Shown piece after piece: positions 1 through 64,000 of a DNA stretch of 64,000 nucleotides; the first letter of the stretch is position 1; every line of letters starts with the position of its first letter. The notes under the pieces are model-generated. The model saw only the letters and a program-made list of their open reading frames with translations, did not search any database and had not been told where the DNA came from. The stretch covers positions 32,001-96,000 of IMG/VR virus record IMGVR_UViG_3300014205_000172, one strand, 5' to 3'. The stretch is from a virus (lineage: Duplodnaviria; Caudoviricetes). Both the position numbers and the translations under genes were made by a program.

Positions 1-1
1 T

Positions 2-982
2 CCGCAGACCGGTAAGCCTTACATGTACTTCGTTCCCGTGATCGAGTTCACCGACTCCTTCTCCGGCCTGAAGACTGAAGGTGCTACCGAGATGCTGGAG
101 AAGAACGATGTGGGTTCTTCCGATAACAACATGTTGGCAATGCGCGTCAACAGCGGCAAGAGCCAGATCATCGACCAGGCGCCTGACCTGGTTGCTAAGC
201 ATGGTATTTACTGGCTGACCACCGGCCATATCGGTCAGTCGTACCAGCTCGATCCTCGTAAGCCTAACGTCAAGCTCCTTAAGGGCATGAAAGGCGATCT
301 GAAGATCAAGCGCATTCCTGAGAACTATTCGTTCCAGACCGGCAACTGCTACGCGATCACTTATTACTCACCACTGATGGGCGAGGATAAACGCGCTGAA
401 TTCCCATGGTCTCCTGAGTCGGTCGACATGACCACTGACCTGCTGGAAATCCGCGTAACCAATTACCGCGGTAAATTCGGTATCGACAACATCCCTCTGC
501 CTTTGATTATCTCGAAGAAAGAAGGTCTGCTTCCGTACATGTCCAACTTCTACTACCTACTGCGTAACGCCGGGCGGTACGGGTTGGTAGGTAACGTGCA
601 ACACTACGCTCTGGCTCTGGTGCCCGGCGTATCGCTGTCCCGTACCAAAGTGCGTCAAAAGCTGCGTGAGTCTTATGCTTTGCAGAACGCTGCACGTTTT
701 CTGATGGAAATGCACTGGGAGATGACCACCAGCGTTACCTTCCCCGATGAGCTGCGCTGCGAACCAACGCAACTGTATGAAGAAATCAAGGCCATGGGCT
801 ACGATTGGGATTTGCTTCTGAATACTCGGTACTGGTTCAGTACTGTAGAGCAGGGCGAGAAGACTCCTTATCTGTCCACCCGTGATTTGTTGCTGATGCG
901 TGTGAATCAATCTCACCCGTACTGGTACCCAAAAACCCGTAAAGAAATGGGGCTACCCGAGATCGAACTTCAAGGGAGTTAA
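2..982 (+). CDS. uvsX: UvsX/RecA-like recombinase, 5'-truncated (phiKZ gp152-like)
   Basis: The frame is open from the window edge (PQTGKPY-MYFVP). It has a Walker B-like IEFTDSFSGL and the RecA-type WLTTGHIGQ strand, and sits upstream of vRNAP beta-C as in phiKZ-like phages. Walker A would lie outside the window. Confidence 0.7.
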   Translation, partial: PQTGKPYMYFVPVIEFTDSFSGLKTEGATEMLEKNDVGSSDNNMLAMRVNSGKSQIIDQAPDLVAKHGIYWLTTGHIGQSYQLDPRKPNVKLLKGMKGDLKIKRIPENYSFQTGNCYAITYYSPLMGEDKRAEFPWSPESVDMTTDLLEIRVTNYRGKFGIDNIPLPLIISKKEGLLPYMSNFYYLLRNAGRYGLVGNVQHYALALVPGVSLSRTKVRQKLRESYALQNAARFLMEMHWEMTTSVTFPDELRCEPTQLYEEIKAMGYDWDLLLNTRYWFSTVEQGEKTPYLSTRDLLLMRVNQSHPYWYPKTRKEMGLPEIELQGS

Positions 983-1012
983 CCCAAGTAACCGTATAAG
1001 GATAAGTCAGTC

Positions 1013-1294
1013 ATGAGTGAACGATCCCTGGTCGACAAAGTTGCCGATCTGCTTGGCAACAGCAGTGCCGCCCGTAAGAATGCTTTCGTGCGTGGTTTCA
1101 CAGCACCTAAAGCAGGTGGCGATGAAGTCAAGTCACTCAATGACTACTTTCGGGTAGAACTGAGTAAAGTTGAAGCATCCACCATTGATGAGCGCGGTTG
1201 CTTGCTCGATGGTATTGCTCCTTCGAAATGGCTGCAGTACTTCGAAGCACACGTTCTCCCAACCCTAGTTCGGTTCGAGCTTCCAAAGGACTGA
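1013..1294 (+). CDS. hypothetical protein (93 aa)
   Basis: ORF with upstream AAGGA, packed between uvsX and vRNAP beta-C. Confidence 0.75.
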   Translation: MSERSLVDKVADLLGNSSAARKNAFVRGFTAPKAGGDEVKSLNDYFRVELSKVEASTIDERGCLLDGIAPSKWLQYFEAHVLPTLVRFELPKD

Positions 1295-1297
1295 ATC

Positions 1298-2032
1298 ATG
1301 AACGAAAAACGCCGTAAGGTTACCGAGTTCATTCTCAAGAATTTCGATAAGATTCTTCCTGGGGATAAAACGAACTCTGAAAGTCTAAAGGCTGCTTTCG
1401 ACAAGATGTCTGACAGCGAGTTCGAGACGTACATCAAACGCCTTGCACCCGCTAAGACACCCGATGAAATCAAGCAGCGATTGTTCCTGCCATTCTACGT
1501 ACCCAACCTTCGTCCCAATGGGGTGCGTTTATCCATTGCCCGTAATTACCAAATTGCGCGTGACCTTGGTCGCAGCATTGAAGAACGATTGATCATGACC
1601 GATGGTGCTACAGGGCTTAAGTACATCACGCCACACGCTTATCCGGTTTATGATCTGCAAGTGCGTCGTCAAGCACAGACCGGTAGCAAGAAGCGTTCGA
1701 TCCCTGAGCATCACCAGCGGCTCGACGACCTGACCGATCAGCCGACAGTGGATTCAAAAGGTAGTCGGATCTCTTCACCTGAGTTCGGATCGCTGATTCA
1801 GAAGCGTCTGGACAATACCGTTACCGAACTGACGCACGCTCGTGGCGGTAACGCATTGGCAGCTCGTGAGTTCACGCGGGCATTGGTGGAAGATGGTGAG
1901 GTTAACCTTTCGCAATTGGAAGGGTTGGGTATTGCTCGTTCGACTAAGACCTTGTCGACGTTCCTGAACACTATGCTGATCGGCAATAACCTCGATCCGT
2001 CAACAAAGGTTCCAGATGATGCAAGAAAATAA
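1298..2032 (+). CDS. virion RNA polymerase beta subunit, C-terminal fragment (phiKZ gp149-like)
   Basis: LQVRRQAQTGSKKRSI...DDLTDQPTVDSKGSRISSPE matches the RpoB C-terminal K..R....T.QP..G....G.R.GEME pattern; size fits a split subunit. Confidence 0.8.
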   Translation: MNEKRRKVTEFILKNFDKILPGDKTNSESLKAAFDKMSDSEFETYIKRLAPAKTPDEIKQRLFLPFYVPNLRPNGVRLSIARNYQIARDLGRSIEERLIMTDGATGLKYITPHAYPVYDLQVRRQAQTGSKKRSIPEHHQRLDDLTDQPTVDSKGSRISSPEFGSLIQKRLDNTVTELTHARGGNALAAREFTRALVEDGEVNLSQLEGLGIARSTKTLSTFLNTMLIGNNLDPSTKVPDDARK

Positions 2033-2516
2033 AGGCAATGATTTTTTTGTGGATTTGGCAAAAGATGTAGCATTGCGCTACGCAATCCACGATGAGGCCG
2101 AACAGAAGGTCCGGTCGATTTACATTGAGTGCGCCAAGGTTGTTAATTGGCAAGCAAACATGAGTTCGGACAAGGCTGCCGATGAGGTACTCAATCACCT
2201 GCAAGTAGTCGGCGATAAAGCAAGTATGGTTATCAACATGACCAGTAGCTTCATGTTCAGAGCGGGGATTACCACTTTCCAACAACGCTTAGAACTGGCT
2301 ACCTTGCTTAGCGAGAGTGTTTCTTGGCCGCGTGATGTAAAAGAGTTCGGGGCTGTGCAGGCACGGTTAACGACCACGGCTGAAAATGCCCGTAACACGT
2401 TTACCGGTAGTCCGTGGATGATGTTCCTTTATCTGCTCAGCATGGCCGATGTCATTCAGGCTTTGGATGCTGCGCGTGTGAAACCAAAAGCCCCCGCTCC
2501 AAAACCAGCTACTTAA
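2016..2516 (+). CDS. hypothetical protein (166 aa)
   Basis: Overlaps the stop of the upstream gene; operon-like packing. Confidence 0.75.
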   Translation: MMQENKGNDFFVDLAKDVALRYAIHDEAEQKVRSIYIECAKVVNWQANMSSDKAADEVLNHLQVVGDKASMVINMTSSFMFRAGITTFQQRLELATLLSESVSWPRDVKEFGAVQARLTTTAENARNTFTGSPWMMFLYLLSMADVIQALDAARVKPKAPAPKPAT

Positions 2517-2525
2517 GGTCCAACC

Positions 2526-3290
2526 ATGAAACAACATGCTATCATTGATGTTAACATGTTGGCCGATACACGACTCGGAGCCGTCTGGCGCATTGACGAA
2601 ACAATCGCTAATGTGCTTGGCGCCTCCAACGTTTACCGTGACCGACATCATGACAACTTTGATCTCCTGACGAATGGTCAAATTGACCGTCAGGAGTATC
2701 AAAGCCTTTATGCCAAACAAGAGGCGGATACCTTAGGCGCTTCGAAGATGACAGAGTTCGTCTATTACCTTCGAAAAGACATGGTGGATGCCAGCAACCG
2801 CATGGAACGTGGCGCTGGCATCACTTCGGTTACGATCGATATCAACCTCTTTCCCTACACGGAACTGACTGACACTGAGATCAAAATCTTTGTCCGTGCA
2901 GTCAGACGGTACTTCCCGCACAACATCACGGTCAATGCGATTAATGTCCCTTGGGCGGAACTCACCCCTGAGATCATTGCTCGCACGTACGACATGATCG
3001 CTATCTACAACCACGAGGATTGGTTAATCCCAAATCAGAAAGCGCTTATTGCAAGACGCCTTCCCAACGTGGTTATGTTAACGCCACAGATTGCAACCAG
3101 CGGCGAGTTACCTGAGAAAGATCCTGATGTGGAAAATCCATTCAGCGCGCGGGCATTGGTGTTGGTGAAGTTTATAGCCTTAACCTACATTCCAACCGCA
3201 TGGGCTTGCCACAATCCCATCATTCATCAGGAGATACAAAATCAGAAACATCGAGCGAAGACTCCCCCGAATCCCGCTCCCCAGGCTTGA
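2526..3290 (+). CDS. hypothetical protein (254 aa)
   Basis: TAAGG SD upstream; continues the operon; N-terminus IIDVNMLADTRLG. Confidence 0.8.
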   Translation: MKQHAIIDVNMLADTRLGAVWRIDETIANVLGASNVYRDRHHDNFDLLTNGQIDRQEYQSLYAKQEADTLGASKMTEFVYYLRKDMVDASNRMERGAGITSVTIDINLFPYTELTDTEIKIFVRAVRRYFPHNITVNAINVPWAELTPEIIARTYDMIAIYNHEDWLIPNQKALIARRLPNVVMLTPQIATSGELPEKDPDVENPFSARALVLVKFIALTYIPTAWACHNPIIHQEIQNQKHRAKTPPNPAPQA

Positions 3291-3696
3291 AGCTAACTTC
3301 CGGTGGGACGTAGCCTTCTGGCAGGATTGGACTGATGCGTTCGCCGGTGATTTCACGTTCCTCGCTAACTGCAAGAAATGGATCACGACCACCGAACATT
3401 TCGCGAATCTCGCGAACAGCCTTGATGGCCTCAGCCCCATTGTCTTTAACCGCTTCTTCAATATCGAGCTTACGGGTAGTGAGTGCAGATTGGTCCATGC
3501 CGTTTAACAGCATGATCAGATCGCCCATCTTCTCAGGGATCTGCGTACCACCGACTGTGAGCTTCTCTGTGGCCATATATCGCATTTGCTGTGTGAATCT
3601 GACCACAGCCATCGGATCGGTGTCGCGTTCAGTAAACCCGGCCACAGGCGCTGTAGTCACGCCAGGGATACGGGGTAGTTCGTCAAAGTTGCTCAT
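3220..3696 (-). CDS. hypothetical protein (158 aa)
   Basis: Start moved to ATG 3696 (MSNFDELP), preceded by AGAGGT on the minus strand. Confidence 0.7.
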   Translation of the reverse strand: MSNFDELPRIPGVTTAPVAGFTERDTDPMAVVRFTQQMRYMATEKLTVGGTQIPEKMGDLIMLLNGMDQSALTTRKLDIEEAVKDNGAEAIKAVREIREMFGGRDPFLAVSEEREITGERISPILPEGYVPPEVSFKPGERDSGESSLDVSDFVSPDE

Positions 3697-3733
3697 TTCG
3701 ATACCTCTCTTTATTCCCTTCGTTGGAGGGGGC

Positions 3734-4243
3734 ATGTTTAAACAATTGTGGACTCGGCTTTTTAAAAGACCGGTGGTGGAAACTGTAACAGAACCTTTGT
3801 CTGATGATCCTTGGGTAAGAAGTAAACAACTTTCTGATCCCATTTATACATTAGACCTGGCTGAACTAAATGCGGATCATTTAGACCTTAAAGTCCAAGT
3901 GTGTAGCGATAACATCTACGAGTTACTGGCGTGGCTGGAAATCTCTATACGATGCATTGAAACGGAAGGTGACGTCACGGAAGAGTGGAAGTTGGATCAA
4001 AGACAGCGTGAAGCAATATGGCTTGTGGACTACTACTTCCACGATAAGACGGGGTATTGGGCACCGCAGGTTGTGTGGATTCAAGTGCTCGAAAAGATCA
4101 GAATCATACATCATCTACTTGAGACTAAGGACATAAACTTTGGTCATCTTTACCATCGTTACATGGTCAAGCACCTGACTGTTGTTATCAGGGACGCTAT
4201 CAGTGTAATGGAACTTTCACTCACGCTCAGCAGCAAATCCTAA
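3734..4243 (+). CDS. hypothetical protein (169 aa)
   Basis: Start moved to ATG 3734 (MFKQLWTRLF) after GGAGGG; the upstream part of the track ORF is the shadow of the minus-strand gene. Confidence 0.7.
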   Translation: MFKQLWTRLFKRPVVETVTEPLSDDPWVRSKQLSDPIYTLDLAELNADHLDLKVQVCSDNIYELLAWLEISIRCIETEGDVTEEWKLDQRQREAIWLVDYYFHDKTGYWAPQVVWIQVLEKIRIIHHLLETKDINFGHLYHRYMVKHLTVVIRDAISVMELSLTLSSKS

Positions 4244-4297
4244 AGTCAAGCCATCAGATACCTGTAAGCTTGCACACGCATTAAAGGATAATACGCC

Positions 4298-4768
4298 ATG
4301 ACAAGACGCAGTCGATCTACACGATCTACGTTTCGAGAGTTGCTTCAGGATAACACCAAGAAGATGGACAGCAGCGAAAACATCCCCGCTCACTTAGTGC
4401 GGGATATGTTGCTGACCCATGGTATCTCACCTGCCCAGTGGGATAAGATGGCGGATCAGTATTACCGCAAGGTTAATGCTAATTCCAAAAATGAAGTTGA
4501 CCTGCTCAAAGTCACTCACGATAAGAGCAACATGGCCAAAGCTTTGGCCAAAGACACCTTACCTTGGAGACGGTGTGAATCAACCATCCAGATCCTAGGT
4601 CCTGTTAGTTATAAAGTGAGTATTGAACTTACTTTTCCTAATGGTGTCACGTACAAGCATGAAGTGTTCAAACGCAATAAGTACTACGAGCCTGATGCGG
4701 TTGATGGTGACGAAGATGAACAGGCCGAAGATATCGAAGATGAGCCGAAGGAAAATGACGATGAATAA
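4298..4768 (+). CDS. hypothetical protein (156 aa; basic N-terminus, acidic C-terminus)
   Basis: AAAGGA SD upstream; clean ORF. Confidence 0.75.
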   Translation: MTRRSRSTRSTFRELLQDNTKKMDSSENIPAHLVRDMLLTHGISPAQWDKMADQYYRKVNANSKNEVDLLKVTHDKSNMAKALAKDTLPWRRCESTIQILGPVSYKVSIELTFPNGVTYKHEVFKRNKYYEPDAVDGDEDEQAEDIEDEPKENDDE

Positions 4769-5234
4769 GCCAGCCCTGCCAGATCCTACATTGGACGGAG
4801 TTGACCATATCCGCATCGACCTTAATGCCACCAGTCGGTTAGGCCGCAAGCTTCCTCTGTTAGCTGACGTACGGGTTACTCACCCTAAGCATGGTATCTT
4901 CCGCACTGCCCAGGGATTGTGGGAGTATCTGAAGGTTGAGAAAGATCTCGAAGAACTCAAAGCGGCGACTGGGTTTGAAGCAAAGAAGATCAGCAGTAAG
5001 CACACGCCCAAGTGGAGCAAGCGGTTTAAAGAAGATGTAAAGATCGCAATGATTTCGAAGATCGAAGACAACATCGAGATCTACGTCGCCTTTGCGGAAA
5101 GCACATTACCGTTTCGGTATTACCACATGCAGCGCAATCGTAAAATCAGTGAGCCTAAAGAAACACTGTGGCTTACTGAGTGGCTCGAAGAGTATCGGGT
5201 CGAAGTAAAAGCACGAATCAATAAAGTTAAGTAA
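4761..5234 (+). CDS. NADAR/YbiA-like fold protein (157 aa), possibly degenerate
   Basis: Start ATG 4761 after AAGGA. DGVDHIRI..GRKL..G.FRTAQGLW..LK..AKK..KIAMISKIEDN..FAEST..WLEEYR follows the NADAR layout, but the usual SNF and SEH motifs are altered. Confidence 0.5.
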   Translation: MNKPALPDPTLDGVDHIRIDLNATSRLGRKLPLLADVRVTHPKHGIFRTAQGLWEYLKVEKDLEELKAATGFEAKKISSKHTPKWSKRFKEDVKIAMISKIEDNIEIYVAFAESTLPFRYYHMQRNRKISEPKETLWLTEWLEEYRVEVKARINKVK

Positions 5235-5241
5235 GCGTTAG

Positions 5242-5288
5242 CGCCGACCGGGGAAACCTGGTCGGCGTATGCCGCATCCTTTTTTTTG
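5242..5288 (+). terminator. intrinsic terminator-like hairpin
   Basis: CGCCGACCGGG-GAAA-CCTGGTCGGCG, then TATGCCGCATCC and a T-run. Confidence 0.75.
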
Positions 5289-5321
5289 TGTATCATGTGA
5301 ACGTTACTGAGGATTTAGGTG

Positions 5322-6329
5322 ATGGCTAGTCGTTTGGCAGGAACCGTATTTCAAACCAATGGTCGTGAGGTCATGTTGGCCCAAGATGCCTATGGTATCT
5401 CCAACCAGCAAACCAAGAACACCGTATTCGATTCACTGAAAGGAGTTTATTCAGAAGGCATCTCTGGACTTCAGACAAACCCATCGTCTATCAAACAACT
5501 GACCGAGCTGATTCTGAGTTCTAAAAGCGGTAATGTTGACAAAGTAGATATGCTCGATAGAGCCCTTGGTGCCATGGGTTCGTCACTCCCTGCTTTGATT
5601 GGTAGTATCGCCGGTGGTGTTAAGAACCAACTGGCGGGTGCGGCAGGTTCTCTGATCGGACCAGGTGCTGAGAAGGCCGTAAATGTCATTTACGGAAATC
5701 TTGGAAAGATTATTAAAGTTGCAACTGTAAACGATCTCAGTGGTTTGGCTGATGTTCTTAACGAACTAACAGGTAACAGTGAGTTGATGAAGGTCATCAA
5801 CATCGAAGCGGAAGCTGCGGTGCTCGGTGGTCTGATGGGGATGTTGATTCAATATGACATCCCTGGTCTTCTGGATGACGTAGCCAACATGGCCGGTAGT
5901 TCAGAGTCTTTGAAGCTGGCTTACCAATATGTTTCTACGGATTCGATCGTTGGGACTGATCTTGCAACCATCAACCGCGTTATTGATAAGATTGGTCTGG
6001 CCGCCTATCTTGAAGTAAACCCAAATCCTATCAACACTATTTTGGCAGGGTTCTATTTCGGTACAAGCGATACTGTCGATACGTATCCAACCAAGCGGGC
6101 ATTGCTGATCAGTACGCTGAATCGCATTGATCCTCATTGGGAGGAGTACAATCGTAATGGTGTCTACGTCAAGAACCTGAATGCATTTTCAGTCGCCAGC
6201 ACTGACGCTAAAACCTTGCTTAACTTGGCGGAGCCTGAATCGATCCTTTCAATGATCGCTCCATCGTTCTTAGCCTCTGGTGTATCAGAAGTCATCAAAG
6301 CGCTCTATCCTGACGCTTACGTTACCTGA
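5322..6329 (+). CDS. putative virion structural protein (335 aa)
   Basis: Long ORF with SD, convergent with the gp182/gp181-like tail genes; function inferred from context only. Confidence 0.55.
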   Translation: MASRLAGTVFQTNGREVMLAQDAYGISNQQTKNTVFDSLKGVYSEGISGLQTNPSSIKQLTELILSSKSGNVDKVDMLDRALGAMGSSLPALIGSIAGGVKNQLAGAAGSLIGPGAEKAVNVIYGNLGKIIKVATVNDLSGLADVLNELTGNSELMKVINIEAEAAVLGGLMGMLIQYDIPGLLDDVANMAGSSESLKLAYQYVSTDSIVGTDLATINRVIDKIGLAAYLEVNPNPINTILAGFYFGTSDTVDTYPTKRALLISTLNRIDPHWEEYNRNGVYVKNLNAFSVASTDAKTLLNLAEPESILSMIAPSFLASGVSEVIKALYPDAYVT

Positions 6330-6331
6330 CA

Positions 6332-6366
6332 GCATAGAGCCCGGTCGCAATGACCGGGCTCTATGC
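6332..6366. repeat. CATA-stem-GCAAT-stem-TATG palindrome at a convergent gene junction
   Basis: GCATAGAGCCCGGTC-GCAAT-GACCGGGCTCTATGC, a perfect 15-bp stem. Confidence 0.85.
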
Positions 6367-6368
6367 CG

Positions 6369-8369
6369 CTATGGTCTATCTGTAGGACGAGATACTGCTT
6401 TCACGATATCGCCGATCATGCCATTCATCAAACCACTCACAACACGGTCTGGAGACTTCCATTGGTTATATTGCGCTCGCGCCTTAGCCATATTCAACTG
6501 CCACTTGCGTGTGCTGTTAATCATGCTGTTAAGCGGTAAGCCACCCAAGGTCGCCATGTAGTCCGTGTATTTGTTATCTTCACTGTAGGTGGATTTAGAA
6601 AAAGCCGAAGCGACGTCAATAGCCGCACTGGCCGCCCCTGGTAGGTTGCCACCCGTCACCGTATTCTGAAGCTGTCCTCCAATTTCAGCAGCAGCCGTAA
6701 CAGCGCCTTGCAGACCACTGAACGCGGGGTTAATCGGCATGCTCATAATCGTAGACAAGTCCACAATCGTAACGTGCACGTCAATACCCAGTACGTGACC
6801 ACCTTGCTTCCAGCCCACGTCACCCACACCACGTTCGATTGTCAGTGATTCAACCATGCCTTCGCGGATCAACGTGTGACCTTGGTTAAACACTTCCAAC
6901 AGAGGAGGTCCATCGTAGGACGCCATACCCGTAGCACGAGGCAACGACATGGCCATGATACCACCCAGTGGAATGAACAAGTTCTTCAACCGAACCCAAT
7001 CATCACCAGCCCACGACCGCAGTGGGATAGTGAACGATGTTCTGTTCAAGTCAGCCGAAGATGATTCGTACATCTTTTGGATATCGGCAAAGGAGTTACC
7101 CGCCAATGCAACCAACCCTTCCAACTGAGCAGACTCAAGGATGCCTTTAGCGACGTTAGAGATCGCAGATACCGCAGCGCCCATGAAGCCCGCCACGTTA
7201 CCATCCGCCAAGTTAAACCGAGCCATCCGCGCTTTAGAACTCATGGCGTTGATTTCAGTCTTGATGGACGGTTCTGTGGTCTGGTTGTTAAACGAGTCAC
7301 TGTTGGTGGGTGTGAAGTTTACACGTAGGGTGACGAAGTCTGCACCCATGTGACGTTCCGACTGGAATGATTCACCAGCCTTTTCCCACCAGCCTTGGTC
7401 GTTATTCTCATCCGGATAGATTTCAGACTTTGACGAATTCTTCGCTTCGTACTTGCCGAGGAAGGCGCTATAGATGCGTTCGTAATCCGCCATCGATGCA
7501 CCTGGGTCATCAAGACTGATCAGTTGCGTATCAACGCTGTCGAAGACAATGCGGTTGAACTCATCGGCCCGTTTTGCAGGATCGCCCGTTAAGTTGTTCA
7601 GCGCATCATCCATCTTGTCCCGATACCGATTTGCAAGCCGCTGTGGTTTCGTCGACATGCGAAAGATATCAATCCCGCCATCGGTCATCACCACGCCGTC
7701 ATTAAGTACCCGGTTCATAGAACCGACATCAGCTTTATTCGGAATGGAACCTGGATCAAAATAACGTTTTTGCATGTCGTTTGTAAAGTGGGGGGATAAC
7801 CCCAAGTTCACAAACATGCCGTTTACAAAACCACTGTACGCCAACCAGTAGGAATACATGGCAGGTTTTAAGTAATAGTACTTCGATCGCGGCATACCGA
7901 CGAAGAACTTAAACATGCTACCAGCCAAAATAAACGGCTGCAAAGGAAGAGTGCCAATAAAGCCTGCAACCTTACCGATGTTAAACCACACATCCGGTGC
8001 TCGGCCTGTACGTGCCATCGAGCCAGCATGGATGTTGTAAAAGTTACCAAAGAAGTTAGTCAGTGAGTTAAACTGAGGTACGCCACAACGGATGTGAACC
8101 AGCTGGGAGTTATCGTCAAGGATCTCACTATACCACCGACCCATGGGTTCGGATCGGGAAAAAATGGAGGGATGGCTGATGTCACAGTTCTCTGTGAATT
8201 GTGACAGAGGGTTTATAGCCCAATGACCACCCAACGTTGTATCAATAAATTTTCTGGACGATGATGTCCGGAACCTTCGGTTGTTATCCACCGAGTCAGA
8301 CAATGAACTAGGGGGTGCTAAAAAGGCGTGGCCCGCCCAACTTTTGTCTAGCACGTATTGACGCGCCAT
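6369..8369 (-). CDS. virion tail/baseplate protein (phiKZ gp182-like)
   Basis: Start moved to ATG 8369 (MARQYVLD) after AGGAG; directly downstream of the gp181-like gene as in phiKZ-like phages. Confidence 0.7.
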   Translation of the reverse strand: MARQYVLDKSWAGHAFLAPPSSLSDSVDNNRRFRTSSSRKFIDTTLGGHWAINPLSQFTENCDISHPSIFSRSEPMGRWYSEILDDNSQLVHIRCGVPQFNSLTNFFGNFYNIHAGSMARTGRAPDVWFNIGKVAGFIGTLPLQPFILAGSMFKFFVGMPRSKYYYLKPAMYSYWLAYSGFVNGMFVNLGLSPHFTNDMQKRYFDPGSIPNKADVGSMNRVLNDGVVMTDGGIDIFRMSTKPQRLANRYRDKMDDALNNLTGDPAKRADEFNRIVFDSVDTQLISLDDPGASMADYERIYSAFLGKYEAKNSSKSEIYPDENNDQGWWEKAGESFQSERHMGADFVTLRVNFTPTNSDSFNNQTTEPSIKTEINAMSSKARMARFNLADGNVAGFMGAAVSAISNVAKGILESAQLEGLVALAGNSFADIQKMYESSSADLNRTSFTIPLRSWAGDDWVRLKNLFIPLGGIMAMSLPRATGMASYDGPPLLEVFNQGHTLIREGMVESLTIERGVGDVGWKQGGHVLGIDVHVTIVDLSTIMSMPINPAFSGLQGAVTAAAEIGGQLQNTVTGGNLPGAASAAIDVASAFSKSTYSEDNKYTDYMATLGGLPLNSMINSTRKWQLNMAKARAQYNQWKSPDRVVSGLMNGMIGDIVKAVSRPTDRP

Positions 8370-8427
8370 AGTGAACTCCTCTTGTGTTAAGCGAAAGAGG
8401 TGGGGGTGGTTTCCCACCCCCGTGTCC

Positions 8428-11400
8428 TCAGGTTACAGCCCCGGTACGTTTTGTGTTGATGGGCTCTTTACGAGCAGGTTCAAACTGGCTTGGCTCAGGA
8501 GCAGGCTTCCCAGACCCGGAATTTTTATTGATCATTTCAATCAACTGATTCCGAATGTCAAGGATGTTGGTGTCCATCGATTGCAGCGCCAACAACTGTT
8601 GCTGCATTAGAGCGTTAACGCCCTCTGCGGATTCAGCTTGCTGTTTGTAGTTCTTATCCACAGTGTCCTTTGCAACCGCCCGTGTGGCCGACTGCATTGG
8701 AGCGCTCTGTGGAGGAGCTTGAAACGAAGGCGCTGCTGTACCATTATCGAAATCACCCGCCGGTGTAGCTTGAGCTCCGCCAAATGCACCAGCCCCAGGA
8801 GCGGCACCATTTACCTCTGCCGCTACATCAGCCGGAACAGGGGCATTACTACTCGCAACCGGCATGGACGCCGCAGGACTACCGGACGCGCCGCCGTTTG
8901 CAGCCGCAGCCGCATCACTTGCAGCAACCGCCGCGCCAGCGGAGGTCGGACCACCAGCGTCTGAGCCATCACTGGCAGTCGCACCAGACGACATGATTGG
9001 CAATCCATTAGCATCGGTTTTAACGCCAATACCGCCCTGTGGTCCTTTTTCTGCACCAATACCGGCTTTCTTACGACCGATCTGGATACGACGTTGGAGT
9101 TCCTGCTTGACCTCGCCCACGGTCCTCATCCGTCCTTTATCCATAAAGACGGATTCGTTGTTTCTGATCGCGGCTTCGCTAACGTACCCAGCTGCGGATT
9201 CGTTATTAGGTGCTGGCAAGAATCGCTTCGCACCGCCAAGACCCAAGAAGTGAGCTGCGTAAAGGTCGACATCGCTGACGTTACCGCCAAGCATGCCAGT
9301 GAGCCCTTCGTAGTTCTCTTTCAGGTAGCACGCACCCAAGATGGCGTTAGCACGAGGATCGGACGGCGGGGTGTTTGGAGCAATGCCGTACGTATCGCCG
9401 TATTTGGTCAGCATGTCGCTCCAGGTACCTGACACGAATTGGAACAAACCAAACGCGATACCTGAGGAAGCAGTAGGGTCCATCCCGGATTCTACCGCTG
9501 CGACGTTGAGTGCAATCTCCGGATCGAAGCCAACCATGTTAGCCGCTTGAGTAATGATCGGCCCCATGGCTTCCACACCTTTGCCGGTGTTATTAGGAAG
9601 CGAGTTGATATCGCCACCTGTACCACCACCTGGGTGTTTCACCTGCGTCCCTGTCGGACCATTCATCAACATGGCACCGGTGCCATAACCAATCGATTGA
9701 CCTTTAGCCCCACCCGCTACCGCACCTTGACCATAGATCTTAGCGTAGTTACCGAGAGTAGGACCTGACTGGTTTACCCCGGAACCTGAGGCGTTTGCAC
9801 GCTGGTTACCGAGCGCTGTGTTAGTCAGCGTTTTACCGTAGTCGTTAGGGTCTTGGTTCTTCTGAGCTTCCATCCCTTTGACGTCGAGTACTTTAGCGGT
9901 GTCTTCCCTGTCCAACGCATCGATGTAAGCTTTAGTAGCACCTGCCATCGATTCAAGCATCTCACCCGGCCATGGCGTGTTACCCACTTTCCAGACTGTG
10001 GTTTCACCCATCGGCGTGTCAACAACCGTGCGGGTCATTTCATCCAGCACTTGACGCATCGCCGGTCCGGTCAAGTTTCTCGCAGCATCTTTAGCGTCAC
10101 CGTTATAACGACGGCGTACAGAGATGGCATATTGCAGGAAAGCGGGAAGGAAACGGAACCTCACCCACTTCTGCACGTCGGCACGCTCGTTTTCATTAGA
10201 CGGCTTGAAGATGTCGATTACTCGGGCTTCAAGGTCATCCGTATTACCATTGAGCATTGCCTTACTGGTCCCCATGTAGGTGAGGACAGGCCAGTAGATC
10301 TCTTCCACTTTCTGAAGCTGGATACACTTGGAAAGTTTCATCTCCTTTATACCGTACGTGATGTAACGCACAGCAGTTGGGATATCGAGACTTGTCTGGA
10401 TGTTAGCTGCAGATGCGACCCCAGCGGTACCCATTGACATACGGCCGGTACGTAAGGTTTGCTTAATAATCAAACCGCGAGCGATCTGATTAGCGTCCCC
10501 TGTACCACCTGGCGTAACCGCAACTGTTGCAGCTTGGATCACACCGGCTGGGTTACCTAGGTTAACGGCCATATCCGTTCTGGCCTTTTTCTCATCGTTA
10601 GCGACCTTACGTTTAGCCTTCACCATTTTGACAGCGCTGTCGACATCATCCGCGTCTTCAGTCAAATCGCCATCAAATGGAGAGGTTGCCAAGTCGTTAT
10701 ACGTGGACTGCATGCCAGTGGCGTCAACAATACCAAGGAAGACATCCAGATCACTGTCACCTATACCTGTGTCGACGCTGCTGAGATCCGTAGTTTTACG
10801 GATTCTCAGCATGGCTGCGCAGTGAGCCAAGTAGACGGGTTTGAAGCGGTTCTGAATCCAGCTGAAGAGTTTATTCCTTCTCCCTTCATCTGTCGCGTCA
10901 AAGAGCTCAAGAATAGAGTTCAGTTCCATCTTGCTTGGATCAAGCTGTGGGTTACCATTACTGTCTACAACCGTACCTCGTCTCACGTTCCCTTCCAGCT
11001 GGACCATGGCGTTGACACGTTTTTCATCAGTTGGGTTAACACCGTACTGTGTCATCCGAAGATAGATCAGCGGGTATTCTTTAGCCTGCTCTGATTTGTA
11101 GTACTTGTAACCACCATACGCAACCGCACCTACAGCAAGCGCACCAATTGCCACAGGTGCTGTCAGAAGACTAGCAAGTCCAACAGCCGCCTCGGTAATA
11201 AATGGAGCCGCTACAGTGGCCGCACCCCACGCACCACGACCTAACCAACTACCTGCTTTAAGCAGTGAGGCACCGCCCGGCACCTTCCGCATCAAGCCAC
11301 CAGCTTTTCCTTTAAGCCATCCACCGGCCCTAGCAAGCTTCCCTACTTTACCAGCCTTGCCGGCTTTTCCTTTACCACCTTTACCGGCATCTGCGATATC

Positions 11401-14400
11401 CGCAATGTCACCGGCGTTTTCCAGCATACTGCTTTCGCCAGCTTCTTCAGTCGTCTCTCTGAGCTCTTCCAATTTCTCATCGAGATTCTTGTTCATCTTC
11501 TTGATAGCATCAACAATACTCTCAGCACCTTCCATAGCGCCTGCGCCTACAGCTCCGGCTTTTGCAGCCAGTTTTTCCTTACGGCGTTTGATGATGTCTT
11601 GCCATGACCAATCGCGAGTACCGTCACCATCGTTATCGCCGTGGACGCCTTCCTGGTCCCAACGGGATTTCATGAACTCAAGAATTTGAATCTGCGTCTG
11701 AAGCTGATGGCTACCAATTTCTACAGCGGCCAGTGACATTTCGTCATCAAGCATCCCAACGGCACCGTTCTTAAAACGACCCATTACGAAATTCTTAATG
11801 CCGCGGCCAATACCACCGACCATTTTAGCGATTCCTTTATAGAACCCTATGGCCTTTTGACCGTACCACTTAGCCGCCTTACCTGCCATGATCGCAGTAC
11901 GTGCCGACATGCTGATCAGCCCACTGCCAACGGTGTACAGCAACGACCCATTGACGGTGTAAAACGATTTGTACTTATCGATCTCATCCTGAGAAACGAT
12001 TTCCTTACGGTTACCCTCACTGTCCATCTCGTAGACTGGACCTTTAATATCCTTAAGGGTTGTGATCACAGCGCCATCGGCGGTACGATAAGCCCCTTTC
12101 TTCATGAGGACAGAACGGATGCGGGGCTCCGTGTCGCCTGGCAGATATGCGTCGAACTGCGTGAACTGGTCAAGTATTACGCGTGCGACTGTTTTACCTA
12201 CCTTCCACATCGTGCCATAAGTGCCGCTGATGTAAGCTTTTGCACCGCGGGCTAACAGACCACCCGCCGAAAGACCGAGGTGTGAGAAATAACCAGCCAG
12301 GGATTCACCAGTACCGCTATACAAGCCACCATCGATGTCCTCCTGTGTCAGCACTACCTCATTGGTCCGAACGTCCTTAACGGGACCTGTGATGTCTTTA
12401 AGCTTAGTGATCACCTTCTTGCTGTCGATATCAAAGTAATAACCTTTGCGGATATCGCGGGCCAGCATGATTGGGATATCGTCCCCGGCTTTGTGGATAT
12501 CACTGACGCCAAAACCATCCAGAGCTTTGAATGGGAACTTAGCCGCACCCCAAGCGGCTTTAGCCGCCGCACTACTACCGCCAAAAATCGCACCGTAGCT
12601 AAACTTCAGATACTTACCAAGCATACCCCCTGCTTTAAAGAGAGTATTCTTAGCAACGCGGGCGGTGCCACCGGCACCTTCACGGATACTCGCATCGTAC
12701 CAACGACGCTTGATTTCAGCGATCTGTTCAGCGATGGCATCGTCCATGCTGCCACCACCTCCGGCATCTGGAGCACCATCGGGACCTGGTGCTCCACCAC
12801 CGCCACTGCCACCGCCTTTACTACCGGCGTTAGGGATCAGCTGAGCGATCAGTTCCAGCAACTGACTACTCTGTCCACTCAGTCCAATGATGGCGTCCAA
12901 GCGGGAATGAGTACCGTCGTCCTTCACATTTAGGATTTCGGGCCACTCGATTTGAACAGCCGGTGCTCCGCTGGTAGGTCCTGAAGGTTTACCGACAATA
13001 GACCGACCGAGGTTACGGGTGAGTGGTTGGTTGAAGACATCAAGACCGTTGTTGTTAGCGCCGGTGCGAAGCTTCTCTTCCTCATCCGCAAGTTTTTTCT
13101 TTTTAGCCACCATCAGCACACGCCATTGTTCTGGCGTCATGGCTTTCTTAAGCTTCTCTTCATCCTTGGGGTCAAAGGTATCGGTGCTGTTAAGGATGAG
13201 ATCATAAACCTTATCAAGGTCGATAACGTCACCGCTGCCATTGAATCGGCTCAGACCCAGCTCACGCCAAGTCCTGCGACCAACCACACCAGACAACTTA
13301 TCCATCCGTGTACCAAACTCTGGCAAACGTGATTGGATTTCAGAAAACCGATCGCTTACATCGAGGCGATGTTTTTTGATTTCCTGAGACTGATCCATCT
13401 GATCGCCAGACGGGGACAGTCCAAACTTATCGGCGAAGAACTCGATCAGTTCATTGGCAATCTCTTCGGGCTCGTTCTTCCACGTTTCGATTTTAACGTA
13501 ACGGGCTGGTACGAACCGGTGTGCGTTAGCCATGTCTTTCATCAAGGCACGGCGTAAAGCTTTCTTCGCATCCAGCGAAAGATCACTTGCACCCATCTGA
13601 CGAAGCAGACCATCAACACTTTGACGAAGTGCGTCACCACCGCCTTCCAACAGAGCGTTTTTGACGTGCTGTTGATTCAGAGTTGACCGGTTAACAAAAC
13701 CGCCAGAGTAGTGACTGTACGCAACCTCTTCATGGTCCTCGCCTGTCACCAACACTTTCAAAGACCTGTCCATGCTAGCCATGAGACCAGGCATGATGTC
13801 AGTCACGGACTTGTAAAACAGATTGTCCATGTATGCAGGTTTATCAAGATCGGTGATCGCTGTGCCTTTAATGGAACTTGTGGCCGAGTAGGTATCCAAC
13901 ATCCCTTTAAGCGATTCTTCGGCAAGCCCTACCCAGTTAGACCGAGTCCCTTCGGACTTGGCGTATTCATTCAACCGTTGTGGAATAGACGACAAGATAT
14001 CGCGTAGGGTGTTATCGCCCTTTGCCATGTGCTTGTTGTTTTTAATGTTTACGCCATAACGGTCGGACAGCAGACTGATCAGGTACTCAACACCTTGGGC
14101 TGCGGCTTGACCCGCAAACTGACCCAGCATGTCACCGACCATGTGGCTCTTAGACATGCCAGGCATGTCCATGTCCTTAAACATACTGAACGCGTTTAGA
14201 CCGGCCCCTAATGCATTGCTGGCGTTATCCCTCATGCCGCCAAAGTACTTGGTGGTGAAGTTGTTTACAGAATCAATAGCACCACTGGCGAGTTTAGTCG
14301 ACAGTTGTTGCTTTAATACCTCGCCGTGTGTCATCTTGGCGAAGTCAGGTAGTGCTGTGTTCTCAAGGATCTTTTCAAACTGCTGCTGGCTTTTGGAGAA

Positions 14401-15114
14401 GTGTTCTCTTTGCAGAGCAAACATCTTCATGTTAACGTCGAGCTGACGGTAACCAATTTCCAGATTCTTCTGATGGTATTTGATCAGGACGTTATCCTGA
14501 TACCCTACCAAACGGCCAATGTCCCGACCGATAGACGTTTGGACACGCATGTCCAGTTCAAAACGTTTCTGATCACGGATATCACGAGCAGCACCAGCGT
14601 ACGTGTCCTGCATTCGTTCCGCAGCTTGGGTTTTGAACATAGCGCCCAAACCCGACAGGTTACCGTCCAATTCGCTGGGCGAAGAACCGCTGTATGAAGA
14701 ACCCGCATCAGAATCTTGAATGGCGTCTCGTGCACTTTTAGGCAAAAACGCCATGAGCAGGCTTTTATCTTTATCGGCTCCGGCCTTAAGCTTTCTAAGG
14801 TATGGATCAAGCTCCGCCTTGTTGTCTTTCAAAATGCTGCCAATGCCACGATCCACGGCATCGTATGTATTGAGGGCCTGAGTGTATCCCTTCGGAAGTA
14901 CTCCGGACAGCATCCGCCGCACAAAACCGCGGTCGATGAGTCTGTCTTTAGATGTCTTTAAAAAACTTTCCGCCCCCGCATGAAAAGGCGTACGGGTACC
15001 TTTTTTCTTTGACTTCCCCGCTCCGTAGCCAAAGGCGTCGAAATCCATGTCTCCAAAGTCGAGCTCATCGAAGTCTGGTGGCTTGGGGAGGTCATGGTCA
15101 TCTTTTTTAGCCAT
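8428..15114 (-). CDS. tail protein with C-terminal lytic transglycosylase (phiKZ gp181-like, tape-measure-like), 2228 aa
   Basis: SLT motifs AAVESGMDP, AFGLFQFVSGTW, ANAILGACYL and YAAHFLG; Gly/Ala-rich hydrophobic segments; size and position divergent from vRNAP beta'. Confidence 0.9.
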   Translation of the reverse strand: MAKKDDHDLPKPPDFDELDFGDMDFDAFGYGAGKSKKKGTRTPFHAGAESFLKTSKDRLIDRGFVRRMLSGVLPKGYTQALNTYDAVDRGIGSILKDNKAELDPYLRKLKAGADKDKSLLMAFLPKSARDAIQDSDAGSSYSGSSPSELDGNLSGLGAMFKTQAAERMQDTYAGAARDIRDQKRFELDMRVQTSIGRDIGRLVGYQDNVLIKYHQKNLEIGYRQLDVNMKMFALQREHFSKSQQQFEKILENTALPDFAKMTHGEVLKQQLSTKLASGAIDSVNNFTTKYFGGMRDNASNALGAGLNAFSMFKDMDMPGMSKSHMVGDMLGQFAGQAAAQGVEYLISLLSDRYGVNIKNNKHMAKGDNTLRDILSSIPQRLNEYAKSEGTRSNWVGLAEESLKGMLDTYSATSSIKGTAITDLDKPAYMDNLFYKSVTDIMPGLMASMDRSLKVLVTGEDHEEVAYSHYSGGFVNRSTLNQQHVKNALLEGGGDALRQSVDGLLRQMGASDLSLDAKKALRRALMKDMANAHRFVPARYVKIETWKNEPEEIANELIEFFADKFGLSPSGDQMDQSQEIKKHRLDVSDRFSEIQSRLPEFGTRMDKLSGVVGRRTWRELGLSRFNGSGDVIDLDKVYDLILNSTDTFDPKDEEKLKKAMTPEQWRVLMVAKKKKLADEEEKLRTGANNNGLDVFNQPLTRNLGRSIVGKPSGPTSGAPAVQIEWPEILNVKDDGTHSRLDAIIGLSGQSSQLLELIAQLIPNAGSKGGGSGGGGAPGPDGAPDAGGGGSMDDAIAEQIAEIKRRWYDASIREGAGGTARVAKNTLFKAGGMLGKYLKFSYGAIFGGSSAAAKAAWGAAKFPFKALDGFGVSDIHKAGDDIPIMLARDIRKGYYFDIDSKKVITKLKDITGPVKDVRTNEVVLTQEDIDGGLYSGTGESLAGYFSHLGLSAGGLLARGAKAYISGTYGTMWKVGKTVARVILDQFTQFDAYLPGDTEPRIRSVLMKKGAYRTADGAVITTLKDIKGPVYEMDSEGNRKEIVSQDEIDKYKSFYTVNGSLLYTVGSGLISMSARTAIMAGKAAKWYGQKAIGFYKGIAKMVGGIGRGIKNFVMGRFKNGAVGMLDDEMSLAAVEIGSHQLQTQIQILEFMKSRWDQEGVHGDNDGDGTRDWSWQDIIKRRKEKLAAKAGAVGAGAMEGAESIVDAIKKMNKNLDEKLEELRETTEEAGESSMLENAGDIADIADAGKGGKGKAGKAGKVGKLARAGGWLKGKAGGLMRKVPGGASLLKAGSWLGRGAWGAATVAAPFITEAAVGLASLLTAPVAIGALAVGAVAYGGYKYYKSEQAKEYPLIYLRMTQYGVNPTDEKRVNAMVQLEGNVRRGTVVDSNGNPQLDPSKMELNSILELFDATDEGRRNKLFSWIQNRFKPVYLAHCAAMLRIRKTTDLSSVDTGIGDSDLDVFLGIVDATGMQSTYNDLATSPFDGDLTEDADDVDSAVKMVKAKRKVANDEKKARTDMAVNLGNPAGVIQAATVAVTPGGTGDANQIARGLIIKQTLRTGRMSMGTAGVASAANIQTSLDIPTAVRYITYGIKEMKLSKCIQLQKVEEIYWPVLTYMGTSKAMLNGNTDDLEARVIDIFKPSNENERADVQKWVRFRFLPAFLQYAISVRRRYNGDAKDAARNLTGPAMRQVLDEMTRTVVDTPMGETTVWKVGNTPWPGEMLESMAGATKAYIDALDREDTAKVLDVKGMEAQKNQDPNDYGKTLTNTALGNQRANASGSGVNQSGPTLGNYAKIYGQGAVAGGAKGQSIGYGTGAMLMNGPTGTQVKHPGGGTGGDINSLPNNTGKGVEAMGPIITQAANMVGFDPEIALNVAAVESGMDPTASSGIAFGLFQFVSGTWSDMLTKYGDTYGIAPNTPPSDPRANAILGACYLKENYEGLTGMLGGNVSDVDLYAAHFLGLGGAKRFLPAPNNESAAGYVSEAAIRNNESVFMDKGRMRTVGEVKQELQRRIQIGRKKAGIGAEKGPQGGIGVKTDANGLPIMSSGATASDGSDAGGPTSAGAAVAASDAAAAANGGASGSPAASMPVASSNAPVPADVAAEVNGAAPGAGAFGGAQATPAGDFDNGTAAPSFQAPPQSAPMQSATRAVAKDTVDKNYKQQAESAEGVNALMQQQLLALQSMDTNILDIRNQLIEMINKNSGSGKPAPEPSQFEPARKEPINTKRTGAVT

Positions 15115-15179
15115 TACGTCTCACTCAACATAAAGGGTGGCTATATGGGTCATACCACTTCGACACAGGGACATTGTCC

Positions 15180-16850
15180 ATGAAAACCGATGTCTTACCC
15201 GCGCTGATCTGGATTCTCCACACGGAGGACAGTGACTTAGCGCATCTTGCGCCGATCACCCGTTTGGATATTACTGAAGGTGCCAGCACCAACTTCCACG
15301 ACGATGGGTTATTCTCCACCCGCATCTTTGGGCCAGTGGGTTCTGTCCAGCGAGACGAAGTCTTCGCTAAGCTTAAGTTAAACGTCCGTGTCCTTCACCC
15401 GAAAATTTACAGAGACCTCATTAACCTCAAGGCTCTTTATAAGGAGATTCTGGAAGGTTCACGGACCGCCAAGTTCAGTGACGTTGAAGGGGACTTCTAT
15501 CCAAGCGTTGACGCTGATGCTGAAACAGGTTATGCGTTCTTTATGTTCCACCTGGATAAGCTCAAACTCAAACGCACTGAATCCCCAGCCCGTAATGAAC
15601 GCATTGATTTCCTTGAACGCTGGTGGCATCGTAAGACGCTAACCAACCTGCCGGTCATGCCAGCAGGGCTTCGGGACATTGAAATCGGTGAAGACGGTAG
15701 GTGGACAAAGCATGAAATCAATGACTTCTATTTCCGGGTCATGTACACCGCTTTGAACATTGCTCAAAACCGTGACACTGAAAACGTCATCTACGATAGC
15801 CCTCGGTTGCTGTTGACCAAAGCTATCTATGAAATCTATTCTTACGTCGAACGCATCATTGGCGGTAAGAGTGGGTTCATCCGCGATAAGTGGGCGTCGC
15901 GCCGTGTGCTCTACGGCACCCGTAACGTTCTGACGTCCATGGAGACATCGGGTTATAGCCTGGAGTCTCCTAACGTACCGGCATTTGATGCGACCGTTCT
16001 AGGGACCTTCCAGGCGGCTGTAGCACTGGCGCCAGTTGTGGTCTTCTGGATGAGGACTGGGTATCTGTCCAAGATCATGACGGCGGGTGATGGCGATGTG
16101 ATGCTGGTGAATACCAAGACGCTCAAACCTGAGTGGACTTCGTTATCGCCCACCATGCGAGATCGCTGGACAACCTTCGATGGTCTGAGGGAAGTCATTA
16201 ACAGCCTGGTCGATATCGAGGCCCGGCACCGTCCCGTAATGATCGGTACACACTACCTGTCGTTGGTCTATAACGGTGAAGGTACCTTCCGTGTCTTTGA
16301 TGACATTGACGACCTGCCGGAAAACTTCGATCGTAAAGATGTGCATCCGATGACATTGATCGAACTGATCTACTTGTCAGGTTATTCCAAATGGGTCAAG
16401 TACTTCCTTGACGTGGTTCGTTATCCGATCAACGGTGATGACTCCACGTACCCTTCCCGGATGCACGTCAAGACCACTTCTGTGGGCGAGATCCGACGTG
16501 AGCTGGATACCGGTTGGATGCCACTTGAGGGCGATGAATATTTGGCGGTTGAATACCCCAACTATAATCTGCGTGGTTATCATGATTCAGAATCACCTGC
16601 CCCAAGCCGCCTTGTAGGTCTAGGCGCTGACTTTGACGGTGACACAGGTTCTGGCACAGCCGTCATGACGAATGATGCTTTAAGAGAAACAGAGAAATAT
16701 CTTTCGACGCGCGAAGCCTGGGTAAAACCATCAGGTGAACCGCGTGCTCAGATTGACTACGATACTGCTGACTTTGTGATCAAGAATCTGACCGGACGGT
16801 TCAATCACGTTAAGCAGGCAAGTCACAAGGCATTAGCTCAAAAGGGGTAA
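15180..16850 (+). CDS. virion RNA polymerase beta' subunit, N-terminal/catalytic fragment (phiKZ gp180-like)
   Basis: DGLFSTRIFGP, LPVMPAGLRD, GGKSGFIR...SRR and the catalytic GADFDGD. Confidence 0.95.
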   Translation: MKTDVLPALIWILHTEDSDLAHLAPITRLDITEGASTNFHDDGLFSTRIFGPVGSVQRDEVFAKLKLNVRVLHPKIYRDLINLKALYKEILEGSRTAKFSDVEGDFYPSVDADAETGYAFFMFHLDKLKLKRTESPARNERIDFLERWWHRKTLTNLPVMPAGLRDIEIGEDGRWTKHEINDFYFRVMYTALNIAQNRDTENVIYDSPRLLLTKAIYEIYSYVERIIGGKSGFIRDKWASRRVLYGTRNVLTSMETSGYSLESPNVPAFDATVLGTFQAAVALAPVVVFWMRTGYLSKIMTAGDGDVMLVNTKTLKPEWTSLSPTMRDRWTTFDGLREVINSLVDIEARHRPVMIGTHYLSLVYNGEGTFRVFDDIDDLPENFDRKDVHPMTLIELIYLSGYSKWVKYFLDVVRYPINGDDSTYPSRMHVKTTSVGEIRRELDTGWMPLEGDEYLAVEYPNYNLRGYHDSESPAPSRLVGLGADFDGDTGSGTAVMTNDALRETEKYLSTREAWVKPSGEPRAQIDYDTADFVIKNLTGRFNHVKQASHKALAQKG

Positions 16851-16856
16851 TGATTC

Positions 16857-19800
16857 ATGGCCGAATTATTGGCTTACGACAGATATCGACTGCGTTTCAC
16901 ATTGTGGAAGACCAGTCAGCTGCAAGCGCCAGTCGTTTATCCGATTGCTCGTCTGCAGTTACCGAAGATGTCTGTCTTGCACTTTGCTCCAGCTGATGGC
17001 GTCACCATGGGTCCGCAGATCAGCGATCCATTGATGCGCTCAGTCCCTGGCGTGATCTACATTGACCACGTCAAGCAGTATGGTCAACCTGAAGGCAACC
17101 CGATTCGTACCTTCAGTCAGCCTGACACGCTGATCACACAGTTTCGTCAACGTAACCGTGCCTTCCGTCCTTTAAGGAAGTTGGACCGCCTGGAGACAGA
17201 CCAGCGTACGCTGGTTGTTTACAACTATGCCCTGCTGAGCCACATGGTTCGGTACGCTACATCGTTCAGGGCTGGCTGGTACATGTGGCGGAACGTGTAC
17301 GCTGAAGTGATGAACAATATCAATGCTCTCTGTGAAGAGAGTCAACGACATCATTTCATCGAACTGCCTTTGCCTGAAGTAATGCCTGGGTTGGGTACCT
17401 TGCGCACGTTCTCGATGCGTCAAACCGCTGACGTGTTGAACAACCTGCGTGACGATGGTTCTAAGCAAGTTGCTGACCTGTTTGTCTGGGCTGGTAAGTT
17501 GCGTGAAAACAGTCTGCTCAGTAAGATCAAGCCTGAGAACTACCCGAAGGTAAACGTCATCATTCGCCGACTCAATGGCTTTGTGGTGGTTAACCTCGGG
17601 TGGTTGGACGGTCTGCGCAAGTCTGACGATCCGGCGGTAAAGAACAAAGGTGTGTCTTACGACCCAGCTATGTTCCAGCTTCTGCTGCTGAAGTTTCTGA
17701 CCACGCTGCATCAAGCAACATCCCCTATCGAGACTGACCTCAAAAACGAGGTGGTTGAAGAACCTGTGGTTGAGGTGGATGTTGATGGCGTTGGCTTGGA
17801 CGATCTTGAGCTGACAGCGGAGTATGACGAACTTCCACCGTCCGATGAATTGGACGATGATGACGTCACGATTGCAGCACTTGAAAAAGAGCTGGAAGAG
17901 TTGGATCTGTTGAAGCAGCGCGCTATTGATGAAGCGGTCCAGTACGATGAAGATGGCGAGAAGCTTGAAACTAAAGCAATCGACATCAACATGCTGGCAG
18001 CAGATAAAGCGGCTAAGACAACAGGTTCGCCTATTGTCGATAAGGCTAACGAACTGGCTGGCAAAGGACTGCTGACGGCTGCTGAGCACCGCCGGCTGGA
18101 GCGAATCTCCGGTATCTTCAAAACCCTACCTAACCCGTTTGGTGGCGAAGGCACTCTGGTTGACGCGATCGAGATCCCTCAAGAAGATATCGAGATCAAA
18201 CCAACCATATTGGCCGATGCCAGTACGCTCATCGACAAATCGTTGGCTGTCTCGAAGACCGACACGTTTGAACGCCAGTACCTTGAAAAGGTGTTGCGTA
18301 AAGACATCGTTCGGTGTGTTGCTGCTATCCAGAAGGCTCCGGTTGCGATCACCAGCTACTCGATCAACCGCCTGACGGATGCCAGTAACGATCAGGAGAT
18401 CCACTCGTTTAAAATCACCCCCGCAGTCGGTGAGTCGTCTACGGTGTCGTTCCCACTTCCGGTTGTAAAGCCAGATGGGTCATTTCTGTATAACGGCACT
18501 AAGTACCGGATGCGTAAGCAACGTGTGGATTTGCCAATCCGTAAGTTGTCACCAGTACAAGTGGGGTTGAGTAGTTATTACGGCAAGGTCTTTATTGAGC
18601 GTTCTGAACGTAAGAACTTCAACTACGAAAAGTGGTTCATGGGTCAGCTGATTATCAAGGCGCTCGATCCTGAAGATCCAAACGTTGGTAAGGCCATGCT
18701 TAGTACGGTGGCTGATTACCTGATTGATGTGCCAAAGATGTACACGTCAATCTCTGAACGCATCATGTCGATGGTTTGCGGAAAGAACCAGCTGTGGTTC
18801 GATCACAAGCGTCGGGTTGAGAAGTTCAAGTACACCGCTGAACAACTGGCTTTTGAAAAGAAAGGTTGGGCACTGTGTGGACAAAATGATCAGGGCCAAG
18901 CTTTGATCATGGACGTCAACAACATGATCTACCGAATCGTCCCAGACAAACAGGGCGGTAGTCTTCAAGAAGTCGGTACGATCAATGACCTGACTGGTAT
19001 CACCGAAGACACGGGCACGCCTATCAGCGCTATTGAAGTCAAAGTGTATTCCAAGAACATCCCAATGGGTTTGGTTCTGGCGTACCTCCTGGGCTTTAAT
19101 AAGCTGCTGGACTTGCTCAAAGTAAAACCTCGTCGCGTGTTGGCGGGTGCTCGCTTGAACCTTGAGCCGCACGAATACGCCATTCGGTTTGTTGATGAGT
19201 CGTTGGTCTTCAGCCGTAAGGACATTGTTCCATCGCTGATCCTGTCAGGTTTCAATCTGGCTAAGGATGCTGTCCGTAACTACAGCGGTGCGATGTTCGA
19301 TGGCAAGGATGTCTACAGCGCGATCTTTGATCGGTCCGGCATTGGTTCCAGGTTCCTGCGTGAGTTGGATTCGTTGGACACCATGTTTGTCGACCCTATC
19401 ACGGAAGACCTGCTCAAATGGATGAAGGAGCCAACTGAGTTCACGGGTCTGCTGGTTCGGGCTACAGAGATGTTGGTTAACGCCAAGGTCGATGAAGCAC
19501 GTAAGGATAAAGATGGTGTGGTAGAGCTGCTCGAACGTGTGCGTGGCTATGAGCGTATTGCTGGGATGGTGTATGAAAACCTGTCCAAGCGTGTGCGTGA
19601 ATACAACGCCCGTGCTTCAAGTGGTCGTGCCAGCATCAAGATGAATCCGAACGATCCGATCAACATGCTGATCAAGGACCCTACTACTTCGCCTGTCAAC
19701 AACATCAACCCAATTCACGCTCTGCGCGAACGGGAAGTGATCACCTTTGGTGGTCGTGGTGGTCGTAGCCGCCGGGCGATGGTGGCAAGGACTCGTTTGT

Positions 19801-21125
19801 ACAAGCGCACTGACATGGGCCTGATCACTGAAGGTACCGTGGACAGTGGCGACGTGGGCATCATCGCTTACATGCCGCAGAACGCTAACCTGACAACAGT
19901 GCGTGGTACCGTTCGCCAATACAATCCGAAAACCGATGGTGCTGCTACTATCATGTCGACTCCAGCTTTGCTGGGCGTAGGTGCTGATGGTGACGATCCA
20001 AAACGTATCGGGTTCAGTGCTATTCAGCATGGCCACGGTATTGCTACTGAGAACTATGAAGTGGCTCCTGGCTTGACTGAAATGGAAGCTATGATTGCTT
20101 CGCGGTCGGGTCCTGAGTTCGCTCAGGTTGCAAGTGGTAAAGGCAAGGTTACTGAAATCGGTCCTCAGCACATTGCGGTTGAATACGCAAATGGTGAGAT
20201 TTTCCGTGCTCCATTGGGAATGATCCACACCAACGCTGAAGGTACGCTGTATCCAAACACACTGGTTACCGGTCTTACTGTCGGCGACACAGTGGAGCAG
20301 TTTGATGTACTGACCTATAATCCGGGCTTCTTTAAAGTGAGTCCGTTTAATCCTCGGCGTGTAAACTACGCTGGGTCATGTTTGGCGCGTGTTGCCATCC
20401 GTGAGGCCACGTATACGTTGGAAGACTCATGCTCTCTTTCCGAAGCATTCGCTCGTCGAATGATCACGAAGGTAGCGAAGCCTAAACCTGTCAATGTCGA
20501 CTTCCATGATGAAATTGTTGGGCTGGTAAAAGTAGGCCAACGGGTGGATCTTGATACAACGCTATGTAGCATCGAGGGTAGCGTTTCCTCAGCCGCAGGG
20601 TTGTTTGACGATTCCAACATCGATACGCTTAAACTGTTCACCCCGTCGGCGCCTAAAGCTAAAACTGTCGGAGTCGTGTCTAAGATCGAAGTCTTCTACA
20701 ATGGCGACATTGAAGACATGTCTGAGTCTCTGCAGGTCATCGTGGCTGAATCCGAAAAGGGGCGGCGTCGATTGGCTAAAGCGTTGGGTGAGGAATACAC
20801 GTCGGGGTTTGTGGGACGTAATGTGCGAAAGGAAGGGACTAACCTTGAACCACATCGGGCGATGATCTTGGTTTACATCGATACCGAAGTCCCAATGGGT
20901 ATTGCTGACAAGCTGGTAATTGGTAATCAGATGAAGTCGGTAGTCGGCGCTGTACTCTTTGGTGAAAACCAAACTGAGTCAGGCGGGCAGGTCGATATTG
21001 TCTTTGGTGCTCTTTCTGCGATAAACCGTATTGTGACTGGGTTGTTTACGGGCGGCTCAGTCAACACAGTGGTGCGGATTATCGGCGAAGAAGCGTTTGC
21101 CATGTATTTCGAAGATGCTGCTTAA
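16857..21125 (+). CDS. virion RNA polymerase beta subunit, large N-terminal fragment (phiKZ gp178-like), 1422 aa
   Basis: RpoB-type motifs DGSFLYNG, INPIHAL, TFGGRGG, EGTVDSGDVG, YTLEDS, ADKLVIGNQMKSVV and VDIVF; adjacent to beta'. Confidence 0.92.
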   Translation: MAELLAYDRYRLRFTLWKTSQLQAPVVYPIARLQLPKMSVLHFAPADGVTMGPQISDPLMRSVPGVIYIDHVKQYGQPEGNPIRTFSQPDTLITQFRQRNRAFRPLRKLDRLETDQRTLVVYNYALLSHMVRYATSFRAGWYMWRNVYAEVMNNINALCEESQRHHFIELPLPEVMPGLGTLRTFSMRQTADVLNNLRDDGSKQVADLFVWAGKLRENSLLSKIKPENYPKVNVIIRRLNGFVVVNLGWLDGLRKSDDPAVKNKGVSYDPAMFQLLLLKFLTTLHQATSPIETDLKNEVVEEPVVEVDVDGVGLDDLELTAEYDELPPSDELDDDDVTIAALEKELEELDLLKQRAIDEAVQYDEDGEKLETKAIDINMLAADKAAKTTGSPIVDKANELAGKGLLTAAEHRRLERISGIFKTLPNPFGGEGTLVDAIEIPQEDIEIKPTILADASTLIDKSLAVSKTDTFERQYLEKVLRKDIVRCVAAIQKAPVAITSYSINRLTDASNDQEIHSFKITPAVGESSTVSFPLPVVKPDGSFLYNGTKYRMRKQRVDLPIRKLSPVQVGLSSYYGKVFIERSERKNFNYEKWFMGQLIIKALDPEDPNVGKAMLSTVADYLIDVPKMYTSISERIMSMVCGKNQLWFDHKRRVEKFKYTAEQLAFEKKGWALCGQNDQGQALIMDVNNMIYRIVPDKQGGSLQEVGTINDLTGITEDTGTPISAIEVKVYSKNIPMGLVLAYLLGFNKLLDLLKVKPRRVLAGARLNLEPHEYAIRFVDESLVFSRKDIVPSLILSGFNLAKDAVRNYSGAMFDGKDVYSAIFDRSGIGSRFLRELDSLDTMFVDPITEDLLKWMKEPTEFTGLLVRATEMLVNAKVDEARKDKDGVVELLERVRGYERIAGMVYENLSKRVREYNARASSGRASIKMNPNDPINMLIKDPTTSPVNNINPIHALREREVITFGGRGGRSRRAMVARTRLYKRTDMGLITEGTVDSGDVGIIAYMPQNANLTTVRGTVRQYNPKTDGAATIMSTPALLGVGADGDDPKRIGFSAIQHGHGIATENYEVAPGLTEMEAMIASRSGPEFAQVASGKGKVTEIGPQHIAVEYANGEIFRAPLGMIHTNAEGTLYPNTLVTGLTVGDTVEQFDVLTYNPGFFKVSPFNPRRVNYAGSCLARVAIREATYTLEDSCSLSEAFARRMITKVAKPKPVNVDFHDEIVGLVKVGQRVDLDTTLCSIEGSVSSAAGLFDDSNIDTLKLFTPSAPKAKTVGVVSKIEVFYNGDIEDMSESLQVIVAESEKGRRRLAKALGEEYTSGFVGRNVRKEGTNLEPHRAMILVYIDTEVPMGIADKLVIGNQMKSVVGAVLFGENQTESGGQVDIVFGALSAINRIVTGLFTGGSVNTVVRIIGEEAFAMYFEDAA

Positions 21126-21187
21126 TTAACCCCCGTGCCCCACCTCCAGTTCTGCTGGGGGTGGGTGTATGTACACTTGAGGAATGA

Positions 21188-21385
21188 TTGATGACACCCA
21201 CCGAGTTGAATAACCTGCCGATCCTTGCGACGGCTGTCCAGCTGGTCAGCGAAATCGCTTTGAACGTGGTTGGTAATGACATTGCCTCGGAAGTCGGAGG
21301 CCAAAAGATTACTCAAGCTTCCGTCAAGATCCTGGCGTCGACGATGATCAACAAAACCCTGACCGAGAAAATCAGCCATGCTTGA
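21188..21385 (+). CDS. hypothetical protein (65 aa)
   Basis: GAGGA SD upstream; stop overlaps the next start. Confidence 0.6.
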   Translation: MMTPTELNNLPILATAVQLVSEIALNVVGNDIASEVGGQKITQASVKILASTMINKTLTEKISHA

Positions 21386-22769
21386 CCCGAATGCTGTCAC
21401 AGCTGTAATTGCGGTGAACCAATCGATCTCCGCCAAGGGTGCACATCTTGTCACGCTGCCAGACACTGCCCTGGCTATGCTTGTGCGCGAAATGCCAACC
21501 ACTGCCATCAAGGCTGAAGAAACCGATTATGCTGCTGCCGGTACGATCCTGACAGACCTGTCGCGTGGTGAAGATCACGCTGCCGTGCTACAACGTGTTG
21601 TAGGTCTGGGCAGTGATTCCGTGCGCCGCACTTTGGCGTTTGCACGCAATACCGTCATGCCGCACATTTATCGTGTCATCGAAGCATATACCGCTGAAAT
21701 GACCAAGAACACCAACGTGGCAATGCCATTTGACGTCAAGCGTCATTTTGCACACGATGCGGCCAAAACCTCCATCGCCATGAACTTCCTGGAGCGCTGG
21801 GAACACGCTCCGGCAGTGACGCCAGTTTCTAATGTTGATCTGGGTACATACACCCCGGATGAGATCTTGAACCTCGTCAAGATCAGCAATGATGGCGATT
21901 ACAATGAGCACATCGAAACACTGCTCACTGAAGACGGTGGTCGCGGTCTGAAACAATTGAGCGACATGCTCAAAGGCATCATGCCGATTACTGCGGTGGA
22001 TAATCACTTCCAACTGCCTGCGGCTGTCCTGCTGCAAAGCATCGTCGGTACGCCTAAACCAGGCGTGGGCATGACTCTGACCGCGTACACGGCCGCTGTA
22101 AGTTCGATGGCTAACTATGCCGCCAAGAACGCGATGGCTGCTTTGGGTCGTCTGAAAACTCAGCGGGTGGATCAAGCCCTGTACTACGGCATCTTCCAAC
22201 ACGACGCCAAAACCATTCCTGTGGTGGGTGAGGTCTACAACGACCTGCTGGAAAAAGGCTTCAGCATCGATATGCTGTTTGGTAACGAATTGCTCGGGCG
22301 TAAGTACCAAGGCGCTGCGCTGCTGCAGCCTGAAGCCATGGCTGAAATGACCGAAGTGTACAACCGAGATCGCGCCATTCGTCAAACTGCGCACAACTTG
22401 GATCGTCAGCGCATGAGCCGCCAGGCTATCCTGGATGTCTTGCGTACTGACCAACAGGCCATTGCAGCTGCTGGCGAGTTCACTGTCGCCGATGACTCCG
22501 CTGATAAATCGTGGGCGCGCCTGAAAGGGTTTATTGATAGCCTCACCGTCAATAACACCTGGTACAGCTACGAGCCTTCGTCGATGATCGCAGCCACCAT
22601 CTGCGCTGTCTGGTACGCGCACAGTGACGCTCACCGCATCATCGACATCATGTTTGAGCAAGGTAAAGAAAACCCAGAAATGCCGCCTTCTGAACAAGCC
22701 ACGATGGCCTCCCTTCAGTATATCTCTGAATGGGTAGCCAGCCAGATCGGCGTCGCTTCGAAAAACTAA
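21378..22769 (+). CDS. putative virion head protein (463 aa)
   Basis: Long ORF between vRNAP subunits and the head protease; function inferred from synteny. Confidence 0.6.
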   Translation: MLDPNAVTAVIAVNQSISAKGAHLVTLPDTALAMLVREMPTTAIKAEETDYAAAGTILTDLSRGEDHAAVLQRVVGLGSDSVRRTLAFARNTVMPHIYRVIEAYTAEMTKNTNVAMPFDVKRHFAHDAAKTSIAMNFLERWEHAPAVTPVSNVDLGTYTPDEILNLVKISNDGDYNEHIETLLTEDGGRGLKQLSDMLKGIMPITAVDNHFQLPAAVLLQSIVGTPKPGVGMTLTAYTAAVSSMANYAAKNAMAALGRLKTQRVDQALYYGIFQHDAKTIPVVGEVYNDLLEKGFSIDMLFGNELLGRKYQGAALLQPEAMAEMTEVYNRDRAIRQTAHNLDRQRMSRQAILDVLRTDQQAIAAAGEFTVADDSADKSWARLKGFIDSLTVNNTWYSYEPSSMIAATICAVWYAHSDAHRIIDIMFEQGKENPEMPPSEQATMASLQYISEWVASQIGVASKN

Positions 22770-22788
22770 GTGATCTAAGGATACCACA

Positions 22789-23511
22789 ATGAATTCATCG
22801 GCCTACAGGCGGGATAAGCAACGTGTAGATGCTTGCCTTAAAAAGGTAGGTGACACACTGGTAGCGCTGGAGCCGGTGCGTATACAGATCCCTGAACGGT
22901 TTACCGAACGGGATCTGGCTATCATTGAGGATGTCTCGTACATCCTCGGGTTCCTTGCCATTATCACTGAAGACAACGTTTATGCGTCATCGACTGTGAC
23001 AGGCATGCTGCGCACCGAACCAGATCGTATCGGTAAGGTGGTCGTGGATGACCAGTCTTACATCGAACTCTTTTACGACAAAGGGTCGAAAGTCTTTGCC
23101 AGCACTAAGATCGTAACTGTGGATAACTTGGTGCATCCTGTCTATACAGAGATGTTGGGGAAAGGGAACATCCCCTGGTATCACGGTTACGAAGATATCT
23201 GTCAGATGTTTTACGACACCGGTAAGTATAATGGTGTTACGTTGGGTGCCGATCTTGCGCTGTGGGAATACCTGGGTGCGTGCCTGTGCCGTAACCCAGA
23301 TAACCCACGCCAGTACTATCGCCACAGACCCAACATCAAACAGTCGTTACTGACAGTACCACCTTACATCGTGTCGCTGCGGAACGTGGCGTTCGGCGCT
23401 ACCAACTTTAGCTCGAAGCTTGGCGGCTCTTACTTCGATCCAGGTATGACCAGTTTGCTGGCCCACCCATCTGAACGTGCAGAGCGTGTCGAGAACTTCT
23501 TAAGACAATGA
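22789..23511 (+). CDS. probable virion RNA polymerase beta' C-terminal fragment (240 aa)
   Basis: IVSLRNVAFGATNFSSKLGGSYFDPGMTSLLAHPSERAERVENFL resembles the RpoC C-terminus; lies just upstream of the protease as in SPN3US/phiKZ-like phages. Confidence 0.65.
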   Translation: MNSSAYRRDKQRVDACLKKVGDTLVALEPVRIQIPERFTERDLAIIEDVSYILGFLAIITEDNVYASSTVTGMLRTEPDRIGKVVVDDQSYIELFYDKGSKVFASTKIVTVDNLVHPVYTEMLGKGNIPWYHGYEDICQMFYDTGKYNGVTLGADLALWEYLGACLCRNPDNPRQYYRHRPNIKQSLLTVPPYIVSLRNVAFGATNFSSKLGGSYFDPGMTSLLAHPSERAERVENFLRQ

Positions 23512-23522
23512 GGTCTTGAATC

Positions 23523-24317
23523 ATGGCAGGCGTAGCTCTGCAACAACCCTTTGCCTCCTACAGCAACATCGTGTTGAGTGGCAGTGGTAAACAAGGTATT
23601 TTGAAAAAGTTGGATGGTGGTTACTACGAGATCATCCTCGGCGCCTTGGCGGCTTACGGTAACGGCAACTGGCTGTACGACGAAGCATCTGGTCGTCAGT
23701 ACATGGAAAACGACCGTGAGTTCTTGGCCGAGCTGCGCGGTGGTCGTATCAAAGGTGAGTGGGGTCATCCTCGCCGTCCTCAGGGCATGTCCGACCAAGA
23801 CTGGTTTGTGCGGATCAACGAAATCTACGAGGATAACACCTGCGTAGCGTTCCGTGACATCTCCCTGTCGATGGATCTTATCAAGGACGATAAAGGTCGT
23901 CGTGTGGTTGGCATCATCGGTCAGATCAAACCGTCGGGTAAACAAGCGCGTTCGTTCCAGGACATGCTTGAAAACCCTGACGAAGATACCCCGTTCTCTA
24001 TCCGTTGCTTTGCTCGTAAAGATTTCCGGACGATGCACAAGCACATCAACAAGATCGTGACCTGGGATTACGTCACCCAGCCTGGTATTGCAGTAGCGTC
24101 GAAGTATAACACCCCAAGTCTTGAATCCAAGCATGACATCAGTCACATGCTGGATGAAGCCGAGTTCAGCCTCACTCGTTTGAAAGACGGCTTCACCGAT
24201 CCGGCAAACGAAGCCAGCTTCGAAAGCAATCGCCCTCACATCCAACTGATTGACCGGATGATTGAGACCGAACGCACCGCTGGTAAGATCTGGGTCCCTA
24301 ACTCCCTTCAGTGGTAA
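23523..24317 (+). CDS. prohead (head maturation) serine protease (phiKZ gp175-like)
   Basis: GEWGHP (His), PFSIR (Ser) and TWDYVTQPG (Asp) motifs; C-terminal SLE/SFE candidate self-cleavage sites. Confidence 0.9.
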   Translation: MAGVALQQPFASYSNIVLSGSGKQGILKKLDGGYYEIILGALAAYGNGNWLYDEASGRQYMENDREFLAELRGGRIKGEWGHPRRPQGMSDQDWFVRINEIYEDNTCVAFRDISLSMDLIKDDKGRRVVGIIGQIKPSGKQARSFQDMLENPDEDTPFSIRCFARKDFRTMHKHINKIVTWDYVTQPGIAVASKYNTPSLESKHDISHMLDEAEFSLTRLKDGFTDPANEASFESNRPHIQLIDRMIETERTAGKIWVPNSLQW

Positions 24318-24344
24318 CACTGTTAATTAACAAGGATAACGTAC

Positions 24345-25730
24345 ATGTCGACTGCTATTGCAAAGGCGCTGCAGGGTCTCGCTCTTGAATCGGGTGAGGT
24401 AGTTGAGGACGCCGTTGGCGAGTTTCATGATTCGCTCGGCGAGTTGCTGGTCTCTGAAAGCCAAGTGGCTCAAGAACCCACCATTACCGATCAGGTAAAT
24501 GATGCGGCTAAAGCATCTGACGTAACTGAGCAGCTCGATGAGCTGGCTGTGCGTGCTGATGAAGTGGCCGCTATTGAAAGTCCGCCCGTTGCCCAAGTGG
24601 CGGTGGAGTCGCTGCATCGTGAATTCAAAACGATCATGCGTGCTAACCAGCTGCCGTTTGAAGCCAGTTCTTTCGAATCGGTTTACAGCGTTGAAGGTCA
24701 GGCAAAAGGCCTGGGTCAGGATGCTCGCCGTGTAGCTGGCTACAGCCGCAGCGTGGCTGCTGAATTACGTGGCCACAGCCAAGAGGCTGGCACCATTGTT
24801 CAGACGATCCGCCGCGATGCCAGTCGGCTGATAGAGGCTAACGGTGTACTGACACGCGCTATTTCAGCAGTGCAGCACATTTCGGAAAGCCTGAAAGAAC
24901 ACCCAGTGAAGATCAATCATTCCGGTTCTGCACTGTTCCTGACCGTAGATGGCAAACCTGCACTCAATGCAAAAGCCGCCGTCGATCAAGAAGTGGCGCA
25001 ACTGCATAAACTGCACGATGCGATCGTCGAAGCATTCCAGGTGGTATTGGCCGGCGCACATGCGTTTGAAGCCAACCCTCATGCCACAATTGAAAGCCTG
25101 TTACCCGCCAGTAAGTTTGGCAAACTCAATGAATTTGCGCAACATCATCACTTCATGGGTAACCGCACTATCGTTGGCATGTCGAGTAAGGGTCTCCCTG
25201 TTCTCAAGTTCCACCGCGTCAATGAGAACAAGCTCCAGGGTTGGAATGCGACCAAGGCTGTTGCCTGGATGCCGTTGGCAGCATTCGGTTGGGGGTTCCT
25301 GGCGGGCGCTGCGATCTTTATCGGCGGGATTGTAACGGGCGGGCTTATTCCAGCGATTGCAGCAACTCCAGTTGTTTATAACGCCACGGTGGCGGGCTAC
25401 CTCGCCGGTGGTGTTAAAAGCGGCATCGACAGTTATAACAAAAACGTCAACATGACGACCGACAAATCAGCGGCCAGCAGCAACGATTTTATCAAAATGC
25501 TGCAAGAGTTGCAGGGGCTCACTAAACTGACTTCGCTTAACCTGCCAGATGGTCAGGTTATGGACATCCTCGATAAAGTGCACAAAGCGGGCGGACCTAG
25601 TTCCACTTACGGTGCCTTCGAAGACGTCATCGGTTACATTGCCACTGCCGTTGACTGCCTATACGAACAAGCGCTTTATGACGTGATCGAAGGTTCGAAG
25701 ATCGCAGCTCAGGTCACTAAGCAAATATAA
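24345..25730 (+). CDS. internal head/ejection protein with acidic propeptide, paralog 1 (461 aa)
   Basis: Acidic N-terminus with many [S/A]-x-E sites (ALE, AIE, AVE, SFE, SVE, SQE); next to the protease; N-terminal similarity to the next gene. Confidence 0.7.
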   Translation: MSTAIAKALQGLALESGEVVEDAVGEFHDSLGELLVSESQVAQEPTITDQVNDAAKASDVTEQLDELAVRADEVAAIESPPVAQVAVESLHREFKTIMRANQLPFEASSFESVYSVEGQAKGLGQDARRVAGYSRSVAAELRGHSQEAGTIVQTIRRDASRLIEANGVLTRAISAVQHISESLKEHPVKINHSGSALFLTVDGKPALNAKAAVDQEVAQLHKLHDAIVEAFQVVLAGAHAFEANPHATIESLLPASKFGKLNEFAQHHHFMGNRTIVGMSSKGLPVLKFHRVNENKLQGWNATKAVAWMPLAAFGWGFLAGAAIFIGGIVTGGLIPAIAATPVVYNATVAGYLAGGVKSGIDSYNKNVNMTTDKSAASSNDFIKMLQELQGLTKLTSLNLPDGQVMDILDKVHKAGGPSSTYGAFEDVIGYIATAVDCLYEQALYDVIEGSKIAAQVTKQI

Positions 25731-25742
25731 GTGAGGTGAGTA

Positions 25743-27182
25743 ATGATCGCTATGGACCAACTGATGAAAGACCTCGCTATTGAAAGCGGTGAGGTGGATT
25801 CTGATGTAAATCCAGGCGTTGCTGAGTCGTATGCGCTGGTGGAGTCGTTCTCGGACGAGGACACTCCCACCATCGCTCAACATGTTGACGCGGTTGAACA
25901 GGTAAATACGGTCGCCGATCTGGTTGATGAAATCAGCCTCTCGTGCGACCAGCCTGACCTGAGCATTGAAGCGCGACAGTACTTGTTTGACTCTGCACGT
26001 CGACAGTTCCGAACAATTGCATTGGCGTATGGTCTCCAAGCTTCTGTAGAGTCGCTGGAGGCTAAGACGGATTATGAGCTACCCAACGAGCTGTCTAAAC
26101 TCGCGGGTACGCTTAGACGCAATGCTGAAGCCCAGGCGGATTATTCGTCTGAAGGTATATTGAGTTGGTTGCGTCGTGATGCGGCTAAGCTTGAACGGGC
26201 GTATCAAGTTCTGGAGAGTGCGACTAAGAAGATTAAAAACCGTCTTGGTAAAGCACCATTGCCATCTAACGATGGCGATCATGAGTATCGCGGTAGCGCG
26301 TCTAGTCGAAAGGCTGATGACCTCATTGTGATCACGTCCGGCTCTCTGCGTGAATTCTTGTTTAAGGGTCAGGGTCAGTTATCCGATCTTGAGAAGGCGA
26401 TCAAGGATGAATCCGCCGACCTACACGCATTGCACGCGGCTACCGATAACGCATTGGGTGTGCTTAAAGCCAACGCAAAACGCCTTGCCGAAGATCCTGA
26501 ATCGGCCAACGTCATCGCAGCGTCCAAATGGGCTAAACCAGTAAACGCGGCTAAGACAAACAAAGCCGCACTGATGGGTAACTTCTCGATCCGTTCTAAA
26601 GATCCTGAAGGCAACCCTATCCTCGTTGACAAGATGGTCAGGATGAACGACACGCCGTCATCTTTGTGGAAAGAACTGAAGAAGTCTTTCAGCTCTATGT
26701 CCCCAGAGATGATCACCATATTGGGCGCTGGAGCTTTGGCGATTGGGTCACTGGCTATCAAGCATCCGATCGCTCCTATACTCGCACCACGACTGGCGGG
26801 TACGGCTGCCGTCGCAGGCGGTAAACTGGCAATGGATTCGGTCATTGGGTCTAAAGCGCCCGATACCTTGAAGAAGCCAGTTAGCATCAGCAACGAGGAG
26901 TTCAAGTCCACTCTGGATACGGTCATCCAGAAATATGCACGCTTTACCAGCTATGAGCATGATGGCGATGGGGTCATGGAAGATCTCAAGAAAGCTCTTG
27001 TAGCAGGCAAGGCGGCACGGATGGACCCAGAGGACTACAAGACTCTGGAAATGGTTGTAAAAGCTCACCGTGAGTCTCTGGGGCGCTTAGCGGCTATATC
27101 TGAAGCTATCTTTCAACAAGCTACGTACACCGTGCATCAAATGGCGGCTGTTGCGATAAGCGTTCTTGGCAAGTTGAAATAA
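25743..27182 (+). CDS. internal head/ejection protein with acidic propeptide, paralog 2 (479 aa)
   Basis: LAIESGEV, PTI, RRDAAKL and ..QATY match paralog 1 (LALESGEV, PTI, RRDASRL, EQALY); sites AIE, SIE, SVE, SLE, SSE. Confidence 0.7.
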   Translation: MIAMDQLMKDLAIESGEVDSDVNPGVAESYALVESFSDEDTPTIAQHVDAVEQVNTVADLVDEISLSCDQPDLSIEARQYLFDSARRQFRTIALAYGLQASVESLEAKTDYELPNELSKLAGTLRRNAEAQADYSSEGILSWLRRDAAKLERAYQVLESATKKIKNRLGKAPLPSNDGDHEYRGSASSRKADDLIVITSGSLREFLFKGQGQLSDLEKAIKDESADLHALHAATDNALGVLKANAKRLAEDPESANVIAASKWAKPVNAAKTNKAALMGNFSIRSKDPEGNPILVDKMVRMNDTPSSLWKELKKSFSSMSPEMITILGAGALAIGSLAIKHPIAPILAPRLAGTAAVAGGKLAMDSVIGSKAPDTLKKPVSISNEEFKSTLDTVIQKYARFTSYEHDGDGVMEDLKKALVAGKAARMDPEDYKTLEMVVKAHRESLGRLAAISEAIFQQATYTVHQMAAVAISVLGKLK

Positions 27183-27186
27183 CGAA

Positions 27187-27217
27187 CATACAGCTCGGCG
27201 CAATGCCGAGCTGTATG
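27187..27217. repeat. CATA-stem-GCAAT-stem-TATG palindrome
   Basis: CATACAGCTCGGC-GCAAT-GCCGAGCTGTATG at the end of the head operon. Confidence 0.85.
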
Positions 27218-27226
27218 CCGTATAAA

Positions 27227-27258
27227 TTCGATTTAACTTTTTTACAGTAACACATCAT
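27227..27258 (+). promoter_or_regulatory. putative phage early promoter, copy 1
   Basis: TTCGATTTAACTTTTTTACAGTAACACATCAT aligns without gaps to six other intergenic copies; the core resembles the phiKZ early TATATTAC motif. Confidence 0.65.
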
Positions 27259-27304
27259 TCGAGTGATCCGCCCCACATCTAGCATCGTTCTTTGGAGAAC
27301 ACAC

Positions 27305-27583
27305 ATGCGAATTGAATTAGCAGCAAAGTTGGTTGGCTACACAGCTGGTGCTTACATCACCTACCGTCTTTCACGGATGCTCTTTAAAGCATCGATGGAC
27401 GCTTACGTGAAAGAGCAGAAAGCTAAAGCTGTCAAAGCCCCTGGGGTCGAACAGTTTATTGATGATTTGGATGTATATTCGGAGCACATCTCTAAACGTA
27501 TCAGCATCCTGAAAATGCAGCTGACTCGCCGACTGATCACTTTGGATCAATATAACGCTGAGCTGCTCATGCTCGCGGTTTAA
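27305..27583 (+). CDS. hypothetical early protein (92 aa) with hydrophobic N-terminus
   Basis: Start ATG 27305 after GGAGA; downstream of the promoter motif. Confidence 0.7.
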   Translation: MRIELAAKLVGYTAGAYITYRLSRMLFKASMDAYVKEQKAKAVKAPGVEQFIDDLDVYSEHISKRISILKMQLTRRLITLDQYNAELLMLAV

Positions 27584-27586
27584 TAA

Positions 27587-27618
27587 TTCGATCTAAAAAA
27601 TCTACAGTAATACATGAC
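27587..27618 (+). promoter_or_regulatory. putative phage early promoter, copy 2
   Basis: TTCGATCTAAAAAATCTACAGTAATACATGAC. Confidence 0.7.
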
Positions 27619-27659
27619 CTCCATACACAAACACAACCCATGCTCCAGGAGAGCTTACC

Positions 27660-28160
27660 ATGACTATCAAAACTGCACACGAAACCTTCCTCGAAACCTT
27701 CGCTTTCATCACCGAAGGTAAACGCGATACTGATCACATAGTTCCTTTCGATTCTGCGTGGGATAACGGTACCGGCTATTACGATGGTGCCTGTACTACG
27801 GATCTCGGTCTTTCGATCGGTTCTCGCTTCTGCTCCACTTCGGAGAACAACCGCAAGATCATCGGCGTTGTTACGCCGGTCGGTAACGCGGTGTTCTTTG
27901 AACGGTTTAGCGCCGGTGAGAATGGCGTGGTCGTCACTAACAAACCAAGGGCTCTGGGTTCGCTGTGGTTCGATGGTTCGCAAGATAGCGACACCATCAA
28001 TCGCATCATGGGCAGTGCCCGTGGTTTCAACGACAATATCGGTACGACCCTGCGTTGCATAGTAGCCGAGGCTTCAATGATTACTCGGCGCAAGAACTTC
28101 GCAAATTCGACCGATGATCACGGCGGCAGCGGTCAGATCGTTGAAGTAAAACCCGAGTAA
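27660..28160 (+). CDS. hypothetical early protein (166 aa)
   Basis: AGGAGA SD; has its own promoter motif; contains WDNGTGYYDG and GNAVFFERF. Confidence 0.8.
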   Translation: MTIKTAHETFLETFAFITEGKRDTDHIVPFDSAWDNGTGYYDGACTTDLGLSIGSRFCSTSENNRKIIGVVTPVGNAVFFERFSAGENGVVVTNKPRALGSLWFDGSQDSDTINRIMGSARGFNDNIGTTLRCIVAEASMITRRKNFANSTDDHGGSGQIVEVKPE

Positions 28161-28191
28161 CCGATTCAAAGAAATTCCAGTAATGCATTGT
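28160..28191 (+). promoter_or_regulatory. putative phage early promoter, copy 3
   Basis: ACCGATTCAAAGAAATTCCAGTAATGCATTGT. Confidence 0.6.
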
Positions 28192-28238
28192 TGCAATGAA
28201 TAAACTATACCCTACTTAAATCTGTTAGGAGCTACACC

Positions 28239-28496
28239 ATGTCGACTGAAATCACTACTGCTGGCGTTGTTGTTGGCGAAGTTCTGAAGAATGCTTCCGT
28301 TGTCACCAAACTGAAAGACGTTGCCAACGCCCATCCAATCACCGCTGCCGTCACCGGCGTCGTAGTGCTGGGCCTCGCGACCTGGGGTTCGTACAAACTG
28401 CTGACCGGCCTCATCGGCCGTGCACCGGTTGAGAAAGTAATCCTGGTACAAGCGGCCGCTCCAGCGGCACCAGCGGCTCCTGCCACTGGCGCGTAA
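28239..28496 (+). CDS. small membrane protein (85 aa)
   Basis: AGGAG SD; hydrophobic ITAAVTGVVVLGLATWGSYKLL; Ala/Pro-rich tail. Confidence 0.8.
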   Translation: MSTEITTAGVVVGEVLKNASVVTKLKDVANAHPITAAVTGVVVLGLATWGSYKLLTGLIGRAPVEKVILVQAAAPAAPAAPATGA

Positions 28497-28505
28497 CACC
28501 ATGAC

Positions 28506-28549
28506 GAGCCAGCCCTCAGGGGCTGGCTCACTACATCTCTCTTTTTTTT
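28506..28549 (+). terminator. intrinsic terminator
   Basis: GAGCCAGCCC-TCAG-GGGCTGGCTC followed by a pyrimidine/T-run. Confidence 0.75.
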
Positions 28550-28550
28550 G

Positions 28551-28582
28551 TATGACTCAAACTTTGATCACTCACACATTAC
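28551..28582 (+). promoter_or_regulatory. putative phage early promoter, copy 4
   Basis: TATGACTCAAACTTTGATCACTCACACATTAC. Confidence 0.55.
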
Positions 28583-28692
28583 GATAGTGCTATACACAAA
28601 TCTGTTCTAATCAGGCCAACTGAGTAACAAATTACACGAGCTACACGTTCTGTGTTCACACCCACCACATTAACGCACTAAGGATTCAACTC

Positions 28693-29154
28693 ATGTCGTC
28701 CAAAGAAATCTCTCCACGGATTCGCGAAATTGCTGATGCACTGAAAGTCGGCGCCAGTGTCGATTCCGATACTGGCCTGGCTGTACTGACCGCCGCTCCC
28801 GATGTCTTCGCCCAATACCTCGCCACCGGCATCACCCTGGACACCGTCCTGCAAGTGCATGACGCCGGTATCGAATACGCCGAAGCCACCACCCTGGCCC
28901 ACGGCGAGCTGCAACAAGACGCCATGGTCAAGAACCCTGAGCTGCAGAAAGGCCAGACCACCGTCAAGTTCGGCCACCACCAGATCGAATCGACCTACCG
29001 TCGCAAAGCTTCCGGCGTTGCCATGGGCAAGCCATGGGAAAAGTTCGGCATCGCCACCACCGACGTGCTGATCGCCTCCGGTCGCAAGAAAGGCGGCTAC
29101 AACACCGTAGTTGGCTACCTGGGCGACGAAGCGGCCAAAGTCTTCGCTAACTAA
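28693..29154 (+). CDS. hypothetical protein (153 aa), probably highly expressed
   Basis: TAAGGA SD; strongly C-ending codons like chmA and phuZ; own promoter motif and downstream hairpin. Confidence 0.85.
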   Translation: MSSKEISPRIREIADALKVGASVDSDTGLAVLTAAPDVFAQYLATGITLDTVLQVHDAGIEYAEATTLAHGELQQDAMVKNPELQKGQTTVKFGHHQIESTYRRKASGVAMGKPWEKFGIATTDVLIASGRKKGGYNTVVGYLGDEAAKVFAN

Positions 29155-29170
29155 GCGCCGGCTTGATCGA

Positions 29171-29216
29171 TATACAGCCGGGGTCATTCCCGGCTGTATG
29201 CCGTCTCTTTATTTTT
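29171..29216 (+). terminator. hairpin of the TATG-flanked family, terminator-like
   Basis: TATACAGCCGGG-GTCATT-CCCGGCTGTATG followed by a T-rich tract. Confidence 0.65.
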
Positions 29217-29228
29217 AGAGGGTTTGTA

Positions 29229-29825
29229 ATGGCTATCGTGATTACAGTGGATACCGAGGAAGAGAAGCAACAGGTCCTGGAAGCCTCACGCCACTTCCAT
29301 GATTTCAATATCGACACAGACATTCCCATGGTGATGATTCTGTCTCATCTGCATATGGCTCCACATCTGGTGGTCGTGAACCCAAGCGATGAGCTGAAAG
29401 ATAAGCGCACTGTCGAACTGCTTCAGCATCTCCACGGTGAACATCAGAAGGATGTTAATTGGAGTGAGATCACTAACCCACCGGCTATAAAACCAAGCGT
29501 GCTGATAGTCACCGATGACATTGACAAGGGTAACGCGTTCGCTAAGCAAAAGTTTCCTGATCTCGAAGTTCTGCTTATCAACCCCTTTCTAAAACTAGAC
29601 GGGTATGAGCAAGAAAAGGTTATTCTTTTGGTTATCCCTCAAGAAGATGTTTGGACGTTTAAAGGGACTTACGCTTCAGAAGAAAAGAAAATCGAATGGT
29701 TTAAAGCCTCAATCTTTCATCAAGAGGTTGGGATTCTGAATCGTTATCTTTCGTCTCTATTTATCCCATATTTCAACCACTGCTGCGTACTGGTAGCTGG
29801 TAAAGAAGATTCATTCGCCCTCTAA
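29229..29825 (+). CDS. hypothetical protein (198 aa)
   Basis: Start moved to ATG 29229 after GAGGG. Confidence 0.7.
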   Translation: MAIVITVDTEEEKQQVLEASRHFHDFNIDTDIPMVMILSHLHMAPHLVVVNPSDELKDKRTVELLQHLHGEHQKDVNWSEITNPPAIKPSVLIVTDDIDKGNAFAKQKFPDLEVLLINPFLKLDGYEQEKVILLVIPQEDVWTFKGTYASEEKKIEWFKASIFHQEVGILNRYLSSLFIPYFNHCCVLVAGKEDSFAL

Positions 29826-29839
29826 CAAGGATTACGCCT

Positions 29840-30157
29840 ATGTCCCGCCAATCTCGTTATGATGCATCCTTTCCCGCCCTGGAGAAACGCATCTTAGAAA
29901 CCTTAGGAATCTCTGTGGTATTCCGCCTTGATCCTACAGCTGAAGTGTTCGCAGACCAGCGTGAAATCATTGCTGCGTTGAAGACCAGTCACACCGTGTC
30001 GATTGCACGCAAAAAACTGATCAAGCTTCTGGCCGATGGCGGCTTCGGTCATCGTGGTCAGGCAAACAACTGGATTCTTAATGCGAACCACATCGTGTTT
30101 ATCGGCACTGATGGCCGGCAGCATGGTGGCGGTCAGACTCTTTGGTCCGGCATCTAG
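29840..30157 (+). CDS. hypothetical protein (105 aa)
   Basis: AAGGA SD; followed by a terminator. Confidence 0.75.
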   Translation: MSRQSRYDASFPALEKRILETLGISVVFRLDPTAEVFADQREIIAALKTSHTVSIARKKLIKLLADGGFGHRGQANNWILNANHIVFIGTDGRQHGGGQTLWSGI

Positions 30158-30172
30158 CCGCAGCTGAAACAG

Positions 30173-30214
30173 ATACCAGAGCTTCGGCTCTGGTGTTACC
30201 TCTTTCTTTTTTTT
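30173..30214 (+). terminator. intrinsic terminator
   Basis: ATACCAGAGC-TTCG-GCTCTGGTGT followed by a T-run. Confidence 0.8.
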
Positions 30215-30226
30215 GTCTAATTACAG

Positions 30227-30257
30227 CATATAGCCCGGCATTGCGCCGGGCTATATG
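30227..30257. repeat. CATA-stem-GCAAT-stem-TATG palindrome (loop reads GCAAT on the minus strand)
   Basis: CATATAGCCCGGC-ATTGC-GCCGGGCTATATG, just downstream of the minus-strand tail tube gene. Confidence 0.85.
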
Positions 30258-30267
30258 TTTGTTCGCG

Positions 30268-31137
30268 TTACGGCGAGATCTGGGTACGCTTGAGCTGGTT
30301 GATCTGTTCGTGGAAACCGGTTTGAATGGAAGCCACGTTCGAATCTACAGCTTTCACGAAGTTCGGCTGGTACTGTGGATCGATGTTGCCGACCCGAGCA
30401 GCGTCCATGAACCCCTTCGCCAGCAGGTCTACCGCGTAACCCACTTTCTGATACCCGGTCCAGGTCAGGTTGTAGGTCACGGTCTCACCATCGCCCTGGA
30501 GGACTTTCTGCGAGGTGTTCTCACCGATGTCGTCACGAGGCCAGAAGTTGGTGATGAGGTAGGCGTTCTGAGGCGTCTTCCACAGGCGATCTGGTTCGTA
30601 GAACAGGATGGTGCCACCGTACATGTCAGCCAGGTGATCAGTAAACGAACTGTTCACCCCAGCCAGCAATGGGTGGATCACGTCCGGATCGCCGATGGTG
30701 TAGCGAACCATGTCTTCCAGGAAACGAATGACAGGCTTGCCGTATTTCTCGACGATGGTCGAACTGACCTGCGAACGTGCACGCGACACGCGACCTGGTG
30801 TACTGAAGACCTCACCCGAGTTACCGATCTGGGTATCCTGCGCCGACACGTTCAGTGTACGGTTCAGACCACCCCAGCCCTGCATCCAGGTTTCGATCAA
30901 CATCTTGTACGCAGCAACGTACGCTGCGCCGTTCGGCATCAGAGCCAAAGCCGTCGGTGCCTGAATCACTTTGGCAATGAGGTTTGGCTTGATGAAATCC
31001 GTCATCGACGGATAGAACGCCATGTCATGCAAGTACCCGTTAGGGCCTTGCACAGCAAGGTTGGTCACAGGAGTCTGTGACCGAGCGCCATACGCTTTGT
31101 TCGTCAAACTGTCTTTATAACGGGTTGTGCTGCTCAT
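30268..31137 (-). CDS. tail tube protein (phiKZ gp30-like)
   Basis: 289 aa, directly downstream of the sheath with an ATGA overlap; EKYGKPV, TILFYEPD and NFWPR. Confidence 0.8.
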   Translation of the reverse strand: MSSTTRYKDSLTNKAYGARSQTPVTNLAVQGPNGYLHDMAFYPSMTDFIKPNLIAKVIQAPTALALMPNGAAYVAAYKMLIETWMQGWGGLNRTLNVSAQDTQIGNSGEVFSTPGRVSRARSQVSSTIVEKYGKPVIRFLEDMVRYTIGDPDVIHPLLAGVNSSFTDHLADMYGGTILFYEPDRLWKTPQNAYLITNFWPRDDIGENTSQKVLQGDGETVTYNLTWTGYQKVGYAVDLLAKGFMDAARVGNIDPQYQPNFVKAVDSNVASIQTGFHEQINQLKRTQISP

Positions 31138-33212
31138 GCTTCACCCTCCGAAGCGTTACGGCGGCGCTGGGCGATAATCTGAAGACGTTCGACAGTCTTC
31201 ATGTTCTGACCCGCCATGCCGATGTCCAAATGCCACGAGAACCCACCGGCATCTTCCGCGTTGTAATACGCGTTTGGTGTGACGTCAACGCGACCGTCAT
31301 ACTTGCCAGTTGTTTTCTGAGTGACTTTGGCGTTCACGTCATCCAGGAACACATCGTCCGGAGTTTCATCATCGCCGGCCTGCTCGCGCCACACAATGTT
31401 ACCAATGCGGGTCAAGTTGCAAGCGATCACTACGTTCAGGTACGAGTGCAGGATCGAGGTGTGGTTTTCGTGGATCGACTGCACACCAGGCCAGAACAGA
31501 CGGCTCATGTCGTAGCCGATAGCCAGGTTCAGACCGTTGTTCCAGTCTGGGTTACGGGCTTCGTCGGTACGGAATCGCACGTTGTGATCACGATAACGGG
31601 TGATGGTCGTTTTCTCGCCCTTGCCGAAGCTGTAGGCCGATTTCATCTCGCCATCTTCTGCACCCAGGTATTTGGCACCCAGGATCAACAGATATTCCAT
31701 GAACGGAACCAGGCCGTCATAGTCATCGTTAATCAGGTATCCGGCATTACCGGTGAAGCACACGCGGGTGGTCGGAGTGCCGGAATCGGTACTTTCTACC
31801 AGGCTGCGGAACGTCGAGCGAAGCGTGATGCCGATCGAGGCATCTTCTTCAGGCGTGTTCAGACGCTTCAGCACGTCTTGGGTGCAGATGTGAGGCATGA
31901 CATCAGGACGCAGGTTGTGGAACGCTGCGAACTTCAGCTTGGTTGCCACCGGGAAACCCGAGTCGAACACGGAGTCGTACGGCATCAGCGCGATCGACGC
32001 ATATGGCACGTCAGACGAACTGAGATCGGTCAACAGGGTATCAACAACCTGGTTGTATGCCTCAGTGCTGGTATCGCCGTCAGCACCACCCAACATGTAG
32101 TGGTTGGACGATTCGCCGAACATCAGGCCGCCTTTATCAGGACCTTCAACCGACAGCGTGTGATACGGATTGCCGTTGATATCAACACCGGTGAGGAAGT
32201 TGATCATGTCAGGCGAAGTTGGGGTAGTGTTCCCCAGGTGCGCGTCTTCAGCCGCAGCGATCAGAGTCAACATCTCGGTGATCGAAGCGTTATAGACGTG
32301 CAGCTTTTCCAACGGGCCGAAACTTGTGAAGGTCAACGGATCGGTGGACTCGTACGCCGGAATGATCACCTTATCGGCCGAATACTGCAGCCCGGTGCTT
32401 TTGTTAATGGTGCCTTTCTTGAACGTGAAGTCAATAGTGGCCGCGTTGTTGATCGTACGGATCTGTGTGGCAGTCGATGCCGAATCAGCGCGTTGAACGA
32501 ACTGCATGGTGTACACATACGAACCAACAGCGGCATGCACGGTTTCATCAGCCGGGGTGCTGGAGTTGATAGTACGAGCGATCAGACGACTACCGAGGTT
32601 GTTGCCTTTGTCGCCTTCGAATCGAGCGGCTTCGTCCATTACTGGATAAAGAGTCGACACACCACCATCGATGCTGGACACCAGAGTGCCATTGCTTTTT
32701 GCCGCAGCGCCAAACGTTGACTCGCCGGTTTCGCTGTTTGGAAGGATATCGAGCTTGCGGTGTTGCAGGCGGTAACCCAGGGCGGTAGTACCGGTAGGAA
32801 TTTTGTTCCCTTGGGCGTCGAACCGCAGGCTGTTGTCAGCGTTACGTTCATACAGCGGGATCTGGTCAGCGACCAGATCTACTGCGAAACGAGCGTGGGC
32901 TTGTTTAGCCCCCGGCATTTTCATGCGGACGGTCAGAGCCTTACCAGTGTTCGACAATTGCGAACGCAGGAACAGCGACTGGTGGTTGAACCACTTGGAC
33001 AGAGGCTGCAAAGTTTCTGCACCGTAGTACGTGGTGACGGCGGCCGTGTCGACATAACGAGCACGATCGTATTCACCCCACGGGGCGTTTACCAGGAACA
33101 GCGGCAAACGAATCGGGAGGCTTTCTGCTGGTGCCACGATCGGCACTGGCGTGTCATCTTTGATGCCCTTGTTAATCACACGAGGCAATGAACTGCTCGT
33201 TGGTACGGTCAT
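31134..33212 (-). CDS. contractile tail sheath protein (phiKZ gp29-like)
   Basis: 692 aa from ATG 33212 (GGGAG SD); VINKGIKD, MLGGADGD, FDSGFP and LFWPGVQS; upstream of the tube gene. Confidence 0.85.
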   Translation of the reverse strand: MTVPTSSSLPRVINKGIKDDTPVPIVAPAESLPIRLPLFLVNAPWGEYDRARYVDTAAVTTYYGAETLQPLSKWFNHQSLFLRSQLSNTGKALTVRMKMPGAKQAHARFAVDLVADQIPLYERNADNSLRFDAQGNKIPTGTTALGYRLQHRKLDILPNSETGESTFGAAAKSNGTLVSSIDGGVSTLYPVMDEAARFEGDKGNNLGSRLIARTINSSTPADETVHAAVGSYVYTMQFVQRADSASTATQIRTINNAATIDFTFKKGTINKSTGLQYSADKVIIPAYESTDPLTFTSFGPLEKLHVYNASITEMLTLIAAAEDAHLGNTTPTSPDMINFLTGVDINGNPYHTLSVEGPDKGGLMFGESSNHYMLGGADGDTSTEAYNQVVDTLLTDLSSSDVPYASIALMPYDSVFDSGFPVATKLKFAAFHNLRPDVMPHICTQDVLKRLNTPEEDASIGITLRSTFRSLVESTDSGTPTTRVCFTGNAGYLINDDYDGLVPFMEYLLILGAKYLGAEDGEMKSAYSFGKGEKTTITRYRDHNVRFRTDEARNPDWNNGLNLAIGYDMSRLFWPGVQSIHENHTSILHSYLNVVIACNLTRIGNIVWREQAGDDETPDDVFLDDVNAKVTQKTTGKYDGRVDVTPNAYYNAEDAGGFSWHLDIGMAGQNMKTVERLQIIAQRRRNASEGEA

Positions 33213-33355
33213 GGTGTTACTCCCGAGTGGATTCTGCGCAGAACCTTTCAAGGATGGTATGGTTAGCTGTCTCCCAGCGGAGTCAGCATACTATTTTGTT
33301 TTTTACAGGGTGTCTTTGGTAATTATTTATTTCGTGTATATAGGAGACAAGAGCA

Positions 33356-34255
33356 ATGTTCGAAACCCCATACCAGACGACCCCATGCGTCAGATTCGTC
33401 ATGGATAAAACCCACGCAGCTATTCGCCGTTTGGAAATTGAGGATCAGTTACTCACACTTGAAGGATCAGTGACTGGCGTTAAAGCCGTTCCTCCAGGTG
33501 AGCAAGGTTTTCCTCCCTTCGGCCAACCCATTACCTCTAAGCAAATTGCTTCACTTCAAGCACCCTGTGTCATCGACGGTCGTCAGCTGTTTCGCAATGA
33601 TGGACGACCTGTCTTACAAAACGTTGTTGACCACGCTATTTTGAACGCTGATCTTACCACCCTTTGGTTCCGTGACGGTGCGCCGTTTCGAAAAGACCTC
33701 TTGAACCTAGGTGCATTCCCCATCAAAGTATTCTCTAACTGGATGGGTAATCGGATCGCGCTGGGTCTGTCACTGGACTTCGGTCAAGCCAGTATCGTCA
33801 AAGCGATGATCTGCGTTTACTACATCCAGATGTGTACACCTTTGTCAGATCATCCTACCGCCGATGAGATTGAGCGGCTCATTATCCGTGCTGCTCGCTC
33901 CATTCCCGGTGTGGACGCCAATACATTGCAAAACGTATTGGGTGAGATTCCTAAACTCACCGACCTGAAAAGTTTTGTGGATTGGGTTCACGAAAAACTT
34001 GATACCCCTCGTGCTGAACAACTCAACATCGGTTTCATTTATACGGCGTTGGGATTCAGCTGGGGCGTGCAGTATCGTGAAATGGTTGCCATCGCTTTGG
34101 AATACCCACCTACCTTTATTGCGCTTCTTTTCTCCTCGGTAAATGACCGTGGTTTCAAGAAGACCAGTTTGGGCAAGGTGGTTGAGAACCTTGTCTCGCG
34201 TGGCGACGACCAGGAATTTATCAAGAACGTGAATCACCTTATCGGCCGGAGATAA
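33356..34255 (+). CDS. virion structural protein (phiKZ gp28-like)
   Basis: AGGAG SD; divergent from the sheath; first of three genes before the terminase. Confidence 0.65.
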   Translation: MFETPYQTTPCVRFVMDKTHAAIRRLEIEDQLLTLEGSVTGVKAVPPGEQGFPPFGQPITSKQIASLQAPCVIDGRQLFRNDGRPVLQNVVDHAILNADLTTLWFRDGAPFRKDLLNLGAFPIKVFSNWMGNRIALGLSLDFGQASIVKAMICVYYIQMCTPLSDHPTADEIERLIIRAARSIPGVDANTLQNVLGEIPKLTDLKSFVDWVHEKLDTPRAEQLNIGFIYTALGFSWGVQYREMVAIALEYPPTFIALLFSSVNDRGFKKTSLGKVVENLVSRGDDQEFIKNVNHLIGRR

Positions 34256-34258
34256 TCA

Positions 34259-36883
34259 ATGGTCAGTTCAACCGACTTTTTGGTAGACGACGCATATCGT
34301 CGAGTCTGGTGCAGCCCTGAACAAGACCGTCAGAAAATCGTCGGTCCTAAGCGCTTCAGTAAACGCCAGGGTGAGATCGGCAATGTAAAGATTGGCATGC
34401 GTCAGTACAACATGCCGACCACTGGACAATGGTATCACTTATTCATGATTGGGGATCTGCTGCCTGAACAAGTCGGCATGAACACCATCGTGGATAAGTG
34501 GGTAATGGTGCAAGGGCATTGCAATGCAACCTCATTGCTAGTCAACCTTTATACCGACAAAGGGATGCACATTCCTTTACACCGGGCGTACTTTCTGTAT
34601 ACCCGATCGGGGGCGTTGGTCTTAGCCATTCTGGACAGTCCGAAGATTGCTCATTTCGGACTGATACAGCCGTGGATCAGGTGGCGCAGTAACGCATGGT
34701 TCGACAGTGGCGCTGTTCCAAAGAATGGTGGTATTGAAATCAATGGTCTTTCGCCAAAAACCGAAGCTGAGTTTTATCAGTTCCAAGCAACCTACCGCGC
34801 GGCACAGGCGAAGATTGGGTACACCTGGGCTTTTGTAAACGGGGTAAGGGTCAAGGATCTAAACTTGACTACGCTTGTTTTGGGCGATTACGTGGAGTTT
34901 GTGCGCGATGCTTCAGTTAAGGAAGTACTGGAGATTCCGGTCAAGGATCTCAAAAGTTTCGATAGTCTCCTGGATAATCGAGGAAAGTATCTTTTGCCTC
35001 GTCCGGGTCTGGGCAGTGTTATTGATTACGCTGATGACATTGACATCTACGTTCTGAACTATTCACTGCCCGCCAAGTATACAGGATTTTACTACAACCA
35101 GAATCAGATTGATGCCGTACGTAACGTCACCCACCGTGACTTCGCCATTGCTCAAATGTATTTGAGGAAGGGTATCGAGGAATACTGGCAATGGAGTTAC
35201 TTAGGCGATTTGCGGATTGAAGTGATCGTCAGACACAGCGGCTGGATTCGGGAATTGGTTGATGAGGCTCATCGGATCAAAGAGTTGTTTAAGCTCGATG
35301 AAGATGAGCGCCTGAAGGTCATGTTGACCTCGGTAGCTGGCGTCGATGTATGGCGCGCCGATAACCTTGAGAACAGTGCTTATCCTGCGATCATGCGGGC
35401 AGAGGACGGCAAGATCACTCGCCAGATGGTGGAAGATGCTTATGGTTATAATGCCATGAGTCGTCTGATCGGTGATACGCCTTTTAAACTGGCGGTCAGT
35501 GAGAAGTGGGTGAAGTTACCCTTTGGTCTGATTGGTACGGCTACTGTTTACGAGTATGACCAGGCTGGGTTGTTGACAGGTTGGTATCTGCACGACAACT
35601 CCATCGAGTACCCTGTGCGTAACACTTCGACGCGATATATCGAAGCGTACAGTGGTAAAGGCGGTCTTGGGTTGAGTACGGTCTACGACACGAAAACGGT
35701 CCCATTGGAATTTGGTGTTGACTACAGGTTCTACATCTGCAACATCGCCAACGGTGTATCGCTGAACAACTGGACTGACTGCACGGGTGACCTGACCAAG
35801 TACTCGATCGCCAACGGTGTCGTCACATGGGGGGTTGATTTAAAGACTCATCACGTAGCCGTCAAGAACAGCAAGGACTTCCTGTCCTACTCGTTTGATG
35901 TTAATTACCGAGATGACCTGTTGGCATTCTCTGTAAACGTTAACGAGATCAAAGTGGGTACTACCCCAGCGCCTGGAATCATGGACATCCCACCGGGCGA
36001 ATTTGATCTGTTCATGAACAAACATGGTCTTGTCGAAGGAATCGACTACTACGTTGAATGGCCGATGATCTGCGTGTGTGCTAAACAGTACATGGTCGAT
36101 GGCCCCATCCAGGAGTTCGTGGTTCGCGGAAGAGGGTTCCCTCACAAGGACCTATCCCGGTATGTTCCTAAAGACTTTGGCTTTGTGAAGTACGGCGAAC
36201 TCAGCCACAATGGTCGGTTTAATGTGCGTGACGATAAGGTGACGCGTATTGAGATTGGCGGTGCGCTGTATAGCCGTGATGAAGTCGGGTTTACGGAAGA
36301 TGGGACCACTGTAGCGGTCGATGTCCGCAATGGCACGCCGTACCGCATCACCCACCCCATCATTTCAATGCAGGGACTGGCAGTCAAGGATACCTACACA
36401 TTGCTGGCTGAAGCTGAGGTTACTGACAAAGCGGTGGAGGATTACCTGACAATGCTGTTGCCGGAACCCGTAGAGCCATTGCCTGACGCGATCATCAACG
36501 GCTGGTACCCGGTCTTCAGCCCGTTTGCAACAAAACTTATCTTTGACATGCTCAACGGCATCTTGCCGATGGATGAGTTTAAGGATGAGTATTCCAAAGA
36601 CTGGCTGAAACAGCGACTGATTGGTTATACGTGGATCTTGCCATTCGATCCGGCGCTTAAAACCGTTGATACCAATTACGTCATCATTCACCCGCATCCT
36701 GAAAATGGTGTGATTGAACTGAATGTGTACCAGTACCGGCTTTTGGAAAGGGCCATCGATGTGTTTTTGGGTGGTGGTATCGAACTTAACCGCCGGCTGG
36801 TTATCGTCGAGGAAGGGTTCGAGCACTATCAGGAAGATCACCCTCATCCTCACCGCACCTGGGCTGAGTTGGGGCTTTCTTAA
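34259..36883 (+). CDS. virion structural protein (phiKZ gp27-like), 874 aa
   Basis: N-terminal VWCSPEQDRQ; size and synteny. Confidence 0.7.
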   Translation: MVSSTDFLVDDAYRRVWCSPEQDRQKIVGPKRFSKRQGEIGNVKIGMRQYNMPTTGQWYHLFMIGDLLPEQVGMNTIVDKWVMVQGHCNATSLLVNLYTDKGMHIPLHRAYFLYTRSGALVLAILDSPKIAHFGLIQPWIRWRSNAWFDSGAVPKNGGIEINGLSPKTEAEFYQFQATYRAAQAKIGYTWAFVNGVRVKDLNLTTLVLGDYVEFVRDASVKEVLEIPVKDLKSFDSLLDNRGKYLLPRPGLGSVIDYADDIDIYVLNYSLPAKYTGFYYNQNQIDAVRNVTHRDFAIAQMYLRKGIEEYWQWSYLGDLRIEVIVRHSGWIRELVDEAHRIKELFKLDEDERLKVMLTSVAGVDVWRADNLENSAYPAIMRAEDGKITRQMVEDAYGYNAMSRLIGDTPFKLAVSEKWVKLPFGLIGTATVYEYDQAGLLTGWYLHDNSIEYPVRNTSTRYIEAYSGKGGLGLSTVYDTKTVPLEFGVDYRFYICNIANGVSLNNWTDCTGDLTKYSIANGVVTWGVDLKTHHVAVKNSKDFLSYSFDVNYRDDLLAFSVNVNEIKVGTTPAPGIMDIPPGEFDLFMNKHGLVEGIDYYVEWPMICVCAKQYMVDGPIQEFVVRGRGFPHKDLSRYVPKDFGFVKYGELSHNGRFNVRDDKVTRIEIGGALYSRDEVGFTEDGTTVAVDVRNGTPYRITHPIISMQGLAVKDTYTLLAEAEVTDKAVEDYLTMLLPEPVEPLPDAIINGWYPVFSPFATKLIFDMLNGILPMDEFKDEYSKDWLKQRLIGYTWILPFDPALKTVDTNYVIIHPHPENGVIELNVYQYRLLERAIDVFLGGGIELNRRLVIVEEGFEHYQEDHPHPHRTWAELGLS

Positions 36884-36889
36884 ATCCAC

Positions 36890-36909
36890 ATGGGAGGGTA
36901 ACCTCCCAT
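36890..36909. repeat. GNRA-capped hairpin ATGGGAGG-GTAA-CCTCCCAT
   Basis: Same stem as the hairpin at 38657-38680; no T-run. Confidence 0.7.
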
Positions 36910-36928
36910 CGTACCGAGTCAAACAAAC

Positions 36929-38647
36929 ATGGCTGATATTAAAAAGCTGCTGAGTAACGGCGATACGGTCATCATTCCTGATCGCGCTAACACTGTGCTC
37001 AATTTGCAAGATTTGTACAAGTATCGGCTGGTAGATAGCGGTGCTGAAATCATCCGCGGAGCGGGTAACATCGTCCCCAAACAGGATGACTTGATTTACG
37101 ACTACTCGATTGGTTTGATGCGTTCCGCTCGGGTCGATGAGTCTGATTATCATGTTGATTTGGTTGTGTGGAAGTTACCAAGTAACTCTGGCGACGTGTC
37201 CGGTCAAGATGAATTGCTAGGCGAAGGTCCTGGTTCTCAGAGCGAGAGCTATCGCGTCATGGTTGACACGCGTAAGTTCCCTTACACTTTGGATATCAAC
37301 TCACGGATGAGGGCGTACTCCGACACCGCCAAAGAAATCATTGTGTTCAGAGGCTCGGACCCATCTCCAACCGGCGAGATCATTTCGGCTAACTATGACC
37401 CAGCGACTAAAGAGTATCTGGGTCCCGCTATCCCAATGAAGCTGGTGGGTACAGTTGAGGTGAACAACCTCGGCATCATGGCGCCAGTGTCCGGCTACAC
37501 AACCGCCGAGTTGAAGAATGGTGCTCCAGTTACAGTGGTGACGTACAACACCGCAGGTTCGCCAATCGACATTGCTCGCATGCTGGTCCATTTGACAAAC
37601 GTGGTTCGACATCCTGACGACTACTCGAAACGCGTTAAGTCGATTGAGCTCATCAGTCCGTATCTGTCTAAGACAGAGCCTGGCGTGTTGGAAGTGCCGA
37701 TTGACGCAACTGTGGCTACGCTGTCGCTGCGTGCGATGGTAACGTATACCAACGGCGTGACAAGCATTCAAGACGTCGTAGACGAGAACGCAAACGGCAA
37801 GTTCAAACTGCTGAGTCTGATGTACTGGTCTCCGCAGATTCCGGGCGATGAACAAACGCTTGAACTGATCTACGAACTGTCCGAAGGTGAAGAATATTCT
37901 TACCTCCAAGGCGAGACTGCCAATGGCGCGGTTCGTGTTCCGTACAAGATCCGCGCAATCGCCAAGAACCCAGCGTTCACCCTGAAGCTGTTCTCCTATC
38001 CTGTTTGGAAGAACTCGACTCAGGGCTATGTGCTTGAGCACTGGATCTGTGACCTTGCCCGTCAGGTAACCCGTCGTGCTCCTTCGGCAGCCATATCGCT
38101 GGTGGACGGCTTCGGTGCGTTTGACGGACTTGATTACCTGAGCACCCAACGCATTCGTTTTGGCGTTGATTTGTCTGTTGTAGATCAGGCTTACGCAGGT
38201 CACACGTTTGCCCAGTTGGTGCAGATCTCGTTGCTGCGTGATGCGGGGATTTCTGGCACGACTAACTGGAAAGTCAAGTTCTCCGGCAACCAGGCCAATT
38301 GGTATGGTGACTCCCTGCAAGCCAGTGTGACCGCAGCGGGCTCGGGTCTGTCTACCATCAATGTGGGTAACGACCTGGGTGATCAAGCCACCTGGTTTGA
38401 TAAAGTCTATTACAACAGCGCTCCTTTGTACGATATCCAAACTGAAAACAAAGCGCCTGAACCGACCCACTTCGTGGTCGTCACTAAAACACGGGAGTTT
38501 GAATTCCCTGTGTCGCAGTGGAACCAGAACCTGACGTTCGTTAACGATTTGACCGAAGGTCAGGTTGTTTACCTTAAATGGATCAAACGTACGTTTAACT
38601 CTGTTCTGCAACTGGGCGTGAGTGGTTTGATCGTTCACGGGGTTTAA
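36929..38647 (+). CDS. virion structural protein (phiKZ gp26-like), 572 aa
   Basis: Beta-rich composition; directly upstream of the terminase. Confidence 0.7.
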   Translation: MADIKKLLSNGDTVIIPDRANTVLNLQDLYKYRLVDSGAEIIRGAGNIVPKQDDLIYDYSIGLMRSARVDESDYHVDLVVWKLPSNSGDVSGQDELLGEGPGSQSESYRVMVDTRKFPYTLDINSRMRAYSDTAKEIIVFRGSDPSPTGEIISANYDPATKEYLGPAIPMKLVGTVEVNNLGIMAPVSGYTTAELKNGAPVTVVTYNTAGSPIDIARMLVHLTNVVRHPDDYSKRVKSIELISPYLSKTEPGVLEVPIDATVATLSLRAMVTYTNGVTSIQDVVDENANGKFKLLSLMYWSPQIPGDEQTLELIYELSEGEEYSYLQGETANGAVRVPYKIRAIAKNPAFTLKLFSYPVWKNSTQGYVLEHWICDLARQVTRRAPSAAISLVDGFGAFDGLDYLSTQRIRFGVDLSVVDQAYAGHTFAQLVQISLLRDAGISGTTNWKVKFSGNQANWYGDSLQASVTAAGSGLSTINVGNDLGDQATWFDKVYYNSAPLYDIQTENKAPEPTHFVVVTKTREFEFPVSQWNQNLTFVNDLTEGQVVYLKWIKRTFNSVLQLGVSGLIVHGV

Positions 38648-38656
38648 ATGTCTCAG

Positions 38657-38680
38657 CCATGGGAGGGCGACCTCCCATGG
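38657..38680. repeat. GNRA-capped hairpin CCATGGGAGG-GCGA-CCTCCCATGG
   Basis: Perfect 10-bp stem, followed by TATG (38688-38691) and the terminase SD. Confidence 0.7.
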
Positions 38681-38705
38681 TCGTTACTATGCCGCAGGAG
38701 CATTC

Positions 38706-40871
38706 ATGGCAATTCTTTATAAAAAGGATTGGGAGAAATACCCAACCGCTGTTGCAAACGTTTATTCAGCAAACGAATCTTGGGTCCAAATGGCGTTTAA
38801 GCTTAAAGCCATGGGGGTACAGAACTGGGAGTGGTCACTTGCTTTAATCCAACCACAATTAGTGGGTGTTGATATCTGGTCTACTGAACTGACCCTCAAT
38901 CAGAAAATCATGATTCTGAACGAGTGTGAATGGAACCCATGGTTCGTATTGCGCGAAGTCATGCGAGTCCCTGCTAAGTCAGGTGGTGGCACTGGGTACT
39001 TGGGAGCAAACCGGGGTAACCTGGCATTGTTCTGGTGTTTCTTTAACTCATTCATGGTCTATCTGCAACAGATCCGTCAGACGGGTAAATCCCTGAACGT
39101 GCGTATCCTCGTTGTGGCATGGCACACCTTCTGGGCTCGTGGTGCCCAGCACATCCTCTTCACCAAGAGTGACTTGCGGGTTGAAGAGATTAAGGAATAC
39201 AAACTGATCCGTAGTTTCATTCCTTCATGGATGTGGGAACAGCACCCTAAAGATTCTGATAACCAAACAGCTTTTACAACACTGTCACGCGGCAATAGCA
39301 CCAAAACTTACATCCCTACCATGGAAGAAGAGAACGCCAACAAAGTGGGGCGTGGTACAACCCCTACTCTGGTGACGACGGACGAAGGTCCCTTCTTGAA
39401 GCATGCCAGGATCTCGGTGGTATCACTCCTGTCTGCCACGGGTGCATCGTTTCGTGAAGCTGAAGCAAAAGGCGCCATGTTTGGTGTTATCTTTACAACA
39501 ACAGCGGGTGACTTGTCGACGGAGTCTGGTAAGTACTTCTACAACAAGATCAAACGTCTGTCGATGCACTTCTCTGAGTTTCTGTACGATAGCGCTAACC
39601 GTGAAGAGGCCATTGCTATCATCTTGGCTAACGGGGCTCGTGAAGAACCTCGTGTGGACATCACCTTCAGCCACCGTCAACTCGGCATTGAAGATGATGA
39701 CCTGCGTAAAATGATTGCACGGGCATCGGGTGAGATTGACCAGACCAAACGTGACTACCTGAACCAATGGACATTCGGTAGTGCTGCTAACCCAATCCCA
39801 CCTCAGGTCCTTGAACAGATCCGTCGTGGCATCAACGATCAGGTACTCACTCAACAGGACCCTAAGAACTACTTCAGTATTCGTTTTCACTTACCGCCTA
39901 GTGAAGTGGCTGCTCGCTGCAGCGTCTTGGGTATGGATACCTCGAACGCCATTGGTCGAGATGCCATCTCTGGCATTTTGACATGTGTAGAGACAGGCGA
40001 AACACTGGCAGCATGGACCGTCAGTGAATCTAACCTGAGTATCTTCACCATGTGGCTGGCCGGCTTGTTTGAAATGTGGCCGATGATGACCATGATTCCT
40101 GAAGCTAGGTCCTCGTGGGATGGTATTCGTGACCGTCTGTTGATCGAACTGCCTCTGCGCGGCATCGACCCAGGTCGTCGTATTTACAGTCGGGTTGTTG
40201 ACGACTCTGAAAACAGTGACATGGACCGCCGTCGTTTCAGAGAGTATTCTCAAGGTTCGCCTTCTGAGCGTAAATACGCACCGTTCCGTAATCAGTTTGG
40301 TTTCCCTACCTCGGCTTCTTTGCGAGATACGCTGTACGGGGAAATCTTGCGTGAGGCTACGCGCCATGGCCCTACGTTGATCCGTGACCAGCTATTGGTG
40401 GATGAGTTGTCGAGTCTTGTAATGAAACGTGGTCGTATTGACCACGCGGCTTCCGGACACGATGACCATGTAATCTCATGGCTGATGAATCAATGGTTCT
40501 TGCGATATGCCCGTAACTACGATCACTACGGTATCTCTTCGAGGTCTGTATTGTCGAGGTTGCGTCAAGCGGCTATTGCGCACGATCCAAAAGAAACATC
40601 TAAAATGATGCGTCAGGAAAAAATCAAGCGTCAGATTGTGGAGCTTGAAGGACGTATGGAAAATGCTAAGTCGGCTATGGAAGCGGCTTACTACAGCAAC
40701 CGTTTGAAATCTATTCGTTCTGAATTGGTTGAAGACGATAGCATTCCGATCGACAGTGTGGATAGCGCAGCAGAGCGTGGACGTGAGTCCCGGATCAGTA
40801 ACGCGAAAGAGAAATACCGCGGTGGTTCTCTGGCAGAGCAAATCCGCCAGGGTCTCAATACTCGCAGATAA
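38706..40871 (+). CDS. terL: terminase large subunit
   Basis: Walker A QIRQTGKS, Walker B LVTTDEGPF, coupling motif FTTTAG, nuclease motifs LGMDTS and HDDHVISW. Confidence 0.93.
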   Translation: MAILYKKDWEKYPTAVANVYSANESWVQMAFKLKAMGVQNWEWSLALIQPQLVGVDIWSTELTLNQKIMILNECEWNPWFVLREVMRVPAKSGGGTGYLGANRGNLALFWCFFNSFMVYLQQIRQTGKSLNVRILVVAWHTFWARGAQHILFTKSDLRVEEIKEYKLIRSFIPSWMWEQHPKDSDNQTAFTTLSRGNSTKTYIPTMEEENANKVGRGTTPTLVTTDEGPFLKHARISVVSLLSATGASFREAEAKGAMFGVIFTTTAGDLSTESGKYFYNKIKRLSMHFSEFLYDSANREEAIAIILANGAREEPRVDITFSHRQLGIEDDDLRKMIARASGEIDQTKRDYLNQWTFGSAANPIPPQVLEQIRRGINDQVLTQQDPKNYFSIRFHLPPSEVAARCSVLGMDTSNAIGRDAISGILTCVETGETLAAWTVSESNLSIFTMWLAGLFEMWPMMTMIPEARSSWDGIRDRLLIELPLRGIDPGRRIYSRVVDDSENSDMDRRRFREYSQGSPSERKYAPFRNQFGFPTSASLRDTLYGEILREATRHGPTLIRDQLLVDELSSLVMKRGRIDHAASGHDDHVISWLMNQWFLRYARNYDHYGISSRSVLSRLRQAAIAHDPKETSKMMRQEKIKRQIVELEGRMENAKSAMEAAYYSNRLKSIRSELVEDDSIPIDSVDSAAERGRESRISNAKEKYRGGSLAEQIRQGLNTRR

Positions 40872-40873
40872 CA

Positions 40874-40908
40874 GCATACAGCCCGGCCGCAATGGCCGGG
40901 CTGTATGT
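40874..40908. repeat. CATA-stem-GCAAT-stem-TATG palindrome at a convergent junction
   Basis: GCATACAGCCCGGCC-GCAAT-GGCCGGGCTGTATGT. Confidence 0.85.
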
Positions 40909-40912
40909 CGCT

Positions 40913-42133
40913 TCATGCACGCCAGCGGTGCATTGTCCAGGTACGCATCAGGATGTAAAGCAAGACCGCATTACGCACAGCCTTGATCAGCACATCGTTC
41001 TTTGACCGGATGGCATTAGATACAACACCTTCTGTCAACTCACGCAGTTCCATGATCATTGGGTTGGTTGTACGACTTGCCTGATACAAAGCTTTCATCT
41101 TACGCAGCAAGCCAGGAACATCGCTCTTGGATTGCATGGTCGTAGGGTTTTTTGCCAAGTAGTCAAAGGCATGTTGCAAAACCAGCTCACAGATGCGTGT
41201 AACGCGCTTGTCGGCGCGAACAGATGAGTTCTCGGACATGTACGTCAATGTGGTCACCAACGCGCTACGCGGCATTGTAGTGACCGCACTGGCAATCAGA
41301 TCAACCATCTCAGGGATGATGAAGCTGTTCTTATCAGGTACTGTGTCCAAGATGTAACGAATGTACTTGCTGGACAGTCGACTTTTATCACGGATCTTTA
41401 ACTCACCATCAAGTTCAATGGTAGAGCCAGAGTTTCTGATTTGCAACTCAGGGGAGTTTTTAACCATCTCGAACACATCACGCACGTTCTTGATGATGTC
41501 CTTGATACGTCCTTGAATGTCGTTGGACATGTAATCGATTTTGTCAGTGAACGAAATCAGGTTCTTATAATGCAACCCGCCTTTTCTGACAATGTCATCC
41601 GCCCGTTGCCGAAGCAGACCGCCCCAGGTGCCAGCAACCTTCAGACCAAACCGATTGTTCAATGCAGCGTACGTTGCCTCTGCAATAGCCAGGTCGGCAT
41701 CGTATTTAAAGAAGTGAGTCATGATCGACGTCATGTGCTTATACTGCAACACCAGCGCTGATTCAAACGCACCGTGCTGACGATCCTCCTCGTTAAGCTT
41801 ATCGCTAGTGAGGAACCTGTGAATCATGTACAGACACGACATGTTGAAGACATCAGACGAAACGTGACGGTGGGTCACTACTTCAGGAAGTGCATGCAGC
41901 TCATCCTCCAAGTAATGCTCATCAACTTCCATCACTTCATCAAACCATCGGTTGCGATCCTCGTCTTTAAAACGAATAGGATGAACCCCCATGAGGTTCC
42001 CGCCGAAGAATGCAATGTGGGATTCGTTTTTAGTAGCAAACCGCTGTTCGTATTCCTCAACTTTTTTGAGTAGTTTCTTGTCAAAGACTAGATGGGAACA
42101 GTGGCGATCAAATACGCTTTTGATGGTATCCAT
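40913..42133 (-). CDS. conserved jumbo-phage protein (406 aa; phiKZ gp32-like, probably virion-associated)
   Basis: HIAFFGGNLMGVHPIRF motif remembered from phiKZ-like core proteins; convergent with the terminase. Confidence 0.6.
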   Translation of the reverse strand: MDTIKSVFDRHCSHLVFDKKLLKKVEEYEQRFATKNESHIAFFGGNLMGVHPIRFKDEDRNRWFDEVMEVDEHYLEDELHALPEVVTHRHVSSDVFNMSCLYMIHRFLTSDKLNEEDRQHGAFESALVLQYKHMTSIMTHFFKYDADLAIAEATYAALNNRFGLKVAGTWGGLLRQRADDIVRKGGLHYKNLISFTDKIDYMSNDIQGRIKDIIKNVRDVFEMVKNSPELQIRNSGSTIELDGELKIRDKSRLSSKYIRYILDTVPDKNSFIIPEMVDLIASAVTTMPRSALVTTLTYMSENSSVRADKRVTRICELVLQHAFDYLAKNPTTMQSKSDVPGLLRKMKALYQASRTTNPMIMELRELTEGVVSNAIRSKNDVLIKAVRNAVLLYILMRTWTMHRWRA

Positions 42134-42174
42134 TAGTATCTCGGCTATAGAAGAGGCCTACTGGTGCTCACAAG

Positions 42175-42206
42175 ATAGAGTTAAAAACAACTGAGTAATA
42201 CATAAT
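42175..42206 (+). promoter_or_regulatory. putative phage early promoter, copy 5
   Basis: ATAGAGTTAAAAACAACTGAGTAATACATAAT, at the head of the 42-49 kb island. Confidence 0.6.
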
Positions 42207-42236
42207 CGATGGGTAACCTACGCAGGAGACTGTACC

Positions 42237-42425
42237 ATGATGGCTGTAAGAATACAGGTGGGTGAGCAACACAGGCTCCGTAATGGAGAGGATGAGGATT
42301 GCGATAAGTGTGAATGCAGGGCCGTTGTGCGACTTACAGAAGCTACTCCTAATGGAGCTACTTACGGGTTTTATTGCAAGGATTGTCTTGAAGATGTAAT
42401 CGAGAAACAAAAACAAACTTCTTAA
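42237..42425 (+). CDS. small CxxC...CxxC zinc-binding protein (62 aa)
   Basis: AGGAG SD; CDKC and CKDC. Confidence 0.7.
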   Translation: MMAVRIQVGEQHRLRNGEDEDCDKCECRAVVRLTEATPNGATYGFYCKDCLEDVIEKQKQTS

Positions 42426-42446
42426 ATAGTAAAGGGAAATTGTATC

Positions 42447-43103
42447 ATGACTGGTGTAACCGAACGTAAAGGCTCTATTCATTGCCGATCCTCGTTTTCC
42501 ATCGTCAAGCACATGCTGGCTGATTGTGCGCAATCCTTCCGCTCTGATCTTGATGGAACCGATGAGCGTTTCAAAGACCTTGGCTACGACGCGGTACCTA
42601 TCACTGACATCGAATACGAACAACAAATGGTCAAAGCCATCGGCGAAGACCAGGTATCGGCCGAGGAGTTCACTCGAATGCTGCGAGGTGAGCACAGCCC
42701 AATCGTCATGGGCTTGTCAACACCTCGTGTCACCGCTGTAGTCGAATGTGAAGAACCTACGACTGACTATCAAAAGAAAGTGGCTGTCGACACTGATCGT
42801 GTAACCGTCGGTTTGTACTACATGCCGCTACAAACCTGGTCTGATGCCGATTCCATTCTTACTTATTTTGGCATCCTCAATGGCTTGACGCCTAAAGAGT
42901 TTGCTAAAGAGAAACAATGCGAGCTGTATCAAATAATGCTCGATAAAGCCATTCATCTGTTCATCACTGAAGATCGTGCGTTTGTGGTGCAGTTGAAACG
43001 TCGTGGCTGCTGCCCGAACTGGCTGGCCAAGAAGCCTATCGCCGATACAGAAATGGCAATTACACTGCCAAGTGGTAACCGAGTCGTATTTGACGATTTC
43101 TAA
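42447..43103 (+). CDS. hypothetical protein (218 aa)
   Basis: ORF in a co-directional run. Confidence 0.75.
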   Translation: MTGVTERKGSIHCRSSFSIVKHMLADCAQSFRSDLDGTDERFKDLGYDAVPITDIEYEQQMVKAIGEDQVSAEEFTRMLRGEHSPIVMGLSTPRVTAVVECEEPTTDYQKKVAVDTDRVTVGLYYMPLQTWSDADSILTYFGILNGLTPKEFAKEKQCELYQIMLDKAIHLFITEDRAFVVQLKRRGCCPNWLAKKPIADTEMAITLPSGNRVVFDDF

Positions 43104-43118
43104 AAGAGAGACGGCATC

Positions 43119-43583
43119 ATGGAAAGCTTAACTATTGCAGGCTTCACACTACATGAACAAGTGGTGGGCGAACCTGTTGCCTCAAACGTGTTGACACGTC
43201 CTGGGGTCATTGTGATGCGTGATATCGAGACTGGGCTATATGCTGTCTCGGATACTCCTGATCTAAAATGGGCGCTGAACATGCTCACCCAGGGTCAGAA
43301 TTTTAACAAAGTCTTTGTTCACAAATACCATAAAGATGCAGCGAAGAAAGTGCGAGTCTGGTACCTCCAGATCAAGCAAACTGGTTTGTCGAAAGACTTT
43401 CAGCTCACGCGCAATCATTGCCGTATTGCTCTGTTGGGTGAGCTAGCACCGCCCGGTCAGAACGAAGGTGTGTTTAACAAAGTCAAGGCGATCCGCGCAA
43501 AGAACCCGAAGGCGTATGAACGTCTGGTGCGTTACATCACTTGCCTGCCTGCCCGTATGGAGCGTGCCCATGCCCAAGATTGA
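43119..43583 (+). CDS. hypothetical protein (154 aa)
   Basis: ORF in a co-directional run. Confidence 0.7.
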   Translation: MESLTIAGFTLHEQVVGEPVASNVLTRPGVIVMRDIETGLYAVSDTPDLKWALNMLTQGQNFNKVFVHKYHKDAAKKVRVWYLQIKQTGLSKDFQLTRNHCRIALLGELAPPGQNEGVFNKVKAIRAKNPKAYERLVRYITCLPARMERAHAQD

Positions 43584-43938
43584 TAAGGACATGCTCATCT
43601 TCCCTCGCAACTTTGACAAGGGTCGGTTGAAGCCAGAAGATGCCTCCGGGTATGAGTTCACACCGGAGGACTCTGTTATTATCGGACAGTACCTGTTGTT
43701 CCTTAAGGGGAAGGTCTACGTTCCGGTAGTTGTCATGTACCGTTGGCTTGGCGAGCTGTTTGAAAAGCTGCCGCATATTGAGCGGACTGTGCTATATCGA
43801 ATGGCTGGTGAAGTAATGGGGTATCACGGCTGGCGGCCGATGCTTCATCGTAAATGCACGTACGAGTTCAATCAGAACCGCCGGCACAAGCAATACCGCG
43901 CCACGAAAGATAAGCGCGCTAAAACCGAACACGCTTAA
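43570..43938 (+). CDS. hypothetical protein (122 aa; basic C-terminus)
   Basis: Start moved to ATG 43570 after GGAG. Confidence 0.7.
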   Translation: MPKIDKDMLIFPRNFDKGRLKPEDASGYEFTPEDSVIIGQYLLFLKGKVYVPVVVMYRWLGELFEKLPHIERTVLYRMAGEVMGYHGWRPMLHRKCTYEFNQNRRHKQYRATKDKRAKTEHA

Positions 43939-43968
43939 CATCCTACCTTTTGAACATGGAGTAACACC

Positions 43969-44691
43969 GTGAAATATTTGTCCGAAGCTGACCGTAAACT
44001 TTTCCAACAACACCGCACCTGGGAACAGCGTCCTCTGACCAAGTCGGAGCGTGTGATCACTGAAGCGCTGGTCTTCAGCAAGATGACCAATACCTCCGAC
44101 GATGAACATTTCGTCATGAAGGAACTGATCCACAATACCTTCGGTCATATGTTCGAGCGCCGTAACCTCATCATCGCCGCCCTGAAAGATCCAGTGGCGA
44201 TGGATAAAGTGCTGACCCTGTACCCGTACGTACTGTCGGCATACCTGCATGCCAATACGCCAGAAACTAGCATGTTGTCCGCAGCATTGCGTGGCGTCAG
44301 TGATGAGCAGATGGACCACATGAAGGCCTGGTTCAACCACTTCATCGGTGCTATGTCGATGATTCCCAAGTTCGACATTCCGTACCTCGTGTACAGCGGT
44401 CAGGGTCCAGATCGCCCAAACAACAACACACGTAACCCAGAAAACAAGCAGGAGGCGCTCTGGGGTGTCGCGGTTAACCCAACTGCGCAGAAAACGTTTA
44501 CCGAACTGTTCGGCTATCGCAAGGCACATTACTTCAAAGCAATCTTTGATTGCAAGTTGCACAAGGATAAAGCCTTCGCAGCTCAAGTCGAGATCGACAT
44601 CGACGAAGTTAGTTATCCGGGCCTGCAGCATGTTCCAACCATCGTGGTTAACTACCGCGGTCACAAGGCGACGTTCTTCACCGGTGGGTAA
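43969..44691 (+). CDS. hypothetical protein (240 aa)
   Basis: GTG start after GGAG. Confidence 0.8.
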   Translation: MKYLSEADRKLFQQHRTWEQRPLTKSERVITEALVFSKMTNTSDDEHFVMKELIHNTFGHMFERRNLIIAALKDPVAMDKVLTLYPYVLSAYLHANTPETSMLSAALRGVSDEQMDHMKAWFNHFIGAMSMIPKFDIPYLVYSGQGPDRPNNNTRNPENKQEALWGVAVNPTAQKTFTELFGYRKAHYFKAIFDCKLHKDKAFAAQVEIDIDEVSYPGLQHVPTIVVNYRGHKATFFTGG

Positions 44692-44770
44692 TCTGCAAAT
44701 ACCCCAGCGGTGAATTTAAAATAACCCGCGCCACCATTTTGTTCGCCATAAGACAACTAAGGATTCAAGC

Positions 44771-45784
44771 ATGTACCCAATTGGTAACGTAAAAGAAAAC
44801 GGTCTGTTCGCACTGGGCGGTCAGGTTCTGCGCGCTGTCAAGGATTTCAACTTCTACGTTGAATATGCGCAGTTCGTTGGTAACACTCCGGACTTCACCC
44901 AGGAGTCTGTAAAGCTCTGGGTTGAAACGCTGGGTTCCCTTCTGGAACGTACCGAGAAAAATGTGAACGAGTACCACTCGCTCACTGATCGTCAACAGCA
45001 GGATATCGATTTCAACTTCAACGGCGAACGTATGCCGACTGTTGCGGCGTTGGAGTTTGTCCAGAAGGTGTTTCCGAACATTGCCGACTTCATCGACCCG
45101 TACCAGATCGCCACAATCGCCAGCCATCTGGACATGGTCCTCACCCTCGGTTCAGTTCACGAACTGCTGACGGCTCTGGCCACCCAGGAATGCCCAAACC
45201 CGCAGGTCATGACCAATGCACTCAGCGAGCTGGTCATCGCCATCAACCTCCCGCTGATGGAAGAAGAACAAAAGCGCATCATCGCTGAGCATGGCTATGC
45301 TATTTCGCCAGTGTGCGGTGAAAAGGTGAACTATGCATTCACCATCTCCGGCGGTACCGCATTCGGTACCGAACTGCTGTGCGTGCAAGGTAAAGCCGAT
45401 CCGGATCTGATCTGTTCCCTGATAGGTTGCGTGATTGCACTGCTCCAGGAAGGTAAACAGGTTCTGGATATCGACGACACCATCGCTACGATGAAAGATG
45501 GCAGCGAAATGCGATACCTCCTGATCAAGGCTGATCCGATCCTCGCTATTGCCGAGTTGGGCGAGTTGGGTTCTATCAAGGCCGGCAGTCCGCTGGTTCA
45601 GCTGGTAGTCGCTGACATCAACAACCTCCTGCCTGGCGAAGAAGGTTACGACAGCGTGAACTTCTATCAGCCGGTGTTCGAGCTGAAAGAAGAAACTGCT
45701 GACGAAGTCCAGAAAGAAGACATCGTCGAATCGGCTGAGTCCATCGCTGCGCGCGCAGAAGCTGAAGCGGTCAAAGATGTCTGA
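44771..45784 (+). CDS. two-domain protein with C-terminal DUF4262-like domain (337 aa)
   Basis: TAAGGA SD; IIAEHGYAISPV...YAFTI...ELLCV...LVQLVVAD...LPGEEGYD matches the remembered DUF4262 pattern. Confidence 0.6.
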   Translation: MYPIGNVKENGLFALGGQVLRAVKDFNFYVEYAQFVGNTPDFTQESVKLWVETLGSLLERTEKNVNEYHSLTDRQQQDIDFNFNGERMPTVAALEFVQKVFPNIADFIDPYQIATIASHLDMVLTLGSVHELLTALATQECPNPQVMTNALSELVIAINLPLMEEEQKRIIAEHGYAISPVCGEKVNYAFTISGGTAFGTELLCVQGKADPDLICSLIGCVIALLQEGKQVLDIDDTIATMKDGSEMRYLLIKADPILAIAELGELGSIKAGSPLVQLVVADINNLLPGEEGYDSVNFYQPVFELKEETADEVQKEDIVESAESIAARAEAEAVKDV

Positions 45785-46067
45785 GGAAGTTTTCTCACGA
45801 GAACATCCCGTTGCCAGTCAGCTCATTTGGGTAAACTCCAGTGAGCTGACATCGGGCCAGCTTTTAGTCCCAGTTGTCGATACGTGGAAGCTTATCGAAG
45901 AAGGTACTGAAGAAGGTTCGATTGCGGCAGTCAGTCAAGTAACCGGTGTACATCTGCCTTTTACGCCCGGTGTGGTGAAGAAACAGAATCTGAAGATCGG
46001 TGACATCGTGGAAGTGCGCGAAGGTCCTGAACGTAAGGATGATGTCGTGTCTGTTATTCGAAGCTAA
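45777..46067 (+). CDS. hypothetical protein (96 aa)
   Basis: Overlaps the upstream stop; followed by a hairpin and T-run. Confidence 0.65.
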   Translation: MSEEVFSREHPVASQLIWVNSSELTSGQLLVPVVDTWKLIEEGTEEGSIAAVSQVTGVHLPFTPGVVKKQNLKIGDIVEVREGPERKDDVVSVIRS

Positions 46068-46133
46068 TAGCTAAGGCGCGGTCCTCAGGGATCGTGCTTT
46101 ATGCCCTTTCTTTTTAAGACCTAAGGAGGTCAC

Positions 46134-46226
46134 ATGCTCTCTTTTATTGGCGGTATCGTACTGGTAATCCTGGCACTGCGTGGCTTGGTTGCATTCATTG
46201 GAGACTTCAGTCGGAGTAAGAACTGA
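46134..46226 (+). CDS. 30-aa hydrophobic peptide (not in the ORF track)
   Basis: Perfect SD TAAGGAGGT; MLSFIGGIVLVILALRGLVAFIGDFSRSKN; flanked by terminator-like hairpins. Confidence 0.65.
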   Translation: MLSFIGGIVLVILALRGLVAFIGDFSRSKN

Positions 46227-46254
46227 TGTAATGGAAGACTAATCAATCTTTACG

Positions 46255-46296
46255 GACGGGCGTCTTCGGACGCCTGTTCTTATGTTTCTTTTTTAT
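46255..46296 (+). terminator. intrinsic terminator
   Basis: GACGGGCGTC-TTCG-GACGCCTGTT, then TATG and a T-run. Confidence 0.75.
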
Positions 46297-46313
46297 TATC
46301 TTAGGGGTATGTC

Positions 46314-47111
46314 ATGATCGGATTCACTAAACAACAGTTGGCGGAATTCCTACAGAACGCTCCGCGCGAAATCAACGAAAGTAAGCTCAAGCCGTTTATT
46401 CTGGCAGCGGTGTTGAATAAAGCGGTATCTACACCCGGCAGCACGTTTGCGATTTCCAGCGACCGTGACGATAAGCGTGGGAGGCAGCACCTCATCACTG
46501 GGTTTTCGGTGAAGCTCGTTAAAGAACGCGACTACATCATCGAAGTGGCAGTTGATGCTGTTGATGTTGATGGTACAGTTGGGTTCTTTCAAGACCGTCA
46601 TGGTGCGTTTACAGTAAGCTCGCCAATGTCAGAAATCTCGGCTGGTGCAAGTCGTCATAGTCGTGGCTACTCGTACGGGTTCAACATCACGGCGCAATTG
46701 CTGTTGCTGCCTATGCTGATAGAGTTCGAAACGATGTTCGCCGAACTTCAACTGTCCGGGTATCGTGGCTCATACGTGCCAGCAAAACCTCTGGTCGAGC
46801 ATCAGATCTATTTCCTTGATCGTGAAAGCGATGGTGAGCCGTGGTCGTTTGGTGAGCCTGTGTTGCTTATCAAGCAGATCGACACCGTCCACATCGAACA
46901 CGGGCGCATCTGTGACTGCTATACGGCCAATAACCGCTGGTTCCATAGCTCTGAGCTGTTTACCGTCGATCAGCTCGTAGAGCGCCGTAGCCAGCCCTTC
47001 CGCAGTGCTTCGCGTCCAGATGTTGAGCGAACCCCACCGCCCGCTATCTTTGCCGATGTGATAGCTGCCTACAAAACAGCACATGCGCCAAAAGAAGGAC
47101 CGAAAGAATGA
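46314..47111 (+). CDS. hypothetical protein (265 aa)
   Basis: AGGGG SD-like sequence; clean ORF. Confidence 0.75.
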   Translation: MIGFTKQQLAEFLQNAPREINESKLKPFILAAVLNKAVSTPGSTFAISSDRDDKRGRQHLITGFSVKLVKERDYIIEVAVDAVDVDGTVGFFQDRHGAFTVSSPMSEISAGASRHSRGYSYGFNITAQLLLLPMLIEFETMFAELQLSGYRGSYVPAKPLVEHQIYFLDRESDGEPWSFGEPVLLIKQIDTVHIEHGRICDCYTANNRWFHSSELFTVDQLVERRSQPFRSASRPDVERTPPPAIFADVIAAYKTAHAPKEGPKE

Positions 47112-47515
47112 AGAACTGCAAATACCGTATTACCAACCTCATGGAAGGTAATGTCATTCAAAACTACAACTTCGTTCCGGCCAGGGATGATTTTGATATC
47201 GCCATCTTTACAGAAGCGGAGTATCTGGAAAAGATGAATCACGATCCAGACGCTGCCGAACTGCACAATTACGCTATTCTGCAGGCTATCATTAAAAGCC
47301 TTTCTGAAATGTCTGATCTTGCGACTACACGGTTTAAACTTGAACTGTTGGGCGAAGTGGAAGATTACGACCATCTTGCCTTTGCGGTTCTTTGCCGCAA
47401 CTTCCTGTGTGGCTTCGACGACACTACGACGGTCCCGCCCGAGATGTACGAGTTTAACAAAGAAGACAAATGCTTCTATCTTGGTATGGCCCAGGTACCG
47501 CGTACGCTTCACTAA
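47108..47515 (+). CDS. hypothetical protein (135 aa)
   Basis: ATGA overlap with the upstream gene; AAGGA SD. Confidence 0.75.
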   Translation: MKNCKYRITNLMEGNVIQNYNFVPARDDFDIAIFTEAEYLEKMNHDPDAAELHNYAILQAIIKSLSEMSDLATTRFKLELLGEVEDYDHLAFAVLCRNFLCGFDDTTTVPPEMYEFNKEDKCFYLGMAQVPRTLH

Positions 47516-47533
47516 GACCTAAGGGGGTCAGTC

Positions 47534-48367
47534 GTGTTTAAGAAGATCATTGCTTTCTTTAAGCAAAAGCTTGAGGAAGAACGTACGCACAAAGAAGGGA
47601 TGAAAAAACGTGATCGGATTTGTTCTGATCTTCACCGCATGCATTATTCGCGACATTACCACCACAGCTTCATTAAGGTAACCGCTGGTGGAGTTACAGG
47701 CGGTGAGTGCTTAGAGGGCATTGTTTGTTATGCCGACCCGCACAACTCAACCATCGATATCTTGACCCCGAGTGGGCTTGTGGCGCACCTAGATCTGATG
47801 GAGCGCGAATACTCGGTTGTCTGGAATTATCAACGTGAGGACGTGATTCACTACAACGAGGATAACTGGGTTAAATATCAGTCATGGTGTGACCGCATAG
47901 GTGAGCTGGACAAAGAGGCCGGATTAGCGCTGTTTGCAAACAAAGCCGGCGGCGTTAATACTCAGCCGCTGTTCTGGCCGGAGAACTACGCCGAATTGGA
48001 AATGCCACGGACTAGGTGGCATGTTTACATTGTCGGCTATAACGCGACTCCCGTCAAAACGCTCGAAGAGTTGAAAAACATCTATGCGGAACTCAAGCGT
48101 AAATCTCTGGCGCCCGTCAGGGAGTGGTACGACGTCAAGTTCCTTAATTCAAGAGCCCATCCTGAGCTGGCAGTAAGACTTGGCGGTTTGGTTAAACACA
48201 AAAATGGCACAGGTTCTAAGTTGGCTATCATGAAGTCTGAAGATGGCATTTGCGTAAGCGGTGGCGTCGTGTATGACCGCGTAGCGCTCAACCTGGATAC
48301 GGATGAGTTCGAATTGATCATGTCCTATCACTATCGTGAAGTGGGGGATCTGAGCGATCTGGGGTAG
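47534..48367 (+). CDS. hypothetical protein (277 aa)
   Basis: GTG start after TAAGGGGG. Confidence 0.75.
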   Translation: MFKKIIAFFKQKLEEERTHKEGMKKRDRICSDLHRMHYSRHYHHSFIKVTAGGVTGGECLEGIVCYADPHNSTIDILTPSGLVAHLDLMEREYSVVWNYQREDVIHYNEDNWVKYQSWCDRIGELDKEAGLALFANKAGGVNTQPLFWPENYAELEMPRTRWHVYIVGYNATPVKTLEELKNIYAELKRKSLAPVREWYDVKFLNSRAHPELAVRLGGLVKHKNGTGSKLAIMKSEDGICVSGGVVYDRVALNLDTDEFELIMSYHYREVGDLSDLG

Positions 48368-48397
48368 TTCTAAATCCATTTATTAGAGGACGTATAG

Positions 48398-48784
48398 ATG
48401 ACCAAGCGTGAAGTGTTGATCATTGCACAAAAGCAAGAAGACATGGATCATGTAAAGGCGGCATATCCGGAAATGGAGTTTGTCGACATTACTGAACTTT
48501 TGGATATTGCCAAATACCCAGGCTTAGCGAGAGCAGGGGTGGGTGCAGAACTGGCCAAACAAATGCCACTCGAAACCCATCTTCGGGTTGTGGCTATCAT
48601 GCCTAAGCAAGAGGATGAAGCGGATGATCAGTGGAAACAGCGCACTCTGATCCATCCTGTTCTGTCTACCGTAACGTGCGCGTTCGATCACGTCGTCAGT
48701 CTGACGCCTGAAGAGGCTCTGATTTACAAAGAGTACGCTGAAAAGGTAAAGCATCCCGATAACACCGGTGATGTGAAGCTGTAA
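48398..48784 (+). CDS. hypothetical protein (128 aa)
   Basis: GAGGA SD. Confidence 0.75.
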   Translation: MTKREVLIIAQKQEDMDHVKAAYPEMEFVDITELLDIAKYPGLARAGVGAELAKQMPLETHLRVVAIMPKQEDEADDQWKQRTLIHPVLSTVTCAFDHVVSLTPEEALIYKEYAEKVKHPDNTGDVKL

Positions 48785-48904
48785 CCGAGGCATCAATACA
48801 AGACTCTAGTCTGAGTCGCCTCATGGCAACACCTCACAAGGATGTGAGTAATAACCGGTGCGTAGTTCACGCTGCGCGCCACTTTATAAATCAACGAGGG
48901 GATT

Positions 48905-49159
48905 ATGAGTAAATGTAAAAACAAAAACAACAGAGTCAATCAGGCACCGACTATAAAGCCTGTGTGGTATAAACGATTGAAGCCAACCCACAAGACCGTC
49001 AACAAATGGGTCAAGTGGTTAATGCAATCAGTCAAACTGGAACTCAACTTCGGAGAGATGTTCAAGTGGATCTTCTACAGCCTTGTCTGGCTGACGTTCT
49101 TCCCCAACTCCATAGTCCAACTGGAACGTATAGCAAAACTCGCTTCAGCCTTCCTGTAA
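48905..49159 (+). CDS. small basic protein with C-terminal hydrophobic segment (84 aa)
   Basis: GAGGGG SD; Lys-rich N-terminus; MFKWIFYSLVWLTFF. Confidence 0.7.
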   Translation: MSKCKNKNNRVNQAPTIKPVWYKRLKPTHKTVNKWVKWLMQSVKLELNFGEMFKWIFYSLVWLTFFPNSIVQLERIAKLASAFL

Positions 49160-49168
49160 CGTATCAAA

Positions 49169-49216
49169 CATGACGCCCAGCTTCGGCTGGGTATTATGCC
49201 ATCTTCTCTTTTTTTT
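49169..49216 (+). terminator. intrinsic terminator
   Basis: GCCCAGC-TTCG-GCTGGGT within CATGA...TTATG, followed by a T-run. Confidence 0.75.
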
Positions 49217-49259
49217 GTACTAAACTACACGCCTGTGTATCTTATGTTCGCCACCTAAT

Positions 49260-49615
49260 ACTTCTTGAGGAAGGGAAGGAAGGGGGTGGATTTTACGGAG
49301 TAAAATCCGGGGGTAGGTAGGGAAGGAGTAAGACGCATCCGCAGAGAGTCGAGCGAAGCGATGATGAACAAGGATATCTTTAGTCGACGAAGTCGACTAG
49401 GGAAGTTATTTTTAACATGATTAACAGATCCTATTTTCCAAGATAAAGAATTAGTTAACAATGGACTGGGAGAATACCCAGTCCCTTATGACGCAATAGA
49501 TCAAAGATACCATCAAAAGAACAAGAGAAGGGAGGTCTTCAACCTCCCGCTTTTATAAAGCAGATCAAGAACAGAATAAGGATGGAGGTTTACAACCTCC
49601 ACTTTTACAAACCAA
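49260..49615. other. structured non-coding element (G-runs, triloop hairpins, two direct repeats); candidate replication origin
   Basis: Longest non-coding gap in the window; purine-skewed; contains multiple palindromes (see findings). Function not established. Confidence 0.45.
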
Positions 49616-49645
49616 TGAGATGTTAACTTAATAGGAATCTTTCTG

Positions 49646-50224
49646 ATGGAAGCTTATTCGAAATTCTTGGGTGATGTATTTAATGCATCATCTTTGTCTG
49701 TTGAAGTTAAGTCTAAAGGTAAGTCTTTGAGTAAAGACGAAAGCAATGCCTTCGATGATTCTGAAATTGAAAATGATGGTATTCGTCTTGCTAGTGAACC
49801 TGGTCTACGTGAACAGGGTAATGTCATGATTGACCTCAAGTCCACTTCCAGTCAGTACCAAGACAATCTCCACTACGTGGCAGAGTCTTTGCGTAAGAGT
49901 GGATTCAAGGTACGCCTTCGGTACGAAGGCATCGACATGAGCCTTGAGAGTGTGTCTGATGGCATCATGCCAGGCAACATGTCACTCAATGGTAACAATG
50001 CAGTGAACAACGTGATGAACGGTGTTTACGTACCTGATTTCAAAGACACTGACTTGTTTAAGCAAGTGACGGTGATCCAACCACAAGACAACGCACCAGA
50101 AAATAAAGATGGTGTACTGTTCATGGTTGATGACGGTAATGGTGAGATGAGTAACTACCTGAAGGATGAAGGGTATCAGGTAGCCAGCGATGCTGAAACA
50201 TTGGAACTCCTGCTTTCAGCATAA
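49646..50224 (+). CDS. acidic hypothetical protein (192 aa), possibly head-associated
   Basis: AGGA SD; candidate protease sites SVE and SLE. Confidence 0.7.
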   Translation: MEAYSKFLGDVFNASSLSVEVKSKGKSLSKDESNAFDDSEIENDGIRLASEPGLREQGNVMIDLKSTSSQYQDNLHYVAESLRKSGFKVRLRYEGIDMSLESVSDGIMPGNMSLNGNNAVNNVMNGVYVPDFKDTDLFKQVTVIQPQDNAPENKDGVLFMVDDGNGEMSNYLKDEGYQVASDAETLELLLSA

Positions 50225-50269
50225 TGCAGCATAAAGACCGACGTGGAAAACCACGTCGATCCTCTGCAA

Positions 50270-50301
50270 TCTAATTGTAAATCCATACCGTCATACATTA
50301 C
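50270..50301 (+). promoter_or_regulatory. putative phage early promoter, copy 6 (antisense to the gene at 50327-51163)
   Basis: TCTAATTGTAAATCCATACCGTCATACATTAC; exact TACATTAC core, as in the chmA copy. Confidence 0.5.
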
Positions 50302-50326
50302 TGTATTGTAGGACAGTGCCCTTGTT

Positions 50327-51163
50327 TTACATACGTGGCTTGCCACCGAGGTTGAGTTTGATGATCTTGCGGTATTTGTCCACATCCTGAATGATAGCGA
50401 GCTTAGCCCATTTCACGTCAACGAATTCGTTGTACATGGTAGTGGCGTCAGCATAGCTGTCAATGATCTCACGGACACGACCCAGGGTCGCACCACTGCG
50501 GATGAAACCTTCATCAAGGTCGATGATGAGTGTGTTGTAGACATGAGCCTTAACCGCCAACACAACCATCTCAGCGAAGTCTCGGTAATAAGGCTGCTTG
50601 ATATCATTGAAGTTGGGTTCGTGACTGACCGTGCATCGTACTGCCGCATCGCCCATCACTTGGTTTGAGTCATTGACCAAGATGGTGTTGTGGTTAAGCA
50701 GCTGCACGTAAGACGTACCCATCATTGCCACGCCATTGGTGGCTCTGATGATGTTGCGCACATCTTTAAGCATACCGGAACTGCGTGAGTCAAACCCAGT
50801 GGCAGTCGATCCAGTCAATGCCTGAGTCAGACCGTAGATCAGTTCATGCACGGTACTGATCTTGCGGTTACCTAACACATTAGGAGGAAAGCGGTAAATG
50901 ATGTTCCAGCTATCGACGTATTCACGTTCAGCTTGGTTCATCGGCAATAAGACTTCCGTACCACCGACAAGATTTACGTCGATCGCGACGCGACCTTCGA
51001 TGACCAGCTCACGGATCTTCTCATCCAGTGAGATAGCGTCAACGTTATCGAAATAACGATCCTGACGTGTAGGGTCGTATCGTTTAGCAGAAAAAGCCTG
51101 GTTTAAAATTTCCCTTGGGATCTCGCGAAGAACCCGCTGGATTGCAACCGTAATCGGCGTCAT
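50327..51163 (-). CDS. conserved jumbo-phage protein (278 aa), probably virion structural
   Basis: GGGAG SD; AIQRVLREIPREIL N-terminus remembered from phiKZ-like core genes; divergent from phuZ. Confidence 0.7.
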   Translation of the reverse strand: MTPITVAIQRVLREIPREILNQAFSAKRYDPTRQDRYFDNVDAISLDEKIRELVIEGRVAIDVNLVGGTEVLLPMNQAEREYVDSWNIIYRFPPNVLGNRKISTVHELIYGLTQALTGSTATGFDSRSSGMLKDVRNIIRATNGVAMMGTSYVQLLNHNTILVNDSNQVMGDAAVRCTVSHEPNFNDIKQPYYRDFAEMVVLAVKAHVYNTLIIDLDEGFIRSGATLGRVREIIDSYADATTMYNEFVDVKWAKLAIIQDVDKYRKIIKLNLGGKPRM

Positions 51164-51223
51164 AACTCGTTACTCCCGACACACCACTATTTATTCATAT
51201 CAGCAAAGAAAGGAACTGCAACA

Positions 51224-52228
51224 ATGACAACTGGTAACCTGATCCAAGCTCAAACCCGCAGCCTGACGTTCTACGCCGCTGGCGGTACCGCGGTCAACCT
51301 GTTGCGCGCCCACCGCTCGGATACGCCGAAGCACACTGATGCAATGGCTGATGAGAAGTACTGCTTCATCGACACCAGTATCGCTAACCTGCGTGACGTC
51401 ATCGAAGCCGATACTTTCGTTCTGGAAGGCACTGATGGTTCTGGTTCCGACCGTCCACGTAACGCCAAGGCTGTAATGGAAGCCATGCCGGCTATCCTGA
51501 ACCAATTCAAACCAGGCGATACCAACATCGTGATCTTCTCCGCCGCCGGCGGTACTGGTAGTGTGGCCGGTCCAATCATTCTGGAAGAACTGCTGAAGTC
51601 CAAGAAGAAAGTGTTTGCCATCGTCATCGGCACTCATGGTTCTCTCAAGGCTACCGCCAACACCATCGCTACCCTCACCGGCCTGGAAATGGCAGTGAAC
51701 CGCGTTGGGCGCTCCGTCGTCATGGCGTATCGTGAAAACGACCCTACCAAAAACAACGCCGGCAACAACGTTGTGCCGATGATGATCATGGAAGCCCTGT
51801 CCCTTCTCTGCTCCGGCAAGAACAACCAGCTGGACGGCGCCGACATTGGCAACATGATCGACTACCACACCGTTACTCACCACAAGCCTTCGCTGTCGAT
51901 GCTGGATGTATACGTCAACGAAGAGCAGCTGGTGAAAGAAAGCACCAATCCGATCGTACACATCGCACTGTTGCGTAACGAAGAAGCCATCACCCCGGCT
52001 ATCAATCCAGCCTATGGCAAGTCCGGCTATCTGCCAATGGAAGCCGCAGAACGCTACAAGGAGTCTTTCCACTTCGTAGTCAGCAATTCGCGTCTGAAGG
52101 GCGTGTTGTCTAACCTTCTGAAACGTCGTGAAGAACTGGAATCCGAACAGCGCGTAGTTGAGCGTCAAACCAGTCTTGTCGGTGATGGCGATGTCAAAGT
52201 CGATCAAGGCACCGGCCTGGTGTTCTAA
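51224..52228 (+). CDS. phuZ: phage tubulin PhuZ (spindle GTPase)
   Basis: YAAGGTAVNL, FIDTS, DGSGSDR, tubulin signature SAAGGTGSVAGP, T7-like QLDGADI, and a PhuZ-type C-terminus DQGTGLVF. Confidence 0.95.
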   Translation: MTTGNLIQAQTRSLTFYAAGGTAVNLLRAHRSDTPKHTDAMADEKYCFIDTSIANLRDVIEADTFVLEGTDGSGSDRPRNAKAVMEAMPAILNQFKPGDTNIVIFSAAGGTGSVAGPIILEELLKSKKKVFAIVIGTHGSLKATANTIATLTGLEMAVNRVGRSVVMAYRENDPTKNNAGNNVVPMMIMEALSLLCSGKNNQLDGADIGNMIDYHTVTHHKPSLSMLDVYVNEEQLVKESTNPIVHIALLRNEEAITPAINPAYGKSGYLPMEAAERYKESFHFVVSNSRLKGVLSNLLKRREELESEQRVVERQTSLVGDGDVKVDQGTGLVF

Positions 52229-52245
52229 GCAACACAACCGTTAAT

Positions 52246-52275
52246 GCGAGGCGGGGAAACCCGCCTCGTTTATGC
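52246..52275 (+). terminator. hairpin after phuZ (TATG-flanked family)
   Basis: GCGAGGCGGG-GAAA-CCCGCCTCGT followed by TTATG; short T-run. Confidence 0.6.
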
Positions 52276-52303
52276 TGTCTAACTATCAATAGAGGAATCT
52301 ATA

Positions 52304-52552
52304 ATGTCAACCTTGTTTTTCCGCTGCGAACGTTGTAATACACGGGACCACATGAAGGCATGCCCTCCATGCTCCGGTGGGCACCTTATTTGTTATCGCT
52401 GTCAGTTCAATAGCTGGCATGACCAGTTCCCAGAAGAACAATACGACAGCTCGTTTCATGAGGTTGTCAACCCCACTCCTGACTCGACCGTAAATACGTT
52501 TACGTCAATGGGTGGTGGCGGTCCCGCGGTTCCATGGGACTATGACAATTGA
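52304..52552 (+). CDS. small Cys-rich zinc-binding protein (82 aa)
   Basis: GAGGA SD; CERC, CPPC and H..CYRC. Confidence 0.7.
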   Translation: MSTLFFRCERCNTRDHMKACPPCSGGHLICYRCQFNSWHDQFPEEQYDSSFHEVVNPTPDSTVNTFTSMGGGGPAVPWDYDN

Positions 52553-52720
52553 ACCTAATGACCGGAGAGCTTAAATGCTCTCTAAGGTCGTTGACTTTCT
52601 TTTTGGTACATGGGTAAGGGTCTTGATCCGTATAGCGCTGATAGGTCGTCTGTAGCGCCTTTAATTGTATCTTTCCACAGAATCAGCAGATAATGTGGTC
52701 ATCGGAGAGTGAGTACCTCT

Positions 52721-53101
52721 ATGAAAGCTGTATTGATTGATGTAAACCCAGTGCTTGAAAGGCTGAGCAAACGTGAAGGTGTTGGCTTCAATGCACCCGT
52801 AATGGAAAGCTGGGTAGCCAGGACCTATGGTCGCCGATGGGACGTGCAGTGTATCAGCACTCGACTGCTCCATGACTTCGGTAAGTCAAAAGGTGGTGCT
52901 TTTGAACAACTGTCGTTTGCTAAGTCCATGGATGGTCTTGGCTACGATCTGATCGGTACGCTGCCGGCGCCGGGCGAGTTTAAAATGCCGCTCAATGGAG
53001 CAAAGAGCCCAACCTTCTCAGTTCATCTGTCGGATGATGGATTCTTGGTGATCGGAGATCCAAATGAAGTTAACCGCTACCGGCGACACCCAGCTGATTG
53101 A
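52721..53101 (+). CDS. array protein A
   Basis: AVLIDV...FSVHLSDDGFLVIG; start may instead be GTG 52709. Confidence 0.75.
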   Translation: MKAVLIDVNPVLERLSKREGVGFNAPVMESWVARTYGRRWDVQCISTRLLHDFGKSKGGAFEQLSFAKSMDGLGYDLIGTLPAPGEFKMPLNGAKSPTFSVHLSDDGFLVIGDPNEVNRYRRHPAD

Positions 53102-53507
53102 TTTCAGCGAGATAGTCCGCTGGACCGTCAAGACCATTAGTCGCAACATGCCCGGAAGGTGTATAGACGAGGATAAGGTTGAGAAGTGTGTTGGGTCAAT
53201 TCTTGACAACACCTTGACAATGAACATGAAATGGACAAAGGTTCATCTACAACCGCCAGAAGAGCATTATCTGGCAATGATGGATATCCCAGACTATCCA
53301 GGTGGGTGGCTTTTTATCCAAGACATCGTCGATCACATTACGGGACTTCTTGAAAACATTATAGACTTACCGACGTGGCGCATTGTGTCCATGAGGATAA
53401 TGGGATCATTTGCTCGTATTGAGTTAGATGAAGATTTTCGTGTAAAAGATTGGATGGAACATCATGCTAAGGAATATGGATTACGTGACGAGGTTAGAAG
53501 GTGGTAA
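53064..53507 (+). CDS. array protein B
   Basis: TQLIDF...WRIVSMRIMGSFARIEL; GGAG SD. Confidence 0.8.
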   Translation: MKLTATGDTQLIDFSEIVRWTVKTISRNMPGRCIDEDKVEKCVGSILDNTLTMNMKWTKVHLQPPEEHYLAMMDIPDYPGGWLFIQDIVDHITGLLENIIDLPTWRIVSMRIMGSFARIELDEDFRVKDWMEHHAKEYGLRDEVRRW

Positions 53508-54009
53508 CCAGTTCGTTACGCTGGATGTAGAATCCCAGGTCAATGAACTGACAGCCCTGCTGGAAGACCGCTACGATGATTGCTTTAAGCCTAGGCAGAA
53601 TGCTTACAAGCTGGTCAAGTCCCTTGTTCATCACATCACCAACCAGTGCACAGATTCTTTGTTCACCATCTGTAACCGTTATTCCAAGTCAACGCATGAG
53701 TATAACGCCCTGCTGTCTGCTGTAGTCCGCTATGATCACGAATTCAGACAGTCTTTAAATGAACTAGCGGGCGCCGATAACATCATTGGCCAGGTGAGGT
53801 TTTCAGAAGAAACAGAATTCATGGTTGTTCAAATATTTACATTGGATAATCGCTATGGCCAAGAAAGATTTGACAAATACATCGACTCTCTCAAAGCCGA
53901 TGGACAGCCAGTTTCAAGAGACGTTGAACGACTCCTCGAAGAATGGCGGTCCATTGACACGGACTTTCATTTACGACATCAAGGAATTGATGGTAGACGA
54001 GCTTTCTGA
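53476..54009 (+). CDS. array protein C
   Basis: FVTLDV...GQVRFSEETEFMVVQI; start ATG 53476 after TAAGGA. Confidence 0.75.
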   Translation: MDYVTRLEGGNQFVTLDVESQVNELTALLEDRYDDCFKPRQNAYKLVKSLVHHITNQCTDSLFTICNRYSKSTHEYNALLSAVVRYDHEFRQSLNELAGADNIIGQVRFSEETEFMVVQIFTLDNRYGQERFDKYIDSLKADGQPVSRDVERLLEEWRSIDTDFHLRHQGIDGRRAF

Positions 54010-54292
54010 TCAGGTCTTAATTGCACAAGACGCTTTAATCAAATCGTCACTTACCTATCTGTTGTTTGATGACGCTACGGAGTGGACCAGGTTAGGTGAG
54101 AAGTTCTCGACCAACCCTGCTGATGATGTCCCGCTAGGGTTCTACATGGATACCTGGTGGATGGATCACGCTGAGGCAATGAATAGCCTCTTCGCCGATC
54201 TGATAGCCATCCGGCCATTCCGTTGGGTCAGTGTCGTGGTGACAGACGATTTCGCTAAGATCACGGTGTATCCGACTGAGGATCGTTCATGA
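53900..54292 (+). CDS. array protein D
   Basis: TFIYDI...WVSVVVTDDFAKITV; start uncertain (ATG 53900 or a later TTG). Confidence 0.7.
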   Translation: MDSQFQETLNDSSKNGGPLTRTFIYDIKELMVDELSDQVLIAQDALIKSSLTYLLFDDATEWTRLGEKFSTNPADDVPLGFYMDTWWMDHAEAMNSLFADLIAIRPFRWVSVVVTDDFAKITVYPTEDRS

Positions 54293-54630
54293 CTGTAAGG
54301 ACCTTCTTAATTGATCTGGCCGACGCTCAGCTCCCAATAGGGTTCGGCTTCCCAGATCTGGGGGTCGACAATACGGTGTTGTTTAATGCGATGGTCAAAG
54401 CAGCTATTTGGGATGAAGATATCATTTACGATATGCGGGCCTGGTTTAATCAGTGCGGGTATTACTATCAAGGCGATAGTCTGATTGACCAGTATCATGG
54501 CCTAAGGACATTGTTACGAGATGTGATGAAACACCAAGACAGCCCCATCCCTAGTTTCTATGGCCGTCTATTGTCTACCGAGCTACTCGACCACAGATTT
54601 GCAGTTATCAATATCCAGGAGCTGACGTAA
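54289..54630 (+). CDS. array protein E
   Basis: TFLIDL...LLSTELLDHRFAVINI; ATGA overlap; GAGGA SD. Confidence 0.8.
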   Translation: MTVRTFLIDLADAQLPIGFGFPDLGVDNTVLFNAMVKAAIWDEDIIYDMRAWFNQCGYYYQGDSLIDQYHGLRTLLRDVMKHQDSPIPSFYGRLLSTELLDHRFAVINIQELT

Positions 54631-55022
54631 TGACACAGTCAGTCATCATTGAAATCAGAAGCGACATAGCCGAGTCTATCGACCGACTCGGTGATTACAT
54701 CCCCGAAGGCGACCGCAATCACTTTGTTTCTAGCGCTATGGGTATCGTTGTGGCAAACATCTTGCACGATGATAACAATGAAGCAGCACTTGATGCAATG
54801 GACCGCCTTGTTACAAACGCAGGTCTTTCCAAACCTAATGAGGCGTCAAACCTTTTAGGTGAAATGCTGGTGCTGGGCAATGTCTTTAAAGAGACATACA
54901 GGCATCATGATGAAACGTTTAAAGCCCTGGAGAAATTACTCCCCAATGATCTTAGGGTGGGTCTTGATGAGATATTTCATGTCGAGATCTCCTCAGGTGG
55001 AGATTTCTTGAGGATTCGCTGA
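54630..55022 (+). CDS. array protein F
   Basis: SVIIEI...IFHVEISSGGDFLRIR; TAATG overlap; AGGAG SD. Confidence 0.8.
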   Translation: MTQSVIIEIRSDIAESIDRLGDYIPEGDRNHFVSSAMGIVVANILHDDNNEAALDAMDRLVTNAGLSKPNEASNLLGEMLVLGNVFKETYRHHDETFKALEKLLPNDLRVGLDEIFHVEISSGGDFLRIR

Positions 55023-55414
55023 TGCCCTTTTTCATTATCAACCTAGACAAGGAGGCGATCAGCGACCTGCAAGAGGTCGCTGATCGCCTTATGCACTTAG
55101 ATGAGTATTGTGGTGAAGACCGATCGGTCGCTATGTCTGATCTGGTTGATGCATTACTACACTACTGGCTGATTGCCGACTTTGATAGACTGGATCTGAT
55201 GCTCGATGATCTCAAACAAGACCGACCCTTATTCAGGGATGGTGAAATCATCGAAGCCTTCTATCGGCTGGCTAACCCGCAGCGGTCAGGCTACCGGGAC
55301 TTAACTTCTAGCTCCATAGATGTGCAACGTCAGTTGTTAGAGATTGATGAAATCATTACCTACGATGTGAAGGTAGATACTTTCTTTAACACGATTGGCT
55401 TCGGGATATATTAA
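55022..55414 (+). CDS. array protein G
   Basis: FFIINL...ITYDVKVDTFFNTIGFGI; TGATG overlap; GAGGA SD. Confidence 0.8.
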   Translation: MPFFIINLDKEAISDLQEVADRLMHLDEYCGEDRSVAMSDLVDALLHYWLIADFDRLDLMLDDLKQDRPLFRDGEIIEAFYRLANPQRSGYRDLTSSSIDVQRQLLEIDEIITYDVKVDTFFNTIGFGIY

Positions 55415-55424
55415 AGAGGTACCC

Positions 55425-55739
55425 ATGCAGTCAAACCGATTTATCTTCGATACACCTAAGGGAGGTTCCATTAACCTTCCTATGTTACAAAAGCTCATTA
55501 CGTTTTGGGCGACCGAGATCAACGACCAACACCAGTTCTTAAATGATGTACAGGAACAGTTCTTACGCCGGGCGTATCGCGCCAGTGGCGAAGACATTGA
55601 AAAATACACCGATATCGTTATGGAAATCTTCGGTTACAGCGGGATCATGACGGAGCTGATTAAAGAAAATCAGATCTTGAATGAGATCACCTGTAACGTC
55701 GATAACGATTTTGGTGAAGTGATTCTGGAGTGGTTATGA
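55425..55739 (+). CDS. array protein H
   Basis: RFIFDT...ITCNVDNDFGEVILEW; ATG 55425 after AGAGGT. Confidence 0.75.
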   Translation: MQSNRFIFDTPKGGSINLPMLQKLITFWATEINDQHQFLNDVQEQFLRRAYRASGEDIEKYTDIVMEIFGYSGIMTELIKENQILNEITCNVDNDFGEVILEWL

Positions 55740-56098
55740 AAGCGCTCGTAAGGGTAGAGAAAGATACAGCGTTCCTAGTCAATGATTCACGCCTAAATGC
55801 ATTCAGCGAAGCTGATATTAAAACGTATCTATGGCTTTTGAAAGATGTGGCTACTGACGTCACTGAACGTATTCCTATTTCATTACTTGTACCAGTCTGG
55901 CCCCCGCATGAGATGCTGTTAAAAGAATTTAGCGATTCAGCACCTGTCCGCACTCTGTATAGTGTGTTGGAAGATGTTCTTTCTAACGCGGGTTATTCAT
56001 TGGGTGTGCTTACCACACTTGAGGTCGAGAAACATGAACCGACTGAACTCACAGTCTTTAAGGCCCAGACTCGATTCAGAGTCTACACGCTGCACTGA
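55736..56098 (+). CDS. array protein I (divergent member)
   Basis: AFLVND...LTTLEVEKH...RFRVYTL; ATGA overlap; GGAG SD. Confidence 0.7.
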   Translation: MKALVRVEKDTAFLVNDSRLNAFSEADIKTYLWLLKDVATDVTERIPISLLVPVWPPHEMLLKEFSDSAPVRTLYSVLEDVLSNAGYSLGVLTTLEVEKHEPTELTVFKAQTRFRVYTLH

Positions 56099-56513
56099 AA
56101 CGTATCTGTTTGATTTCACAGACGAAGTTGGGAAGTTTGTAGATAACTCCGACTGTTCGGTAGAGGACCTGGGGTACAAGGTTGAATCAATCATCACTTT
56201 CTTCCTAAATGGTTCTTCTGATATTGAGGCAGTTGTCGATGTATTCTGGAAGAACATGTACGCGGGCACTCCAAAGGACGCGCTGATCTTAGCGAGCAAT
56301 GCTGTAGGGCAGCTGTATCCGGGCATGTTGACTCAAATCAAATCACAGGGTCTGACACACCAGTGCATTATTGACATGAGTGTTAAGTACACCGAAGATA
56401 CCGGCCGTGGAATGATTGAATGCCTGGTCTTGGTAAAAGTAAATGGTCGGGGAGTGGGGAATGGATTATCAGCGAACGGTGGGTTATTGCCCAGGCTTGG
56501 CGGCCAAGATTGA
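56034..56513 (+). CDS. array protein J
   Basis: TYLFDF...IIDMSVKY...IECLVLVKV; ATG 56034 after GAGGT. Confidence 0.7.
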   Translation: MNRLNSQSLRPRLDSESTRCTETYLFDFTDEVGKFVDNSDCSVEDLGYKVESIITFFLNGSSDIEAVVDVFWKNMYAGTPKDALILASNAVGQLYPGMLTQIKSQGLTHQCIIDMSVKYTEDTGRGMIECLVLVKVNGRGVGNGLSANGGLLPRLGGQD

Positions 56514-56880
56514 AGAGCTGGTAGCCGAAAGGCTCACCTACGAATACTTCGATGATCCGATCAGCGATGCTCGGTTCGAATTGCAACTGATGCATGACCG
56601 CCGGCTTTATCGTCAGGAACTGTTGCGGGCATTGGGTAGTGTTCTGACACCAAGCGACATGCAAGATGCGGTAGAAGACATTTGCGACTTCGTTTCAGAT
56701 GAAACACTTCAAGCATTGCTAATGATGTACAGGCCATTTGTAATTCGGGTTAGTGATGATGATTTTTACGTGGCTGATTATTTAGAGGTGAATAATACAG
56801 GTAAGTCTGTATTCTTTAAACTCGGGACGCCAGAACATGAAGCTCGATTCAACAACCCTGAATGCTACGCTAAGCTTTGA
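56461..56880 (+). CDS. array protein K (divergent member)
   Basis: C-terminal FYVADYLEVNNTGKSVFFKL; ATG 56461 after GGGAG. Confidence 0.7.
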   Translation: MDYQRTVGYCPGLAAKIEELVAERLTYEYFDDPISDARFELQLMHDRRLYRQELLRALGSVLTPSDMQDAVEDICDFVSDETLQALLMMYRPFVIRVSDDDFYVADYLEVNNTGKSVFFKLGTPEHEARFNNPECYAKL

Positions 56881-57229
56881 AACATACGCCGGCGTCAAGT
56901 ACAATCACATGAAGTTCATTGGGATGGTTGACGCCGTGACCATGATGGCATTGGGTCAGGACGCAGTTGGTCTGCATTTACAAAACAAACCTTACCTGCC
57001 AGACCCTAAGCCAGAAGCCTACACTGACTATAGTTACGCTATATTCGTCGGGTCTGAAAAGCAACGGGTCTATCTGGGGGTACCTTGGGTACGCGAAGAT
57101 TCGATCGTCAACAACGGTCAACCGAACTACATGATGACCATCATTGCCCCAACACCAGCGCAGCTCGACACACTGCGCTCGATGGCAGTGGCATCAGGTA
57201 TCGAAAACTTTACACTCAAAGCTATTTAA
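56837..57229 (+). CDS. conserved jumbo-phage protein upstream of the DNA polymerase (130 aa; phiKZ gp49-like)
   Basis: LSFETY...PYLP...YSY...LGVPWVREDSI; beta-rich and unlike the array proteins. Confidence 0.7.
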   Translation: MKLDSTTLNATLSFETYAGVKYNHMKFIGMVDAVTMMALGQDAVGLHLQNKPYLPDPKPEAYTDYSYAIFVGSEKQRVYLGVPWVREDSIVNNGQPNYMMTIIAPTPAQLDTLRSMAVASGIENFTLKAI

Positions 57230-57235
57230 TTCCGA

Positions 57236-57285
57236 CATAAGCCAGCTCCTTAGGGGGTTGGCGTTATGCCGCCATTTCTTTTTTT
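57236..57285 (+). terminator. intrinsic terminator with CATA/TATG flanks
   Basis: CATAA-GCCAGCTCC-TTAG-GGGGTTGGC-GTTATG followed by a T-run. Confidence 0.75.
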
Positions 57286-57334
57286 ACTTGGGTTACCTAT
57301 CTTACATACGCCTTAGCCCCATGGACATAGTCAA

Positions 57335-59464
57335 ATGTCAACCAGTCAGAATCCGTTCATTCGTGATCACGCCGATTACAAACGTGACATCGACATCAAG
57401 CCAGCCGTAATCGACCAAATTTCAAAGTACATCAGCCTGCGTCTAAAAATCAGCCACAAGCAAGCAACCGAATGGATGTTGGAGAAACTTAAAGACCCGC
57501 AATGGAGAATTAAGGACCCAACTCTGGAACGTTTGCTGCGTAAAGGCCCAGGCTGGCGTATCGAGGATGAGACTACGTTCTTGTCCTACATTGAAGAGAT
57601 CATCGACAATAACTGGATCTTGTCGCCCGCACTGGTCGCGTACAAGCAAGCAGAAGATGAACTCTCTCCAATTGCTGAATGGCAAGAAGATAACATCGCT
57701 GCGCGTAAGAAGTCTAAGACTAACATGTTTGTGCTTAAACAAGCAGGTCAGTTGCTTAAGTCCGCTCTTGCCGACTATGACCAAAACGCCCGGAAGATTC
57801 GAATCAACGCCGTTTCTGGACAGCATGGTTCAGAAGGCAACCCTCTTTATCAAGCTACTGGTCACTACAGCCTCACCGCACTCTGCCGAGCTGCAGCAGG
57901 GTATGGTAACGGTACCGTAGAGAGGTTCCTGACGGGGAGTAAACACTACCACACGCCAGAGATAGCAAAAGCGAATCTGGTAGCGATCTTGACGATGGAA
58001 GACAAAGATCGCTTTAAAGAAGCTATGGACATGTACGAGTTAGTCTATCCGTCTGTGGATGACGTGCTGGCAATGGTTGAGCGTTCGACTAGCCTGTACT
58101 GGGAGTCCCCAGAAGAGTCCGCCATCATTCGTGACTGCATTACCGGCATGACCGATCTGGAACGTGCAATCGTTACCTATTCGGGTGACATGTTCCACTT
58201 GGCTAAGTACAACCCTGACATCATTCGTGAGTTCATGGGTGAGATGATCATTGATGATATCTCCACAATGCCTGAAGTAAATACCGACGCTGAGCTCAAA
58301 ACAATGAACTCAACAGACGTGGCGTACATCAATGCCTTGTGCGCTGACATCATGATCGGCTCTGACCACAAACGGGTTAAGGTCGATGATCCTGCTGGTT
58401 GGCAAGTGATTGGTAAAACAGCACGACGCTTTAAGGACGTGATGAGCCGGTTCCGCCCACTCATCTCCACCTTCTTTGTGCCACGTCACTTACCACCCAC
58501 TGTAGCGTCTCTGAAGGGCATTCAGCGCCGTGCATGTCTGGCGGCCGATACCGACTCCTCTATCTTTACCTGTGAGTCTTGGGTGAAGTGGTATTCGGGT
58601 GATCTGGTGCGTGGGCGTACTCAGGACCGTATCTGGTATCTGACCACCTACATGGCGTGTCAGTGTATCGCTCACTCGCTGGCTATGTTGTCAGCTAACG
58701 TGGGTGTGGAAGCGAAGAACCTCTTCCGCCTTGCGATGAAGAACGAATACGCATTCCCTGTATTCGCTCTGACTAACTTGGCTAAGCATTACTTCTCACT
58801 GATCTCGATGCGTGAGGGTAACGTTTACGAGAAGATGGCGCTTGAGATCAAAGGGGTAGAACTGCGTGGATCGACCATGCCTAAAGAAACCCTGGATGCA
58901 ATGAGCGACTTAATGGAAGAAATCCTCAATGCCGTTAACGAAGGTCGTAAGCTTAACGCTAAGGCTATGCTGACCGCTATTGCCGAACGTGAGATTGAAA
59001 CCATTCGGTCTATCAAGCGCGGTGAGTATAAGTACCTCAAGTCAGCCCAGATCAAACCCAATAGTGACAAGATCGTTCACTTTCAACTGTGGCAAGAAGT
59101 ATTTGCCCCTAAATACGGTGACTCCGTACAGCCACCATTCCCAGTGGTGAAGGTAACAACTGAGCTGACTAACAAGACCTTGACTAAGGAATGGTTGGAC
59201 AGCATTGAAGACCGAGAACTGGCTAATCGGATGATTGCATGGTTTAGCCGAACAGGTCGTGACAAACTACCCACCATGTACTTACCCACTCAGATTGTGC
59301 GTAACAGTGGACTACCTGTGGAGATTCAGGAAGCTGCTAACGTACGCAAGTTGGCCTACCAGATCAATAGTGGTTTCTACCGCCTCTTGGAGTCTACTGG
59401 CCTTGCTATCGTTGACCGTAACCATCATCGCCTTGTTCACGACTTCTTGAGGATGACTGCATGA
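57335..59464 (+). CDS. family B DNA polymerase, polymerase subunit of the split enzyme (phiKZ gp50-like)
   Basis: Motif B QNARKIRINAVSG, motif C AADTDSSIF, MKNEY, AKHYF and EIKGVELR; no N-terminal exonuclease domain seen. Confidence 0.9.
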   Translation: MSTSQNPFIRDHADYKRDIDIKPAVIDQISKYISLRLKISHKQATEWMLEKLKDPQWRIKDPTLERLLRKGPGWRIEDETTFLSYIEEIIDNNWILSPALVAYKQAEDELSPIAEWQEDNIAARKKSKTNMFVLKQAGQLLKSALADYDQNARKIRINAVSGQHGSEGNPLYQATGHYSLTALCRAAAGYGNGTVERFLTGSKHYHTPEIAKANLVAILTMEDKDRFKEAMDMYELVYPSVDDVLAMVERSTSLYWESPEESAIIRDCITGMTDLERAIVTYSGDMFHLAKYNPDIIREFMGEMIIDDISTMPEVNTDAELKTMNSTDVAYINALCADIMIGSDHKRVKVDDPAGWQVIGKTARRFKDVMSRFRPLISTFFVPRHLPPTVASLKGIQRRACLAADTDSSIFTCESWVKWYSGDLVRGRTQDRIWYLTTYMACQCIAHSLAMLSANVGVEAKNLFRLAMKNEYAFPVFALTNLAKHYFSLISMREGNVYEKMALEIKGVELRGSTMPKETLDAMSDLMEEILNAVNEGRKLNAKAMLTAIAEREIETIRSIKRGEYKYLKSAQIKPNSDKIVHFQLWQEVFAPKYGDSVQPPFPVVKVTTELTNKTLTKEWLDSIEDRELANRMIAWFSRTGRDKLPTMYLPTQIVRNSGLPVEIQEAANVRKLAYQINSGFYRLLESTGLAIVDRNHHRLVHDFLRMTA

Positions 59465-59892
59465 AAGATGATTATGTAAGTATTCAGATTCCAAAATCGT
59501 TACAGGGCGAAACAAAACCAGATGAGCCGATCTATAATCCACTGGCAAAGACCCAATACGTCGCCTACCCAGGTGATAAGTTCTTCCATCTGAAAACAAC
59601 CCACGGGGTCTCGTGGACAGTTGCTGTCTATCTGGTAATGGTAAAGTACCGCTTTGTAATCGATTGGATAAGCTTTGTTCAAGAAGCCCGAAAGAACAAG
59701 TGGTACGATTTCCAGACGGTTAAAGCAATTGAATCGTCTTTGCAGGAATCCGGCGTAGACAGGACCTTAGTGGATGGGATCATGTTGCGCATGAAACATT
59801 ACATGCAAAACAATAAGCAGATCTTCTGGGACGACATTCCTAACCTCCCTAAGTGTTTCCCCAGCGACTGGTCTTTGGAACAGGAGGCTTGA
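59461..59892 (+). CDS. hypothetical protein (143 aa)
   Basis: ATGA overlap with the polymerase; GAGGA SD. Confidence 0.7.
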   Translation: MKDDYVSIQIPKSLQGETKPDEPIYNPLAKTQYVAYPGDKFFHLKTTHGVSWTVAVYLVMVKYRFVIDWISFVQEARKNKWYDFQTVKAIESSLQESGVDRTLVDGIMLRMKHYMQNNKQIFWDDIPNLPKCFPSDWSLEQEA

Positions 59893-59896
59893 AGAC

Positions 59897-60526
59897 ATGA
59901 GTGAATTTAAAGCAACGATGTTGTTTGAAAACATGGTAGGTGAGCATCCAGAAGATGTTAAACCTGTGTTGGTACAGCTGTGTGTGGTTTCAGACACCGC
60001 ACACGGTGCTTTGCGTAAAGCCGCTGACTTTATTGAGACTCGGGGCCGCATCGGCCTGAAGCGAGTTGATGTTGTAGAAGTCCCCGCCAGTGACAAGAGT
60101 TCCGCAGATCACAAGCCAGTAATGGTAGTGACTGATCTTAGTCGTGATCTGCCAGCTCCGCGCCATGGACTGTTTCCGGCGCACTTGAGAGACACTGCTA
60201 CGTTTCCAGGTCTTGGTAGTTTCTATCGGGAACACATTTCAGATGATGCTCCAACAATGGACTGTTTGGATTTCAAGGATACGTTAAAAGCTATGGATAG
60301 CTTAAAGGACGCCTGGGTTACAAACGATAGTCTGATTGACTGGCTCATAAAAAACCCTTGGGTTTCTTTAAAGACCATTGTCAAAGGCTCGCCGCCATTA
60401 CCGGAAGGTTATCCAATTGTGTTTGCAGAAGGTCCTTTGCCAAAAGCCATGGGTCTTGGGCATTTCAGGATTACACGCAGTGAGGGTGGTGCGGGTTGGA
60501 CCGATCCTGACAAAGCTAAAAAATAA
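59897..60526 (+). CDS. hypothetical protein (209 aa)
   Basis: AGGAGG SD. Confidence 0.75.
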   Translation: MSEFKATMLFENMVGEHPEDVKPVLVQLCVVSDTAHGALRKAADFIETRGRIGLKRVDVVEVPASDKSSADHKPVMVVTDLSRDLPAPRHGLFPAHLRDTATFPGLGSFYREHISDDAPTMDCLDFKDTLKAMDSLKDAWVTNDSLIDWLIKNPWVSLKTIVKGSPPLPEGYPIVFAEGPLPKAMGLGHFRITRSEGGAGWTDPDKAKK

Positions 60527-60530
60527 GCGG

Positions 60531-60567
60531 CATACAGGCAGGGCGCAATGCCCTGCCTGTATTTATG
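60531..60567. repeat. CATA-stem-GCAAT-stem palindrome at a convergent junction
   Basis: C-ATACAGGCAGGGC-GCAAT-GCCCTGCCTGTAT-TTATG. Confidence 0.85.
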
Positions 60568-61663
60568 CTGGTATCTGGTCAGTAACCATCTCGGTTAAGC
60601 GACCTTCCAGAAAGATAGCCGCTGCTGTCGTCAAACCGTTAGAGAAGATCTTGTCCTCACGGTTGATGGTCAGACCACGTTTGATAACCATGATCTCGTG
60701 CAACATCCGATCATAGCCTGCGGCCTTACCCACGGCCAGTACGACAGACGCTGGGTCTACCTTCAATGAGATCAGTGCCCACAGAACCTGGTCAGATGGC
60801 GGCATTGGAGGGAGGCCCACAGCGTTCAAATAGTTCTCGCCATAAACTGCAGGAACGCTGGAAAGGATCTGATTACCCGTCATCGTTTTACCGGACAGCT
60901 TATTGGCTACCTCATCAATCACTTGGTCTGCAGGGATGTTTGCAGAGTTCTGAGCGAAGGGAAGGTTGCTCTTGACGACACAGGCTTCACGAATACCCAG
61001 ATAGACCATCAGCTTATTAAAGAGCGCAACGTTCAAATGGCTCTTCATCATCTGCGGCAACACAAACCCCGAAACGTAGGCTTCTACGTTCTTATCAGGG
61101 AACGTAGACTTGAACATCCTCCACTTAGCTGCCAACAGCGGGATATCAATAGCAATCACCGCAAGGTCAGGTCGAGGAATAGTAACAGAGTTCATCACGC
61201 CCAACTCAATGACCGTCATGTCAGAGATAGGGTGGTTAACAACCCACACCGGTTCTACTGATCGCCAGTCAGTCCACAAGTCCATCATCTTAAACCGTGG
61301 GTTACGGGCGCTGATAATGATCTCCGGGCAGTCGCTATAGAAGACACCTTCTGTAAAGAGTCGGCCTTTACTATAACTGGCAGTCATCTTTAAAGTAGGA
61401 ACAACTCGCAACTCAGCCGCTTCGCAGCGCTGCATGTACTTCGGCATGTCACCATCAAAGGGGATTGCCAAGGCACTAAGGATTTTGAATAACAGATGTG
61501 AGCTGTCTACACGGCCAGGAAGCATGGCGCGTTCAGTTACAAGCTTCTGATAGTTTTCATCTACCCGTTGGTTCAGGTAGGTCATCTTGGCAAACTGAAA
61601 GGCCGAAGCATCAAACGTATTCTTTGGATTAAGGATGTTGTACATGGGTAAGATCCCGGCCAT
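60563..61663 (-). CDS. conserved jumbo-phage protein divergent from chmA (366 aa; phiKZ gp52-like)
   Basis: RVDSSHLLFKIL, GVFY and HLNVALFNKL; lies between the DNA polymerase and chimallin. Confidence 0.65.
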   Translation of the reverse strand: MAGILPMYNILNPKNTFDASAFQFAKMTYLNQRVDENYQKLVTERAMLPGRVDSSHLLFKILSALAIPFDGDMPKYMQRCEAAELRVVPTLKMTASYSKGRLFTEGVFYSDCPEIIISARNPRFKMMDLWTDWRSVEPVWVVNHPISDMTVIELGVMNSVTIPRPDLAVIAIDIPLLAAKWRMFKSTFPDKNVEAYVSGFVLPQMMKSHLNVALFNKLMVYLGIREACVVKSNLPFAQNSANIPADQVIDEVANKLSGKTMTGNQILSSVPAVYGENYLNAVGLPPMPPSDQVLWALISLKVDPASVVLAVGKAAGYDRMLHEIMVIKRGLTINREDKIFSNGLTTAAAIFLEGRLTEMVTDQIPA

Positions 61664-61776
61664 TGTAAAAAGTTACTAGAGGTATCTACTATATGTAGAC
61701 AAACCAACCTGCTTTGTGCTGGTTGGGTCTTGAGCCCCTGCTGTCTAAGTTCATAATAGTCGTAGGGTCTTTGAAA

Positions 61777-61808
61777 TACGATTCAAAGAATTGAAGATGA
61801 TACATTAC
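61777..61808 (+). promoter_or_regulatory. putative phage early promoter upstream of chmA, copy 7
   Basis: TACGATTCAAAGAATTGAAGATGATACATTAC; shares CGATTCAAAGAA with copy 3. Confidence 0.7.
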
Positions 61809-62025
61809 TGAATTGATCACGTACGCCGCTTTGTATTTATTCACATGGCAACGGTATCAATTGAGCAACCAGTGACGCAAGTCTCTGGGTACCCGGATGA
61901 TGAGCTGGGGAACTAAAGCCCAAATGGATACGGCCGTATTCAAATTGCATTGGGAATTCCCGAAGCGATAGGGAACCGTCAAAGGCATACCGCCACAATC
62001 GCACAATGCAATCCTAGGAGTAAGC

Positions 62026-63981
62026 ATGAGCAACGATGACAACCTGTTTAACGATGCGAACGACCAACCTTCCAACAAGAACACCGGCAATCAAGGCTCG
62101 CAAGAACGTGAAGCGCCGCGTCAACAACAAGAACGTGCAGCACCTTCTGGCTGGACCCTGGCCGATCTGGGCAACGTCCAGAACCGTCCTTCCCTCGGTG
62201 GTCTGACCGACGGCGCTCTGGCGCTGATGATCGAGACCTTCGACGAAGCCAAAGGCCGTGCCAATGGCCGCGTTCCAGATGAAATCAGCAGCAGCCGCTT
62301 CAAAGCAATCCCACTGGTCGGCCAGCGCATCGGTAGCCAAATGTCCGCCCTGTTGGTCGCTCTGCCGACCAACATCGCCGGCAAGCAGTACGCCATCACT
62401 TACGTCGCGCTGATCGAACCGGCTGGCCCGATGGCTACCCGCAGTCTGGCTGACGCCCAAGGTACTTACGAAGCACTGTACCTGCCGGAAGACCGCCTGA
62501 CCGAGAAGTACATCAAAGCCATCCGCGAAGAAGTTCTCGCAGCACTGCCGGGTAGTACCGTCGTCGTCGCCGGTCGCCAAGTGATTACCCAAGCCACCGT
62601 TGCGTCGCTGAACGAGAAAGAAGGCGTGGGCATCATCGAGCGTATCTTCGACAACGCATTCGACGCTATCTGCGGCTACCGCCAGAACATGGCCGACGCA
62701 CTGACCGGTAAACGTTCGGGCGAAAAGCGTATCAACCCTGATGCCGTCGGTCGCCGTGACCGACTGGAAGCCAGCTTCGATTTCTCCGGCGCTCAACCGC
62801 TGGATACTTCGGGCCTGCCAATCCAGTCCGACGTGGCAATGACCATCTGGTACTCGGCCGCTGACGCTGACGAAGAAGGTAACTACAACCGTACCCCGCT
62901 GGCCGAAGTACGCATGGGCCTGAACCTGTTCCTGGATCAGTCCACCAAGCAAAACTCGCTGGGCTTCGGTCGTAGCCGTAACCGTACCATCGACGATCCA
63001 GCACCGTTCCAAGCGGTACTGACCATCAACAACATCACCTCGCCGCAAGGCGTACCGTTCTCCCTGGAACTGGCCCAACTGGCAATCGCCTCCACCGCCA
63101 TCCTGTCGAACGACTACCGCTGGGCTGAAATCCTGCGTCCGCGCGCTGCCATGCCTTCCGGCCTGAAGCCTGCGTACAACATCAAGGACCTGGTGCACTT
63201 CGCCGATGTCACCGATGAACAGCGTCAACACCTGATGCAGGTAGTGACCCCGAACATCCAGGACGGCGATCTGTCCAAGTACCTCGATCTGGTAGTGCAG
63301 CCGCAAATCGCGTTCGCCATCTCGGCCCCAAGCTCCTGCGAAAAGGCCTGGTCCATCGGCATCTTCGAGAAAATCGCTACTGCGAAGAACGAAGTTGAGC
63401 GCCGTGCCCTGATCTCCACTCTGTACGATAGCGCCGATATCCTGACCGGTTCCCGCTTCCGTAAAGTATTGCGTGAACTGGGCGGTGACGACACTACTTC
63501 CCCAGTAGTGCTGACCGGTAACCCGACTCTGGTCGGTACCTGGATCGACGCCGATGGCCGTGAGCGTGCTCTGAGCGAACTGAACGTACCTGCTGTGCTG
63601 TCGCGCCTCGGCGCGAAAGGCATGGATGCGATGGAGGACTTCCAGTTCACCATCCAGGACGATCGCCGCCCAGTAGCGTTCAACCTGGCTGAACGCTACA
63701 CCCAGCTGAACAAAATGTACGGCTCTATCCACGCGGTCACCACAGCCGAGCAAATCGGCTACGCGCCAATCTACCTTCAGGCGCTGAACGTCTCGCTGCA
63801 GCAAGCGAACATGACCTGCGTACCTACCTCCCTGGAAGGCACTCAGGCGCGCCGTCGTCCAGCATCGGGCGGTTACGCAGGTCTGGCTACCAATGACATC
63901 GGCGCAACTCGCCGTACTACCAGTGGTGCCTCCGGCCTCGGCAATCGTTCGTCCAACCCGCTGGGCGATAGCTACTTCTAG
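62026..63981 (+). CDS. chmA: chimallin, major phage nuclear shell protein (phiKZ gp54-like), 651 aa
   Basis: Size, disordered Q/N-rich N-terminus, G/S-rich C-terminal tail, GLPIQSDV and VLTINNI..SLELAQLAIA segments, AGGAG SD, strong codon bias, and position after phuZ, the polymerase and the gp52-like gene. Confidence 0.88.
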   Translation: MSNDDNLFNDANDQPSNKNTGNQGSQEREAPRQQQERAAPSGWTLADLGNVQNRPSLGGLTDGALALMIETFDEAKGRANGRVPDEISSSRFKAIPLVGQRIGSQMSALLVALPTNIAGKQYAITYVALIEPAGPMATRSLADAQGTYEALYLPEDRLTEKYIKAIREEVLAALPGSTVVVAGRQVITQATVASLNEKEGVGIIERIFDNAFDAICGYRQNMADALTGKRSGEKRINPDAVGRRDRLEASFDFSGAQPLDTSGLPIQSDVAMTIWYSAADADEEGNYNRTPLAEVRMGLNLFLDQSTKQNSLGFGRSRNRTIDDPAPFQAVLTINNITSPQGVPFSLELAQLAIASTAILSNDYRWAEILRPRAAMPSGLKPAYNIKDLVHFADVTDEQRQHLMQVVTPNIQDGDLSKYLDLVVQPQIAFAISAPSSCEKAWSIGIFEKIATAKNEVERRALISTLYDSADILTGSRFRKVLRELGGDDTTSPVVLTGNPTLVGTWIDADGRERALSELNVPAVLSRLGAKGMDAMEDFQFTIQDDRRPVAFNLAERYTQLNKMYGSIHAVTTAEQIGYAPIYLQALNVSLQQANMTCVPTSLEGTQARRRPASGGYAGLATNDIGATRRTTSGASGLGNRSSNPLGDSYF

Positions 63982-64000
63982 TAGCGCTGCAACATAAAGC

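Follow-up and report, generated by a model that had tools for sequence, protein, structure and literature searches.

Giant phages of the nucleus-forming type rely on polymerases of their own and replicate within a shell of protein. In phiKZ and 201phi2-1, cappable-seq has revealed small RNAs made by premature termination, some of them intergenic and others short RNAs that end at a terminator within the 5'UTR, with read-through into the gene (PMC10914365, PMC11512511). The phiKZ terminator, defined from mapped 3' ends, consists of a hairpin followed by YTTATKYYGT (PMC10914365), and the early promoter of this phage consists of a T-rich motif and an extended -10 (PMC8244752). A defined replication origin for nucleus-forming giant phages was not found in the literature, and the same is true of a priming site and of a packaging signal. 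Here we describe a non-coding element close to the tubulin gene of a further phage of this kind. In the reading that we favour, and to which we give about an even chance, it would be a rightward transcription unit on the plus strand that lacks an ORF and yields a small RNA or an attenuating leader.

The window analyzed, a stretch of 64,000 nucleotides, comprises bases 32001-96000 of a 237,171-bp IMG/VR virus record. It carries a phuZ tubulin gene at 51224-52228 (PHROG 4733, E 2e-75), and because PhuZ is encoded the phage is taken to be a nucleus-forming chimallivirus. Its PhuZ is at most 34% identical to that of any isolate and no DNA-level match to cultured phages was found, which places the phage at a distance from all cultured isolates. 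When compared with a close relative (L003), PhuZ shows 72% protein identity and the gene differs at 50% of its 4-fold sites, against 8-16% for its neighbours. This contrast points either to a mosaic exchange or to fast evolution that is limited to phuZ.

The element is housed in a gene-free gap of 486 bp (49160-49645), flanked on the left by an 84-aa plus-strand ORF and on the right by a 192-aa plus-strand ORF, beyond which lie a minus-strand DUF7484 gene and, further right, phuZ. Once a 68-aa minus-strand ORF (49255-49461) is discounted, no other gene-free gap in the genome is as long, by a crude ORF call. A small-protein gene was rejected because this ORF and all of the short ORFs differ between clades; those of at least 20 aa within the element differ in strand, frame and extent. 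No other copy of the element was found in the same genome, and a dispersed repeat or mobile element was rejected on that basis. A pattern search of IMG/VR for the element returned only the two known relatives and one chance match in a coding region, and a loose search with the pattern of its third hairpin returned unrelated terminators only. The 192-aa gene (49646-50224, plus strand) always lies 3' of the element. Nine metagenomic homologs of its product share 56 to 96% identity, but the protein has no family match in Pfam, PHROG or PADLOC, and no homolog was found in cultured phages. The AlphaFold model is poor (pLDDT 42), too poor for a structure search. In phiKZ, gp42 is a homolog of the DUF7484 protein with 30% identity, gp38 was rejected as a counterpart of the 192-aa protein because the two are unrelated, and the gaps near phuZ contain no element of a similar kind.

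The earlier note on this DNA had described an origin-like element with symmetric G-runs around a hairpin, three c-GNA-g loops and a pair of direct repeats, and its motifs are found where it had placed them. Direct reading gives GGG at 49273-75, GGGGG at 49282-86, a T, the first hairpin, GGGGG at 49309-13 and GGG at 49320-22. The first hairpin, hp1 (49288-49308), has the sequence GGATTTTAC-GGA-GTAAAATCC, with a 9-bp stem and a GGA loop. It is followed by the mini-hairpin motif GCGAAGC (49353-59) and by hp2, in which an 8-bp core with a GAA loop, TAGTCGAC-GAA-GTCGACTA (49381-99), is extended at its base by G-U pairs and continues into the tail GGGAAGTTATTTTT; the whole of hp2 (49377-49413) is terminator-like. 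The 8-bp hairpin hp3, GGACTGGG-N6-CCCAGTCC (49463-84), carries the tail CTTATGACGCAATAGATC and extends to 49502. Two imperfect direct repeats of about 50 nt each begin with AAGAACA at 49517 and 49567, and each contains a GGAGGT/ACCTCC hairpin, hp4. Repeat 1 (49517-49566) holds GGGAGGT-CTTCA-ACCTCCC (49530-48) followed by GCTTTTAT, and repeat 2 (49567-49619) holds TGGAGGTT-TAC-AACCTCCA (49583-601) followed by CTTTTAC. All of these features were read on the plus strand.

The clustering of hairpins is well above expectation. Between 49260 and 49615 there are five perfect hairpins whose stems measure 7 bp or more, whereas 2000 dinucleotide-preserving shuffles of the 356 nt contain 0.10 on average and never more than 2, and these five form the densest cluster among the 171 such hairpins of the 237-kb genome. 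Moreover, hp1 and hp2 are the only two long-stem hairpins with a c-GNA-g triloop in the genome. The heptamer GCGAAGC is expected about 14 times per strand by chance. In folding, each strand surpasses its shuffled versions by about 4 sd, which is to be expected of palindromes. Elsewhere in the window, hairpins with GNRA loops lie between consecutive plus-strand genes at 36890-36909 and 38657-38680, and their GGGAGG/CCTCCC stems use the same words as the stem of hp4.

Conservation was examined at the DNA level in four sequences, the window and three relatives. The closest relative (L002/L003) is a 127-kb IMG/VR contig whose 192-aa protein is 96% identical to that of the window. The other two are a 248-kb phage (L004, 57%; L006 is identical to it in this region) and a 3.3-kb metagenome contig (L005, 60%); the contigs of homologs P0003-P0005, P0007, P0008 and P0010 lie outside the comparison. 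In all three relatives, the element is found upstream of the 192-aa gene, while the left-hand gene is different in each. This joint travel with the 192-aa gene would argue for a transcription unit. The order and spacing of the anchor sequences are also kept. TATGTTC, invariant in all four sequences, always lies 17 nt before ACTTCTTG, which is followed after exactly 68 nt by GTAAGACGCA (49328-49337), a block identical in all four. From there, 56-58 nt lead to GACGAAGTC, 14 nt to GGGAAGTTATTTTT and a variable 45-63 nt to hp3; 19 nt further on, ATAGATC is followed by hp4, ACCAAT[GT]AGATGT, 35 nt and the ATG.

The window and L002 differ at 3 of 356 nt (0.8%), compared with 8-16% of the 4-fold sites in the flanking genes and 50% in phuZ. 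Between L004 and L005, the 192-aa protein is 76% identical and 43% of 4-fold sites differ, yet the structured blocks are 96-100% identical: 60/60 for the arms and hp1, 33/33 for the hp2 block, 41/42 for the hp3 block and 53/55 for the hp4 zone. Loops and single-stranded parts are likewise invariant between these two sequences, while the AT-rich spacer between hp2 and hp3 shows only 54% identity. These comparisons show the element to be under very strong purifying selection. A recombination tract coinciding with the gap could mimic the result for the window and L002, but it is less likely that both comparisons are to be explained in this way.

The earlier note had named structural conservation in relatives as its check, and here hp1, hp2, hp3 and the symmetric G-runs are indeed kept, with compensatory changes. 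In hp1, the outer 7 bp are kept between clades with one compensatory change from T-A to C-G; the loop is remodelled in L004 and L005, and the GGA triloop is therefore lost there. The stem of hp2 is fully paired in each of the four sequences; it shows two compensatory double changes and, at its base, two C-G/U-G changes that keep the pairing on the plus strand only. Both the GAA loop and the tail GGGAAGTTATTTTT are invariant. The stem of hp3 is invariant, with a loop of 6 nt in one clade and 8 nt in the other. The stem of hp4 in repeat 2, the ortholog of the single copy in L004 and L005, covaries (T-A to C-G and G-C to T-A). GCGAAGC and the U-run after hp4 are not conserved across clades, and in L004 and L005 GCGAAGC is replaced by a GCGAGTGTAACG-type sequence. 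Consequently, only the GAA loop of hp2 survives as a conserved member of the three c-GNA-g loops. The direct repeats are present in the window but are a tandem duplication of the hp4 unit restricted to the window/L002 clade.

The four G-runs around hp1 proved to be part of a larger purine mirror repeat. The 5' arm (49267-49286) is 20 nt of pure purine and mirrors the 3' arm (49309-49328), which is composed of G, A and two T. The arms flank the T and hp1 and, when read outward, all 20 positions are G.G, A.A or T.A, a symmetry with a probability of about 1e-5 by arm shuffling. It is the longest repeat of its type in the genome, where the next is 11 nt. The window scores 20/20 and L002 scores 19/20, while L004 and L005 reach 18/19. 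In the other clade, six arm positions have changed on both arms and all are still allowed, and the T residues of the 3' arms stand opposite an A in five of five cases. G-run lengths are 2,3,2,5 / 5,2,3,2 in the window and 3,4,1,5 / 5,1,3,3 in L004 and L005, so that the tracts of at least three G are GGG/GGGGG and GGGGG/GGG in the former and GGGG/GGGGG and GGGGG/GGG(+GGG) in the latter. The total length of arms and hairpin is kept exactly: in L004 each arm is 1 nt shorter and the hairpin is 2 nt longer.

Of all 60-nt windows in the genome, the one with the top G4Hunter score (1.32) is located here, 75 nt upstream of the AT-rich spacer. The canonical quadruplex pattern G3+N1-7 does not apply because the central loop is 22 nt, and the motif fits only if one long, hairpin-containing loop is permitted. 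As a sequence pattern, however, four tracts of at least three G around a stable stem, kept in the relatives, correspond to a long-loop quadruplex-duplex hybrid. Quadruplex folding in ViennaRNA was uninformative because the model limits loop length. The pattern also corresponds to H-DNA in being a purine mirror repeat that obeys G.G, A.A and T.A, although its spacer of 22-24 nt is atypically long, even if it is itself a hairpin. Antiparallel G.G, A.A and T.A triplets are the purine-motif triplex code of H-DNA, and RNA is reported not to form that triplex (PMC4666352). The same symmetry would result from an antiparallel quadruplex of the chair type in which the hairpin forms the central loop. 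Antiparallel fold-back pairing of G and the chair-type quadruplex are DNA-type topologies. In the same genome, a gene-free gap of 313 nt (G000:C1:208047-208359, window-scale 176047-176359) follows the same module of UUCG hairpin and T-run; it ranks second in the genome both for its 60-nt G4Hunter value (1.18) and for its purine mirror repeat (11 nt, G5 arms, spacer of 24), and it shares no sequence similarity with the element near phuZ.

Downstream of hp2 lies the AT-rich spacer (49404-49462), whose A+T content of 78% is the maximum for any 59-nt window in the genome. In the relatives, the spacer remains at 71-82% A+T and varies in length from 41 to 59 nt, with an identity of only 45-55%. An AT-rich tract adjoining a structured region is also a feature of origins, and the juxtaposition of an AT maximum with a G maximum looks origin-like.

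Transcription signals bracket the element. The operon upstream ends in the terminator T1 (49176-49198), whose hairpin CCCAGC-TTCG-GCTGGG is followed by TATTATGCC; T1 is conserved in L002, L004 and L005, and a T8-GTA run follows it at 49209-49219. Against YTTATKYYGT, a score of 8/10 is reached by the T1 tail ATTATGCCAT, by the hp3 tail CTTATGACGC and by the hp3 tail of L004, TGTATGTCGC. The hp3 tail has the form TATG(A/T)CGC and is shared with at least nine other terminators of the genome, while no TATG-type tail was found on the minus strand of hp3. T1 (49176-98) and hp3 (49463-94) thus appear to fit phiKZ-type terminators on the plus strand only. The hairpins hp1, hp2 and hp4 are without a TTATG tail; a terminator scan nevertheless picked up hp2 with its invariant U-rich tail. 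No ORF precedes hp3. On the minus strand, a terminator follows the DUF7484 gene at about 50239-50258, and transcription from this gene appears to stop before it reaches the element. T1 and hp3 are two plus-strand terminators 270 nt apart, and in the window, L002, L004 and L005 no conserved ORF is found between them, so that a plus-strand transcript should either start between them or leak through T1.

The signals for initiation are less distinct. The module of hairpin, TATG and T-run recurs genome-wide, and in several copies an early-promoter core of the ATACATTAC type lies 20-25 nt downstream. No canonical ATACATTAC core was found before the element. At that spacing lies the conserved block TATCTTATGTTC (49238-49249, plus strand), a candidate start signal that matches the core only loosely, so that the transcript start is a putative one. 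A de novo promoter motif search returned generic AT-rich words only, and Rfam gave only a chance-level match to L20_leader on the minus strand (E 0.64). Closer to the 192-aa gene, the block ACCAATGAGATGTTAAC precedes the ATG by 35 nt in each of the four sequences, with 74-85% identity between sequences, and together with a weak SD (49611-49645) probably serves as the proximal promoter and leader of this gene.

Several related signals were noted elsewhere in the genome. Modules of a hairpin and TATG(C/T/A) number about 80, many of them at convergent gene ends as CATA...TATG palindromes. Palindromic hairpins of this kind with stems of 13-15 bp occur at 6332-6366, 27187-27217, 40875-40907 and 60532-60562, mostly between convergent genes; they fit the phiKZ motif on both strands and are therefore probably bidirectional terminators. 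Cores of the ATACATTAC type, which resemble the phiKZ early promoter, are found at 28542-28582, 50294-50301 and 61801-61808, some with a T8 run 20-25 nt upstream. Additionally, three near-identical copies of TT(C)GATTTAACTTTTTTACAGTnAnACATCA directly follow terminators (27225-27260 and, at window scale, 183360-183395 and 200280-200313) and constitute a distinct promoter-like class. Downstream of an early-promoter-like site, a gene-free gap of 419 nt (G000:C1:217676-218094, window-scale 185676-186094) contains two terminators 280 nt apart, each a hairpin with TTTATGC, and probably represents one or two further ORF-less transcription units.

If the element is a transcription unit, transcripts of the upstream operon would stop at T1, with its hairpin, TTATGCC and T8 run, and a new transcript would begin in the conserved block around 49238-49249. 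This transcript would pass through the purine arms and hp1 and meet staged stops at the U-run of hp2 (about 165 nt), at the TTATG tail of hp3 (about 245 nt) and, in the window lineage, at the two copies of hp4. The 192-aa gene would then be expressed by read-through or from the proximal promoter at 49611-49627, and the unit would give rise to an abundant, G-rich structured RNA, serve as an attenuating leader or do both. We infer both that the element has its own transcription start and that RNA rather than DNA is its functional form. As in premature-termination sRNAs, no SD-bearing ORF lies between the putative start and the terminator, an arrangement kept in the three relatives. Against this reading stand the mirror-symmetric purine arms, which have no obvious explanation in RNA, the invariance of loops and single strands between L004 and L005, which exceeds that of most structured RNAs, and the missing canonical early-promoter core and Rfam family. 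For the mirror repeat and the AT extreme, an explanation in terms of DNA is the better one.

The most serious alternative, although we regard it as only a possible one, is a cis element that acts as DNA, most plausibly a site where replication starts or is primed and which transcription activates. In this account, rightward transcription would pass through a region whose non-template strand is rich in G, and an R-loop or G-loop would remain. The mirror repeat would adopt the form of H-DNA or of an antiparallel quadruplex, in which hp1 would be the loop, and the AT tract would melt as an unwinding element. The maintenance of the genome's longest mirror repeat through two-arm changes in the other clade speaks for such a mechanism, as does a triplet code that belongs to H-DNA and excludes RNA (PMC4666352). 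It also accommodates the most AT-rich 59 nt of the genome 75 nt downstream, where AT-richness is kept and sequence and length are not, the top G4Hunter window, the only two long c-GNA-g hairpins and, by the crude ORF call, the longest gene-free gap, and near-invariance is expected of a site recognized through both protein and structure. However, cumulative GC skew, another check named in the earlier note, has no turning point at the element and its extremes lie elsewhere; since the skew follows gene orientation, it does not help with the origin question. No iterons or repeated protein-binding words were found beyond the lineage-specific duplication of 50 nt. The spacer of 22-24 nt is long for classical H-DNA, the T residues in the 3' arm mean that only one H-DNA isomer is possible, and hp2, hp3 and hp4 are RNA-type terminator signals that an origin does not need. 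The proposal of the earlier note that the element serves as an origin, packaging signal or anchor is therefore met halfway: conservation, the mirror repeat and the AT tract agree with it, while the single conserved c-GNA-g loop, the skew, the lack of iterons and the bracketing terminators do not. The narrower claim that replication in this chimallivirus clade starts or is primed at the element, a transcription-opened mirror repeat beside an AT unwinding tract, is slightly less probable than the DNA-level reading as a whole. The two phiKZ-type terminators favour a transcribed unit no less strongly than an element that acts purely as DNA. The two accounts can also be combined, as transcription through a G-rich non-template strand loads R-loop or G-loop origins elsewhere.

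Other readings are less probable. The element might act on the 192-aa gene in cis only, as a long leader or attenuator whose RNA has no function of its own, with hp2, hp3 and hp4 as conditional terminators and the G-rich region as a domain that senses a protein or ligand. The strict linkage to this gene in all relatives compared and the series of terminator-like hairpins before it agree with such a role, as do the two modes of read-through at phiKZ 5'UTR terminators (PMC10914365). In both clades, moreover, CCACC (49252-56) can pair with GGTGG (49285-89) in competition with hp1. This alternative pairing shows no covariation, however, Rfam contains no riboswitch match, and the block at 49611-49627 looks like a separate proximal promoter, so that the 192-aa gene may not depend on read-through; we therefore consider a leader of this kind unlikely. 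A pac signal or a centromere-like anchor tied to the nearby phuZ is much less probable again. In all relatives compared, a distance of 1.6 kb separates the element from phuZ; the element is also extremely invariant, and its G-tracts around a T/A-rich core presumably recall terminase recognition sites, all of which would favour a role of this kind. On the other hand, there is no TubR-like gene, there are no iteron arrays, related giant phages have no defined termini and, to our knowledge, PhuZ systems do not use a centromere. A type III toxin-antitoxin-like repeat RNA or an RNA sponge for CsrA/RsmA is scarcely credible. The former was suggested by the two tandem repeats of about 50 nt directly before a gene of about 190 aa; a toxIN-like system was rejected because the repeat is single-copy in L004 and L005 and no ToxN, AbiQ, Pfam or PADLOC match was found. 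The latter was suggested by the highest GGA count in the genome (16 per 400 nt, 7 per 70 nt). A sponge of the CsrB/RsmZ type was rejected in turn: GGA occurs 15-16 times in the window element and 9 times in L004 and L005 against 7-8 expected from composition, the GGA loop of hp1 is lost in L004 and L005, and Rfam gave no CsrB/Rsm match.

Whichever account holds, no other non-coding locus in this genome is as extreme as the element, which remains near-invariant while the adjacent gene drifts to 76% protein identity. It joins RNA-type signals, the terminators, with the structural logic of DNA in the mirror repeat and the AT tract, and is a compact and testable candidate for a new class of phage regulatory RNA or for a transcription-coupled origin. 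Its conserved mirror symmetry would be a rare natural case of selection on a pairing code other than that of Watson and Crick. If the origin reading is true, this would be the first replication start defined for the chimallivirus group.

Among the known systems with which the element may be compared, the promoters of the N4 virion RNA polymerase are hairpins with a stem of 5-7 bp and a purine loop of 3 nt. The c-GGA-g and c-GAA-g triloops of hp1 and hp2, stable in DNA, presumably recall these promoters, but the stems of the element are longer, the loop of hp1 is not conserved, and chimalliviruses use multisubunit RNA polymerases rather than an N4-type enzyme. The layout of a candidate start, a G-rich non-template strand and an AT-rich tract is similar to that of T4 oriF/oriG, the T7 primary origin, ColE1 RNA II and mitochondrial CSB II. 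Such transcription-primed origins are without internal terminators, which the element has; it is also without a GC-skew signal. With H-DNA it shares mirror-symmetric purine arms that obey G.G, A.A and T.A, whereas the classical spacer is a few nt rather than 22-24 nt. The likeness to a chair-type quadruplex-duplex hybrid such as that of the thrombin aptamer lies in G-blocks that face G-blocks and in a duplex stem within the central loop, although the fold is predicted and the canonical G3+N1-7 pattern does not apply.

The closest resemblance to the favoured transcription unit is found in the premature-termination RNAs of phiKZ and 201phi2-1 (Putzeys et al., 2024). These also lack an ORF, follow a terminator and precede a gene, and they likewise end in the clade's own hairpin with a TTAT-type tail, measure less than 250 nt and are kept among related giant phages. 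The element, described here at the level of sequence, has neither sequence nor Rfam similarity to them and differs in its serial terminators and in the missing canonical early-promoter core. A mirror repeat and a genome-extreme AT tract have not been described for those RNAs, and, unlike them, the element is conserved far above the adjacent protein. None of the known phage small RNAs has been described as combining a conserved purine mirror symmetry around a hairpin with conservation that far exceeds that of the neighbouring gene. With the phiKZ terminator, in contrast, T1 and hp3 share a GC-rich hairpin and an 8/10 tail, and the same module is used throughout the genome.

Follow-up and report, generated by a model that had tools for sequence, protein, structure and literature searches.

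A conserved array of eleven small genes between phuZ and the DNA polymerase gene of an uncultured chimallivirus, and its likely relation to the phiKZ gp43-gp48 block

We find that eleven small genes (A to K) lying between phuZ, the tubulin gene, and the DNA polymerase gene form a conserved block in an uncultured giant phage that builds a nucleus, a chimallivirus. The best overall explanation, to which we give a probability of roughly one half, is that they correspond to the gp43-gp48 block of phiKZ, consist mostly of one domain and act as cargo-specific import adaptors. The analysis is based on a 64-kb stretch of the phage genome (hereafter, the window), in which the array and its flanking elements are as follows.

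31-nt motif, 52667..52697, + strand: candidate promoter/operator of the unit, about 25 nt upstream of the ATG of A
A, 52721..53101, + strand: 126 aa, pI 7.9; first gene of the array and the most conserved, 88% identical to its counterpart in the related locus L004
B, 53064..53507, + strand: 147 aa; ortholog, judged by profile, of the phiKZ gp43 N-terminal half, PhiPA3 gp039 and Eowyn gp075
C, 53464..54009, + strand: 181 aa; B-like layout plus a conserved C-terminal helical extension
D, 53900..54292, + strand: about 130 aa; start uncertain, residues 1-20 disordered
E, 54289..54630, + strand: 113 aa; found in the window, L003 and L004 only
F, 54630..55022, + strand: 130 aa
G, 55022..55414, + strand: 130 aa; small family, absent from the L020/L021/L045 subclade
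H, 55425..55739, + strand: 104 aa from ATG 55425; alternative TTG start at 55395
I, 55730..56098, + strand: about 120 aa; start at GTG 55730 or ATG 55736; 1:1 orthologs in 14 loci
J, 56034..56513, + strand: about 159 aa; in the slot that Imp2 (gp47) has in phiKZ, two genes before L
K, 56443..56880, + strand: about 145 aa; in the slot that Imp4 (gp48) has in phiKZ, immediately before L
L, 56837..57229, + strand: 130 aa; phiKZ gp49 ortholog, outside the paralog family and last gene of the unit
Terminator-like hairpin with T-run, 57259..57284, + strand: between L and the DNA polymerase gene, from a consensus scan only

The first-pass annotation, made from the sequence, had proposed eleven consecutive ORFs at 52721-56880, and selection and retention in relatives confirm them as genes. 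Relative to L003, a 98% relative, dN/dS is 0.02-0.20 per ORF (0.09 for the eleven pooled), and all eleven ORFs are retained both in L003 (90-98% amino acid identity) and in L004 (42-88%). Gene order is identical in about 20 related uncultured chimalliviruses, and ten of the eleven genes occur in unchanged order in loci with 60-65% polymerase identity; the polymerase of the window phage is itself about 33% identical to that of phiKZ. The genes are packed as described before, with an ATGA junction at D/E, TAATG at E/F, TGATG at F/G and longer overlaps elsewhere. These are 38 nt for A/B, 44 for B/C, up to 110 for C/D, 4-10 for H/I, 65 for I/J, 53-71 for J/K and 44 for K/L, with a 10-nt gap at G/H if ATG 55425 is the start of H. 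For D, H, I, J and K the start codon is uncertain. The 31-nt motif is conserved in eight loci of the clade and occurs once in the 64-kb window. The array is almost certainly a real conserved operon, and A to K plus L are best explained as one conserved transcription unit encoding small, mostly acidic, fast-diverging proteins.

Such tight overlap would suit an obligate hetero-oligomer whose subunits are made together by translational coupling, as would the observation that two domain copies fused in gp43 of the phiKZ type are separate in the window and in the DT01 clade. However, copy number is variable: E is present in three loci, G is missing from one subclade, and such gain and loss between close clades fits poorly with a complex of fixed stoichiometry. 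The phenotypes of Imp2 and Imp4 in phiKZ also differ from one another and are cargo-specific, and we regard a single obligate complex as improbable. A different proposal, host takeover or anti-defence, would make the products small acidic binders of one host factor each, diversified by an arms race and placed here by historical accident. Consistent with this, ten of the eleven are acidic (pI 4.1-5.3, A being the exception), as the earlier description of mostly acidic ORFs had it, divergence is fast, and the products have neither a catalytic motif nor a match to a Pfam or PHROG family; the variable copy number of E and G fits as well, and would also fit accessory genes. Yet the genes have 1:1 syntenic orthologs through the whole clade, B being conserved in 38 of the loci that were fetched from several chimallivirus clades, and they are under strong purifying selection. 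In addition, orf47 and orf48 of phiKZ are without disruptive transposon insertions, which is unusual for accessory counter-defence genes. An anti-defence role is unlikely on this evidence.

Two orthology assignments relate the array to cultured phages. On profile similarity, B is orthologous to phiKZ gp43 over the N-terminal half of the latter. The iterated B HMM first detected gp43 at E = 1.1e-4, before its inclusion, and L054 at 2.4e-12, and the final HMM matched Psa21 gp039 (1e-41), PhiPA3 gp039 (1e-35) and Eowyn gp075 (2e-10). B holds the same position as the gp43 family in the phuZ-to-polymerase block and is conserved across several chimallivirus clades, that of the window and the phiKZ group included. 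The C-terminal half of gp43 matches the DT01_136 family (hhalign P = 2e-9), and gp43 is best explained as a tandem duplication of the array domain. At the other end of the unit, blastp identifies L as the ortholog of phiKZ gp49 (7e-6; DT01_141, 5.5e-10), directly before the polymerase region. Because B corresponds to the gp43 N-terminal half and L to gp49, we interpret the array as equivalent in position to gp43-gp48 of phiKZ.

The identity of L raises another explanation, that the array encodes replication accessory proteins, which would assist the replisome within the nucleus and play no part in cargo selection. In phiKZ, gp49 is an SH3-domain partner of the phage DNA polymerase and a reported polymerase interactor, and L would be co-transcribed with the array; the terminator-like site ends the unit just before the polymerase gene, and Imp2 of phiKZ is one of the proteins that enter the nucleus. 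On the other hand, the array evolves far faster than the polymerase and L, with 42-68% identity to L004 (A, 88%) versus 88% for the polymerase and 75% for L. Moreover, phenotypes are known in this block for Imp2 and Imp4 alone, and they concern the import of Nlp1 and TopA. We consider a replication role, like the anti-defence one, unlikely.

Whether the array is one ancient expanded family, as the first-pass annotation held, depends on the member. The claim is supported for B, C, F, G and H by profiles and for D by fold; A, E, I, J and K share the layout only. That at least six members belong to one diverged family is probable; that all eleven do is doubtful. Pairwise identity is low, as had been noted, and lies at noise level (best blastp E = 0.28), and the connections among B, C, F, G and H come from profile searches with reversed-sequence decoys. 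With zero decoys, the DT01_136-family HMM gave six cross-family matches at E = 0.005-0.04 (gp43 C-terminal halves, B and F), and C joined the profile seeded from it at E = 0.003. In hhalign comparisons, B matched C at P = 6e-4 and the DT01_136 family at P = 1.3e-4 over 132 columns, and C matched the DT01_136 family at P = 1.5e-3 over 127 colinear columns. The same HMM reached F through L004 (E = 0.023), then F of L003 (1e-5) and of the window (1.7e-4), again with zero decoys. The G family is small: a search of 1.84 billion proteins gave 22 cluster representatives at E <= 1e-3. A deep G profile matched F over its full length (E = 0.0013, zero decoys). The DT01_136/B/F profile recruited H of L021 (E = 0.04), L045 (2e-4) and L020 (1e-3) with zero decoys, and did not recruit the window's own H. 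For D, the profile link is a weak one to G (hhalign P = 0.002, 8 and 9 bits above reversed decoys in the two directions); its family extends to the DT01 clade (first detection E = 1e-4).

Among the remaining members, hhalign aligns 96 columns of the A family with the DT01_134 family (P = 8e-6), E has a weak in-register N-terminal match to D (P = 0.009), and the J family extends to DT01_139 (first detection E = 1e-11) and, by hhalign (P = 4e-10), to a third clade. The I profile picked up reversed decoys and gave no link to the rest of the array that could be relied on. It could be argued that all eleven are unrelated ORFans with a small alpha/beta layout alike by convergence, the profile links being noise. 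Indeed, most pairwise and jackknife tests are at noise level: most family pairs lack significant similarity, the best direct hhalign among window families has 28% probability, the jackknife against the merged family gives P = 0.005-0.4 (control L, P = 0.07), and an overall HMM test of real against reversed sequences, covering 110 ordered pairs, is not significant (P = 0.12). The inclusion threshold of E < 0.05 was also not clean, as D, L, I and Imp4 seeds took in reversed decoys. Nevertheless, the six cross-family matches of the DT01_136 seed came without any decoy, a conserved acidic residue after strand 1 recurs in eight to nine families, and the topology described below has no solved counterpart and yet B and D models match the same chimallivirus proteins at probability 0.9-1.0. 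Convergence is very unlikely to account for these observations, and a family of at least six members remains our preferred reading. We found no paper that describes the block as a paralog family, in line with the earlier statement.

The strand, helical middle and terminal hairpin that the first-pass annotation had read from the sequence are seen in the AF2 models of B and D, the two members modelled. In these models B and D share a topology of strand, four helices and beta-hairpin. In B (pLDDT 91.4) a strand at residues 9-13 is followed by helices at 15-28, 36-53, 66-72 and 81-97, a hairpin at 106-113/116-124 and a further helix at 125-138; in D (pLDDT 83.7) the strand is at 20-26, the helices at 32-39, 43-56, 60-67 and 79-103 and the hairpin at 107-115/118-125. 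The N-terminal motif (a hydrophobic run, D/E/N and a hydrophobic residue) forms strand beta1 in both models and is conserved among orthologs inside each family; as a post hoc pattern, it occurs in 8 of the 11 array ORFs versus 25 of 135 other small ORFs of the genome (Fisher P = 3e-4). The C-terminal motif is the beta-hairpin, with Phe at the turn in both models, but the Phe is not a conserved residue among orthologs: the turn residue is A, G, V, M or S in B-family orthologs and mostly F or Y in the A, D and F families. Of the two members singled out earlier as fitting worst, K also has a hairpin-like ...SDDDF... motif. A Chou-Fasman profile (Q3 of 0.64-0.66 on B and D) shows most other members to be compatible with the topology.

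Foldseek searches of BFVD with the B and D models matched dozens of chimallivirus hypothetical proteins, and 16 of the best 50 targets are common to both; no solved structure with matching topology was found by fold search. The matches fall in the corresponding interval of cultured phages (PhiPA3 gp038, gp039 and gp044), and Eowyn targets of 131, 187, 153 and 116 aa correspond by length to gp074, gp075, gp076 and gp083 of Eowyn's own 11-gene array, the assignment of targets to genes resting on protein length for Eowyn, SL2 and Psa21. Weak matches to PhiPA3 gp038, Psa21 gp038 and Eowyn gp074 connect the B model to genes at the position of A. The data suggest a chimallivirus-specific domain of about 105-125 residues. 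It opens with a strand that has a conserved acidic residue at its end, continues with four helices and closes with a beta-hairpin; from the strand order, the hairpin probably joins the first strand in a three-stranded sheet. A, E, I, J and K may be further copies of this domain.

The first-pass annotation had linked the block to nuclear import through phiKZ orf47 and orf48, correctly: orf47 is imp2, orf48 is imp4 and both lie inside the syntenic block. In phiKZ, Imp2 is a cargo-specific nuclear import factor for Nlp1, Imp4 is needed with Imp5 for TopA import, and Imp2 and Imp4 have been termed cargo-specific adaptors. By sequence search, Imp2/4/5 look restricted to Pseudomonas phages (Kokontis et al.). 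For none of the array members did a sequence similarity to Imp2 or Imp4 hold up when tested. For Imp2, blastp found none and tblastn with gp47 matched Pseudomonas phages only; the J HMM reached gp47 over 85 colinear positions (E = 0.084 in 286 ORFs), and J plus its relatives matched the gp47 family only at P = 0.024 in hhalign. For Imp4, hhalign matches K over 95 columns to the DT01_140 family (P = 0.0011) and DT01_140 to the phiKZ gp48 family (P = 0.006), and the merged K and DT01_140 profile gives P = 0.19 against the gp48 family. By fold, the B model matches PhiPA3 gp044 (Imp2) at probability 0.90 (TM 0.49/0.44) and the D model does so at 0.51; the D model also matches a 178-aa SL2 protein at 0.94 (TM 0.52/0.41), a length that fits SL2's gp47 ortholog (98.9% identical). 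With TM values near 0.5 and rmsd above 7 A, such matches are moderate.

A role of the array in nuclear import is a tentative proposal. Since Imp2 and Imp4 lie in the phiKZ block and Imp2 homologs give moderate fold matches, the array proteins would most likely be cargo-specific adaptors or co-imported partners, each of which would use its variable surface to bring certain proteins of the phage or the host to the Imp1 import machinery of the phage nucleus. An Imp1 homolog is encoded in this genome (G000:C1:106046-107452; tblastn 1e-14). For the other roles once suggested, shell growth or spindle attachment, we found nothing in support. More speculatively, and rather unlikely as it stands, the phuZ-to-polymerase array in every nucleus-forming phage may be one repertoire of import adaptors on a single phage-only domain, of which Imp2, and perhaps Imp4, are the members caught so far. 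If so, each copy would license different cargo at Imp1, and much of what makes the phage nucleus selective would be encoded here.

Several known systems resemble the array in part. B is like gp43 (PHIKZ043), PhiPA3 gp039 and 201phi2-1 gp75 over their N-terminal 160 residues, including the W...G...DxR[IV]xxW end; however, these proteins are about 340-370 aa long with a second domain copy, and the window and the DT01 clade carry the copies as separate genes. Imp2 (phiKZ gp47; PhiPA3 gp044) shares the block, the position of J and a similar small size, and its homologs match the B and D models moderately by fold (probability 0.5-0.94, TM 0.36-0.52), but no sequence or profile similarity to array members holds up. 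Imp4 (phiKZ gp48) is, like K, directly upstream of the gp49 homolog, with a weak chain from K through DT01_140 to gp48; the direct profile comparison of K and gp48 fails, and the likeness is positional only. For L, the gp49 ortholog that ends the unit, a mostly beta structure is predicted, and its sequence is much more conserved than those of the array. Finally, the phiKZ inner-body proteins gp93/162/163 (PF12699) and baseplate proteins gp131-135 are likewise tandem or dispersed diverged families in the same phages. Members of those families belong to the virion and can be recognised by Pfam or sequence similarity, whereas the array family is, as far as known, non-virion and detectable mainly by fold.

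The window spans bases 32001-96000 of an IMG/VR virus record 237 kb long and has the gene order of the Chimalliviridae (PhuZ, polymerase, chimallin). Its DNA polymerase matches 294 jumbo-phage records and shares 40% identity with the enzyme of Pseudomonas phage pPa_SNUABM_DT01 (hereafter DT01) and ~33% with those of phiKZ-type phages. A megablast search of the array stretch against 50,697 phage records returned no match, indicating that this genome has no close cultured phage. The features discussed here are as follows.

Features of the array and its flanks
51224-52228, PhuZ
52304-52552 (+), 82-aa Cys-rich ORF, zinc-ribbon-like (CxxC...CxxC...CxxC)
52564-52583 (+), conserved hairpin, T-rich run 13 nt later (to 52605)
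52667-52697 (+), 31-nt motif
52721-53101 (+), array ORF A
53064-53507 (+), array ORF B
53464-54009 (+), array ORF C
53900-54292 (+), array ORF D
54289-54630 (+), array ORF E
54630-55022 (+), array ORF F
55022-55414 (+), array ORF G
55425-55739 (+), array ORF H
55730-56098 (+), array ORF I
56034-56513 (+), array ORF J
56443-56880 (+), array ORF K
56837-57229 (+), ORF L, directly after K and outside the array family
57259-57284 (+), terminator-like hairpin and T-run
57335-59464, DNA polymerase

The eleven ORFs that fill 52721-56880 on the + strand are genes. All 11 are kept at 90-98% identity in a related locus with 98% polymerase identity (L003), and all 11 are kept at 42-88% identity in a second (L004), where the polymerase is 88% and L 75% identical. 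Relative to L003, dN/dS is 0.02-0.20 for each ORF and 0.09 when pooled. Overlaps of 1 to ~110 nt occur at nine or ten of eleven junctions, the start codons of D, H, I, J and K being uncertain. All members except A (pI 7.9) are acidic, with a pI of 4.1-5.3. These data confirm the eleven-ORF array described in the first-pass annotation. The array is preceded by a conserved hairpin downstream of the small zinc-ribbon ORF and by the 31-nt motif, which is conserved across eight clade loci, is unique in the 64-kb window and is a candidate promoter or operator for the array. A terminator-like hairpin separates L from the polymerase gene. Given these flanking hairpins and the motif, A-L looks like one unit, as judged from pattern and conservation, and given the second hairpin the polymerase gene may have its own promoter. 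The Cys-rich ORF between phuZ and the array belongs to a family of 49 members spread over 33 of the loci fetched, with more than one copy in DT01. At window positions 52001-58000, G+C is 0.46-0.48 across the array versus ~0.49-0.55 over much of the window.

We next consider whether the array proteins share a fold. AlphaFold2 models built with family alignments had a pLDDT of 91.4 for B and 83.7 for D. The B model has a strand (9-13), helices (15-28, 36-53, 66-72 and 81-97) and a hairpin (106-113/116-124) followed by an extra helix; the D model has a strand (20-26), helices (32-39, 43-56, 60-67 and 79-103) and a hairpin (107-115/118-125). The element order is identical in the two models, their likeness being judged from this order and from Foldseek match lists rather than by direct superposition. 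The layout proposed from the sequence (strand, helical middle, hairpin) is the predicted topology of B and D, and the two motifs noted at the time sit on strand 1 and the hairpin turn in both models. Orthologs frequently lack Phe at the turn, so this residue does not characterise the family. Within the A, B, D, F, G, H and J families the motif that follows strand 1 (a hydrophobic run, D/E/N, hydrophobic) is kept, and it is enriched in the array (8/11 ORFs versus 25/135 small ORFs; P=3e-4, post hoc), and a crude secondary-structure propensity profile is compatible with the array layout.

In Foldseek searches of BFVD, nearly all matches to the B and D models were chimallivirus hypothetical proteins (probability 0.9-1.0, several per phage), and 16 of the best 50 targets were common to both models. 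As a control, the D model had no match above probability 0.30 among 350,542 PDB chains. The BFVD matches fall in the corresponding interval of cultured phages: gp074, gp075, gp076 and gp083 of Eowyn (four matches, identified by length), gp038, gp039 and gp044 of PhiPA3, and gp038, gp039 and gp044 of Psa21 (identified by length). Searches of the ESM Atlas with D by shape and with G by features and shape gave nothing usable; the Atlas's own G model has a pLDDT of 0.53. Other small ORFs begin with a strand plus an acidic residue (window 2016-2516 and 29229-29825; genome C1 ~215352-215810), with starts such as ...FFVDL..., MAIVITVD... and MPLIFDL.... These ORFs may be scattered members of the fold family; no HMM linked them to the array families.

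Conventional sequence comparison did not detect paralogy within the array. All-against-all blastp of A-L was at noise level, L alone matched in blastp against phiKZ gp40-53 and DT01 129-146, and Pfam and PHROGs scans of ten members found nothing at E<=0.01. A global test of real versus reversed HMM scores was not significant (P=0.12), and profile iteration at E<1e-3 over the full ORF set did not expand the families. Guided by the fold matches, we repeated the profile searches with a decoy control, on 1236 interval ORFs together with a reversed copy of each. A profile of the DT01_136 family (from a DT01 gene) alone gave six cross-family matches at E 0.005-0.04 with zero decoys, namely the C-terminal halves of gp43 homologs, window-clade B proteins and F. 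After inclusion, C joined at E=0.003 and H of one subclade at E=0.04 and then 2e-4, still with zero decoys; further recruitment is trivial once a first family member is in. The inclusion threshold was lenient, and reversed decoys were recruited by the D, L, I and Imp4 seeds. A deep G profile (21 representatives among 1.84 billion proteins) matched the whole of F (E=0.0013).

Profile-profile comparison agrees with these links. By hhalign, B and C are each connected to DT01_136 (P=1.3e-4 over 132 columns and P=1.5e-3 over 127 columns), as is the C-terminal half of gp43, and D-G reached P=0.002, 8-9 bits above reversed decoys in both directions; with the deeper G alignment of 21 representatives, the G-D match was no stronger (P=0.018). 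The best all-against-all pair of window families was B-C at 28% probability, and a jackknife of each family against the merged alignment of the others did no better than control L. Thus, the single ancient family of the first-pass annotation holds in part: decoy-controlled profiles connect B, C, F, G and H, D joins them by its predicted fold, and A, E, I, J and K fit by layout only.

We fetched 79 chimallivirus loci, each reaching as far as 10 kb upstream of the polymerase gene, and searched them iteratively with one HMM per ORF. Each family has exactly one member per locus, with the order kept, in 13-19 clade loci with 60-98% polymerase identity. E (54289-54630) is found only in the window, L003 and L004, as compared with L007-L025, and G (55022-55414) is absent from the L020/L021/L045 subclade, where there is no space between F and H. 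No cross-recruitment between array families occurred during iteration over the 79 loci, and against the whole 237-kb genome each family HMM found its own gene and no second copy elsewhere. The B HMM first detected phiKZ gp43 at E=1.1e-4 before inclusion (other clades, 2e-12 and 5e-9), the match spanning the N-terminal 160 of 357 gp43 residues, and in its final form also matches PhiPA3 gp039, Psa21 gp039 and Eowyn gp075. The D and J families extend to the DT01 clade (first detection at E=1e-4 and 1e-11, respectively), and A matches the DT01_134 family (hhalign P=8e-6). The ortholog of L is phiKZ gp49, which is reported to partner the phage polymerase through an SH3 domain and to give a strong phenotype when knocked down (PMC12571901). 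Because B reaches gp43, D, J and A reach the DT01 clade and L corresponds to gp49, the array is the counterpart of the phiKZ gp43-gp48 block. Cultured phages are alike in this respect: in Klebsiella phage Eowyn, eleven overlapping small genes (gp074-084) lie between phuZ and the gp49 homolog.

Comparison of gp43 and its homologs (phiKZ locus L002 8342-9415; L085 4387-5400; L086 5067-5984) suggests a further relationship. The gp43 C-half matches the DT01_136 family from end to end (hhalign P=2e-9), and a later HMM reached E=1e-37 for Psa21 gp039 residues 161-312. gp43 thus looks like the array domain duplicated in tandem, with an N-half that matches B and a C-half that matches the DT01_136 family. 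Just upstream of gp43, an open frame (L002 7858-8325 = NC_004629.1 35857-36324, +) has no gene annotated in the phiKZ RefSeq record and is kept in 8 phiKZ-like loci. It matches Psa21 gp038 (blastp 8e-15) and PhiPA3 gp038 (6e-8), and gp038 proteins are weak fold matches of the B model (PhiPA3 gp038, probability 0.72; a 129-aa Psa21 match, 0.54). This frame is likely an unannotated array member. The DT01 ortholog of D is also unannotated (L001 6300-6674 = MW735835.1 ~129257-129631, +), overlapping PA10_00137 and PA10_00138 in another frame.

In phiKZ, genetics has defined a core import factor, Imp1, and cargo-specific Imp2, Imp4 and Imp5, which later work termed cargo-specific adaptors. Mutations that allow escape from EcoRI-Nlp1 lie in orf47 (imp2), and those that allow escape from EcoRI-TopA lie partly in orf48 (imp4) (bioRxiv 10.1101/2024.03.27.586873), so the first-pass statement on import escape mutations in the syntenic interval was right. 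In a transposon screen, orf47 and orf48 had no disruptive insertions. The window phage has an Imp1 homolog at C1 106046-107452 of its genome. Given the array's position, its moderate fold match and the two neighbours characterised in a distant phage, we propose that the array proteins may be import adaptors, with a probability of about one in three. They may instead be replication accessory proteins, host-directed binders or subunits of a fixed hetero-oligomer. Complex prediction of B+C (a pair picked for the domain fused in gp43; score 0.00, mark 0.32, without controls) gave no verdict and speaks neither for binding nor against it.

We did not find the block described as a paralog family in the literature. 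For gp43 and gp45-48, core-genome, interaction-network and ASO papers yielded nothing beyond gp49; SEC-MS work lists gp43, 45, 46, 48 and 49 in its per-protein table. The first-pass interpretation is partly supported, and we view the array as the phiKZ gp43-gp48/Imp2-Imp4 block in the form of a diverged domain family. Taken by itself, the window yields a modest gain, namely a clearly defined operon, a fold family without a solved relative and orthology anchors to model phages. If the cargo-specific Imp factors belong to an old domain family expanded in the same block of all chimalliviruses, work on what the protein shell of the phage nucleus lets in would gain about ten ready candidates for import specificity per phage, the variable surfaces of a single scaffold could be compared with cargo sets, and the conserved, uncharacterised gp43 would gain context.

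A sequence search led Kokontis et al. to regard Imp2, Imp4 and Imp5 as seemingly confined to Pseudomonas phages. Our profiles give no solid sequence link (merged J versus the Imp2 family, P=0.024; merged K versus the Imp4 family, P=0.19; J HMM versus gp47, E=0.084 among 286 ORFs). With the gp49 homolog as the reference point, J stands where gp47 (Imp2) does and K where gp48 (Imp4) does. In predicted fold, the B model resembles the Imp2 homolog PhiPA3 gp044 (probability 0.90; TM 0.49/0.44), and the D model resembles a 178-aa protein of phage SL2 (probability 0.94; TM 0.52/0.41), whose length fits SL2's 98.9% gp47 ortholog.
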